Part shown: positions 1 through 64,000 of the stretch, piece after piece
Numbering within the stretch: the first letter of the stretch is position 1
Layout: the number at the start of each line of letters is the position of its first letter
Source of the DNA: Sminthopsis crassicaudata
Taxonomy: Eukaryota
DNA: 64,000 bases
Direction of reading: 5' to 3'
Assembly (NCBI RefSeq): GCF_048593235.1
Contig: NC_133618.1
Span: 59,864,478-59,928,477 of the forward strand
Notes under the pieces: generated by a model
Told to the model about the DNA's origin: nothing
Database searches by the model: none
What the model saw: only the letters and a program-made list of their open reading frames with translations
Program-made: the position numbers and the translations under genes

Positions 1-3000
1 TCTGTTTGGGAAGGCAGAGGGAGAGGTAAAAAAGGAACAGGAGGGAAGCAACCAGCCCTTACTAACTAACGGTCCTGACTCCAGCCCTGTAGGCCCAGCC
101 CCCTGCCACAGTTCCTCAGTGGTCCTGTTCCCCAGCCCCACTGTGGCCCCCCCTGCAGATGCACCGGGTGAAAGAAGCATCTATAAGTAAGTCAGGGATG
201 GGACTCCAGCCTCTGTCCCCTTGGTTTCCCCTTCTCGTGGCCCATTGGCTCACAGCCAGCTCTCATCCTCTGGGGATGTACAAGCTGATAACCAAAGGGT
301 CTGCTGCCCAGCCCTGGGCCCCTCTCTCTGCCTGTCCCTTTTGCTCTCTTCCTGTGCTAGCCCAGCTTTGTGCCCTCTCTGGGACACCTGCCCCCTCCCT
401 GGGCACCTCCGGCCATCCCCTGCCCAACTTTTCTCTCTTTTTCCAGACTCCATCAAACTGTTCCTCTTTGGTAAGTGACTAAAGTGAGCAGAACCTCTGG
501 CCCTCTTGGACCACGTGTCTCCTGCTCCCCTCTCTTTCCCCTCCATTTTCTCTCCCCTCTCCTTCTCTTCCCCCTTTCCCTCCTGTGATTTCCCTGCACT
601 CCCAGATTTCAGCATCTTCCTCCCCATCTCTTTCCTCCTTCCCCCTCCCTCCTCCTCTCCTGGGAGCTGGGGATCCAGCAGTGGGGAGGAGGTGCTTGAA
701 AAGTTGGGAGAGGCTCATGGGGATGAGAGCTTCCCGGGGATCAGTGTGTGTCTGAGAGAGACTAAGCTAGTTTGGAACGGGGCGGTGACAGGTGGACTCG
801 GGGGTGAGTGCTGTAGGTGAACGACTCTCTTCCCCTAGGGCCCCTGAGAGCCCTGCCATGCCGGGGGTCCCGAGGGTTCCACCTGTGCTGAGCAGGTTGG
901 AGTAAGTACAGAGTGGGGCCGGCTTGGCCTGGCCCTGCTCAGGACTTTGTGCTCACTGCTTCAGAACCGCTTCCTCATGTGCAGGAGCAGCCATTTCTCC
1001 CCCTCAATTCCACATCTAGTTCCTACCCTCACTCTTTAAAAAACAAAAATTGGACTGGCCCAGGAAAGGGCCCAGCAGACAGAAAAGTGTCCCCTTTGAA
1101 CTGGAGGCTGTCCAGACCTAGCCTGGCACTGAGATGAGGAATACGGATGATGGGGAAGGCCCCAAGATGCCTCACTCGGCTCTCCAGCTGAATGGCTACC
1201 AGAGATCTGGGACAGCCTGGAGAGGGAAGAGGCCGAGGGATGAGGGGAGGCCGGACTCGGGAGGATGCCAGAGAGAGCCATAGAAGGACGGGCCTTCGGG
1301 CCCTGCCTCGACGGGATAAGGCTGAAGGAGGGAACTAAGGAGGGGTTACCTCAGAAGGCTAGTGGGGGCTTTGGTGGCCCTGATTCAGGTGGCCCAGGAT
1401 TCAGGACCTCCAAGGTCCAAAGAAGAAGCTGTCTCAGAACAAAGAGAATGAAACCATTTCACAAGAAAATACAAAAATGTTTTAAACACGGTGTTAAAAA
1501 GGTCCTGGCTGGTTTCAGCAAGTCCAGACAAGCTGTCCCATTGTCCAGAGGAGTCAGTGGTGGTCCAGGTTTGGGGGCAGGGGCTCCCATAGTGGTCTAA
1601 GTCCTTGAGAAGAGGGCAGGGGGCCGGCCTTCCATTTAAGATCTGAAAGCCTGAGGCAGACTGGAGATTTCCTAGTTGGGTTCTGCATTTCACAGAGAAG
1701 AACAGGGAGGCCCAGTGCTAAATGACTCCTGAACATCAGTCAGGGAGTGGCAGAGGCTTCAGTCCCAGGCCCTGCGGGCCAGACCCGCGCTCCCCGCTCC
1801 GTGCATGGGCTGCTGCTTACACGGGCTGTGTGTGCCCGTGCAGGGGCCTGGGGCTGCGTGGTTGGGGAGAGCCCTGCCGGCGGAAGCCGGCCTCGGTCTG
1901 GGTAGCACAGTGGGCTTGCTGTTGGCCGGCGGGGTGGGCCCGAGCCCCACAGCCCTGAGGAAGGCAGGCTGCAGAGGGACCCAGGTACTGGGCACCAATG
2001 GGAGCTCTCCTGCAGAGCCCGTTTCCTGGAGAACGTGGCGGCAGCTGAAACCGAGAAGCAGGCTGCCTTGGCCCAGGGGCGGGCTGAGGCCCTCGCCGGG
2101 GCCGTGCCAGACGAGTCTGATGGGCACCCAGGTGAGGAGGTGCTGGGGACGGTGGGAGGTCACTGATACCCCCAGGTGAGGAGGTGCTGGGGATGGTGGG
2201 AGGTCACTGATGGCCCCCCAGGTGAGGAGGTGCTGGGGACGGTGGGAGGTCACTGATGGCCCCCCAGGTGAGGAGGGCTCGGTGGGAGGTCATTTCTCCA
2301 AACTATAGTGCTCTGAATACCCTCTGCCCCTCGAAGGAGGAGGTGGTTGTGCTGAGGAGAGCTTGACCTTTGACTTGTACAGTGACCATGGGAATGACCT
2401 TCTTCTCTCTTCACAGACCCCCGAGAGCTGTGGAGCAGCCCAGAGCCAGAGCCCCTGCCCCGCCCCCCAACCAGCCCGAGAAGCCCCCTGCCCCGGACCC
2501 TGAGTTTGGCCCAGCGGGGCCTGGAGTCGGAGGTCCTGGCTGCAGAGGCTAAGGCCCCCACAGAGCCGCTCAGCCCCCAACCTTCGCTCCGGATTGGAGA
2601 CTTAGATTTCTCCGACCTAGGGGAGGATGAAGACCAGGACTTATTGGCCACTGAGGCACCTGCGGCTGGAGGAGATGTCCCAGCCCCGCCGCCCCTCCCT
2701 GGGAATCCTCCACCACCACCCCCTTTGCCCCCAGGATGCCCTCCCCCACCTCCGCCCCCACCCCCACTCCTGGGGGGGGCACCCCCTCCTCCCCCACCCC
2801 CTGGGCTACCCCCTCCTCCCCCAGGCCCTTCTGCCATCGATGGCCCTGCCCCCCCTCCCAAGAGGAAGACCCTGAAGCTGTTTTGGCGGGAGCTGAAGCC
2901 TGGAAAGGGGGTCAAAGGGACGGGCCGGTTTGGCCCCAGCCCCACCTTATGGGCCTCCCTGGAGCCTGTGACTGTGGACACGGCAAAGCTGGAGCACCTG

Positions 3001-6000
3001 TTTGAGACAAGAGCCAAGGACGTGATGTCCAACAAGGTACCTCCCTGAGCGCGGGGACGTAACAGCCACACGGCCTGGGCAGAGCCACCCCCTGGTCAGG
3101 GCCCATGCCCAGTTACCAGCCAAGGGAAGTGGCACGACACGGGTCACACAGAGTCTGGCAGAGCCCGGACTAAAGCCCAGGCCTTCAGACACAGAGCCAG
3201 CTTTCTTCCCCCGGCACAGCCTTGTTTCTGGGCCCTCGGGTTTACCAGGGCAAGGAATGCCCCTCAGCCCCCGTGCCAGGGCTGGCTCCCACCCCCGCCC
3301 TGCATGACCCTTACAGAAAGCTGCTGAAGGCCGAAGGACGATGACCACGGTGCTGGACCCCAAACGCAGCAACGCCATCAACATCGGCCTGACGACGCTG
3401 CCCCCCGTCCACGTCATCAAAGCCGCCCTGCTGGGCTTCGATGAGTTTGCTGTCAGCAAGGATGGCATCGAGGTGAGTTGGGGTGGTTGGGGGGGCTGTG
3501 AAGGGCAGAAGCGCCCCTCCATCCTAGCTCCCGACTTGTACCAGCAAAGCCCCCTTTCCTCTTAAATCAGCAGCGAAACTTGCATTAGGAAGCACAGCCT
3601 CGGGACTAATAGAGATTCACAGAACTGTACTTCAGCCCCCTAATGAATGGTTCCTGAACTGAATTTCTCAGGTCTGGGAGGAACCCCAGAGTCAGGAACC
3701 CCCTGAGGCCGTCCCTCGGGCCTGCTGGCGGGCACCTAGAGCTCCATGCACACTCGGAGCCTTCTCGTCTGTACAAGGGCTGGAAAACCAGCCCGAACGG
3801 CTCATTTCTGTACCCCCAGATGATCTCCTCCTGACTTCTGGGGGTCTCTGAAAACTACAAGAGAGGACCCCCCAGCGGGGTGGAGGTTCTCCCCTTCCTG
3901 TGTTCCGGTTTTTAGACCGAAAAGTGGCCACCCTGCTCCCCTCCGGGCTCCCTCCACAGCCCTCCTCCTCTCCCCTTTTTGTTCCAGCTTTATCTTCCTT
4001 CCTGTGTCTGTGTGGCATCCCTGCTCCAGGGTGACAGCGGTGACACCTGAATTAGGCAGGCCCCCCTAGCCTCAGGGTGTGCCCGTGCTTCCCTGGGCCT
4101 CCTGGGCTGAGGGAGTGTTTTCTCAGCCGCAGGCCTGGGGCCGGGAAGACCTCGTTCCCATGGCCTCCAGGGGCCCCTTCCTCACGGAGCTCCCTGGGAC
4201 AGGGGACCCAGCCCTTGCTCTGACCCCCTCTCCCCCACACACCTGGTGCTCCTGCACAGTCACTTCCCTTGGGGATTCTCTTCCTGCCCAATGAGACGCT
4301 CCCAGCCCTCTGGCTCCTCTGAGCCCCTCCCCTGAGGCTGCGCTCTGGGCGAGTCCCCTCAGCCCGGCCGAGCCGACTGTTGACAGGCTAGTGGACGTTT
4401 GAAGTCTGCCTGCTCCTCCTGCTCGGGCTGGGGTGTCTGCCTTCCCTGTGTGACCCCAAGTTGGCCAGACCAACCGCGGGCCTTTCCGTTGCCTCTGGGG
4501 GTCCTTAACTCTTTGGAGGTGGGGCTCTTCTTACAGTCCTACAACAGCCTGTGGTGGAAAGAGCCGCTCTCAGGCCCGGACTTCTTCCGGGCCCTCCGCG
4601 CTCCGTTTCTGGGGCCGGCTCTCGGGCCGTCAGCGTTCCGGCCCTCGCACACTCCTCGGCACCCGGCGGCTCTCCCCCGGAGAGTTCGCCCGAGGCACAT
4701 TTAAGCTGCATTTCAGGGTTACAAAGTGCGTTTCTGACTGACCTGTGAGGCAGGGGCGCAGGGGTAGCAGTAGTTTTAGGAACCGTGGAGGACGAGCCCA
4801 CTGTGCACACCTTGCGTTTTCCCGGCAGGGAAACCGAGGCTTAGAGGAAGGGCTGGAGCTCAGACCCATTCCTAGGACACGTGCTTAGGACCCTTTAATC
4901 AGCTCTCGGGGTGGGCGAGTGGGCCGCCCGGACCTCAGTTTCTTCATCCACAGAATGGGAGGGCGGGGTGGTTGTCCCTTCCGCTCCAGCGGTCTGTGAC
5001 GGCTCGGGCTGTCTGGAGGTCTCCGAGATCCCCCGCCCACCGGAGGGCCGAAGTCCAGAAGCTGACACGTTAATCGCCCCCCCCCCCCCCGGGATTTTCC
5101 AGGCTCCTACGGGAATAAATAAGGGGGTGTCAGCACACCCCTCCCCTCCCCCCGGAAACTGGGGGGCGCCCGAGCGCACAGACAGCGGGGGCTGCGTGTC
5201 TCCACAGAAACTGCTGACCATGGTGCCCACGGAGGAGGAGCGGCAGAAGATCCAGGAGGCCCAGGCGGCCAATCCGGACGTGCCCCTGGGCCCGGCCGAG
5301 AGCTTCCTGCTGACCCTCGCCTCGGTCGGCGGCCTGGCGGCCCGGCTGCAGCTGTGGGCCTTCAAGCTGGATTACGAGACCATGGAGCGGGTACGCGGAG
5401 CCGTGGGAATGGGCCCGCGGGGGAGGGCCACGGGAGGGCGCCTCCTACTGGTGTTTGGAGGCAAGAGGAGCCAGATGGGCAGAGGACCGATTCTTTGCAG
5501 AAAGTTGTCGGTAAAAGCGCTGCTTTAGTGGCACTTTTGGGGAGCTGGGGCAGCCGCTTCAGTGGGGTAACCTGGACTCCCTCCCCCGCCCACAGGAGAT
5601 TGCGGAGCCCCTGTTTGACCTGAAGCTGGGGATGCAACAACTGGTCCAGAACCCCACGTTCCGCTGCATCCTGGCCACCCTCCTGGCCGTGGGCAACTTC
5701 CTCAACAACTCCCAGGTGAGTGGGCCCGGAAAGGGGCTTCCTGCCCCCACCTCAGTGTCCCCCCCCAAGGGCCCCATGGGGGGGGGGGAGGCGCCGAGCG
5801 CGGCAGGCTGAGCAGGTGACCTTGCAGAGCAGCGGATTTGAGCTGAGTTACCTGGAGAAGGTGTCCGAGGTGAAGGACACAGTGCGCAGGCAGTCCCTGC
5901 TCTACCATCTCTGCACCCTGGTGCTCCAGAGCCAGCCCGAGTCCTCCGACCTCTACTCGGAGATCCCAGCCCTCACCCGGTGTGCCAAGGTCAGTGGGGG

Positions 6001-7352
6001 GGGATAGGGGGGGAGGTGGAGGGCTGTGGGGGGGGCACGGCGCCTGGCCTGGGACACCTCCCTGCTTGCAGGTGGACTTTGAGGTGCTGGCCGAGAACCT
6101 GGAGCAGCTGGAGAAGCGGAGCCGGGCGGCCGAGGAGCACCTGAGGAGCCTGAGCAAGCACGACCTGACGCCGGCCCTGCGCGCCCGCCTCACCCACTTC
6201 CTCAGCCAGTGTGCCCGGCGCATCGCCATGCTCAAAGTGGTGCATCGGCGCACGTGCAACAGGTGCGGGGCCGGGAGGTAAGGTGGGGGCGGGGTCCAGC
6301 CCCGTGGCCCCGCCTCACGGCCCTTGCTCCCCCAGGTTCCGCGCCTTCCTGCTCTACTTGGGATACCCAGCAGAAGCAGCCCGGGAGGTGCGCGTGATGC
6401 CCTTCTGCCAGACGCTTCACGAGTTTGCCCTGGAGTACCGCACGTGCCGGGAGCGAGTCCTCCAGCAGCAGCGGAAGCGGGCCACCTACCGCGAGCGCAA
6501 CAAGACTAGGGGGCGCATGATCACCGAGGTGAGCCTTCCGAGGCCCTCGCAGGACCCCTCCCCCCAAATCCCCTCATCCACGGGACTGAGACACCGCTGA
6601 CCCTGCCCCTCTCCTGTCCAGACAGAGAAATTCTCTTCGGTGGCCGGGGAGACCTCGGGACTACTGCCTGTGCCGGTGGCCGTGGGCAGCGGGCCAGGTC
6701 AGGGGGACAAGGACACCGACGTCACCATGCGGAGCCTGCTGACCAGTGGGTCTGAAGCCCCCACCCACAGTCGAAGGAGCCGAGGTAAAGGGTGGGAATC
6801 GAGGCTTTCAGACCTTGCTTCTCCCCCTCCCTTTCCTGAACCCTCCGCCATCTCCCCAGGCATGGCCCCCAACTCCACAGCGGCCCCGGCGGCCCCCCCA
6901 GAGGAGCCCCCCGGCTCCAGCTCTCCCCCCGACGCCTCGGATGAGATCATGGACAGACTGGTACAGTCCGTGACCCGGAGCAGCCCGCGGGCCCTGGCTG
7001 CACGAGAGCGCAAGCGATCTCGGGGCAACAGGAAGTCCTGTAAGTCACAGTCTCTACTAAAAATGTCAATCCCTTAGAGCAATTCTGCTCACTTTACAAA
7101 AAAGCCAGCAGAGACCCTCAGAGGGAAGGGACACCGTTGCCCAGGTTCCAGTCTTTTTCACCAGTGCACTACCCTGGTCCCACTCCCTGTGGGCCTGCAG
7201 GGCCCTTACCCCCCCACACACACCCCAACCATCATCCCCATGGCTAACCTATGCTGTTTCCTCCCGCAGTGAGGAGGACTCTGAAAGGCGGCCTCGGCGA
7301 TGACCTGGTGCAGGCATTGGGACTGAGCAAAGGGCCAGGTCTGGAGGTGTGA
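1..7352 (+). CDS. FHOD1: FH1/FH2 domain-containing protein 1 (formin), 3' part; 5' end lies upstream of the window
   Basis: Hand-spliced GT-AG exons: <1-186 (…[12 protein letters not shown]), 447-470 (cassette), 839-901 (cassette), 2016-2131 ([15 protein letters not shown]), 2417-3036 ([16 protein letters not shown], poly-Pro FH1, [11 protein letters not shown]), 3317-3472 ([19 protein letters not shown]), 5208-5390, 5596-5715 (LAVGNFLN), 5828-5989, 6072-6262, 6336-6528, 6622-6784, 6860-7039 ([12 protein letters not shown] plus basic [12 protein letters not shown]), 7270-7352 ([30 protein letters not shown] 7350-7352). All phases are compatible, and the motifs match mammalian FHOD1 as recalled. 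The start of the first exon cannot be fixed. Confidence 0.97.
447..470 (+). CDS. FHOD1: FHOD1 24-nt cassette micro-exon (K)LHQTVPL(W)
   Basis: Pyrimidine tract ttttctctctttttccag, then A CTC CAT CAA ACT GTT CCT CTT TG, then donor gtaagt. Phase 2-2. Resembles LHQTASVW of the long human FHOD1 isoform as recalled. Confidence 0.8.
839..901 (+). CDS. FHOD1: FHOD1 63-nt cassette exon (W)[20 protein letters not shown](E)
   Basis: ctctcttcccctag acceptor and gtaagt donor at 902. Phase 2-2. Resembles APESPPVPQSPPGQARLE of the long human isoform as recalled. Confidence 0.8.
2127..2292 (+). repeat. Intronic minisatellite, about 3.6 copies of a 44-46 bp unit starting at the FHOD1 exon/intron junction
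   Basis: Unit cccaggtgaggaggtgctgggga(c/t)ggtgggaggtcactgat(gg/a)cc(c). The GT of each cccag|gtgagg is at 2132, 2176, 2222 and 2268. Confidence 0.95.
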
Positions 7353-7549
7353 GAGGGGCGGTCCTCACTACCTCCCCCTCCAGGAACCTCCCAGAGCATG
7401 GCTTCCACTGTGGGGGAGGGCAGTGAGGGAGAAGAGGTGGAGAATTTGGGGGCCCAGGGGCCTGAACAGTATTACTTGTATATAAGCCTGTGTTGTGTGT
7501 GTGTGTCTGTGTGTGTGTGAGGTTGTGAGAGCCATTCCTAGCCTAGGAG

Positions 7550-7555
7550 AATAAA
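7550..7555 (+). terminator. FHOD1 polyadenylation signal
   Basis: AATAAA about 200 nt after the stop codon, followed by a T/GT-rich tract (ctgtgttctttcc). Confidence 0.8.
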
Positions 7556-7747
7556 GATATTCCTTAACCAACCAACTGTGTTCTTTCCTGCTGGAAGGCA
7601 TTTGAGCTTCTGGGGAAGGACAAAGGAGCCTGGGGCATCAGCCTCCAGCCCTGTTAGTCACTCAGTCTTGGCCAGTGCAGTAGGCTCTGTCCAGCAGGTG
7701 CCTCCCAGCACGTCAACACAGATACATGCAGCTCCCAGCTTTGGCTT

Positions 7748-7753
7748 TTTATT
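7748..7753 (-). terminator. TMEM208 polyadenylation signal
   Basis: tttatt on + (AATAAA on -), about 190 nt past the TAG at 7945-7947. Confidence 0.8.
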
Positions 7754-7944
7754 ATAATAAGCCAGCCCCCTTCCCCTGCCCACCCTGACCCAGTTTGTCC
7801 AGACGTCCAGGTTCCACAGTCTCTCTCAGGAAGTCATGGGGCCGGACCCAGGTGCTGGATAGGTAGGGCCTGCCCAGACCGGGAGAGCCCCACTCAGTCC
7901 TGCTCAGTTCAGTGGCTGCGGCCGGCCCTCTGCCACCATGCTGG

Positions 7945-11103
<3,159 letters not shown>

Positions 11104-11369
11104 GGTGTCACCGAGCCGCCGGCTCCGGAGCGGAGAGGAAGACGAGCGGCGGCGATGGACGCCAGGCAGCACCAGCTCAGCAGAGAAAGCGCTCCGGGTG
11201 GGGGAAGGGGGAGGGGGTTAAGGGTCGGGTGTCAATGACATCAAGGCGGGCGACGGAAGTGCGCAGTGCACTTCCTCCCAACGACTCCGCCCGGAGCCCC
11301 GACTGGACTACGACATCCAGCTGCCCGTGCGCGGCGGGCGGAGGCCGGGCTGGGGGAGGACTAGTGGCC
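11104..11369. promoter_or_regulatory. TMEM208/LRRC29 bidirectional CpG-island promoter
   Basis: The two ATGs are head to head, 266 nt apart, inside a CpG-dense block (about 9.8-12.05 kb). ETS/GABP-type CGGAAGTG at 11254-11261, inverted CACTTCC at 11269-11275, CRE-like TGACATCA at 11236-11243, and a near-consensus ZNF143/THAP11-type ACTACGACATCCAG at 11307-11320. Confidence 0.85.
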
Positions 11370-13120
11370 ATGGCCGCGTCGCTTCCCCCTGAGGTGAGAG
11401 TGGAGTTCACGGCCCCGGGCCCGAGGCCTCCTAGAAAACGTCCAGCCTCCACCTTGGTCCTCAGGCTAACGGTCAGGCCCTCGGCGGCCTCGCGCCCAAT
11501 CCGCTTTCCCACGCCCACCCCGCCCCCGCCCCGAAATTGCCCTCGTGGAAGGCGGGGGCAGCGCGGCGTGGGAGGACGGAAGGATGGGTTCAAATCCCAT
11601 CTCGGCCCCGCCGCGAGTCGCTGCGCCGCTCTGTGCCCCACTCTACTCACTTCCCCTCCAACTCCGAACCGCGTGTCTCCCTCTGCAGGCCGCCTCCTCC
11701 CCAAAGGAGCCGCACCACCTGTCCCTCCCCCACCTCCCGCCCCTTCCAGTGCTTCATTCAAGGAGGCATCCCCTCCCCTACCTCGTTCGCGGGGGCGGCG
11801 GCGAGCCTGAGTAAAGAAGCTCAGAACCCCCACCACGCTCGTCTGCCAAACTGGGGTTTCTGGGTGGCCTCCCCTCCCATGATTTTCCAAAGCTCAAGCA
11901 GACTCGCGTGGGCGGCGGTCGGGGGTCCGGGTTCTAGAGAAGCCTGGCGGGTCATTGCCCGCTTTTTTGGAGCTGCTGTAAAAAGTATCTCAGGGAGGGA
12001 GGTGGCGCCATCCTCACTTTACAGATGAGGAAACTGAGGCCCGCCGGGGGGGGGGGGGGAGGGGCTACCCAGAATCCTCTGGACACTGCCCCCGCTGGAC
12101 CGCCGGCTCCCCAGGACATGGAGGGTCAGGGCTAGAAGCGACCTCTGTACGGCGCTTTTCAAGGGAAGCATTCGGTCCCCCAGGTCTCTTCCCTGTAAAA
12201 TGGGGAAGTGGCGGTTTGCAGGGAGCTGTGCCTTCAGGGAATAATCTACCTGGGAGGAACGAATGCACCTGGCCAGGCGCAGCCAGCTGCGTCCAAGTGG
12301 TGACGGGAACCCAGCTCCTCCTGGCTCAGGCCAGGCCTCTGTCCACCGCTGGCCGAAGTACGGGGATAGACAAATGCATGGGAGTCTGCTGCCTCCGGGG
12401 AGGCTTCCCCCTGGCAGTCACACCGCCCTGGCAGCAGGAAGCAGACCAGGAATGGGATTTAAGATTTAGAAAGGGATTTTTGGAACCCAGTTAAGTGTTA
12501 CAAACGTTTATAAAGCTTGCACAATGGGCCAGATCCTGCACTAGGCACTGGAAACCCAAAAATGTGAAAAGGGTGCAGCCTTTCCCCTCGAGGACCTTCC
12601 ACGGGATGGGGGCAATATGACAGGCTCACAGAGGGAAATTAGGGTACAAAATAAAGGAGCTGCTGCACTGCTTTTGGTCTTCTCTATCCTGTTCCCACCC
12701 CCCACTTCTTTTTCTCATTTCTCTATCAGATCTTCCACTTCCTTTGATATATTGTCTTCCCCCATTAGATTGTAAATTCCTTGAGAGCAGAAGCTGGCTT
12801 TGTTCTGGATTTGTGTCCCTGTGCATAGCATAGAGCCTGGCACACAATAGGCACATAATAAATGTTTATTGGAGGACTAAAGTGTGATGTGGCAAAGAAG
12901 AGATCCAGACAAAGAACTGCCAAAAAAAAAAAAAAAAAAAAGTCCTTAGTGAAGAGAAAATACTTTAAATCAGAGACAAGAACACACACACAGTATTTCA
13001 GGCAAAAGGAAAGCCCTTCATAAATGTCCTGAGAGAGGACAGGGCAAGAGCAAATAGAAATTAGAAAATCATTTTAGCCAGAAAAAGACTCCCATTAAGT
13101 GCTTTTTTTTTTTTCCCCCA

Positions 13121-13187
<67 letters not shown>

Positions 13188-16100
13188 CACAAGCAAGATT
13201 GTGCTTAGGAAGATTGTTTTGTGAGCTATATGAAGGAGTGCCTAGAGTGATGGGAAAATGAAGCAAGGAGACGGGGAATGAGGATGTGTGAGGGCCTGAA
13301 TGACAGTTCTGATGATGTTAGCAGCCTGGGGTCAAGTTGAAAGAATAGAATTCTTGAGCCTAGTCAGCTTGGAGTGAGAGAGTGAGAAAAGAGTCAAAGA
13401 TGACTATAAGTCTGAGGGTTGGGGGAGGGGTGTGCTGTTAGGGAGTACAGGCGAGTCAGGAGCCTGAGCAAGTAGAAGGGAAAAAATTGTTTTAGTTTTT
13501 CATCTGGGATAGCTGACTATTGAACTCAGAAAAGGGGGGGAAGGGTCAAGCTATCAATCCATACATAAGCATCCCTCCAGGCCACATATTTGCTCAGTTT
13601 TCAAATTTATTTTCAAAGGTAATCCTCTCTAGGATTTATCGCACTTTTATTTGTTTCTGTTAACACTCCCCAGTTACATTTTAATCTGTTGTGGCCTGGG
13701 TTCACTCTGTGGTGATGTAAGAACAATGACAGCCCACTCCTTGCCCTTGCTCTCAGCGCTTCCTAAAAGGCCGGCCGGCTTTCATCCAACCTGCAGAGAG
13801 ATTAGTACCTAAATTAACCAGGAGGTGGTGCTGCCATTCGGTCCCCAAACTAACAGGTTCTTCAAAGACCTCAGTTTATTGACTTTCTCAAAAGCTGCAA
13901 TCCCCTCCTGCTCACCAGAGAGTGCTCAACCTACACTCATCCAGCCGCCACCACCCAACCCTGCCATGCCCTCTGCTACCCAGAATAGCTCACACAGCCT
14001 GTGGCACTCAGGACTCTGATGTAGACTGTTCTAATATTACCCCACAAAAGAAATAGCTCTGCTCTAGGCCCTCCTCCTGCCTTTAGGAAATCTTTTTTCA
14101 TTCTTCCAACTTCATAAGACTTCAAGGATTGATTAAAGTCACTATAAAAACATTGTACTAGAATAGGGGAAAAAATAATGAAACAATATCAAAACTATTA
14201 AAAAAAAAAAAAAAAAAAAAAAGCTTCTTTGCCCTAGCTATTTCCATTTCCCCACCTCTTCACCTTTGGTAAGTGGAGAGGAAGAAGGAAGGCAATGGGT
14301 TATACATTTGGAACTTACACAGTTCTGCTGGGAGATCTGGGGACTAGAGCTGCCTCCTGTTCAGTTTTAGGTAACCCTCAGTCAAGTTTAGTTTTGGTCC
14401 AATTCGGTTTCCACTTCAAAAGATCCCATTCTGCTGATCCTGCACTGCCCCAGATCTCTGCCAAGACCCTCACAGTTTTCCAGGTTCTGTCCCAGCTTTT
14501 CTTTTGCTATCTGCATCTTGGGCTACTATACCCTCCTCATCAAGAGTTTCCAATCTCAGAAACCTCCCTTCCAGCCCTAGGAAAGGAAAAGAATATTGGT
14601 AAACCAATCATCTCTTCATAGAGAAAGGAAAAAGAAAATTGGAGGATTTAGGGAATCCTTTGTGCCTACTTACAGCTGCTCCTTACTTTGTCAGGTAACT
14701 TCCCCCAAGTTGGTAGAGCTATTGGATGAGGAAGGGGGAGCCATATATATGCTGAGTTTGAAGTTCCCACTGGGCATCCAGATGGAAATTTTCAGCTTGT
14801 AGTTGGAAATGCCAGACTGGAGTTGTGGTGAGATATTAGAACTAGATAAATAGTTTGGGAATTGTCGGCAAGGCAATAATAATTCAGCTTTAAAACATTC
14901 TGGAGAAGATTCCTGCAGCCCCACCTTCCTCTAAAGTGTTGTTCAGTCAAGTCTAATTCTTCATTTGGGTTTTTCTTGGCAGAAATACTGGGGTTGTGTG
15001 CTATTTCCTTCTCCAGCTCTCTTAACAGATCAGGATACCAAGGCAAACAATAAAATGACTCACCTTGGGTCATAAGTGTTTTGAGACCATATCTGAATTT
15101 GGAAATCTGTCTTTCTGATTCTTATGCCCACCACTCTTTACCCACCTAGATGACCCCTTCTGTTATAATCCATGACTTTACCCTCAGCAAGGATATTTCT
15201 ACTCTGTGATCCTGAGAAAGGCTCAGAGAAAAGGCAAGCTCAAGTAAACAAATATTTGTAGAACATCTACTATGTGCTGAAACTCAGAAAAGGGAACAGA
15301 TCCATAGGAATTAGAGTAAATGATAGATCATGACCTGAGAACACAAAATGTTAGAACTGGGAAGAATGTAAAAATACAGAATATTATATCCTAGAATTCT
15401 TAGATCTGTTTAAATGCTAACTTGTTGGATCTGGAGAGAACCTTAGGAATCACTCCTAAAATTTATTATCTGTTATATTCAAGAGTGCCTTTTGCCAAAA
15501 GATTGAGTAACTTTACATTTCTCAATGATCCTAAACTTATCTCCTAAACAAAACCCCATCTTTTAAGTACTACTATCCTGCCATCTTTGTATAATTGTGA
15601 GTTATGGATCCAAAAACTAAAAATGAGTATCAGAGGCAATGAGAGGCAGAAGATGGATGTGGGCAAGTTGTAACCAAGGCATTACAAATAAGGGATTGCA
15701 GAGGAGAACTGGAATGAAGTATGGTCATCAAAGAAATGCATGTTTTAAAAAATGGAGGAGTAAGTAACTTATGGGCACTCTGGGGGCTTCACTATTTGCA
15801 ATATTGAACAGGCTTCCTGTATCCTTATGAGAAGACATAGGCCAGAGCAGCCAACATGAATGAGTTGCAGTCTACATTATTGAAAGAGGAAAAAACACAT
15901 CTATGAGACCATAAGCCCTTTTGAGAATTTTACTATATGCAAAGAAGGCTCTGTGCTAAGTGATAAAAATTCAGAGATGAAAAAATAGCATGATCTTTAC
16001 CTACAAGAAACTTCCCAACTAATGGGCCAGGGAGAAGGCAGCAAGATTCATACCAGTAACTATGATAGAGTAGAATGTGATAAGGGAAAAGGAAGTATTT

Positions 16101-16813
16101 AAACAAAATACTGTAAGAATTGTGGCAGCCTTCATTCCTATTTTACAGAGGAGGAAAATGAGTCCCATTTGTTGTTTAGTTGTTGTTCAGTCCGGTCTGA
16201 CTCTTCTGGACCCTATTTGGGTTTTCATTTGGCAGAAATACTGGAGTGATTTGCCATTTTTTTCTCTCCCATATTTTATAGATGAGAAACAGGTAAATAG
16301 GGTTAAGTGAATATTTGTGTGTGTGTGTGTATAGAGATATATAGAGTTCAAGGAGGACTAGTACCTCTGGTGTGAAAGCTTGCTGAGCCCTTTTCAGAGC
16401 TACTCATTCGCTTTGGTGTCTACCTGTCATTCAACTCTCAGGACTCTAAGAAGCTGAAGCATGTGTAGTGACCATATCTTGGTAAACCATCTTGGCAGTT
16501 GGGTCAAATTAGGTTGAGGATAACCAGTGTGTTTCATACCCATTGGTGAGTTAAGAGGAGTATCTTATCTGCTCTACAGGAAAAAACAATTGATTCTGAT
16601 AGCCATAAATAGGCTCTGTTGGAGCATTTAGCATTTGATCAAACATCAAAGATGCATCTCAAGCCATCGACAGTCATTTTGACCTTTGTCTTACCAGTGA
16701 ATTTCAGTGACTCTAGAAGAGAGTATGAGGCTAATGACTTTGGGCAACTCTCCCTCATTTAAATCCAATTCAGGCACATCGAGACATTACCCCCTTGATG
16801 TCATTGGTCCTAG

Positions 16814-16849
<36 letters not shown>

Positions 16850-19800
16850 CACACACAAGCTTTCCTAGATCCATAAAGCTACTTAGCAGCAGAACAAAGA
16901 CTAATATCACCATAATTAAAGACTTGAGCAGAGACTTTGGGCAGATTTTAAAAGATAATGAAAAGTGGATGCCTTGTAGACATCTTAAATTAATCAGATC
17001 CCAAATTGAACACAGTATTTTTCCCCCTAAATCTTCCCCATTTTCTAACTTTTCCTGTTCCTGTGGAGGCCCTGCCATGCTCCTAGTCTCGAAACCCAAG
17101 TGTTATTCTCTACTTCTCTCTCTCTCCCCATATCTAGTCTGCCTCCAAATTCTTTCTGCTTTACTTTTGTGGCATTTCTCATCTATAATGCCCTCTCATC
17201 TCTGACTCTGCCACAGCTGTGGTGCAGACCCCAATCACCTCACACCTGGGCTGTTACCGTGGCTGGATCTCACTGCCTGCTGTCTATCCCCTCTACACTC
17301 CTTATCCACTCAGTGGCCAAAGTCATTTCCCAAAGCCTAAGTCATTCCACCCCCATTCAGTAAGCTTCCTTGGCCCTCTTTTTCCTCGAGGATCAAATAT
17401 AACATCTTGTGTTTTACTGTTAAAGCCCTTTGTAACCTTTCCTTCTGTTCTACTCTTATTGCAACTCTCTGCACTCTGTCTAGTCCAATCCAATGATACT
17501 GGTGTCTTCTGTTCTTTGCACAAGACCTTCAATTTCCAACTTTTGAGTAATTTCAGTGGTTTTCCCTCATGGCCAGAATGCTTTTTTTCCTTATCTTTAC
17601 CTTGTAGCTTCCTTTAAATCTTCAGTAAAATTCCTCTTCCGCAAGCTTTCCTCCAAACCCTTAATATTAATGCCTTCCCTCTGAAATTATTACCTCTTTG
17701 TTCTGTCCAAATTTTGTTTGTACCTTGTTGTTGGGTAGCTAGGTGGTACATACAGTACTGGGCTTGGAGTCAGGAAGACTCATCTTCCAGAGTTCAGATC
17801 TCACTCATACTATCTGTGTGACCCTGAGAAAGTCATTTCACCCTCATCTGTAAAATGAGCTGAAGAAGTAAATGGCAGACTACTCCAGTATTTTTGCCAA
17901 GAAATGTGGTCATGAAGAATCAGACATGATTGAAATGAGTGAATACCAACACCAAGTTGTTTGCATGTAGTTTCCCCCATTATATTGTGAGGTAGAGAAT
18001 AAAGACTAGCCTGGTATATAGTAAGAGCTTCATAAATTTTTGCTGATTTCAGAAATGAACAGGGTATTCTAGGGAAGAGGAATAGCATGAACACAAGCAT
18101 AGTATACTCATGGGACACTTTTTTCCTTTTGGTTTGGTTCTGTGTCTACCAAGCCATCTGTTAGGACTTGTAATTATCTTTTTTTTTTATTTTTTTAAAT
18201 TAATTTTTATAATAACATTTTCTTTGACAATACATATGCATAGGTAATTTTTTTACAACATTATCCCTTGTACTCCCTTCTGTTCCGAGTTTTTCCCCTC
18301 CTTCCTTCCACCCCCTCCCCTAGATGGCAGGCATTCCCATACATATTAAATATCTTATAGTATATCCTAGGTACAATATATATGTGCAGAACCGAATTTT
18401 GTTGTTGTTGCAAAGGAAGGATTGTATTCGCAAGGTAAAAATAATCTGGGAACAGAAACAAAACAAAACAAAACAAAAAAAAAAAAAAACAATGCTCACA
18501 GTTTACACTCATTTCTCAGTGTTCCTTTTCTGGATGTAGCTGATTCTGTCCATCATTGATCAATTGGAATTGGATTACTTCTTCTCTATGTTGAAGATAC
18601 CCACTTCCATCAGAATACATCCTCATACAGTATCATTGTTGAAGTGTATAATGATCCCCTAGTTCTGCTTGTTTCACTCAGCATCAGTTGATGTAAGTCT
18701 CTCCAAGCCTCTCTGTATTCCTCCTGTTGGTCATTTCTTACAGAACAATAATATTCCATAACATCCATATACCATAATTTACCCAACCATTCTCCAATTG
18801 ATGGACATCCATTCATTTTCCAGTTTCTAGCCACTATGAAAAAGGCTGCCATAAGCATTTTGGCACGTACAGGTCCCTTTCCCTTTTTTAGTATTTCCTT
18901 GGGATATAAGCCCAGTAGTAGTATGGCTGGGTCAAAGGATATGCACATTTTGATAACTTTTTGGGCATAATTCCAGATTGCTCTCCAGAATGGTTGGATT
19001 TTTTCACAACTCCACCAACAATGCATCAGTGTCCCAGTTTTCCCACAGCCCCTCCAACATTCATCGTTATTTGTTCCTGTCATCTTAGCCAATCTGACAG
19101 GTGTGTAATGATATCTCAGAGTTGTCTTAATTTGCATTTCTCTGATCAATAGTGATTTGGAACACTCTTTCATGAGTGGAAATAGTTTTAATTTCATCGT
19201 CTGAAAATTGTCTATTCATATCATTTGACCATTTATCAATTGGAGAATGGCTTGATTTCTTATAAATTAAAATCAATTCTCTGTATATTTTGGAGATGAG
19301 GCCTTTATCAGAACCTTTAACTGTAAAAATGTTTTCCCAATTTGTTACTTCCCTTCTAATCTTGTTTGCATTAGTTTTGTTTGTGCAGAAACTTTTTAAT
19401 TTTGTGTAATTAAAATTTTCTATTTTGTGATCAATAATGGTCTCTAGTTCTCCCTTGGACACAAACTCCTTCCTCCTCCACAAGTAGGACTTGTAATTGT
19501 CAATTTTTATTGAGAAAATTATGGAAATAGGGGTAGAATAGCTTACTAGAGGGAATGCTAGACTTAGAGACAATAAAGTCCTGGATTTGAATCTAATGAC
19601 ATTTACAGGCTCTGTATTATTATAGGCAAATATTTACATATCACATTCAGTTATGTGTAAAATGGGGAAAAGATTGTCTAGTGCTAAAGATGAAAGTGAG
19701 AGTAGGTAAGGTACTATATAAATGACAGCTATTATTAAATAAAAGGCTTTTCTTTTCAAATTCCTTAGTTGTGGGACACAGAATAGGGAGGAGATCTGAC

Positions 19801-22800
19801 AGGTGTCAAAGGTTGGCTTTAAACAAGAGTGGGAGACACGGCTAGAGAATGCTCAGACCACATTAAAAGCCATCCTGAGTTAGGACTTTTTAAAGACAGA
19901 AGGAACTATTTCAGGTTTTTAGGGGGAAATGTGATACAATGAAAGAAAGATTAATCTTGTAGTAGTTACTATGACACAAGTCAGGGAGAAGGTAGTCTGG
20001 GAAACCAGAAAGTTATGAAGAAACAGGTGATAAGAACCAGGAAAGGAGGACTTTCTCAAGAATTCAGCTTAAGAAATAGACATTAATTAGGTATTTACTA
20101 GAGAGATCTGCATGGCAGAAGGGAGAAATAGAGTTAAAAAAAAAATCTTCCTAAGTGCAAATCCAGCCCCAGACACTTACTGGCTATATGACTCCAGACA
20201 AGTTATTTCACCCAGTTTCCTCATTTGTAAAATGAGCTGGAGAAAGAAATGGCAAACTGCTTTAGTAGTTTTTGACAAAAAGCAAAACAAAGCAAAAAAA
20301 AAATCCCAAATAGGGTCACAAAGAATTGTATACAACTGAAATGACTGAACAACAAAGGCATTTATTACATGTGAGGTACCATATTAAGTACTAGGAATAT
20401 AAAAATGAGAAATTCTGCCCTCAAGCTTTCAAGTGAATGGAATAAGTGGACACAAGTTAAACATCAGATAGAATTAATAAAAGTAAAAGAAAAGTCTAAC
20501 ACTGGGAAATGAGTGTAAACTGTTATTTTTACCTTCTGAATCCAATTCTTCCTGTGCAACAAGAAATTTGGTTCTACACACATATATTGTATCTAGAATA
20601 TATTGTAATATGTTTAACATGTATAAGACTGCCTGCCATCTGGGGGAGGGGGTTGGGGGAGGAAGGGAAAAAATCTGAACAGAAGTAAGTGCAAGGGATA
20701 ATGTTATAAAAAATTACCCATGCATATGTACTGTCAAAAAAAAAAGTTATAATTATAAAATAAAATAAAAATTAAATAAAAAAAAAAGAAAAGTCTAGAC
20801 AATGTTATAAGACATGACCGAATAGGAAATTGAGATATAGTATCAGTATTTGGATGTAAGAATTAAAACTCAAAAGAGTTTTCATGCTCTTGTTATCTTG
20901 TATTATTTTTTATACTTGTCTTGCTTCCTCAACTAAGTTGCAAACTAAAAAGACTGGGATCTTGTCTTAAATCTCTTCGTATCTTTCCCAAACAACGTAG
21001 TGTCTTACACAGAGTAGGCATTCAAAAGATATATTATTCAAGAGAAATTTGCTGATAAAATAGAGAAATAGAGACCTCTTCTGAGGAACAGGAGAGAGCT
21101 GAGGAATTCCATCTTCATTGATAAATTAAGTGTCAGAATCGAGCTAGCTTCTCAGCATTTGGACTCCCATGACATTCCATTTTCCCTTCTATGCCATTGC
21201 CAGGTCATTCCATGCAAGTTCTAAAACTAGAGAATGCTAGAATCTGAGTTAGAAGAGATCTTAGGAATCTGATCTCCTGATTGAGAAGAAATGCACTTCA
21301 TAACAACATCCCCAACAAGATGTCCTTTAGTACTATGATTTCCCAGACGAGTCCACTCCCTTGTCTCATATTTTTGGATCTTTTTTATGATTAACCCTAA
21401 TCTCTGTATGATACCATTTAAGTCTCATTCTTATTTTTTCTTTCTTTAGAGGAGTTGGAAAACAGTTGCTTATCAAGCTTCTCAAAATAGTCTTTCAGAG
21501 ACCAAATAATTTATTCATTTGGTTATCTCTCCAATCCTCTCTAGCATCCTAAAAAACTTGTCTTCCCAGGGTATAGTAAACCCAGATTTTTTTTTAAACA
21601 ACAACATTTTACTGATAAATTATTTTTATATCACCCATATTTCCCATTGTATCATTTTACCTTCTCCCAGAGAGTCATCCTTTAGAGTAAAGAATAAAAG
21701 GGGGAAAAAATCAGCAAAATTTATCAGCATGTTGAAAAGGTTACACACAATGTTCCACACCAATGATCCCTGACCTCTGCAAGGAAGGGAATAGGAACAT
21801 ATCTTCCATCCAGCTTTTAAAAAATTAAACGTTTACTAGGTAAAAAAAACACAGTTTGAGGAAACTATGGAGATAAGAAGCTAAGACAAGGAGCCCACAT
21901 TTTAGTAAAGGACACAAAAGACAAGCAGATTTTATAATATGCTTTGTAAGGTGGTAAGAGGTTTAGAGAAGAGCTAGGGAAAGCTTTGAGGAGGGAAATA
22001 GATCTTTGAAAAAAAAAGGACATTTAAATTTGGGGAGATTCTTAAAGATCCCTTAGTTCAATTCTTATTTTATAGATGAGAAAAGTTATCCCAGCCCTTT
22101 TCAAGCCTTTCATTGGAATACCATTTTATAGCTCTCTTCTGTTGACTGGAAGAAAAAATTTATAGCCCTTGGCTGCTCTGCTCAACTAATTTAGTCTATG
22201 GTCATAGATTTCAAGCACTTCCTTCCCTTCCTCCCTTTTGTCCCTTAAAAAATATGCTCTACTGCTTTTTTGCCGATTCAGGCTCAGCTTGTGGTATTAT
22301 GCTGCTCAACTGTCCTCTGTTCCACCTCCCATCTTATGGCAAAGGCTCTATGCATGGTCCTTTCGAATGAATTCAAATCAACAAATATTAAGGGCTTGTT
22401 GTGTGCAAGGAACTGTTGTCAGCTACTGATGGATACAAAAGCACACCCACAAAAAAGAAATAATCCCTTGATTTTAAGGTTTCATTCTAACTAGGGAAAC
22501 AACATGAATATAGTCAAGTAAAAACAAAGTGATTTCAAGATTGAGAGAGTACTAATAACAACTGGAGGGATCTGTGGCTCCCACATGGAGGCTAGAGATG
22601 AAATATTTCATAAGGAAAAAAGCTAGCAGGCCAGTTTGCCTGGAATGAGGAATACGTGAAGGAGGGTAATAGAAAGTAAGCAACAGATATATTGGGAAGT
22701 ATTAAATGTCAGACTATAAATTTTGCATTTTACACTAGAGGCAACAAAGTCACAGAAGGTTTTTATTTTTAATTGGAGATTGACATGTTCAGATCAGCAT

Positions 22801-25800
22801 ATTAGGAATGTCAATTTGGTAACTCTTCAGAAGCTGATTTAGAGAGGAGAAAATAGGGAATTGGGGTTAGAATTTGAGATAAAAGATAATGAGTTCAATT
22901 TTGAATATGTTGTATTGAAAATATCTAGAAGACATCTGGTCTATGATGTGGCAATAGGCAATATGCCCTAACTGGAGGTTAGGGCTGCATAAGTTGATCT
23001 AAGATTAATTAGCATAATGATGACAATGGAAGGTATGGGAACTGACAAGATCAGAGCGTGAAATATTACTGAGGGAGAAAAGAAGAGGGGCCCCTGAGAA
23101 CACCTGCAGTTAGTGAGCATGACCTATATAAAGATCCAGCCAGGGAGATTGAGAATTGGAGAGAGTAGTGTTACAGAAACCTAGAAGAAGAGAGGATCAA
23201 GGAGAAGAAAGTGATTGACAATGGTAAAAGTTGCAGAGAATTCCAATATGTTTAGAAGGAAAATGCCATCCTCATCCAGAGAGAGAACTATAGAGATTGA
23301 ATGTGTATCAAAGCATAGTATTTTCACTTTTTTTTTCTTGTGATTTTTCTCCCTCTTGTTTTGATTTTTTTTGCACAATATGACAAATATGGAAATGTGT
23401 TTAAAAGAATTGTACATATTTAACATTGTCAAATTGCTTGTCTTTATGGGGGGGGGGAGGTAAGGGAAGAAAAAAAATTGAAACACAAAAGTCTTCCAAA
23501 AATGAATGTTGAAAACTATCTTTACCTCTATTTGGAAAAATAAAATACCATTGAAAAAAAATTTAAACAGTTGAAGAGAAATCAAGAAAAATGAGAATTG
23601 AATAAAAGTCATTAGATTTAGTGACTAAGATCATTGGTAACTTTGGAGAAAGCAGTTTCAGTGAAATGATGAGGTCAGGAGTCAGATTATAGAGAATTAA
23701 AAAGAGTGGGAGGGAGGCATTATCTAGAGACAGCCTTTTTGAGTTCAGCGATAAAAGGGAGAAGAGATATGGGAAAGTAGTAAGGACAGATAAAGTGAGG
23801 GTTTTTTGAGGATAGGGGAGAGATGGAAATGTTTGTAAGCAGTTTGTAAGGCCTACAATTAACTCAGGAAGAAAGTTCAAGATTATATTCAGTTATTTCT
23901 CTCCCACACTATATATTATACCAGATTTTTTTCCCCTTGGAAGGAGTTGTTAGGAGAGAGAACAATGGTTTCCAACTTAGGGGCCACAGAGTTATTGCAA
24001 TGTGTCTAATCCACCAGCAGGTATTTATAACTCTTATCATATGGGATGCTGCAACTATATGGCCAGTCATTGATCCCTCCCTCTGCCTTGTATCTGCATA
24101 TCATGGGAGTTAACCAGGTCTTCTGAGTTCATTTCTTATGTAATGTAGTGTTGTAGTTAATTATGTTTGATTGTTTCCATTCAAATTCTGCATATCCTCT
24201 GTCACCAAAGATCCCCAGATCTAAACATCTGTTCCATTCCACTGTTGTTTTCCCCTAGATGCTGTCTTATATATTGAGCTTCCTCCCTCTGTCGGATCAG
24301 AAAGAGGCTTCTCTGGTGAATCGAGCCTGGTACTATGCAGCCCAGATTGCTATTCGGGAGGTAATGAATCTTTAAAGTTTGAAAGAGTCTCACAAGTCAT
24401 TTAGTCCAACCTCTGTCTGAAACAGAAATAATCTCTATAACATCCCTACTAACTTGTCACCCAGGCTCTAATAACAAGGAACTCACCACTCCCAAAGAGA
24501 CATAGAATGATCAAAGTAGTAGAAGGAAATATTGTTTAATTTTTTTTCATCTAATAAAAAAACCTATTTTTGCTTCCTTCTAAGTCCCTCTACTATTGAA
24601 AAAAGGAAGAAAAGCAAATCTCTTGTAGCAAACATACCTACTCAGGTAAAGCAGATTCCCTCAGTGGCCAAATCAAAAAAAAGTCATTCAGCATCCTTAA
24701 TCCTTTACCTCTTGGACAGAAACATGCTTCCTCTGGAAATAATAGTTTTCGAATTGAAAGGAATTCTTAAATCTTTTTAACTGGTTAGTCTTTTCAATAT
24801 TGTTACTCCTGGTTCTGCTCATTTCTCTGCATCATATTGTATTCGTCTTGCATTTCTCTGAAACCTTTTTTTTTTTTTTTTAACCATTTCTTATGGCAGA
24901 ATAATATTTCATTACATTCATATTCCATTGTATATTTAGCCATTCCCCAGTTTATGGGTACTCTCAACTCTATAAATATTTTTGTACATATTGATTATTT
25001 TTCTTTTTTACTTGGATTCCTGAAGTTTAAGTCTCCTGGTGGTATCATTAGGTCAAAAGAACTGAAACCTTTAATAACCTTTTGGAGACATTTCTATCTT
25101 GCTTTCCAGAATGCCTACGCCACTTCACAGCCGGGGAAAGGAAATGTACAGATCGTCTGGTCCAATTTACTAATTTTACAGAATTAAAAAAAAAAAGAGA
25201 CTCTGTTCTCAAGATCACACAGATAGTATTTGAGCTGGCTTCAAATCCAGAGCTCTCCCATTATGTTCTTTTATTTCCCTGTGTTTTCCTTTTCAGGACA
25301 GTTCTAATTGTTAGGAAATTCCTCATTATATTGAGCTGAAATCATTAATCCTTGTAGAGTCCCTTGGGACTAAAAATTAAATTTACTCTTTTTGAATGGC
25401 AATCCTTCAGCTATGTGGACAACATAATCTGTGCCCTCCTGAGGTTTGTCTTTTCCAGCTAAATATATCCCCAAGCAGTAGATTTGGTTTTGAGTCTTTA
25501 CCAGAAAGGAGAACCTTTGGTCTTCATCATCCTCTTTACTATTGATCTCAGAATAAAAGGCTTGCACATGGGAGACCTGAAAATAGAACTTGTGGATCCT
25601 GTCTCCCCACCTGCTTCTTGGGGTCCCAGCCTATAAATATCCTAACCAAAGTTCCCCAGAGCAGAGGCCTGTGGGCTGTCAGTTAGTCCACAACTGTTAC
25701 TTGGGGAGCAAACTCGGGTCACCTGGGTACATAGCTTACCCTAGCACCCAAGCTGGAAACTTTCGGGCACCTGGATGGGATTTCTGCTGAACTGAGCTGG

Positions 25801-26887
25801 CCCCTTTGATGATTCGCTTTATAGCCATAGGCTGCTTGCTGGTTTCAGATATGCCAACCTCGGATATCTAATGTTGTTATCACCTATATTTCTACTCAAT
25901 TGTTTCCTCTTTGAACTGGGACAAGATAAGGATAGTACTGCTAGACAAGGGAAGGAAAGAGAAGCACTCAAACTCCAGCTAGGACCTTTCTAGAGACCAA
26001 GAGGTGTGATGGGACTGCTGGCTGAGCTGAAAGACTCTTCAGTAACACTTGTAGCACCAACATTTTATACACCCACACTTACCTAAAAATGTAATTACAA
26101 GGTCATGCAACTTGTCTGTGTCGTATTTAGTCTGGACTCTTCAAAATGAGCCATTTGTAGCTCTTTAAAAGATTATTTCTTGATTATTTTAGCTTCTTCA
26201 TGCCTCATTTTGCTCCTCTTTATATTAAGTAACTTGTACTAGATTGAACTAAAAAAAAAAAACATCCCAGTTTTTAAATTCCACTTTCTAAGGTACTTTT
26301 TATTACTTCTCCCTGCCTCTCATCTCTTCACTAATCCCCACTGCAGGTGGAAGTAGGCTATCTCACCAAATAGTAAAGCCCCCGGCTGAGAGAGAGCACA
26401 GCTGGCTCATCCCCTTCTCAGAGTATTTGCTATTCTTCTTAGGCTTTGTAAGCTTCTTGGTATTCTTCTGCTGCTTTATTCAGGCCAAGGATGATGAGCC
26501 CATCCATGACCAGAGAGGCCTGTTGTGTGCCTTATCAACACTTATGACATTCAAAGATGACAAAAGGATTCAAGGTATAGAAGAAACCCTTCTCGAATTA
26601 AAAACTGGTAAACCACATATGGATAAAAGAAAGAATGAACTATTTTAAAAGGTTTTTTATTTTTCGGTTAATTTTAAAAATTAATTTTTTTCATCTGTTC
26701 TCACTATTGAGCAAAAAAAAAATTTTAGTGAAAAATAAAGACAGGGGCAGCTAGTGGCATAGTGGATAGAGTAGCAGCCCTGAAGTCAGGAGAACCTGAG
26801 TTCAAATTTGACCTCAGACACTTAACACTTCCTAGCTGTGTGACCCTATGCAAGTCACTTAACCCCAGTTGCCTCAGCAAAAAAGAA

Positions 26888-26973
<86 letters not shown>

Positions 26974-29900
26974 CAATAATAACTGCATAGGCCAGCAAAA
27001 TGAATTCCGACATTAGTCATATCCAAAAATCTATGTCTCTTTCTGCATTTTAAGTTCGTTACTTTTCTGTCAGGAGATGAATAGTCAGGAAGAGATTTCA
27101 TCATCTTTCTTGATGACATGTGGCGGCTTCTCATTGTGTTAATCTAGTTCTAAAGTCTTTCAGGATTGTTTTTCTCTATAAAATTATCATCATAAAAATT
27201 GTTCTCCTAGTTCTCTTTAGTTTGTTCAGTATCTATACATGTAGGTTGTCCCAGTTTTTTCTGAAACTGCCCATTTTATCATTTATTTATACCATCTATT
27301 ATTATAGAATAATAACATTCTATTATATTCATATATCACAAATTGTTTAGCCATTCCCCATTAGGACAACCTCTTAATTTCTCATTTTTGACTATAGTGA
27401 AAAGAGCTGCTATAAATGTTGTGTGTGTGTTTGAATTCTTTTCCTCTTTCTTTGATTAGGTATAAGCTCAATAGTGGCATAACTGGGTCAAAGGTAAGCA
27501 CAGTTTGATGACTAACTTTCTGGGCATCTTTCCAAAATGCTTTTCAGAGTGACTGGGCCAATTTACAGCTCCACCAACAGTACCTTAATCTGTTTGCTTT
27601 TCTACAGCCCTTCCAACATTTTTTACTTTCTTCTTTTATCATCTTTGGGTATCATTGATGGGTGTGAAGTAGAACCTCAAAATTGCATTAGTTTGTATTT
27701 CTCTCACTTTTAGAGATTCAAGAATAAAGCATTTTTTTCCATGTGATTGTTGATAGCTTCAATTTCTTCCTTTGGAAAATCCAGTTTGTCTACTTTGACC
27801 AGTTATCTAATAGGGAATAGTTCTTATAAACTTGAATCAGTTCTTTATATATATTATAAATAAAACATTTATCAAAAAAATTGCTAAAGATTTTTTCCTA
27901 GTTACTTTTTCCCTTCCAATTTTACTACTTTAAATTAATCTATACAAAATTTCTTAAATTTTCTACAACCCAAACTCCATTTTCTATCATTTGTTTATTT
28001 ATGAACTCTTTATCTATAAATCCAGAAGGTAATTTCTTTCTTACTCTTCTAATTTGTTTATGATGAGACCTTTATATTTAGTGCCTGTGCCCATTTGAAA
28101 TTTGTCTTAGAATATGGCGAAAGGTATTGATTTACACCTAGTTACTCCAGACTGTAACTAGTTTTCCTAGAAGTTTTTATCAAATAGTTCTTAACATCAG
28201 GGTCGGTGGATTTATCAGAGACTATTTTATTGCCTTTGTTGGCTTATTGATGATATGTACCTAATATATTCCATTGATTGACTTATCATTTTCAAAGCCA
28301 GTTCCAAATTGTTTTTAATAATTGTTGCTTTATGTATATTTGAGATCTAGTATTGATAAGATCTTTTCTTACTACTTATTTTTTCACTATTATTCCTGAA
28401 ATTTGTATTATTTTTCTAGGTCTTTAAAAAAGACCTAGCATAGTAACAAATAAGTAAATTGATTCAGGGAATATTGTCATTTTATTATATTGGTTTGAAC
28501 TACCCATGAGCAAAGAATATTTCTCCAATTATTTATTTCAATCTTTATTTCTGAGATAATTGGCTATTACAAATTTAACAAAAACAAAACCTATAATACT
28601 CTTCTGAATTTTTTGAGGTGCCATTCCAAGGAATTTTTTTGATCATCAAATAAACATTTATTAAACATTAAACATTAACTGTGCAGAAAGCTGTGCTAGA
28701 TTAATTAAAATACTAATAATTCACATTTTTATAGTTTTACTAAACAAGTCTGACAGAAGTAGTATAAGAAATGCCCCCTCTCCTATCCTCATTCCAATTC
28801 CTTACTAAATTGGATAGTTTTTCAATTTCCTGAAGACACTATCTCCCACAGTTCTCTTCTCTTCTAGGTAGCCTCTCCATAGCACCATGCTTGCTGCCAA
28901 GTTCTGCTGCCCTGGCTTCTTTGGAACCTTACTACTCTAGCTTCCTCCAAGAAGTATATGCCCTTCCTCCTTCCCTACAGTGACCTCTGTACTCCTAAGC
29001 AATGGACTGAGAAGCCAAGAATGTCTGTAGAGATATTCTGACCATCGGCTCAGGACCCCATTAGCCACTAAAATGGGTGTTCTGTGGGATTGATAAGTGC
29101 CAGCTTCGAGGTGCCCAAAGGAGACTGCCTTACTTAACCCCAACTGCCTCCCCCCCAATATAGATGATACTTTCTTGCCATTTTTCTCAGTATCTCCTGC
29201 CTAAGACATCTTGAAACTTTTCATTTATTTGTAATAAAGGGTTAGATGCTTTATGGCTCCAAGTCTTCTGGGTTTGAGGAGCTAGATTTATTGTCAGGGC
29301 CTCCATCTAAAACAGCTGGAATCTTTAGCAGTTGCTCATCCATTCCTCCTGCTAGAGACACTTGGCTACCCTTGGGTTTGGGGGCTGCCACTGGGGACTT
29401 GAGTTTCCTCTGGTGATTTCTGCCTGGCATCCTACCTACCCTAACCTCTCTTTATCTCAACACCAGTCCCTATGTGGCCCAGAACTGACTGGTAAGCCAC
29501 ATCCCCCTCCCCATTTTTAGGTTCTAAGCTATCTCTCTGTAGGTGTCAGGATCTCTCACTCAGTGCCACATTCCTGGTGTCTCAGGTTTCTTGACTTACC
29601 CTCTGTAGCTGCCCTTTTAGTACCCCTCTCTCCCGGGTCCCACTCTGAGGCAGGCCTTCTCCATACTTTCATCCTTAGTCCCTGCCTTTATTCTTTGGCC
29701 CTCACTTATCCCTGGATGTTCCATTCCTCACAGCTGCCCACAAGTGTGAGGCTAAGGTTAAGTAAGTGATGGGGCCCTTTATGTGTTCCCTCAGATAGAT
29801 GTTCGGTATAACATCCCTGTGACAGCTGCCTCCCTCAGCTCCATCAAGAGCCTAAGCCGCAGGCACGTCTCCTGTGTGAGCCTTATCAACGTGGATGGTT

Positions 29901-32900
29901 CTTCAGATGCCAACAGCGTGCTGCAGTCCATATCCTATTACTTGGGCCCGCACCTACAAAGCCTATCTCTGGGTGGGGGCTCCTTGACAGAAGCTTCTTT
30001 TGTAAGGCTCATCATAAGCTGCCCTGGGCTCCAGGTCTTGGACCTCAGTGGCTGCAATAGCCTCTTCATGTCCGGGAAGCTGCTGGACCAACCGGAAACA
30101 GTCCAACAGGTGCAGAAGGCCCTGGCCAACCTCCGGGATCTCAACCTATCTAGCCTACGCCATTTGGCAGACAGCAGCTTCAACCGCCTAAGCAGCTGCA
30201 CCCCAAAACTGGAGCGCCTCTCCCTGGCACGTTGCCACATCACCTTTGACCCTCACCGCAGTCAGTCAGGCCAACCAGGCTCTTCGGCCATCCTTTCCTT
30301 CCCCAACATACTCCACTTCCTGAAGGAGCGAGCCAGTTATCTGGTGGCCCTGGACCTAAGCGGCACAAATCTGACCCCCGCAGCTCTCCATGCACTGGGA
30401 CAGGTGGTGGGACTTCACCTGCAGGAGCTGGTCCTGCGAGGCTGCCGGGACATCTCCACTGAGGCCGTGGGAGGCCTTTGCCGGCAGCAGCGGGGCCTGA
30501 CCAGCCTGGACCTGAGTGGCTGCTCTGAGCTGGCTGACGGGGCCCTTCTGGTTGTGTCCAGGGGCTTAAAGGGCCTGCAGCATCTGCGCCTGGAGAAGCT
30601 GCAGCAGCTGACAGACTCTGGCTTCTCCTCCTTGCACTGGCTGCGGGAACTGAGAAGCCTCGACCTGGGCGAGTGCTGCCGCGTGAGTGGAAGGGAGTTG
30701 GCCAAGGCACTGGAGTTCCCCAGGGGGCCCCCACCCCACCTCACATCTCTCAGGCTAGCCTACTGCTCCTTGCTGAAGGTAAGTGAGCCTCTCCTGGCCT
30801 TCCCTGCTTTCTGGAGGTTCCAGGAGACCAAGTAGGACTTCAGAGAGCTTCCTCTTGAGTTCAGTGACCAAGGCCAACTGCTGAGGGTTTCTGGTCCAGC
30901 ACCACAAGCAAAATCCTCGAGTTTTCTGGTTTTTTCCCCCTATTATGTTAATGCTGGTATCTTTTCTCTGTTGATGATGTCTAATTTATACTATTTCTCT
31001 TTTTTCTTCATAGCTTTTTTTAAAGTATCTTTTCTCTGTTGATGAGCTCTAATTTATATTTCTCTTTCTTCTTCCTTCATATTTCTCTTTTTTTTCCTAG
31101 TATCTTTTCTCTGTTGATGATCTCTAATTTATATTATTTCTCTTTCTTCCTTTATAGCTTTTTTTTGTCTGTTTGTTTTTTCAGAGGCAATTGGGATTAA
31201 ATGACTTGTCCAGGGTCACACAACTAGGAAGTGTTTTAAGTGTCTCAGACTGAATTTGAACTGAGGTCCTCCTGACTTCAGGGCAGGTGCTTTATCCACT
31301 GCACCATCTAACTGCCCCTTGGGTTTTCTGTATTAGTTAAATCAAATGTAGATGAACTTCAACTCCATGAAGAGTTGACTCTTAGGATAATTAGCCCCCT
31401 TCCTCCACAGAAGTCTTCCCCCTTGTTATGCTGCTGCTGTGACACAGAGCCCTAAAAGTAGATGCCAGTGGATGGCCCTTCAGAGGGCTAGCCTCCGTGC
31501 CCCGATCCCAACTACAGTGGTTATGATAGTAACCACACACATGCTCAAATCTTGTTAAGGTCTACAAAGTCCTTTCTTTCCCAGTGTCTGTGAGGGAGGT
31601 GCAAACACTCTTATCCTCATATTGCAGATCAGAAAATTTGTCTCAGAAAGGTGAGATGAAGCTCATCCATGGTCACACAGCTAGTAAGTGATGGATCCAG
31701 ATCTGGTTTTTCTCTGAAGTTCTGCTTGTTGAGATAAAAGAAAGTAGATCAAGGCCTTGGTAATCCTTAAAACCCTTTCTCTGTACATGCTACTTAGATT
31801 TATGACACCAGGTCCCAGCTGTCAGAAACCTACAGTCAGCTTGGGAAGCTAGGATAGAGCTATATAAAAAGGCCCAGAGCTTTATCAAGGATTTGAAATC
31901 TCACATGACCTCTGCCTCTAGGATTCTCTATAGGGGCTCTTCCTGGCCCCAGCCAGCATCCCACGTGCTCTCCTATACCTTCCCTTTCCTTTCCAGGATG
32001 CTTCTGTCATCTCCTTGGCCCAGGGGCTCGGCTCCAGCCTGAAGGTGCTCGACCTGTCATCCTGCATGTCCCTCACCAACAGCAGCCTGCTGGCCATCTC
32101 TGCCAACCTGCCCCAACTCACTGTCCTGCGGCTGGCATGGTGTAAGGAAATCACTGACTCGGGGCTCCTGGGGCTGGCAGATCCAGGCGAGGAGGTGAGG
32201 AGGGTGAGCTGGGAGAGGGGGCAGTGGGAAGTACAACTGGGAAAGTCTAAAGGGAAGGGCCGCAGCCTCTCCTTTTCCAGGATTGGCTTGGCTCTTTTTG
32301 TCCAAGACCTCAGTCTGTACAAAACAGTATGGAGTAGTGAGGAGCGCTCAGAAGACTCCAAAGGGCTCCTCATTCCTAACTGTACAGCCTTAAGCAAAGA
32401 ACTGCTTATTTCAGAGCCTCAGTTTTCTCATTTGTAAAATGGGGATTAAATCTGTTCTCCTTGCCTCCCTGGATTGCTGTCAGGAAAGTGCTTTCTAAAC
32501 TTTCAATCCCTCAAGAAATAGGAGCTATCCAGATGGTTCTGGTCCAACTCCATCCAAGTAGGAGGCCCCTAGCTGGACCTTCCCCACCTAGTCCCCCCAA
32601 CATGAATAGGTACATCCTGCAGCCTCAGCAGCCTTCTAACTATCTCCCCACCCCTTCCCCTTGGCTCTTTTCGCCAGAAGGACAAAGGGACGAAGTTAAA
32701 CAAGAACTTTGGAGACATGGGCTTCTTCCTCCCACAGTTGCCTCCAGAGCCCTTGGCCCACCTCGAGACCCCCTCCCAAGAGACTCCCAACAAGCAGTTC
32801 ACACCCTCCCTGCTCCTGCTGAGGGCTTTGCAGGAGCTTGACCTCACTGCCTGCAGCAAGCTGACAGACAACAGCCTGGCCAAGGTGCAGGGCACATGAG

Positions 32901-33835
32901 GGCAGCACTGGGGAGGAAATGGGAATGGGGATGGTCAAGGGGTAGGGAGCATGAGGGGAACACTGGGGAGAGGAGGGCTGGCTCTCCTGAACAGGGATCC
33001 TGGGTTACTGCAGAAGAGAGGGTTAGGACAAGGACAGAATGAAGGGGTGGAAGGAGCCTTAGGGATGGTCTAAGCCCCTACTGCTCAGAAAACTAACCCA
33101 AAACAAAGAGAAGTGACTTGTCTGGGGGCTCTGGGTCAGACCCCTTGGATTCCCATCCCCCTCGAGCAGTAACTCTGACTCTTCGTCCTCTTCTGTGAAA
33201 TGAGTCCGATAAGATGATCTCTCGGACCCTTTTTAGGCCCCCCTCCTCCCTTCCCCTCCAGACCCCACCACAGAGGACCAATTGAGCCTTCAGGCCAGAA
33301 GGGGCCTCAGTCCAGGCCACTGGCCTGGGACCCCTGGACGAGCCCGGCTGCCCTCTCCGCAGGTGCTGAAGTTTCCCAGACTGAGGCAGCTCTCCCTGAG
33401 CCTGCTCCTGGAGTTCTCGGACGTGGGGCTGGTGGCAGTGGCCCAAGGCTGCCCCGGCCTGGAGCATCTGGCCCTGAGTCACTGTGGCCGCCTGAGTGAC
33501 AGGGGCTGGGCCCGGGCAGCCAGCTTCTGGAGGAGGCTCCAGCACCTCAACCTCTCCAACTGCAACCAGCTCACGGAGCAGTGAGTCACCTCAGGGCCAG
33601 GGGCACACAGGGCTCCGGACACAGGGGTGCGGGTGAGAGTGCGGCACTGACTCCGGCCCCCCACAGGACTCTGGCCACCATCCGAGAGGCCTGCCAGCAG
33701 CTGAAGGTGCTGGATGTGTCCATGTGCCAGGGCATCAGCATGGCCGCTGTGGAGCACTTCCAAGCCCAGCTGCCCCAGGTGACCTGCGTTCAGTCCCGTT
33801 TTGTGGGGGGGGCCGACCTGGCCATGACCCTCTGA
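11370..33835 (+). CDS. LRRC29: Leucine-rich repeat-containing protein 29 (F-box/LRR protein FBXL9), complete, 633 aa
   Basis: Seven exons: 11370-11393 (MAASLPPE, gccATGG), 24259-24360 ([35 protein letters not shown]-box-like), 29795-30778 (cysteine-containing LRRs, e.g. [23 protein letters not shown]), 31997-32194, 32678-32884, 33363-33580, 33667-33835 (…[18 protein letters not shown]). 1902 nt, all GT-AG and in phase. Confidence 0.93.
12744..12873 (+). mobile_element. L2 LINE 3' tail fragment
   Basis: attagattgtaaattccttgagagcag…agcctggcacacaataggcacataataaatgtttatt, the typical L2 3' end. Family assigned by recognition. Confidence 0.65.
13123..13184. repeat. (GT)31 microsatellite
   Basis: Perfect dinucleotide run. 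Confidence 0.97.
14935..15025 (-). mobile_element. RTE-tailed marsupial SINE (MAR1-like) 3' fragment
   Basis: gttgttcagtc…ttttcttggcagaaatactgg…ctatttccttctcc, the reverse complement of the RTE/BovB-like tail. Confidence 0.55.
16131..16310 (-). mobile_element. RTE-tailed marsupial SINE (MAR1-like)
   Basis: ttgttgttcagtccggtctgactc…ggcagaaatactggagtgatttgccatt…tttatagatgagaaac (RTE tail plus CORE domain). Confidence 0.6.
16345..16818 (-). mobile_element. RTE LINE / WALLSI-like 5' region fragment
   Basis: The minus strand reads ggaccaatgacatcaagggg…tgaattggatttaaatgagggagag…, which I recognise as a marsupial RTE-derived element. Not verified by search. Confidence 0.5.
16819..16848. repeat. 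(CA)15 microsatellite
   Basis: Perfect dinucleotide run. Confidence 0.95.
16960..17730 (+). mobile_element. Old L2 LINE remnant (3' ORF2/UTR); its tail resumes near 17990-18060
   Basis: Pyrimidine-rich L2-like text (atcacctcacacctgggctgttacc…, ccttttgtaacc…), interrupted by a SINE at 17733. Confidence 0.6.
17733..17950 (+). mobile_element. MAR1-like CORE-SINE with RTE-derived tail
   Basis: gggtagctaggtggtaca head, ggagtcaggaagac…agttcagatc B-box region, ctcatctgtaaaatgagctg CORE, then a tactccagtatttttgccaagaaa…gaatcagacatgattgaa tail. Confidence 0.7.
18176..19484 (-). mobile_element. 5'-truncated L1 retrotransposon (ORF2 C-terminus, 3' UTR, poly-A) with target-site duplication
   Basis: ORF track 19127-19573 (KLKSFCT…WENIF…[13 protein letters not shown]…[14 protein letters not shown]) and 18610-19197 ([19 protein letters not shown]…[18 protein letters not shown] zinc knuckle) are one ORF2 with a single frameshift near 19175. 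Poly-T on + at about 18178-18196. Exact 14-bp direct repeat taggacttgtaatt at 18162-18175 and 19485-19498. Confidence 0.95.
20150..20355 (+). mobile_element. MAR1-like SINE (CORE plus RTE tail)
   Basis: cccagtttcctcatttgtaaaatgagctggagaaagaaatggcaaac…atagggtcacaaagaattgtatacaactgaaatgactgaacaac. Confidence 0.65.
20499..20783 (+). mobile_element. Short L1 3'-UTR insertion with poly-A and target-site duplication
   Basis: Homologous to the reverse complement of 18180-18540 (gcctgccatct…ggggagggg…aagggataatgtt…aaattacc(c/t)atgcatatgta). A-rich tail. 14-bp direct repeat aaaagaaaagtcta at 20485-20498 and 20784-20797. Confidence 0.9.
22560..23830 (-). mobile_element. Old L2 remnant with a nested L1 3'-UTR fragment (+, about 23285-23560)
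   Basis: Purine-rich antisense L2-like text (gtcattagatttag…ttggtaactttggagaaagcagtttcagtg) flanks an L1-type 3' UTR (gcacaatatgacaaatatggaaatgtg…gaatgttgaaaactatcttta). Boundaries approximate. Confidence 0.55.
26744..26893 (+). mobile_element. WSINE1-like tRNA-derived SINE with A-rich tail
   Basis: ggggcagctagtggcatagtggatagag (A box), gagttcaaat (B box), cacttaacacttcctagctgtgtgacc…cttaaccccagttgcctcagc, then an A tail running into (GA)n. Confidence 0.9.
26894..26969. repeat. (GA)n microsatellite, about 38 units, grown from the SINE tail
   Basis: Perfect dinucleotide run directly after the A-rich SINE tail. Confidence 0.95.
27030..28560 (-). mobile_element. Old, degraded L1 (ORF2 3' end and 3' UTR)
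   Basis: tgtttagccattcccc…gctgctataaat…ctgggtcaaagg…tttacagctccaccaacagt…cagcccttccaaca, the same L1 motifs as at 18750-19080 but without an open frame. A related fragment lies near 24520-25130. Confidence 0.65.
30957..31166. repeat. Imperfect tandem triplication (68-75 bp period)
   Basis: gtatcttttctctgttgatga…tctaatttata…tttctct begins at 30957, 31025 and 31100. Confidence 0.85.
31159..31318 (-). mobile_element. WSINE1-like SINE (antisense)
   Basis: Reverse complement reads ggggcagttagatggtgcagtggataaagcacctgccctgaagtcaggaggacctcagttcaaatt…cttaaaacacttcctagttgtgtgaccctgg…ttgcctctga, then an A-rich tail. Confidence 0.88.
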
Positions 33836-34305
33836 ATAAAAGTTGGTCCCTAAACCCTCTTCCTGGCCCACCTGCAACTTTACTCTCCCCTAGAACCTCG
33901 GTACCCAGCAGGGCTTGGGCACCTCACCACTGGCACCATCTTTCCTGGAGCAAGAGAAGGCCCGGCACAGCTCACCTACCCCTCCTCAGTCAAGGGCTCC
34001 CTTGCCAGGATTGAGGACCCGGAGGAATTGCTTCCTGGTGCTGCCCAAGTCGGGGAGCCCCAGGCTCCTCCCTAGCATTCCCCACTCTGGCTCCCTCAGA
34101 GCCTTTGGCTCCAACAGCCAAGCCCCAACAAGGATGAGGGGCTGCGGCTTTCTTAGGGGCCCGGCTGAGTCCTGGCGTAGAGCGGGTGGGCCCCAGGTTC
34201 CCACCTATTGCCTCCCACATCCCATTTGCCTTATTTTACAAATGGCTCCCTAGCTCCTCGGCACCGTGACCAGCCCTGTACAAAATTCTTTGTGGGGTAT
34301 GCAAG

Positions 34306-34311
34306 AATTAA
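34306..34311 (+). terminator. Candidate LRRC29 polyadenylation signal (ATTAAA)
   Basis: ATTAAA followed about 25 nt later by GT-rich ttgtggtggt. An alternative AATAAA overlaps the stop codon at 33835-33840. Confidence 0.5.
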
Positions 34312-34751
34312 AAGTCTGTGATCTCATCTCTACCTTGTGGTGGTCACAGGCCTTCGAATTGGGAGGGGCCTTAGAGAGCACTCCCTAGATGAGGAAACTT
34401 CTGACCAGGCTGGACCCCAGCCCTAAGTGAGCACTGCCCTGGGGAAAGCCTTTTAGGAGCCCCAGATCTGTTGTCTGGAAGAGGCTTCAGAAGCAGGAAG
34501 AGCCCCACAAGGCTGGCTTTATTTCTCTAGCTGGCCCGGACCCCCCAAAATGATGCCAGGATTCACAGCCAGAGGAAACCGAAGCAAGTGACCTTTAAAG
34601 CCTGAAGAGTGAAAGCAACTTGGCCAGAATCACCAGGAGCAGAGTTGGCCTTTCACCCAGAGCCCAGCCTCCCAGCCCGGTGCTGTCCCCCTTCCCCACA
34701 ACACCCTCTCCCACTCAGCTCAAGGACAGAGGCCTGAGGAATAGGGCTGGC

Positions 34752-34757
34752 TTTATT
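34752..34757 (-). terminator. ELMO3 polyadenylation signal
   Basis: tttatt on + about 210 nt past the stop codon. A second candidate lies at 34518-34523. Confidence 0.65.
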
Positions 34758-34968
34758 GGTTAGTAGTGACCACCCATCGGGTGTCCAGTCATGTGACCAC
34801 CCCTCCCTCTACCCTAATAGCAGCAGATGTGACTTCTTTTTGGGCAGAGGGAGGTGGGGAAAGGGAGGTTCCACCTTGTTCCACTAATTTATCATCCTGA
34901 GACCCCCCAGGAGCCCCGTTGCCTTCCCTGAGAATGAGCTGAAGGAAGAAACCCTCCCCCACCCAGCC

Positions 34969-37900
34969 TCAAGGCTCAGCGATGCTGCAGTCATAGCAGA
35001 AGTTGTAGTTGGTGGGCGGGGGCGGCACAGGGGGAGGCTGGTCGGGGATGGGCACATTCTCCAGTTCCAGCAGGCGGAGCTTGGTCTCCATGGCCAGCAG
35101 CAGCTCCAGCTCCATCCGCGTCTGCTCGCTGCTCATGCTCCCTCCCAGCAGGGCGCTCAGCCCGTCGGTCCACAGGCAGAACTAGGAGTGGGCCACAGGG
35201 ATTTGTCCTCTGTTGCTCGAGAGCCAGCCCTCAGCCCTCCCAGCCCGCCCCGGGCCTCCCCCCACTCACCTCCCGCTTAGAGGGGGCGATGAAGTTGAGA
35301 TAGGCCTCTTCCTCCCCAGCATCGTAGCTGACAGAGAAGGCGAGTTCACAGACGTCCTGAAGGGAAGAGGGCTCCCATGAGGGCAGAGGGAGAGGGGGCC
35401 CGGAGGGGCTAGCCCCAGGATGGACCCACCATTCTCCTGCTGCTCTAAGGCACCCAAGGGCTTCACTCTCGGCAGCCCAGGAGACCAGCAGGGCGAGCAG
35501 TGTCTCCATTCTATAAATGAGAAAACTGAGGTGGAGGCTGTGAACTTGCGGGGTTTCCCTGTGCCCAGGGCCACCTCTCTGGTGACAGCCCACAATTCTG
35601 GAGCAGATCATAGCCCTCCCCCTTGCCCCAGCTAGAAGGAAAGGGGCCAGCGGAGCTGGGGGTCCCGCAAAGCAGCAAAAGCCAGGCTGCCCTGGCCCAT
35701 CCTCACCTTATTTTGTTTCCCGGAGCCTTTCTCCCGAACATGGGGACAGTCCTTCCCCAGCAGTAGGGCCCTCATCTCAGCCACAGGGACTGTGTGGAGG
35801 GAGAGTCAGGGACAGTTACCACGGGTCACCCTGCAAGGGGAAGGGGAGGCTGGGGAGGGCTGGGGGCCAGAGCTGCTCGGGATCCCAACCCCAAGTGGCA
35901 GTCCCATGGGGATCCCTCCTGCGGGGTCTCGGGGCCCTCATACGCTTGTCAGGCAGGTTCTCTGGAGAAGGGTGGGCTGCTCCTTCTTCCACATCCCCAT
36001 ACTGCAGCATCTTGTGGTTAGGGGACAAACAGCAGAACCAGACCTTGTCTGCAGGGACAGAGGGAAGGAGAGGTGGATGAGGAAGCTAAGCTGAGACCCC
36101 TCCCCTCCTGTACTGACCCCCAGTTTACACACACTGACCTTGGCGACGGCGGCTACTGATCTTACGGAAAAGCGTCCCCTCACACAGCCGAAGCAGCCGC
36201 TGCTGACGGATCAGCTCCAAGAGCTCCGGCTTCAGCCTTTCCCGAAGCTCCCTGTGGGCAGGCAAGGCACGGAGCTGACAAAGGGGATGAGGGGCAGGGA
36301 GCTGGCAGCCCACAGGGCAGGGTTCCTAACCTGGGATCCACAGGAACCCCCAAGAATTTGTGGGGAGACTTCAGGGCATCTGTGAGCGTGGAAGGAAACA
36401 AAATATACCTTTGTTTTTATTAAAGATTGAGCCTTTCCTTCAATTATTTAAACATGATTCTGAGAAGGGATCCCTAGGTTTTTCCGGACTGCAGCCAGGG
36501 TGTCCATGACACCAAAAAGTCAGGACAAGGGGTTGCTGGAGACACATCAGACTGTGGCCCTGCCAGCAGGAGGCCAAAGGCCTGAGTCTGAAACTTGGGC
36601 CCCATCCCGGCAGCAGTGACTCCAGATATTCGTCTTCTCTGCTAAAACAGGATCCTAGTCTGCCTGCTCTCCTCCCAGAACTTGGAAAGTGCTTGCAAAT
36701 CTTAACATGAGAAGGCTTGGGTTCAAATTCTGACTCTACGACTATCTCGGAGGTGGAAACTACCATTTAGGTGCCATCCCAGGTCCAGCCTCAGTGGCTG
36801 TGGGACCTCTCATCCTAACTACCCAAAGGAGTTCCCACATCTACAGGCCCCAGAGGTGGTACACGGTGACGTCCCTTCTGAGCCCCACGAGCTCTTGCTG
36901 GCAGGGATGGGCCTCTCAGACAGGGACTGGAGTGGGGGCAGAGTCTGAGAGGGGGAGGCTCCGGGCACTGCTTGCCCCCCACTCCTTCCCCAGGGGCTCA
37001 CAGAATGGGTCTGGCCATGGTGCCCTCCTGATGCATCCTCTCCGTCTGCCGGAGCCTCAGCACCTCGCTGTAGCTGAGGGTGTTCACCTTGGTCCTGAAC
37101 AGCTCTAGAGAGGTCGGCTTCAAGGCCAGGGTTCGAGTCAGTTGTTCCCGAACCACCTGCATTACCTGGGAACGAAGATCCCTCGGTGTCCACACGTCCC
37201 CCTGCTTCCAAACAACCCCTCCCCCCCAGCCCCAGCCCGCAGGTTTCCTCCCTCACTTTGTCAAAGTCCTCCTGCGTGGCCCGCATCTCCTTCCACGTCT
37301 TGTTGAGCAACTGGATGCAGACACAGAAGAGCTCCTGGAAGCTGTTGTCTTGCCCAAAGAACATTGGGGAGAAGTCCTGGGCGGTCTCAGAGCCTCAGAG
37401 GAGGCGAAGGAGGGAGAGGGGCTCAGTAAGACCACTGAAGCAGCTCCCAGCTCTCCCACCCCACCAGTTCTTCCGGGGGTGCCTATAGGGCCCTTGGCTA
37501 ACACTGCCCAAGGCCAGGGCTGGCCCAGAGCCCCTTCCTGTGCCCCAGAGGGTCGGATGTGCCCTTGGCCACTAAGATAAGCTGCACTGGGACCGTTCTG
37601 CCCACCATCTCCCCCTGTCCTGTGGGCAACGCAAACCAGGAAAAGGGGGGTGCTGACTCACAGGGCTCCCCGATGTGCAACAGCTCGCACAGCAGCAGAG
37701 TGAGCTGGATGCTGCTCCGGGCAAAGGGACACTCGTGTTTGTCCTCTCGGCTGCTATTCTCCAGCACGAACTGGTGGGGCCGGCCGGAGAAGGAGGGGGG
37801 TCAGCCTCATCCAGGGAGGGGGCAGAGGGGACACGAGGCAAAGCCAGATAAAGAGAAGGGGGTGGGGCGGGGGTGGGGGAGAAGGAGAGCTCTGCAGGAC

Positions 37901-40900
37901 CAGGGACCGGAGGGGGAGGTGCGGGCACTGAAAAAAGGGGTCACTAACCCGGCTGTAGGCACTGGGGGCGTGGCTGGAAAAGTAGAGCATGTTGTCAAGG
38001 GCCAGCAGCCCTGGGGGGGCTCGCTCCAAGTCCTGCGCAGGGTTGCTGTTCTAGGGAAGGGGACAGAGATACCTCATGGGAGAAGGATCTAGACAAGCAA
38101 GGGCGAGGCCGACCTTGGCAGCCCCAGGGGCGGGGAGAGAGGGGGGGCCGGGGCCAGCAGGGGGCACTCACAGAGAACCCGAGCTTCCGGAACTCCCGGG
38201 CGCAGAGCGAGCGGCGGCGGTCAGCACTCAGGCCGCTGCCCTGGGACTCCCCGTCCAGCTCGAAGGCCGCTTGGCGCAGGGCCTGCAGCTGCTCCCGCTG
38301 CTCCTGAGGACGGGAGGAAGAAGTCACCCCGGGCCTTCGCTCCCAGCGCCCGCTGCGAGGCTGACGCATTCCCAGACGGGGCACCTGGTTGTAGGGGTCC
38401 AGCGGGGTGCGCATCCGCGGCTCCAGAAGGCCCAGCGTGAGGGCCTGCAGCACGTACAGGTGGTGGGCCATCTCATCCCCGAGCGGCGTGGCGCTGTGAA
38501 TGATGTTCTGGGGAGAGAGACAAGAGCGCTAGGGCCCCCGCCCCTCGTGGACCACCAGGGAAGAGGGAGAAGGGAGGGCGGGGCGCTGATACAGGCCCCT
38601 GTGTGCCGGGCCCCACAACGCTCAGCACTTTGGACCCTCAGCAGCCTTGGGAGGAAGGCGCTATCATCCCCATTTCACAGATGGGGAAACTGATACTAAG
38701 TGACTTGGCTAGGGTCCGACGGCTGAGAAGGACTGAACTCAGATCCTCCGGATTTCAGGCCTGGTGCGTTATCCACTAAGCGCCCCGCTGCCGAGAGAGG
38801 GAGGGAGGAAAAGAAATGGAAGAGTCGTCCTGGGACGGTTTGAGCCAGGACTGGGCGGAGGGAGAGGGTCCGCTGCAAGGCCTGGGGGGCGGGGGGAGGG
38901 GAGGGGACTCGGGTTGTCACAGCTTCAGCTCCCTGGTATGAAGCTGCCTGTCCCCACACTCGTGTCCCCTCGGACTCCTCCGCAAACAGCGAGCAGAGGG
39001 GCAGCGGCAGGACGGAGGCTGCGTGTGGGGCGGGGCGAGGCTTGAACCTGCGGCCATAAAACCGCCGCCTCTCTCATCCCGGAGAATGACCCCAACGGAT
39101 AACCCTAAAGGGCTTTGAGCTCTCCGCTATCCTAACCTATTAGCTCTCCTAACCCTATCTCCCTTCTCTGTGGAGCCTCACCTTGTAAATGAACTGACGG
39201 AGGTTCTTCCGCCACAAGTAGTCCAGCATGGCCTGGGAGGGGAAGGGAAGGAATGAGCGCAGGAAGAGTCGCTGCCCCCCCCCAGGCCTCTGCGTCCCCC
39301 GCAGCCCCCCCTCTGCGGCCTCTGCGCCCCCCCCCCCCGTCCCCCGCGGCCCCTGCGCCCCCGCGGCCTCGCCCTCACCTGTCGATCTGCAGAGTTGGCG
39401 TTCTGCAGCAGGGCAGTAAGCAAAGCCATGGCTTTGGTCTGTAACGGCTGGTTCAGCCTGAGAGCGAGGAGACCAAGGAAGGCGTCAACGAGAGTCCGGA
39501 CCCCAGCGGCCAGCCCCAAGCCCTCCGGTTCCCGCTCAGACCCTTACACTTGCAGATGCACCAGCAGCCGGTCCAGGGGCACTTCCTGCTTCACCAGCTG
39601 GCCCAGGGCGGGGCTGCTGAGGGCCAGGCTCTCCAGAAGGCCCAGGGCCAGTTGTGGCACCGAGGCGTCCATCAGGTTCATGTTGACATAAGACACCACC
39701 TGGGGTACAGGGAATAAAGTCAGCCCCGAACTGCAAGATAGCCCCAGCCCCCCCTTTGACTCCTTGTGTCCCCCGACCTTTGCCCTCTCCCGTCCCCACC
39801 TTCTTGACGAAGTTGCAGCTGAGAGTTTCCCAAGACACCACGCCATGCTCCATGAGCTCCGAGAAGGCCCTCAGTCCGTGGGCCAGGACCTCTCCTAGAC
39901 TGGGGGGAAACATGGAAAACCACAGGAGTCTGCTCCAGTTCTCTCCTTTTACAAATCAGCTGAAGCCCAGGGGTGGAGACACCCCAAGACCAGATAGTTC
40001 AATGAGGGGCTGGGACTTTCCACTAAAACCTGCTATCTCACGCCCAGGGCCTTCTCATTTAACCGAAAAGAGGAGGATCACAGGAAAAAACAAAATCTCT
40101 TCTCCAGGTGGATGGAATCATGACAATTGGCAACTGGGAGAAGGTAGAACTACCCATCCCTTATTTGACTATGGCTTGTTGTTCCCAGAATGACCTTTGG
40201 ATCACAAAGGAGAAAATAAAAATGGTTTCTAGGGATCCCAGATAAGCAGGGAAACAGATTAGCAAAGAACACAAAGCTGCTCTTTGTGAGGCCCTGATGT
40301 CCCAGGATCATCAGCCAGACTGAAGAAGGCTGAAAAGAGAGTGGAGCCCACAGACTAAGCTCCTGAGCTTTGATTCTTAGCAAAATTCAAGTTACGTGAA
40401 GGGAAGGCTGGTGAGTGAGCTTTTACAAAAGGGTACAGTAGTCACAAAAAGCCAGCTTGAGCACCAAGAAACAGGTCTTTCCAGTTGCAACTCATTTCCT
40501 TTATTTTGGGGGACAATTAAATCAGGGTGATAACTTCAGACATCATTTTAGCAAAGCACTTGACAAATTTTTTTTTTTTTTTGCATTCTAGGGAAAGGAG
40601 GGTATGAGAGGCCAGACAAGAGATGGATTCAGAATTTTCGGAATAGCTGGCCACAAAAGTGCTCATTGCAGTCTGACATTCCCTTGGAAAGAGGTCTCTA
40701 GAGGAGTTCCACAGGCATCTACTCTGCTCTTTCCCAGTCCCTTGGAAAAAGTCAGAAATGACACCCTTATCAAATCTTGGGGTAACATGTCGGTTGGCAG
40801 AGTCAGGAACTTTGAAGATTCTGGGCCCACTAGAACTTGGGTCCACATATAGGGAAGCAGAGTGGAACAAGCAAACTATGTACCAGGTTCTGAGCTAAGC

Positions 40901-43834
40901 TCTTTTTTGCAAATATTAACTTACTGGATCCTCACAATTCTGCAAGGTAGTTATTATTATGTCCACTTGACAGTTGAGGAAATAAAGCACACAAACTGAA
41001 GCACACATGTGTGATTGTCCAGGATCACAGCTAGAATCAAAGGCAAGGTCTGAACTCGGGAGGGCCTGACTCTAGGCCTAGTGCTCTAACCACTGTGCAT
41101 CCCAGCTGCCTCTTAGTGTATAAGATACCCATTAACAGGGATAAGTGGTGAAAGGCAGTGAAGTAGATGGAAGCTGGGTCTTGTAGTCCAGAAAGTCTTG
41201 AACTCAGCAGACTATGTGGTCACATAGGCAAATCACCCAAACCTCAAAATGTCCCAGAAAATCTCTAAAACCATTAAGTCAAAGATGAGTTGATGACAAT
41301 CCATGGAGGAACTCACAGATCCAGGACAGACGTACACATGGTTTAAAAATAACACCTTAGGGTGACTCAGGGGAGAGGGCAAGAAGAAGGGACAATGATG
41401 AGATAACAGTTCATATGAACAAGACCTAAGAGTTTTAGTAGACAAAAAAGCTCATGAGATTTTAGACACATTCCATCAAATGGCCACGGCTCAACCATCG
41501 CACATCAATGCAGAAAAGCATGGGAAGACATGATACAACGAAGTAAAGAGAACTAGAGAAATAATATAAACAAAGAGTACAGAACTATAAATGAGAGAAC
41601 AACAAAAAACCAATGAAACTGAATGCTGTGTACTTCTAATGACCAAGTTTGTCTGGAAGATGACATAAGAAAAATGTATCCCCCTCCTTTTTTTTTGCAG
41701 AAGTGGGCTGGCAAATGGTTAGGAGACATTGAATATCCTCTCAGATTCAAATTTGGACCATTCCCCCCACTTTTAAATTCTTTTTGTAGTGACAGAATCA
41801 CTCTAGAGTGGAAGGGGTAAGAGAACACATTCCAAAACTTAGGTTATATAAAGACAAAAAATATCAATGAGACAATATTTAAACAGGCAATACGCTTAAG
41901 ATTTAGGAAGGTTTAAATCCTTCTGTCTTGTGTCCAGGTCAGGTACTGTTCTAAATTTCAGAAAGGGCACTGATTTAATGAACTGGACAGTGTCCAAAGG
42001 AGAAGGGCCTCTGGCCAAAGAAGGTTTGGTCAAAGGAACTGAGATTGGGAAAGAGAAAAATTAAGGGGAATGCTGTCTTTGAGTATGTATTTGGAGAATG
42101 AAAGAGCTTCTCGCTACATCAGAAGGCAGAAAAAAAGAGCAATGGATGGGAGCTGTCAAATCCCAGACTTGACATAAGGAAAGGCAGCCTAACAATTATC
42201 AGGGGAAAGAAGCACACCTGGAACGAGCTGAAGGCAGAATGTCCACCTGTTAGGCAGGGCACAGGGAAATCTCATCTCTGAGATTCATTTTTTCACAGGA
42301 AGAAACTGAGCCCCAGAGGGAAAAAAGCCCTGCCTGCGACCCCCAGCTACTGAGTAGGAGAAGCGAGGTGCAGGTGTCCCACAGGTGAAGAGACGCCAAT
42401 CTCACCCACTGGCGGAACATTACAGGGACCCCGCGGTCCTGGCTGAGTAGGGCTAGCCCTGCCAGGGCTCCCGTTCCAGCACTCACTCGTCCCCATCCTC
42501 GATGATGGCCCCCAGACGCTGAAGCCCATCTCGGTTGATGACTTCTCCCGCAAAGGTCAGATCCGGAGCCAGCAGGGCCAGGCGGCTCAGAGCCTCCCTC
42601 TTCACTTCCCGGTTCCCACTCTGCAGGGCGCTCAGAAGTCTCTGTGCCTCTTTGTCCTGGCCAAGAAAAGGAGGAGACCTGACTTGGAGCTTGGGGCCCC
42701 AGACCGGGAAGGGGAGCAATTGCTTAAATGCTAGTCCGGAGAAGAGCGCCAGGGGCTTGACAAAGGGGGCTGGGAACGGGGATGGGGAGTCTGTACCGGT
42801 GCAATGCTGAGGGAAAGGATGCTCCCATTCTTAATTTCCGATCGGTTCTGGAAGAGACCAAAAAGAAGGCAGAAAGATGCTTTAAACGACGGGCGCGGGC
42901 GCAAAGAACCGGGCGTTAGTGGGTCGGTGATGGGGCCAGTCAGCGGGAAGTGCGTGAGACGTCGGCGGCCGGAGGGGGCTCAGTCAGGGGGCTCAGGGAA
43001 AGTGGCGGGTGAGGTGGTAAAGGAGCCATGGGGTGAGCTGAGGTGAGGTCAGGGAGGCAGGGGTGAGTCACGGACAGTTCCTGCGGGCACTCGGGCACTG
43101 CTGAGCTCCAGGCGGTGGCGTTGGGTAAGGAGCCTCAGCAGGGCGCCGGGAGGGCAGGAGGGCAACCGGTGAGCAGGGTCAGTCAGCGCTCACGCTCTCA
43201 GTGATGTACTTCCGATGGCCGTCCGCGTACTGCAGGGCGTAGTGCTCGGGGTCGTTCAGGTTCCAGCTGCAGGGAGGGAGCCGCCCTCAGCCTCCGACCC
43301 GCGACCCACCCACATCCCGAGCCCCAGCTCCCCGGCCGCCCATCCCACCCCGAGGCCCCGGCACTCACAAGTTGCAGACTTCCTTCAGCACTGCCGCCAG
43401 AGGCTTGGCCTGCGGGGGGAGGGGATGCGGTAGTGGGTCACCCACCCTGGCCACAGGTGGAGGGCTAGTGGTCAGCACCGCCGAGGACGGCGGGGTGTAG
43501 ATTGAATACGCGAGCCGGGCTGAGAGAGCGAGGAGGGAAGAGCCGGAGGGCAATGGCCACGTTGACCCGCTCTGGGCTTCGGCAGCTCCAACTAGATGGT
43601 CTCTAGGGGGGCTCCCGTCCCCAAGTCCTATGGCCCTACGACTCGGGAGTGCCAGGGCTTGGGGCAAGCAAGGACACGAGTGGGGGTGGAGAAAAGGGAG
43701 GCATGTGGGGCGTGCCCGGGACCCGAGTCTGGGCCCAGGTGTAGAGGCTAGGTTACCTGGTCTAGCTCGATGAGCTGCGGGATGGCCCCCGGCATCTGGA
43801 TAGCGATCTTGACCACGTTCTTAGGGGGGGCCAT
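34969..43834 (-). CDS. ELMO3: Engulfment and cell motility protein 3, complete, 720 aa
   Basis: Twenty exons in transcript order: 43834-43757 ([13 protein letters not shown]), 43409-43369, 43266-43194, 42847-42797, 42656-42487, 39899-39800, 39699-39548, 39457-39379, 39232-39182, 38507-38385, 38303-38172 (EFRKLGFS), 38050-37949 ([13 protein letters not shown]), 37770-37662 ([13 protein letters not shown]), 37393-37257, 37165-37002, 36251-36139 ([17 protein letters not shown]), 36048-35944, 35789-35707, 35356-35270, 35181-34969 ([25 protein letters not shown]). 2163 nt = 720 aa plus stop. Confidence 0.97.
37394..37474 (+). ncRNA. Putative orthologous site of MIR328 (weak hairpin, antisense to ELMO3 intron 13); not called as a functional miRNA
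   Basis: GAGGGGCTCAG (37416-37426), a 14-nt spacer, then cagctcccagctctcccacccc. This aligns without gaps to the human precursor as recalled. See findings. Confidence 0.35.
38664..38792 (-). mobile_element. MIR/CORE-type SINE in ELMO3 intron 9
   Basis: ccccatttcacagatggggaaactga…aagtgacttggctaggg…tgaactcagatcctccggatttcaggcc…ttatccact. Confidence 0.65.
41500..41880 (+). mobile_element. Old L1 3'-UTR fragment, flanked by CR1/L3-like remnants (about 41330-42260)
   Basis: caatgaaactgaatgctgtg…aatgaccaag…gcagaagtggg is L1-3'UTR-like. The flanks (aagacctaagagttttagtagac; gaactggacagtgtccaaaggag) are CR1-like. Assigned by recognition only. Confidence 0.5.
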
Positions 43835-44300
43835 GGCCCCCACGCCGGCTCGGCTGCCTGCCGGACCACAGAGGAAAGGGGTCAGCGCGGGCGGGGCCGG
43901 GCGCATTCCAGAGACGCGCCGGGACAGGTCTGGTCTGTCCCCGTCCTGCCCGGCCCCGCCCCCGCCCCCGCCCCCGCCCGGTCCGGTCCGCGGCCAGCGG
44001 GGTTGAGCTGGGGGTCAGAGATCTCTCCATGGCCTGCCCAAGGTCCGGCTCGGGGGCTTCCAGAACTCACCCGGCCCACCCGCCGCGACTCCCCGGACGC
44101 CGCGTCCTTCCCTGGGGAGCGCCCCGCAGTTCCGGGTTGGAGTACCGGGGGTGGGACGCACAGGGTGCAGGAGAGCTCCTGGGTTGGGCTGGGCTGGTCC
44201 CAGCCCTGCCCCGCCCCCAGTCCCGACCGGTGAAGGCGGAGGCTCGGCCTGGGGAAGGAATGGGAAGACTACCCTATCCCAGGACACCCAGGTGGAAAGC
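43835..44300 (-). promoter_or_regulatory. ELMO3 CpG-island promoter
   Basis: CpG-rich block directly upstream of the ATG, with four tandem GC boxes (CCCCGCCCCCGCCCCCGCCCCCGCCC, 43954-43979). Confidence 0.75.
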
Positions 44301-44498
44301 CAAGCTCACAAAGTTCCAAGGGATAAAGTTTGTTGGCGGGGCCAGGGCAAGGAGAATCCCTGCCCCCCACCAGCCTTTCCCACAATCCCCCCCCCTCCCC
44401 GCACCATAAGCACAGCTGTGTCCATTGGACACAATTCCTGGGCCTCTGTTTCCCAGGGGGGGCTGAAATAAGGGATCACGACAGCCTTCGGCATGGTT

Positions 44499-44504
44499 TT
44501 TATT
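44499..44504 (-). terminator. E2F4 polyadenylation signal
   Basis: tttatt on +. The minus strand reads TTTGTACAGTGAATGAATAAAAACC, with a TGTA upstream element, about 920 nt past the stop. Confidence 0.8.
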
Positions 44505-45423
44505 CATTCACTGTACAAATATTACAGGCAATTTCCTTACACTGCAAAAAGTATAAAAATAATCTTTATATAGGAATCTGTTCATTCCTGTAAATCTCTC
44601 TAAATCTCTTTCCAAACACTTTCTAACTGGAGGCAAGGGGTAGTACATGTCCCGGATGAGGAGGGCCTCCTTGCAGCCCTGGACTAGAGGGGGAGCCCCC
44701 CGGTGGGGGCTCAGGGATGAGGATCCATCCAGTTTGAGGAGTCACTCGGCCTGTCTCATGAATCTGTTTCAATCCGAGCAGCAAGTAGGACACGTGGGTG
44801 AAGGGGGTGTTGTTGGCAAGGGGACAGTGTGGCTTGGCTTGCTACAAGTATTCGGGCCTCTGGACTCCTGGGGAGCCTGCTTCAGACTCCGGAGATGGGC
44901 CTTGTGTGGTTGGTTTGTTACACCTGGCCTTGTGTCCTCACCCTGGCCCTGGGCTTGGCCTTTGGGGCCCTGGGGGGAGGAGCATGGACAGCAAAAGGAG
45001 AGAGAGGGGAAGAGTCTCTAGGGTAGCCTTGGTGATGGGAACTAAGGTACTGTATCACTCTGGGGCAGAGGGCCTGAGTTCTAAGACAAGGTCTGGGGTG
45101 CAAAAAAAGATGGGGGGACACGAGGGTTCTGGCCCTAGAAAGAGAGGCACGTGGCAAATGCTTTGGCTGCCTGTTGACAGGGAATAAAGACATTTGGGGA
45201 AAAGAGTCCCCTCTCCCCCTTTTGAAGGGTGGATGGATAAGCTGGCCAGAGGAAGAAACCTCTGACCCTAACTGTGCAATTTGGGGAGAGGGGATTGTAC
45301 GGGCCTGGCGGTCAGTGTATCTGCGGCAATCCTCTGGACAGTGGGCAAAAGGGGAGAAGGGAAGACCAAAGCAACCCCGAGTCAAACAGTCTTGTCTGCA
45401 CACGGCCCCAGGGTTGGCCGCAG

Positions 45424-48400
45424 TCAGAGGTTGAGGACTGGCACATCAAAGAGGTCACAGACGCCTTCGCTTTCATCCAGGTTGTAGATGTAGTCGTGAT
45501 CTCCAGGGGGAGGAGAGAGGCGGAGCAGAGGGGCAAACACTGCAGGAGAGAAAGCAGCTCAGGCTCAGCCTGGGCCCGGGGTCTGGCTGCCCGCTCCCTA
45601 GGCTGGCAGGCATTGGGGGGACTGGCCAGAGCCCTGCCCCACCCCCACTAGGCTACCCACCTTCTGAGGACATCAACTCCTCCAGCAGCCCGGAATTCAT
45701 GCACTCTGGAAGGGGAAAAGGCTTTTGGTACACACTCCTGCTCCCACTTCGGAAATCCTATTGAGAGCAGCAGGAACCAGGGCCACAGGGGAGCAGGGAG
45801 AGGGGTGGCCGGGATAAGGGAAGCTCTGGAAATGTGGGCAATGTTGGAGATGGGAGTCCCTGTCCCCTGTACCTCTGACCCACAGACTTTACCCCTAAAA
45901 CCTCCCTTTGGTCAGCCAGCTGACTGAAAAGGCCATTAGGCTTAGACAAGCCCAATAAGCCGAAAGGAGTGGAATCTGGGCCCAGAACTGGAGAGCAAAG
46001 AGGCATATCTGAGAAGACTTCCTAGCCTGGGTGGGCAACTGTCTCCTTGGTCCTACTGAAATGCTCCCCCCACTAGAGATGCAAGACTGCCCCCATTGGG
46101 CCAAAGAATCACAGCCTTAGCACTCACAGGGACCTTCACTCCCTCAGTTCACAGATGAGGAAACAGTCCAAGAGAGATCCAGCAAGCTAGGCAAGTGTCT
46201 GAGGCAGGACTGAAACCCAGGCCCACCCAGGGTCCAAGTGCCACCCCACCCACTCTGCCCCAGCAGGACAGGAAGCATCCCAAGAGGAGGCAATAAGAGC
46301 GCCGGGAGAACAGTGCAGAGTCTGGCTGGGGCCCCTACCTCTCGTGGGATCGAACATTTCCGACAGCTCTTTGGGGAGTTCCAGTACTGAAATAAAAACC
46401 AGAGTCAGGACCTTCACACCCACATCCCACCAACCCCTCGCACTTTAATACCACAAGGGACCTGTAGGCCTGAGGCTGCTGTTCTATCTCACCTCTTCCC
46501 AGAACATCAGGAGGGCAGCTGCTGCCATCTTTCCTCCTTCCCCCAAGTCATGCTATTGCTGATTGTCTCAAAGCCACCAGCAAACAGCCCTCAAAGAGTC
46601 TACATAAATTCAAGGCTGACTCTAGTTCCAGTCCTGACCACTTCTTTCTCTAAGGAGTGTAGCTCACCTGAACAACTTGAAAACTAAGACCTGAGAGGAA
46701 AGAGGTGGGAGGGAAAAAGAAGCTTGTGCTCCCTCTATTCTCAATGGGCCCCTCCCTCCTCTTTCCCCCCACCCAGTGCAGATACACACAGACCCTTGTG
46801 TGAGCTTGTTCTCCTGCCCTGTTCCTCACAGTTCCCAAAGTCTAGATGTCTTCCGTGTCTATCCCCCTTCTGGGACATGCTTGGTTAGGATCTCACACAG
46901 CATTTTTGTCTTGCACCCCTCTAACAAGTTGCACTGTGTCACGGAGCTGGTGTTTCATTCCCACCCTAGACTATAAGATCCCTGCAGGCAGGGACTGAGT
47001 CTAAGAATAGCTTTATGGCGTTCTTCTGGTATTGAGCACAGGGTTCCCCATGTGGTAAGGTCTGAAGATTGGCTGTAAGCCTGGAGCCTAGTATGGTTCT
47101 GGGTGCACTGACTCAAGTCACCAAACCTGTTTCCTCATCTCTGCAAGGGGAAGGGAAGTCTATCTCCCCCACTGACGTTACTGGGATGCTGGAGAATTAG
47201 AGGAGGAAATTAATATGAAGGGTGCAAACTGTCACCGTGCAGAAGGCACTCTATCAGCACTGCGACTGACCCAGTCTGAGGCTCTGCTGCTGGGACCATG
47301 ACTATAAAAGAGCATCTTTCTAGGACCCCTGGAAAAGCCTCTTGTGTTGCCTCCTGGGCCATCAGGAAGAAGGGGTTTTGAGGAGCTTACGCCCCCTTCT
47401 CCCGCCTAAGCACCAAAGACAAAATTTACATAGGGACAAATAGTGACAGACATCAGGCAGAGGTCCTTGCTCTGGCTCTGCCATAATGCATGGTCATTCT
47501 ATGAGCTTCAGTTACCTCTTCTATCCAATGAAGGAGCTGGACTAGATCAGTCCAGATGGCTCTTTCTGCTCTGCTGTCTCTCACTAGGAGAGTGGAAGAA
47601 GCAGGAGACACAATGAGCCACTGCTCCTCCCCCTACCTGTCCAAGCAAATACTCACTGCCTGTAGGATCCGGCTTGATTGGCTCAAAAGAGGTAGAAGGG
47701 TTGGGCAAGATGGAGCTGCTGTCCAGTGAGGCCGAGGACTGGAGTGGCTGGGTGTCCAGAGCAGCAGTGGACACGGTGCCGAGAGTACTGAGGACACCGG
47801 CATCCTTGCTGTCGGTCCCAGGGCCGCTGCTGCTTCCTGCAACTATACCCCCATGTGCCACCCCACAGTTTAAGCCATAGGCTAATACATCTTCAAAGCA
47901 AGGAGTCCCCAAATTTCCTCCACCAGGCTGATTCAGCCACTACTTCCTTCCCACTATAAAGACCAAGGAAATACAACTGAGAATCTAGAAAGAAGCTAAG
48001 TCTCAGGGAGTTTGGGGTCAATGGTACGGATCAGAAAGAGGATGGCCCTGGAAGCTCTTCCATTATTGGTAAGTTTCCAGAACAAGAGAAGTACTAAAGT
48101 CTCTGAAAACAAAGGACTTTTTATTAACATGGACATTAATAGGATAAATTGCTGCATTGGGTTTCCAAAAATCAGCCATGGAAGTTAATGATGGGGAGGG
48201 CATGCTGAGAGGAGCCTAGAGGCAGTGAATCCCCAAGTCCTGATTTCAGGGCTGGACATGTTAGGAAGGATGGCCTTAGCTCAAGTCACAATTTGGCCAC
48301 AGGAGCACAGCCAGCTGAGGGACCTTGAAACGAGGCCACTGCTGGATAACTGGAGGAGCTAAGGATCTTTATCAAGTTTAGAAAAGAGAGGGCACAATTC

Positions 48401-51400
48401 CTGCCTTTGAATGTCTGCAGGACTATCTCAGAAGGGTTGGGCTTATTCAATGTGGTGATTCCATCATGAGGTGTAGAAGACTTACAAGGAAGACCTTCTA
48501 ACACTCAGGGATTGCTCAGAGTACAAATGGGCTGCTTCAGATGATCTCTGAACACAGGAAGTTTCTCCCAGCCTTAGGGGAGTTGGGGAACTTCTGCTCC
48601 TCTGATTAAGAGCCAGGACTCTGTGAATATGCTTTTCTTTTTTTTTTCTTTTTCTTTTTTTATATTTTGATAACATATAATTGGGGGGGAAATAAAATAT
48701 ATTTTGCTAACTGGATTTCAATCTAAGTGGTTTCCTTATTAATCACATATATTATTTTACATCCTAAAATCTTGATTCCAATACAAGGCTTATGGATCTC
48801 CCTAGACTACCTCCAAAGGAATCCAGGTCACACATAACATAGCTGAGACTCCCTGCTGTCCTGGAGAATTCTGCCTGAGGTGGGAGGCTAGACCCAAATT
48901 TTATCACCTGATGCAAACAGAGGCTCCAAGTCTCATCTGAGCTGACCTTCCATACTTCTGTCCTGTCTAAGCCAGCACAGGCTCCTTCCTCCCTCTAGAC
49001 TCTTACCTGGGCTGGCTGAAGGCTGCCCAATGGCACTCTGGTCCTGGGTGGTGGTCGGAGTAGAGGGACGGGGGCTGCTGGGGATTGAGGTCTCCTGGTG
49101 TTGAGAGGGTGCTGGTCTTGGTTGTGGAGGGGAAGGAATGGCTGCCTGGCACTGAAGGAGATCCTCAGGAGGAGGCACAGGGACCACTACAGGGGGAGAG
49201 CTCCACGCGTCCTTGTTCACCAGCAACACGTCGATGGGACCACTTGTACTCCTCAAGTGGATCTGATACTTCTTCTGCCCATTTAGGCCCTAGGGAGCCA
49301 AAGAACTTGGCTCAGAGCTGACAGCAAGGGCAACTGGAGAGAAGAGCCTGGCCAAGAGGAGAGCCTCTGCCTCATGTGTCAAAGCTCAGAAACCCCCTTT
49401 CAGCCAGCCTCCCTTCTGCCACCAGGATCTCTCCAGATGTCAGTTCTCTCTCCATGCCCTCCCCTGCTCCACCCACCCTATTCCCGACTTATCAGCCTTA
49501 GCAGCTGGTGCTCTCTGCACGCTGTGCCCGCCTCCCCTCTCCAAAATGCACCCACCTCAGGGACTGGCACTTCCAGGCTGGTACCTGACGGGGCCCGAAT
49601 AGCCAACAGAGTGTCCCCTGGAACACAGATAGCAAGTTGAAGTTGAAAACAGGACCTCTGGCTGCAAAGGCTGAGGGCAGACAAGGGTTTTAAAGCCACA
49701 GCAGGTAGATATGCTATGAGGGATTTTGTTTCACCTCAGCCCACCAAAATCAGTCTAGCTTCCTTTGTGGAAGGCTGGAATGTCTCAATCTCTTCAAGAA
49801 AAGAGTCCCAAGAATGATGAACAACACAAATCCTGAATCAAGGATGAAGATCTCCCCAGAAAGTTTCTGGTGTACTTCTGGTTCTGTTTTCCCCAAGCTC
49901 CTACCTGGGTATAAGCCTTCATTCTGTATTGCCTGGAACTTCAAACGCTGGTCCCCAGAATATGAGAAGAAAGGGCCTAACCCTGCCCAGAGACCCAACC
50001 AATCTGGATAAGCCAAAGCTAAATGATCCACATCACTCCCTAAGACAGCCAATACATCACCCCTAACAGAAGAAAACAAAGCCTTCACCCTCTGCCTCTC
50101 ATGGCCAGGAATCCTCATATACTGAGATTCAGACCACACCAAGTCAGAGAGCCAACTGCCTCCCCAAACTCATTCCAACTCTGCAGAGAAGGCCCTTCTG
50201 CACACAGATGACAAAGGGATAAAAATCACACCAAGAATAAATGATAGGGAAGCAGTGAGAAAGTCAGAAGACCTCCCAGCTCTGGCCTCTTTGCTGGGGA
50301 CTGCTTCCTTATCAAATACTTTAACATGCTACTCAGCAAGCAGGAGCGTCACAGATACAGCCATGGTCAAGGTCCAACTCCTAGGCCCCAAACCCCTGCA
50401 GGTCCAACAGCCCTGAGGTCAAGATTTTACTTTCTCTTTCCCATCTGCCTCAACATTCATCTACTTTGTCCTGATTAAGCTACAGTCATCCTCTATCACA
50501 AATGACATAGCATAATGAAAACAATAAATTGGAAGGTGAAGGGGCCCGGTTTTAAATCCTGTGCCTGCCCTGTCATTTAAGTTGACACATGACCTTAAAA
50601 CAAATCAGTTCCTCTGCTGCAGATACCAGGTCGGTGTTGCAGTTGAGTCAGACCTATGTTTCAAATCTGGCCTTGGACGCTCCTGGTTGTGTGACTCTAA
50701 GCAAGTCACTTAATGTCTGCCTCAGTTTCCTCCCAGGATTGTTGTAAGAGTAAAATATTTGTAAAGTCTTACATAAATATCCACCATCATGACTAACATT
50801 GGGCTTCATTTTATTCATCTATAAAATGAGGTAGGGTTAGATAACTTCCTCTTCAATTTCAGTGTTTAATGTCCCTTCTGCCTCTGTTCTACTGATGAAG
50901 GAAAACCACAGGTAGTATTTCCCCCCATAGAACCCGAGCTATAAATGCACTGACTAGCAACAACCTCCATCTGACAGACACTCCTCCTCAGTCACCCATT
51001 ACCCGGCAGGTGCTCACAGTGACCACCAGTTCTGTGGAGAACAATGACTTCTCTTAGGCGGGTCACGGTATCACCATGGAAGAATATTAAGGTCGCTTCA
51101 GCTTTCTCCAAGCTCCAGCCACCCACAACACCTACCCTGCTCACAGACATGTCACAGCTTTCATGGGCAACTGGTTGGAAGTCAGGGCATGGGGTGTCCA
51201 ATAAATGGGAATCCCCAGGAACTCAAGACCAACCTCCCAGTTCCTTTCCCTAAGCAGAACAAAGAGGAACTTACTTAGGCAAGAGTAGCAAGCCTCCACC
51301 CCTAGTCCTAGCCCTACCACCTCTGCCAGATCACCACATTCTGAACTGCAGACCACAAAGTTGCCACAGCTGCCAGATCAGTCCTCTGATCTGTCACCAC

Positions 51401-54029
51401 AGTAGTGACCCTTTCCCCTTGAAAACCTTCCACTTCTGCTTGGGTGAATGGAGGGGGGGAAGGGAATGTTGAAGAGGGAGCATTCAACCATCCAGGTTTG
51501 CTCACTCACCCGTAAAACATTTGCAGATATCCTCATGAGTCACATAAGCTAAAGTACCAGGAGTTAAGGAGAAGAGCCAAAAGTCTGCCGGGAGGGGTGG
51601 GGGGCCGCGCAGGTTAGACTACTAAGACAAATGAGGGAGAATGTCTGTACCTTCCTTCCAGCTCTGGAGCTCCACATGGTACAAAGGAGGGCAAATTCAG
51701 AAACCCTGCAACTACAGTCAAATCCACAGAAAGGGCAAATCCCCAAAGCAAAGACATCAGCTCCTTGCCTTTGCCTTCAATTCAAGCCAGACATGGGACA
51801 AGCACGAGAATAAATGCAGTGTCCAGACCAGGGTAGAGTCTCCAAGAAAGTACTGACAAGTTTAATCTGAGTGCACAGAGGGCTCAAGCAGGAGGGACAG
51901 TGACAAGCATCCATCCCAAAGGGGCTCGGGCCAGGGAGATGTGCTGTCAAATTAGCTTAGTGACAGGAACACAAAAGACTGAGGGAATGACAGGAAAGAG
52001 GTTGGTTCTGGGACCAATACGAAGAGCCAGCGTCACATTTGAACTGAGGGGTTCCCGAGTCATGGTGTCATAGAACGCACATGGCCCTGGAGTCAGGAGC
52101 CCTGGTTTTTAATCCCAGCTAAAGCTTTTAGTCACTTCCCCTCTCTGGAGCTATTTCTTGCTCAGTAAAATGGAGGTAATACTTATGCTACTTTCCTCAT
52201 TGAGTTGTTGTAGGGAAAATATTTTGTAAACCCCAAAGCCCTAGAAAACAGGAACCCTTAGTACTGGCACTGTTCTTTTAGTCTACTTTTTAAAAACTAT
52301 TCTGCAATTTTCTATCTTTGCTAACACCCAAAACTCTTCAGGGTGCGGCCTGACCGTATCTCTTCACTATCGAGACCAGCCCTTGCCTTGCCCAGCCTAA
52401 ATGGCTGATTTCCTAATCCCGGGGCCTGGCAGCTCAACCCCACTGACCTGGCAGGGAAGTCCACTTTGGACACTTAAAGCCGTTTACTTTACCCAAGGTG
52501 GCTCAACTCCCCAAGCTTCAAAATCAGAGGCAGATGGTTCTCACAGGCTGTTTTAAGAAAAGCGCTCTGGGGGCAGCTAGGTGGCGCAGTGGATAGAGCA
52601 CCAGCCCTGAATTCAGGAGGACCTGAGTTCAAATCTAATTTCATACACTTAACACTTCCTAGCTGTGTGACCCTGGGCAAGGCACTTAACCCCAGCCTCA
52701 GAAAGAAAAGAAAGGAAAAGAAAAGAATAGAAAAGAAAGAAAAGAAAAGCGCTGTGAATCCTGATCTAACCCAGGACGGTGAATGTGGAGAAAATCAGAC
52801 AGAAAGAGCAGAGGGAGAGGGAGGCCCTGGAAGGATATCAGTTGTTCTGCACGTCCTCAGTGACGTTCCGGATGCTCTGCTGGACCCACACCTTGTGCTG
52901 GTCCAGCTCCTGCTCCCGCTGCTGAAGCTCCTCGATTTCAGCCTTCAGTTCGATGAGCTTGTCTGCTATTTCCCTAGTGTTACAGCCAGGTCCCACACCC
53001 CTACATCCAATCCCCGGGTGGGGAGAGAGGCGTGAGACCGGGCCTACCTCCCAAGCGCCTCTGCCCCAGGGCCGGCAACCCCCAGCCCCGCCCTCCCCCT
53101 CCCACCTGCCTCGCTCCCAGAGCTCTTCCCCAGACTCACTTCCACTGGATACTGTTCTTGGACTTCTTTTCAATCAGCCCGATCCCTTCCAGGACGTTCG
53201 TGATGTCATAGATTCTCCGCTTCTGCCGCACAGCCAAGGTGTCTGCTGCCTATTGGAAGGAAAGAGGAGATGCGGCCCAGAGCCCCTCAGAGCGTCTTCT
53301 TAGGAGGGTCATGGCCTCCAAGCCACTCCTGGAGGCCCCCTGCACCTGTGCTCCACAGGTGGCAAACACTCCTGCCCCGGGCTCCAAAACTGCTTCATGC
53401 CAGCCGGCTTCTCTTCTGGAGACCCTCCTTCACCTGCTTTCCCCCTTCCTGGAGCTGCTCCTCTCTCCAGGCGGTCACTGGTCCCAGCCCCGTCCGCTCC
53501 CCTCCGTGCCTCCCTCCCCCCTCTCCCCGACTGCGGCCCAGTGTCCGCTTCCAGGAGCGGAAGCACTTCTCTCCTAACAAGTGTCCATTAAGCTCCGACT
53601 ATGTGTCGGGCGCTGTGCTAGGCTGGGGACACCCCCCCCATAAAAGAAGCAAAAGCACGCCCTGCCCTCAAAGAGCTCCGAAATAACGGGGCCCACATGC
53701 CAACGCCTGGGGACCAAGCTCTGTGAGCCCGGGGCGCTCGCCGCACAGCGTGAAAGGACTAAGAGGTGGGGGCGGGCAGGAGCGCTCGCTTCCACTGACG
53801 CCCCCTCGGCATCTCCCCCGGCCGCTTCCCGGGATGCGCTCCGGCCCTCGCTGCTCCCCGGGTCCCCACTTCGGAGCCGGGTTCGCACCAGTTTCAGGTC
53901 GAGGACTCCGTCCTTGGCCTCCTGCAGCAGCGACACAAATTTGGTCGTGAGCAGCCCCAGGCTCTTCTCGTGCCGACTCGGAGTCCCGGGAGGCGGCGGC
54001 GGCGGCGCCTGCGGCCCGGACTCCGCCAT
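45424..54029 (-). CDS. E2F4: Transcription factor E2F4, complete (398-414 aa depending on the exon-7 acceptor)
   Basis: Ten exons in transcript order: 54029-53889 (MAESGPQAP…[18 protein letters not shown]), 53249-53140 ([20 protein letters not shown]), 53000-52839, U12 intron, 51553-51510 ([10 protein letters not shown]), 49617-49556 ([17 protein letters not shown]), 49289-49007, (47890/47881/47842/47836)-47657, 46386-46339, 45705-45661, 45539-45424 ([28 protein letters not shown]). Confidence 0.97.
52070..52235 (+). mobile_element. MIR-like SINE remnant inside the E2F4 U12 intron
   Basis: ggccctggagtcaggagccctggttttaatcccagct…gtaaaatggaggtaatacttatgcta…gttgttgtaggg…tttgtaaac. Confidence 0.55.
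52570..52741 (+). mobile_element. Young WSINE1-like SINE with target-site duplication
   Basis: A box TGGCGCAGTGG (52582-52592), B box GAGTTCAAATC (52625-52635), (A4G)-like tail. Direct repeat aagaaaagcgct at 52555-52566 and 52742-52753 (15 bp with one mismatch), preceded by tttt as in an L1 endonuclease site. Confidence 0.95.
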
Positions 54030-54400
54030 GGCAGCCTGCCTCCCTAAGCCCAGGCCAGGCCGGCGCCCGCCGCCTGCCGCCGCCACTTCCGCTTCCGCTC
54101 CTCAGTGCCCGGCCGGCAGCCGCCGCGACACTTCCGTTCTGCACTTCCGTTTGAGCGGAGCTCGAGGCCGCGCGTATGCGCATGCGCCCCTACCGACCAG
54201 CCTCCTAGAGTGCCTGGCGCCTTCAGGGACCTTATGCTATTCCCTTTCTCGTGGAGAGCCGCAGAATCCCAGGGATCATGGAGAAAAGCCCAGCGAAAAC
54301 AAACCAGGCTTGGCAACTCGTGAATTTGGCGAGAAGCGCTGGGGGGTCGGGGCACGTGACGCCCTCGCGGAGCCCGCCTGGTCTCGCACGCGCCGGGGAG
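54030..54400. promoter_or_regulatory. E2F4 promoter, head to head with EXOC3L1, in a CpG island (about 53.5-55.15 kb)
   Basis: ETS/GABP sites CACTTCCG at 54084-54091, 54129-54136 and 54142-54149, plus CTTCCG at 54092-54097. NRF1 palindrome TGCGCATGCGC at 54177-54187. Confidence 0.85.
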
Positions 54401-55898
54401 AAGAGCAGCTTATCTCTTTCCCTAGACAGTCGAATGCTGAGGCAGATAGGACGCAGGCTCTGGGACCTGCGAGGCCGCCAAGTGACGTTTATTAAGCACC
54501 TGCTCTGTCCCCGGCCCGTCGCGCTCAGGAAGGCCTGGGTTCAGATTCAGCTTCAGACTCCCCTGCCTCCGTTTCCGAAAGTGCAGAATGTATTATACCA
54601 GCCCCGCCTCCCGAGGCGGGGAGCAGCGGCTTCGTGTTTTAGCTCTTGTAAAGTTCCCGGATCTGTAGCTCGCGTGAGCCGCTTTCTCCCTAGTCCGGTC
54701 CTTTTCTGGGCCTTCTGTAAGGGCTGGAGCGGACTTCCCGTTGGAAGCGGGTGCCAGCCACGGCCCGCCCCCCGCACTGCGGGGCCCAGACCTCTCCCGC
54801 GCGCTCGGGCCTGCTGCTGGCGGGGGCTGCGCACGATGCCCCGCCCTCCCCCCCCCCCCCACGCTCGGATCTCTTGTTTGCGGGACGCCCCCCCATTAGA
54901 AAGAAAGCTCCCGGAGGTTTTCATCCCCGAGATGAGCTCCGAGCTGGCGCAGTCGTTAAGTGCTCAGCAATGGGGCAGACTGACCCATGCCCCCTGCGTG
55001 GGGACGTCCTCTCCTTTCCAGTCTCCTCCTCTGCCCAGGTGGAGGAGGAGGGGCCGGGGTCCCGGAGGAGGCCCCCTGAGTCTGAGGTGTCTGTGGGGCG
55101 GGATCCGGCCTATCCGAGCACACCTGCTGTGATGCCGGCCTCTGCTGGCTGGGGCTCTACCCTGCCCCCTCGTCCCGTCCCCCAGTGGCAGGGCAAGAGT
55201 CATTCCTAAGCCTCCCCCCCCCCCACGGTTAACAGCAGGCAGGAAGAGAAAGGAGGAGGGAGGGATGGAGACAAGTAATGTCGGCCCCCTCCTCTCCATT
55301 TCTCTTTTTACTCCCAGCTACTTCCTATAGCCCCAACTTCTATAAGCCCCAGGAAAAAGACAGAGTAAAGGAAGTGAGGTTGGCAGCTTGGGAAGGGGCG
55401 CCTAGGCCGTGGGTTGGGGGCCAGAAAGGCAGACTCTGAGGGCACAAGCTAAGTGGCTGACCGGGCACTTCCCTGGAGGGGCACAGGCAGCAGGCCGTGG
55501 CTGCAGAAGACACAAATGTTACACGAAAGCCTTACCTCCTGATGGGGGTGCCCAGGCTAAGGCTGGCACTCAGAGCTTTCCCCCACTGCCCTCGCCCATC
55601 TAGACATTATGGATCATCCACAGGGCATTTCCCAGCAGCTCCAGTGCCCACCCCTTCACCTTCAGTCCCTCCTCCACCCTCCCCCCCCCAACACACACTC
55701 CTCCCTCCATATCCTGAGTAGGCTGGGCAGGAACGGAGCTGCCCCAGAGGAGCCTGCCTGGAGAAGAATCCGCTTTGGCTTTTAAGCCGGGCTGAGCTTC
55801 CTCCGTATGCAAGCTGAAGCTATCTCCTCATCCCCTAAGATCTAGGCTCAGTTCCAATACCAGGCCTACCCCCCCCTTCCGTCACTGCTGCCTGAGCC

Positions 55899-58800
55899 AT
55901 GGGCATGGATATGGAGGAGGAGCAGGAGTCGGCAGCCCCCCAAGGTAATGGGCGACCCCTCGGGGTTGGTGGGTGGATGGTCTCGGAGAAATTCCGAACA
56001 TCCTGGAGTTGTTTTCCCAGGGACAGGCAATCAGCCACTTACCACCCAATCGAGGTGACAAAGCACAGTGGAGGAGCAACGGGGTCTGGAACTGGAGAGC
56101 CGAGGTTTTTGTGGGCCAGGTGATCTTGGACAAGTAACTTATGTGACCTCTCAGGAACTCAGTTCTCATCTTTGATCTAAATGATCTTTTAGCCCTAAAT
56201 ATACTTTGGTGTCCCCCTTTGTGGCCCTTAACTAGATGGCATTTAAAGATGTATAAAGTCCTACTAATCCAGAGTGGTTCCAGGAGTCAGGCTGACCAGT
56301 CTGGGGCCCAGCTTCTAGGATCCCAGCTTCAGTGACTTCCTGTCAGGAACAAGGGAGTGGGAAACAGCTGTGGCTGAATCCCCTTCCTGCCTCCCCCACT
56401 CCACCCCCTTCCACCCAAGCAGACTCGGAGTGGCCCGAGCTAGAGAAGGCAGAAAGGTTGGCCAGAGGGGCAGCTCTGAAGTGGGCCTCAGGCATCTTCT
56501 ACAGCCCTAAGCAGCTGACCAGGCTGGACCGATACCGAAGCCGGGAAGCCCAGAGAATGTGCTCCATCGAGTCCCGAATCAAGGTGAGGCCAGGGAGAGG
56601 TATGAGGCGGGCTCCCTAAAAGTCATAGTCCATCCCTGGGCCATCTTTCCCATTCTGCCCATGCTCTGAGGGACCTTCTCTATCCCTCCACTGCAGGGTG
56701 AGACCTGCCACTGACCTCCCCAAGCTCTCTCCCCACAGTCTACTGTGCAGTCATACTTGGAAAGTGTGCAGACAGGCCTTGAACAGCTAGGCCTGGCGCT
56801 GAAGGAGGTCCAGGAGGCTCGGGAAGCCCTGGTTGAGGCGCAGGGGGCACTCAGGAGCCAGGCCGAGGCTGCCCACAACTTACAACCTCTCCGGGAGCTG
56901 GCCCATCAGCATGGACAGCTGCAGGCCGTGACACTCCTACTGCCCCAACTCTTGGCAGGTGAGTAAGCAAGAGAGTGCCATGCAGTACCCTTGGGCTCTT
57001 TCTGCCCAGGCTCATTGGATTAAGTAGAAGAGACTCCCCTGGGAGCTCACCCGAGTCAATATAGAAAAGAAAATGGAGGGGACAGCTAGGGGGCGCAGTG
57101 GATAGAGCACCAGCCTTGAATTCAGGAGGACCCGAGTTCAAATGTGGTCTCAGACACTTAACACTTCCTAGCTGTGTGACCCTGGGCAAGTCTCTTAACC
57201 CCAGCCTCAAAAAAAAAAAAAAAAAAAAAGAAAAAAGAAAAAGAAAGAAGAGGGAAAAGAAAATGGAAACCCAGAGAGCTTCAGAAAGCCTGGCTAAGAT
57301 TGAAACCCCATCTTCTGAACTCAGAGCTGGTGTTCTTTCTACCAGACTATGTTGCCCTTGAGTACCAGCACTGGGGCTTACCCCTTACCCAGCTGGTTTT
57401 ACAGACTGCATCTAACCCATGCTTGTTGGGGAGCTTGGGGACAGAGAACTCTGGGCCTTTCTAAAGTACGACTGAGCCACAGTGATATGTAAACCAGCAC
57501 CAAAGGCCAGAAAATCCTGAGATTCTTTGGGATTTTTGTTTGTATCAATGCTTTCTAAATTTAAATTCTCACATAGAGGTTTAATAAATGTTTGCTAGAC
57601 TGAATTTTACCAATGAGGAAACTGATGCACAGAGAAGTGCTATAAATGCCCCAAAGTCACCTAGCTGGTTCAGGAGAGATCTGAAGAAGTCCTGATGGCC
57701 AGCCCATTTCTAGGCTCCTTCGGGACTACTTCCTTATCTCCTACTTCTTCCTTCTTTCCACAGTACCCGAAGCTGTGGCCAGAACCCAGGCCCTGATCAA
57801 GGGCAATCAATTTCTGGAGGCCTATGCGGTGCTACGGGAGCTGGAGCAGCTGCGGGATGAGGTGTTAGACCCCACTGGGGGACCAGAGCTGTCCCTCTTT
57901 GAGGGCTTGGCCCCTCTGGGGGAGGAGCTGGGCCTCGCTGTGGGGAAAGTGGTGGGTTCTGCTCGGCAGCTGGCACGAGATGACCCAGCCCTGCTAGTAG
58001 CTGCAGTGCGAGTAGCAGAGTTTGAGGAGGAAAGGGATAGTCAGCTGCAGTCACCATCCCCTGGGCGGCCCAGAGCCTGGCGCCAGCGCTGCTTGGGGGC
58101 CCTTCAGAGGGCCCTGGAGGAAGCCTATTTTGAGGCACCAGCTCCTGCCCCTTCAGGCCTGGCAGGACACCTGGCAGCTCTTCGAGAAGCTCTGCCTGCT
58201 GAACTAGCCCTGGCTGAGGCCCTCGTAGCACCCTGCTGCCCTGGAGAATATGGGGTTGTGAAGCTGTGGGCCCACACCTTGCACCTGGGCCTCTGCCAGT
58301 ACCTGCAGCGGCTTCTGGAGTCTGAGGACCTGGGCACTCAGGACATCTTCACTTTGTTGCACTGGGCCCTGCATATCTACCCAGGGTCAGTGCCAGGCAG
58401 AGGGTGGCGAGGACGACATTGAGGGTGGGCAGGACAAATCCAGGAGGCTGACCTGAGAATGGAGGGAACCCTAGTTTTTCACTGCTATATGCTTTCCCTC
58501 AGGCCTGATATGATGGGTCATCCTGACCTTAGTCCTGAGGCTGACATCTCTGAGCTAGAACCTTTGCTGTCCCCAGAGGCTGTAGACCTGCTGGAGAGAA
58601 CATATACGGAAAAACTCAAGGTGAGGATGCAAAGAAACAGGTTCAGGCAAAAAAGACATGTACAGGTTCCATTCCATAGGGCCTACCTACTCTTCTTTCT
58701 CTAACTCCAGCCAGGACTGGCTATCTCTACATATTTCCTTGGTCTTCTGTGAGGGCTAATAAAATGTTTTAGAAAAATGCCACCTCTGTCTTTTTGGAAA

Positions 58801-61800
58801 AGACACACAGACAATTCAGCTAGATTAGGCAATAAGAGGAAACTCATTTTTTCTGTAAAAGGAGAGGATTGGTCTAGATGATTTTTCAGCTCTGGATGCT
58901 GGCCATGATCCCCAAACAAGCTCCTAGTATCTGACCATGAGGAAGGACCTTTAGGACCATTTAGGTCAGAGATGTCAACCACATACCCTGAGTAGCGTGC
59001 ACGCTCCCCAGACACTCCCGAGTATGTTGGGAACCACATGAAAATGTCATCAGGAAATATTTTCACAAAATAAAATCTAGTTTTAGTTTGTGGTTTTCTA
59101 AGTCAAAATGCTACCACAGGTTTTAGTGGTCCCCATTTCTACTGCACACCATTGACAAGTGCAATTTCTCCCTGAAGAGAAATCCTGCAGATCTCGTGGC
59201 TAGGCAGTCAGCTTGCCTCTGCTTTGAAGACCCCCAGTGAGGGGAACCCTTCCAGGACAGCCCATTCCACTTCATGAGAGCGCTCACCTTGCTCAGATGT
59301 GCTAATTCTTAGGAAGTTGGGCTGGTCTCTTCTGGGGATATTGCTTCTTCACAGAGGGGATGTATGTGTGTGTGTGGGTGGATATATATGTATATCTAGA
59401 ATCCTCTTTATTGTGCTGCTCCTTGTTTTTGTTTTCTAGAGGATGGGGTGGGAAGGAGGAGGCAATCAGGCTAAATGTCTAGCCCAGGGTCACACAGCTA
59501 ATAAGTGTCTTGAATGAACTGAGATTCAAATCTGGACTCTGGACTCCAAGGCTAGTACTCTATCCACTGAGCCCCCTAACTATCCCCTAGGTCTTTTCTC
59601 TGTTTATGTGTTTCCTCCCACCTATCTTTACCTCAGTTAAGCATAGCAGAGTGGCTGCAGAAGGCCTTGGATGGAGAGATGGCTGAATGGTTCCGAGAAC
59701 AGGAGCCTGACATTGACCCTGAAGGCTTCTATCATTCTTCCCTGCCTGCGGTTGTTCTGCAGGTGAGTGGGTGGCTGTCAAAGGTGGGGGAGGAATATTG
59801 GGGGAAAGGGGTGAAGAGCATTGCTTAAGGTAGGGGAAATGACATTTGTTCTGGGAAGTTCTGGCTAACAGTGTGCCCTTTCCCCCAGATCCTAGATGAA
59901 AATATCCGGGTGACAGCTGTGATCAGCGCTTCTTTGCAGGATAGAATATACAGCATGACCCTGAGGGAGCTGGGCACCTTCCTGAGGAGGTTTGTGCTAC
60001 CCCTATCCCAAAGTGACTTATAAAATATGTATGATCACCAGAGAATCCACTGTAGACACTCCCATGATGGGAAAACGTGAGGGCACTCTGAGGCAAAAAA
60101 AAGGCAGCTGGACTTAGAACAAAGAAGGTAGTATGCCCTAGGAAGGAGAATACTGCCTCTGAACTCACCTTTGAAGCTTACTATATGACCTCAGGAAGGT
60201 CACTAAAATCTCTCTGGATCTCAGTTTCCTCTTTTGTAAAATGAGGGGATAGGGTAGACTAGATGGCCTTTGAAGTCTTTTCCATAATGATACAAGCAGG
60301 CCCCTGTTTTTGCTTAGAGTCCAGGGTTCCCTAATGGATGGTAATGGGAAGGAGGGCTCATCCCATTTAAGATGAGTTTCTTGCAGAGACACTGGCGCTA
60401 GCAGCTGGTCTTTTCAGGCTCTGGCTCCCCTGTGCCTTGTCCTCCTCTCCTAACCTCATTGCCCCCCAAGTTTGGATAGGGAGAGTGGATACTAAGGTGC
60501 TGGTCCTGCTCACCTATTATTCTTGGCCATAGCCTCATCGAAGCACTGGAACGTTTCTCCCAAGAACACCTGAGGGATGCGTCTAGGCCCCATCACTATG
60601 TGCCGTACCTGCTGGCCTGCCTCAATCACTACGCTGCCCTAAGGTATTCATTGTACAGAGAGATGAAAGAACTTTGGGAAAACAGGCTACCAGGGAGGGT
60701 GACAAGGCCATGGGACTGGGGACAAGACAACTCGGGCATCTTGGAAGTTGTAAACTTTCTGTATATGTAGTGACTGAGGCTAATTCAATTCAATTCAGCT
60801 CATGGAGTTTATGTTATGTACCTATGGTATGCTAGACTCTGGGCTACCAAGACACAAAAGGTCTCTGCCCTCAGGGAATTTTCATTCAACTAAGGGCAAT
60901 ATACTCTATAGGGCAATTCACTATAAAATCTCTTCAAGAAGTCTTCAGTTTTAAAGGTATCCCTGTTCTGGTGGCAAAACCACTGGATTTTGGAGTCAGG
61001 GGCCGTGGATTCAAATTCCATTAAGCAACTGACTAGCTGGGTGATCTTGGAAAAATCATGTTCTAGGATGTCCTAAGACCTGTGTCCTCATCTGCAAAAT
61101 GAGGGGTTTGAATTCCACGGTCCTTTTAGCCTGGGAGAAGCTCTGTTTATTCTTAGTTTCTTCTGGGAATCAAACTATATAAGCTTTTCCACCTCATAAC
61201 CCTTCAAAGTGGGTGAGCAAATATTTTCATCTCACAGAGAAGGAAGAGATGGGTTGGAAAGGATTTGAGTTCATTCCACTCATCAAACATGAAGCACCCT
61301 TTGTCACTGCTCTAGGTGATAGGGATACTGAGGGAAAATATTGTTATATGATCTCTTGTCTTTTAGGAACATACATTCCAATAAAAGAATCAAAATATAC
61401 ACAGAGAAGTAAATTCAAAATACAGATGAAGTGATTGAGAAAGAGCATTCAAGCTCTAGTTTGTGGAAACAGTATAAATTGTGAACTGACTGAGCTCATA
61501 ATTAATGGCAATCAGAATTTAAATTCTGTGCTCTTTCCACTGCCTCAGGCTAAATAAGGATGAATGATCCAACATGTACACTTGGCTTTCTTTACACCTT
61601 CCTTGTCTCTGCCCTCTCCCACCATGCAGTTCTTCAGTCTCCCTCCTGCAGCCCGCTGGGGTGTCCACTGCCACTGGGGTCTCAGCCACCATTGATACAG
61701 CCCTTGGAGACTTCAAGAGGAAGATATGCAAACTAATCTTGGATGCCTTGCTAGAGGAGCTACAGGTCTGGACTGGGGCCATACCGTACTCATCCCCGCT

Positions 61801-63040
61801 TCCCCCCCACTGGGGTCAGAGTAGAGATGCTGGACCCGGGAAGGAGGAGGAAGAGATCTAACTTTGGCTCCTCTGCTCTCAGCCCATGTTCGTTGCCCTG
61901 CCTTCTCGTCAGTGGCTGTCCAGCCAGGTGATGCTGGACAACGTGTGTGAACAAATAGCCCGCTTCTGCTCAGGATTCTCCAGAGTGCGGAGTCCCATGG
62001 CTCAGGTGCGCTTTATTAGCTGCTGGATCTCCCGCAAATGATTTAACCCATCTGAACCTCACTTTCCCCATTTGTAAAATGAGGATCAGATTCACTGTAA
62101 GATTCCTTTCAGCTCTTAATACTATCTCCGCTTTCATGCCACCCCAAACCCAGACCCTCCGGCTCCTTTCACTCCATTTCCTTCACCNNNNNNNNNNNNN
62201 NNNNNNNNNNNNNNNNNNNNNNNNNNNNNNNNNNNNNNNNNNNNNNNNNNNNNNNNNNNNNNNNNNNNNNNNNNNNNNNNNNNNNNNNNNNNNNNNNNNN
62301 NNNNNNNNNNNNNNNNTATCCACCCCGTTCTCTGGGCTCAAAGATGCTGCTGGCTGAGAGCGAGCGCGCCGTCGTGCTGGAGTATCTTCGGGGCTTGATG
62401 CAGGGAAAGCTCGTGTGCCGGAACTCGGCGGAAAGGATGCAGGCGTCGGAGCGAATGTTGCAGGACTCAGCCCAGCTCCGGGAGCTCTTCCTTAGCTTGG
62501 TGAGAGCCTGGCTTGCTGAGGGCTGCTTGGGCCACGGGGTCGGAGATGAGTAGTGCCCCGTGCTCCCTCCCTGGGTCTCGGCTTCGCGGCCCATCCCCGG
62601 CCTTCAGACTGGGCCTCTTGTTCCAGGAGCTGGAGGAGAGCGCGCAGACCGGGGCAGTTTTGGGCGCCCTCCAGGAGCTGTTCCGCCTCCAGGACCCAGC
62701 GCTGCTCAGCCTCGAAGTGTCCAGCTTCTTACACAAATTCCCCGACGTGAGGTACTTGGAGGCTGGCTAGACCAATCTTCGGAAGGGGAGGGGAGGCCTA
62801 TCTTCTTGGGCAAGGAGACCCAGCCCCACACACCTCTCTCTCCCCAGCGAGGAACATATCGGGGCGCTCCTGGACGTGCGCGGGGACGTATCCCGGGAGC
62901 AGCGTCAGGTCGTCTTGGAGACTATGCAGGCCAACCCTCCCCCGTCACCGCCGCCCGACGGCCACCGCCCGCTCTTCAGTCTGGTGCCAGTACCCTCTCC
63001 TCCGTTGGCCTTCTGCTTTTCCGCAGGGACCTGCTCCTGA
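55899..63040 (+). CDS. EXOC3L1: Exocyst complex component 3-like protein 1, complete, 745 aa
   Basis: Thirteen coding exons: 55899-55944 (gccATGG), 56423-56583 (EWPELEKAERLARGAALKWASGIFY; alternative AAG at 56420), 56739-56958, 57764-58385 (DDPALLVAAVRVAE; LVAPCCP), 58503-58620, 59637-59762, 59889-59989, 60533-60643 (HYVPYLLA), 61630-61765, 61883-62005, 62344-62499, 62627-62751 (LQDPALLSLEV…FPDV), 62848-63040 (LFSLVPVP…GTCS, TGA). 2238 nt, in phase. Confidence 0.94.
57078..57253 (+). mobile_element. Young WSINE1-like SINE with poly-A tail and target-site duplication
   Basis: Body nearly identical to the copy at 52570. Long A tail. Exact 14-bp direct repeat gaaaagaaaatgga at 57064-57077 and 57254-57267. 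Confidence 0.95.
59461..59588 (-). mobile_element. Older marsupial tRNA-derived SINE
   Basis: gcccagggtcacacagctaataagtgtc…gagattcaaatc…gactccaaggctag…ctatccactgagccccctaactatcccc. Confidence 0.7.
60955..61125 (+). mobile_element. MIR-like SINE
   Basis: cactggattttggagtcagggg…ggattcaaattcc…ctagctgggtgatcttgg…ctcatctgcaaaatgagggg. A similar copy lies near 60130-60285. Confidence 0.6.
62188..62316. other. Assembly gap, 129 N, in an EXOC3L1 intron
   Basis: Run of N. The flanking exons (ending 62005, starting 62344) join in frame, so no coding exon needs to be hidden in the gap. Confidence 0.98.
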
Positions 63041-63065
63041 GCGGGCGGCAGAGATGGAACCTCCC

Positions 63066-63071
63066 AATAAA
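63066..63071 (+). terminator. EXOC3L1 polyadenylation signal
   Basis: AATAAA 25 nt after the stop codon. Confidence 0.75.
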
Positions 63072-63099
63072 CGCCCAGAGCCGCGGCTCCCGAGTCTGT

Positions 63100-64000
63100 G
63101 CGTGGGAGGGAGCCGGACTGCTCCGCTAGCATCCTCCTTGCTCAGCCTAGGCCGATTGTAGCATACCCAGTGGGAGGGGCGGGGTTGGGGAAGGGGGAAG
63201 AGCCCGGGATGGGGATGGGGGGCCAGGGGTGAGGCCAGCCCTTATCTAGGGAGGAGAGATACCACGAACCTCGGTTTGAGGGCGGGATCACATTGCAAAG
63301 GGGCGGGGAGGGGCGGGACTGTGTAGGGGCCGGGCCGCCGGATTCGCCGCTCGTATGCTGATTGCTTTGCCCTGCACGGCGAGACAACGCGGCAGCTAGC
63401 GACTTAAACGAATCAGAAGGGCTCGTAGAAACCCCGCCCCTTGGTAGGCGGAGCCTAAGGCTTAGGGCCCCGGGCTGGAGCTATAGCACGGGGGTTCCTC
63501 TTCTTTACCACCTCCAGTCTCCTCGTCCTTGCCCCCAAAGAATAGTCCCCGAGGAAACCCCCGCTTCTCGCGCAGCCGCAAACGCTGACGCGAGCACGTC
63601 GCGTGCGTGCATGCGTGCCGGCGTCGGGCTCCGAGGAGCCGGCTTTCGGCTGCAGTGCGGACTCGGTGCTGTGGAGCCGGACGGAACCTAGCGGAGTAGG
63701 CAGGTGGGGCGGGGCTGGGGGGGCGGGTTCGGGGCAGGTCGGGCTGACGCCTAAAGCAGGCTCCTTGACATCCATACCCTCCCGTCTTTTTCATGCTACA
63801 CGGAGCCCCTTCCCACCCTTTACTATTTGTTAGCGGGGCCGTCCTCTTCCCTGGGGGACTTAGGGGCTCGTTCTTTGTGAGCTGAGGGACCACCCATTGG
63901 CTCGTGGCCACGCCCCTATGTAGCTCCTCCCCCTCCCGGATCCTCGGTTTCTTATTGGTCCTCGGTCATTCTCCTTCTTGCCCCTCCCCGTCCCTCCCCC
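63100..64000 (+). promoter_or_regulatory. CpG-island promoter of the next gene (by synteny probably MATCAP1/KIAA0895L), possibly with a non-coding first exon ending at 63703
   Basis: CpG-dense, with several GC boxes, NRF1-like gcgtgcatgcgt near 63604-63616, candidate donor cag|gtgggg at 63704, and reverse CCAAT boxes near 63896 and 63954. Gene identity comes only from remembered human gene order; no coding sequence is seen. Confidence 0.55.

Follow-up and report, generated by a model that had tools for sequence, protein, structure and literature searches.

A splice-signal region of marsupial ELMO3 as the probable positional counterpart of the eutherian mir-328 locus, without a mir-328 hairpin

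The microRNA miR-328 is placed within an intron of ELMO3 in the two published statements that we found, one of which locates the human microRNA on the opposite strand of an intron numbered 12 there (PMC3023715). A marsupial ELMO3 locus, contained in the 64-kb stretch of DNA analysed here (referred to as the window), raises the question of what occupies the same site in a different mammalian lineage. In a preliminary description, positions 37394-37474 of the plus strand had been put forward as a 'proto-miR-328', described as antisense to the ELMO3 intron-13 branch point and its pyrimidine tract, as resembling the microRNA precursor and as folding weakly. The reading that we favour, with a probability of about 0.8, is that this stretch is an ordinary ELMO3 splice-signal region which, by position, is orthologous to the mir-328 locus of eutherians but has no mir-328 hairpin. 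The intron is orthologous and the strand and the adjacency to the splice site agree; the fold is not significant and the arms are not conserved between two marsupials.

The coordinates and letters of the preliminary description are correct on direct reading, and its assignment of the locus to ELMO3 on the minus strand is confirmed by protein matches and a tblastn exon map. Gene identity was queried with a single 45-residue exon, for which the best full-length matches carry the name ELMO3. In a tblastn search of the window, cow ELMO3 (P0188) matches exons spanning 43834 to 34972 on the minus strand, with 89.6% identity between the exon downstream of the intron (37257..37393) and cow residues 422-469. 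'Intron 13', the name used in the preliminary description, is a fair label because the upstream exon (37662..37770) is the 13th coding segment by tblastn segment count in rat; PMC3023715 numbers the intron 12. The features at the locus are the following:

29783..33581, plus strand: LRRC29-like leucine-rich-repeat coding pieces (Pfam LRR_4, LRR_6 and LRR_Zer-1 matches on plus-strand open reading frames)
37257..37393, minus strand: ELMO3 coding exon downstream of the intron, 137 nt, ending ...EDFDK (from its translation)
37394..37661, minus strand: ELMO3 intron, 268 nt, GT..AG, boundaries set by conserved flanking codons
37394..37415, minus strand: pyrimidine tract and AG acceptor of the intron (tccctccttcgcctcctctgag on the minus strand, then the exon); the tract is kept in the second marsupial
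37416..37426, minus strand: 11-mer CTGAGCCCCTC, identical in cow and rat, which holds the likely branch-point motif CTRAG
37447..37468, plus strand: position equivalent to miR-328-3p
37661 (start), minus strand: intron donor gtgagt, read from the minus strand
37662..37770, minus strand: ELMO3 coding exon upstream of the intron, 109 nt, 36 residues (minus-strand reading and tblastn with cow ELMO3 P0188)

The reported stretch makes up the final 81 nt of this intron, read antisense on the plus strand. On the ELMO3 strand, the intron runs from GT to AG, the reading frame continues across its exons, and the acceptor is preceded by a pyrimidine tract and a branch-point-like motif. The 268-nt length of the intron is not divisible by three. 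The next intron of the gene (37172-37256), which separates exons 37257-37393 and 37002-37171, is G-rich and, at 85 nt, very short.

As placental references we used the ELMO3 loci of cow (L001) and rat (L002), in which the precursors were located by Rfam; the human precursor was not used. In both species a mir-328 match above the gathering threshold (RF00772) lies antisense to ELMO3, at L001:5712-5786 in cow (103 bits) and L002:5627-5701 in rat (101 bits). The exons on either side of the intron that bears it, one ending ...GEP and the other starting SETAQDF, are those found in the window as well, so that the placement of placental mir-328 antisense in the same ELMO3 intron, which the preliminary description had given, holds for cow and rat. 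This placental intron is 108 nt long in both species and consists of 32 nt, the reverse complement of the 75-nt precursor, and 1 nt; the last is the G of the AG, and the exon (GCTCCGA...) comes next. Placental mir-328 thus abuts the exon starting GCTC(C/T)GA, in the same intron and on the same strand. The end of the precursor is separated from the 3' splice site by 1 nt, and its G-rich 5' arm is consequently the reverse complement of the intron's branch point and pyrimidine tract. This correspondence, claimed in the preliminary description, holds in cow and rat. The C-rich 3' arm is the antisense of a G-rich intronic stretch, and in cow the predicted basal stem extends into the exon antisense. 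The two precursors have the same 11-mer, a spacer of equal length and an invariant 3' arm (the 22-mer is identical between both). As a side observation, the placental intron (L001:5680-5787 in cow, L002:5595-5702 in rat) is open in the ELMO3 frame and is traversed by the open-reading-frame fragments P0291, P0304 and P0313; its retention would therefore add 36 in-frame residues.

The comparison set comprised the window, cow, rat, a second marsupial (L003), a sauropsid (L006) and a teleost (L004). L003, labelled by its marsupial-type exon signature, was the one further marsupial-type contig found in searches with open-reading-frame fragments; L006 and L004 were labelled by exon identity to named proteins. 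A further contig (L005, monotreme or other) ends before the 3' end of the intron. The intron is 268 nt long in the window, 279 nt in L003, 207 nt in the sauropsid, 105 nt in the teleost and 108 nt in cow and rat.

On the minus strand of the window, the branch-point-like TCTTACTGAG is followed by a C/T-rich tract of about 25 nt, AG and the exon, and the stretch would serve there as the branch-point/pyrimidine-tract end of intron 13. On the plus strand, the same DNA reads GAGGGGCTCAG at 37416-37426, followed by a 14-nt spacer and cagctcccagctctcccacccc. In each of the four therians (cow, rat, the window and L003), CTRAG is found at 25-34 nt upstream of the AG, preceded by TCTTA in both marsupials, and the element common to the four is CTRAGC followed by the tract. 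This conservation supports the earlier view, which we infer as well, that a putative branch point is what maintains the 11-mer. The distance from the 11-mer to the splice site is 22 nt in the window versus 17 nt in the placentals. The window contains two copies of GAGGGGCTCAG versus 0.17 expected, the other being at 4319-4329 on the minus strand.

How much of mir-328 can be recognized in the window beyond this element? In an ungapped comparison, offset by +5 nt relative to the splice site, the plus strand is identical to the cow precursor at 40/75 positions and to the rat precursor at 41/75. Dinucleotide shuffles reach a mean of 27 (sd 3), none of 2000 being as good as the window, and block shuffles that keep the purine-rich/C-rich layout (10-30-nt blocks) give p values of 0.0003-0.003. 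Among the 278 sites in the window that consist of a pyrimidine tract and AG, the true acceptor ranks first, the next best reaching 37-38; the possibility, raised in the preliminary description, that shuffled intron ends might match equally well is not borne out. The match counts given there (11/11 for the 11-mer, 15/22 for the segment after the 14-nt spacer and 13/22 for the 3p-equivalent position) are reproduced against the cow and rat precursors. Divided by segment, the 11-mer (11/11) stands out against the null, the remaining 5' side (7/16) and the loop (6-7/17) are at null level, the 3' side (16/31) is in the top 10% of the null, and the 3p-equivalent position (13/22, with a different seed) is in the top 5% of the pseudo-acceptor null. 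The 11-mer GAGGGGCTCAG accounts for almost the whole excess in identity, and the 3p-equivalent arm is marginal. No match to the miR-328-3p 22-mer with up to three mismatches is found anywhere in the 64-kb window, and when the cow and rat precursors are aligned locally and freely to the window, the site does not come out on top (22-23 versus a maximum of 29-36). Identification by sequence likeness alone was rejected, as the top free alignment lies elsewhere in the window; since the site is not first, the likeness counts only alongside positional orthology. It is real but thin, and only intron orthology makes it convincing. Neither the sauropsid nor the teleost intron resembles the precursors (p 0.3-0.56). 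With respect to mir-328, the site in the window has the position, antisense in the same ELMO3 intron and against the 3' splice site, and neither the seed nor the mature sequence.

With RNAfold, the plus strand of 37394-37474 has a minimum free energy (MFE) of -27.9 kcal/mol (z -0.29; 73/200 shuffles as good), in keeping with the weak fold noted in the preliminary description, and the minus strand of the stretch has an MFE of -33.3 kcal/mol (z -0.54). The precursors reach -49.9 kcal/mol (z -3.87) in cow and -46.1 kcal/mol (z -2.91) in rat, and the antisense of L003 reaches -25.7 kcal/mol (z -0.88). The pairing that had been drawn by eye is retained in its two 4-nt bulges and differs slightly in its helices, for which RNAfold gives 6+5+5 bp. 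In the register of the Rfam mir-328 model, 24/24 pairs can form in both cow and rat, 15/24 in the window and 11/24 in L003. The 15 pairs exceed the 8.2+-2.2 found in shuffles (p 0.003), and 14/24 are attained by the unrelated introns of the sauropsid and the teleost, when placed at their best offset. A stem of 15/24 pairs with a fold equal to that of shuffles is not a mir-328 hairpin, and the 'proto' hairpin of the preliminary description is not supported. Since the 15/24 pairs and the 13/22 identity are somewhat above a simple null, some ancestral complementarity may nevertheless be present in the stretch.

Rfam searches detected no gathering-level match (70 bits for mir-328, RF00772) in the whole window, nor in L003, L004 or L006. 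On the 111-nt stretch around the site there is no plus-strand mir-328 match at E<=10, and the sole mir-328 match, of 13 bits, falls on the minus strand, which is the wrong one. The other weak matches on the stretch (mir-483 at 20.9 bits, mir-657, mir-185 and others) were rejected as far below thresholds and as reflecting G-run/C-run composition.

A neighbouring stretch, 36919-36995 on the plus strand, was also considered and rejected. It is located in the ELMO3 intron that follows exon 37002-37171, immediately within the 5' end, forms a G-run/C-run fold-back of -40.5 kcal/mol with ends that resemble those of pre-miR-328, and has weak Rfam matches to mirtron-type families (mir-1224 at 22 bits). 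As a mir-328 orthologue it is in the wrong intron, two introns downstream of the one that bears mir-328; as a hairpin it falls short of significance (z -0.11 and +0.22), and its equivalent in L003 has no fold (z +0.7 and +0.8). By eye it is about three-quarters identical between the window and L003, seemingly better kept than the mir-328 intron. Separately, the open-reading-frame fragment P0052 occurs on 96 contigs, metagenomes included, and could derive from human DNA.

Comparison of the two marsupials bears on whether anything other than the splice signal has been retained. Their introns align end to end, with 58% identity in the last 81 nt and 56% elsewhere, and the sole block conserved between them is the branch/tract block AGTGGTCTTACTGAGCCCCTCTCCCTCC (24/28). 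The 11-mer of L003 is CTAAGCTCTTC (8/11), within TCTTACTAAG, and a 13-nt indel is found in the stretch equivalent to the C-rich arm and miR-328-3p; the C-rich arm itself is absent. This lack of conservation of the C-rich arm and of the exact 11-mer does not support the preliminary description. The marsupial counterparts of both arms would amount to composition plus one conserved 11-mer.

Could the stretch be transitional, a weak plus-strand hairpin that is transcribed, for example by read-through from the leucine-rich-repeat (LRR) gene, and occasionally processed, and so represent the ancestral therian state whose stem was later improved in eutherians? The positional orthology with placental mir-328, the surplus of register pairs over shuffles, the equal 14-nt spacer and the 13/22 identity at the 3p position all fit this explanation. 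So does the LRR gene that the preliminary description had placed upstream of the stretch on the plus strand, which the Pfam matches at 29783-33581 bear out; in cow and rat, too, ELMO3 is followed by this convergent F-box/LRR gene. (In rat, a tRNA-like Rfam match of 34.5 bits is located between Elmo3 and the LRR gene, at L002:8089-8156, and could be a tRNA-derived repeat.) However, the fold is no better than that of shuffles, unrelated introns come within one register pair, and the C-rich arm is not conserved in L003. Drosha substrates need a stem of roughly 35 bp, and that of the window, broken by the two bulges, is far below this. The term 'proto' is not earned, because the marsupial fold is indistinguishable from those of shuffled or unrelated intron ends, and we regard the explanation as unlikely. 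Because the marsupial arms pair poorly, no Drosha/Dicer substrate is expected, and the plus strand of the stretch is probably not processed. The fuller version of the transitional state, in which the complement of the tract, being purine-rich, folds back on the C-rich segment within an LRR read-through transcript and is processed at a low level, seems to us quite improbable; if true, it would mean that splice signals can seed the birth of antisense microRNAs, with the bases shared afterwards.

Secondary loss is another explanation, according to which mir-328 was present in the therian ancestor and decayed in marsupials, leaving the 11-mer and the weak likeness of the arms as remains. It would account for the ungapped identity of 40-41/75 with its rank of 1/278 and for the larger number of register pairs in the window than in L003, but there is no hairpin in either marsupial and nothing in the sauropsid and teleost introns, and the marsupial introns (268 and 279 nt) resemble the sauropsid intron (207 nt) rather than the placental one. 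Curated miRNA catalogues date Mir-328 to Eutheria. As a single gain requires fewer events than gain followed by loss, we consider loss to be quite unlikely. Least credible of all is a distinct marsupial small RNA from either strand, for example a hairpin resembling a tailed mirtron and formed by the ELMO3 sense strand, in which the G-runs would pair with the pyrimidine tract. The sense strand does fold at the -33.3 kcal/mol given above and has weak minus-strand Rfam matches to GC-rich miRNA families (mir-483 among them), but the z score of that fold is only -0.54, the matches are far below thresholds (E 0.05-9 on just 111 nt), and the G-rich arm is not conserved in L003; we hold this to be highly unlikely.

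An ordinary splice-signal region without a hairpin thus remains our preferred reading of 37394-37474. The simplest account is that eutherians gained both the hairpin and the compact intron of 108 nt, since neither is seen in the two marsupials, the sauropsid or the teleost; this is a parsimony argument drawn from these four introns, none of them from a monotreme.

For the window itself, the outcome is negative: an ordinary intron end rather than a microRNA. Its significance concerns the placental locus, where the DNA of mir-328 is doubly constrained, by splicing on one strand and by miRNA biogenesis on the other, and for which the hairpin-less marsupial, sauropsid and teleost introns can serve as an outgroup to date when the hairpin arose and when the intron contracted from about 270 to 108 nt. 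In the literature searched, we found no statement that the 5' arm of miR-328 is the complement of the host branch point and tract, and no description of the marsupial state of the site.

Among known systems, the closest on the ELMO3 strand is the ordinary vertebrate 3' splice-site region, from which the stretch does not differ; its sequence is exactly that. With eutherian mir-328 (RF00772) it shares the gene, the intron, the strand relative to ELMO3 and the position with respect to the 3' splice site. Both also have the 11-mer GAGGGGCTCAG and the 14-nt spacer. In contrast to the eutherian locus, the stretch has no significant hairpin, no covariance-model match on the right strand and no conserved seed or mature sequence, and its intron is 268 nt rather than 108 nt long. 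A broader comparison is with the de novo birth of intronic miRNAs, which emerge frequently in therians, more than 88% of intronic miRNAs being located on their host's sense strand (Meunier et al. 2013, PMC3530682). The mir-328 site agrees with this process in being a lineage-restricted miRNA whose outgroup site is plain intron, and differs in the antisense orientation of mir-328 and in its overlap with the host's branch point and pyrimidine tract. This orientation precludes the use of ELMO3 transcription by mir-328, whose 5' arm has bases in common with the splice signal. As a case of de novo miRNA origin the site is modest and testable, and unusual only in its antisense orientation to the host.
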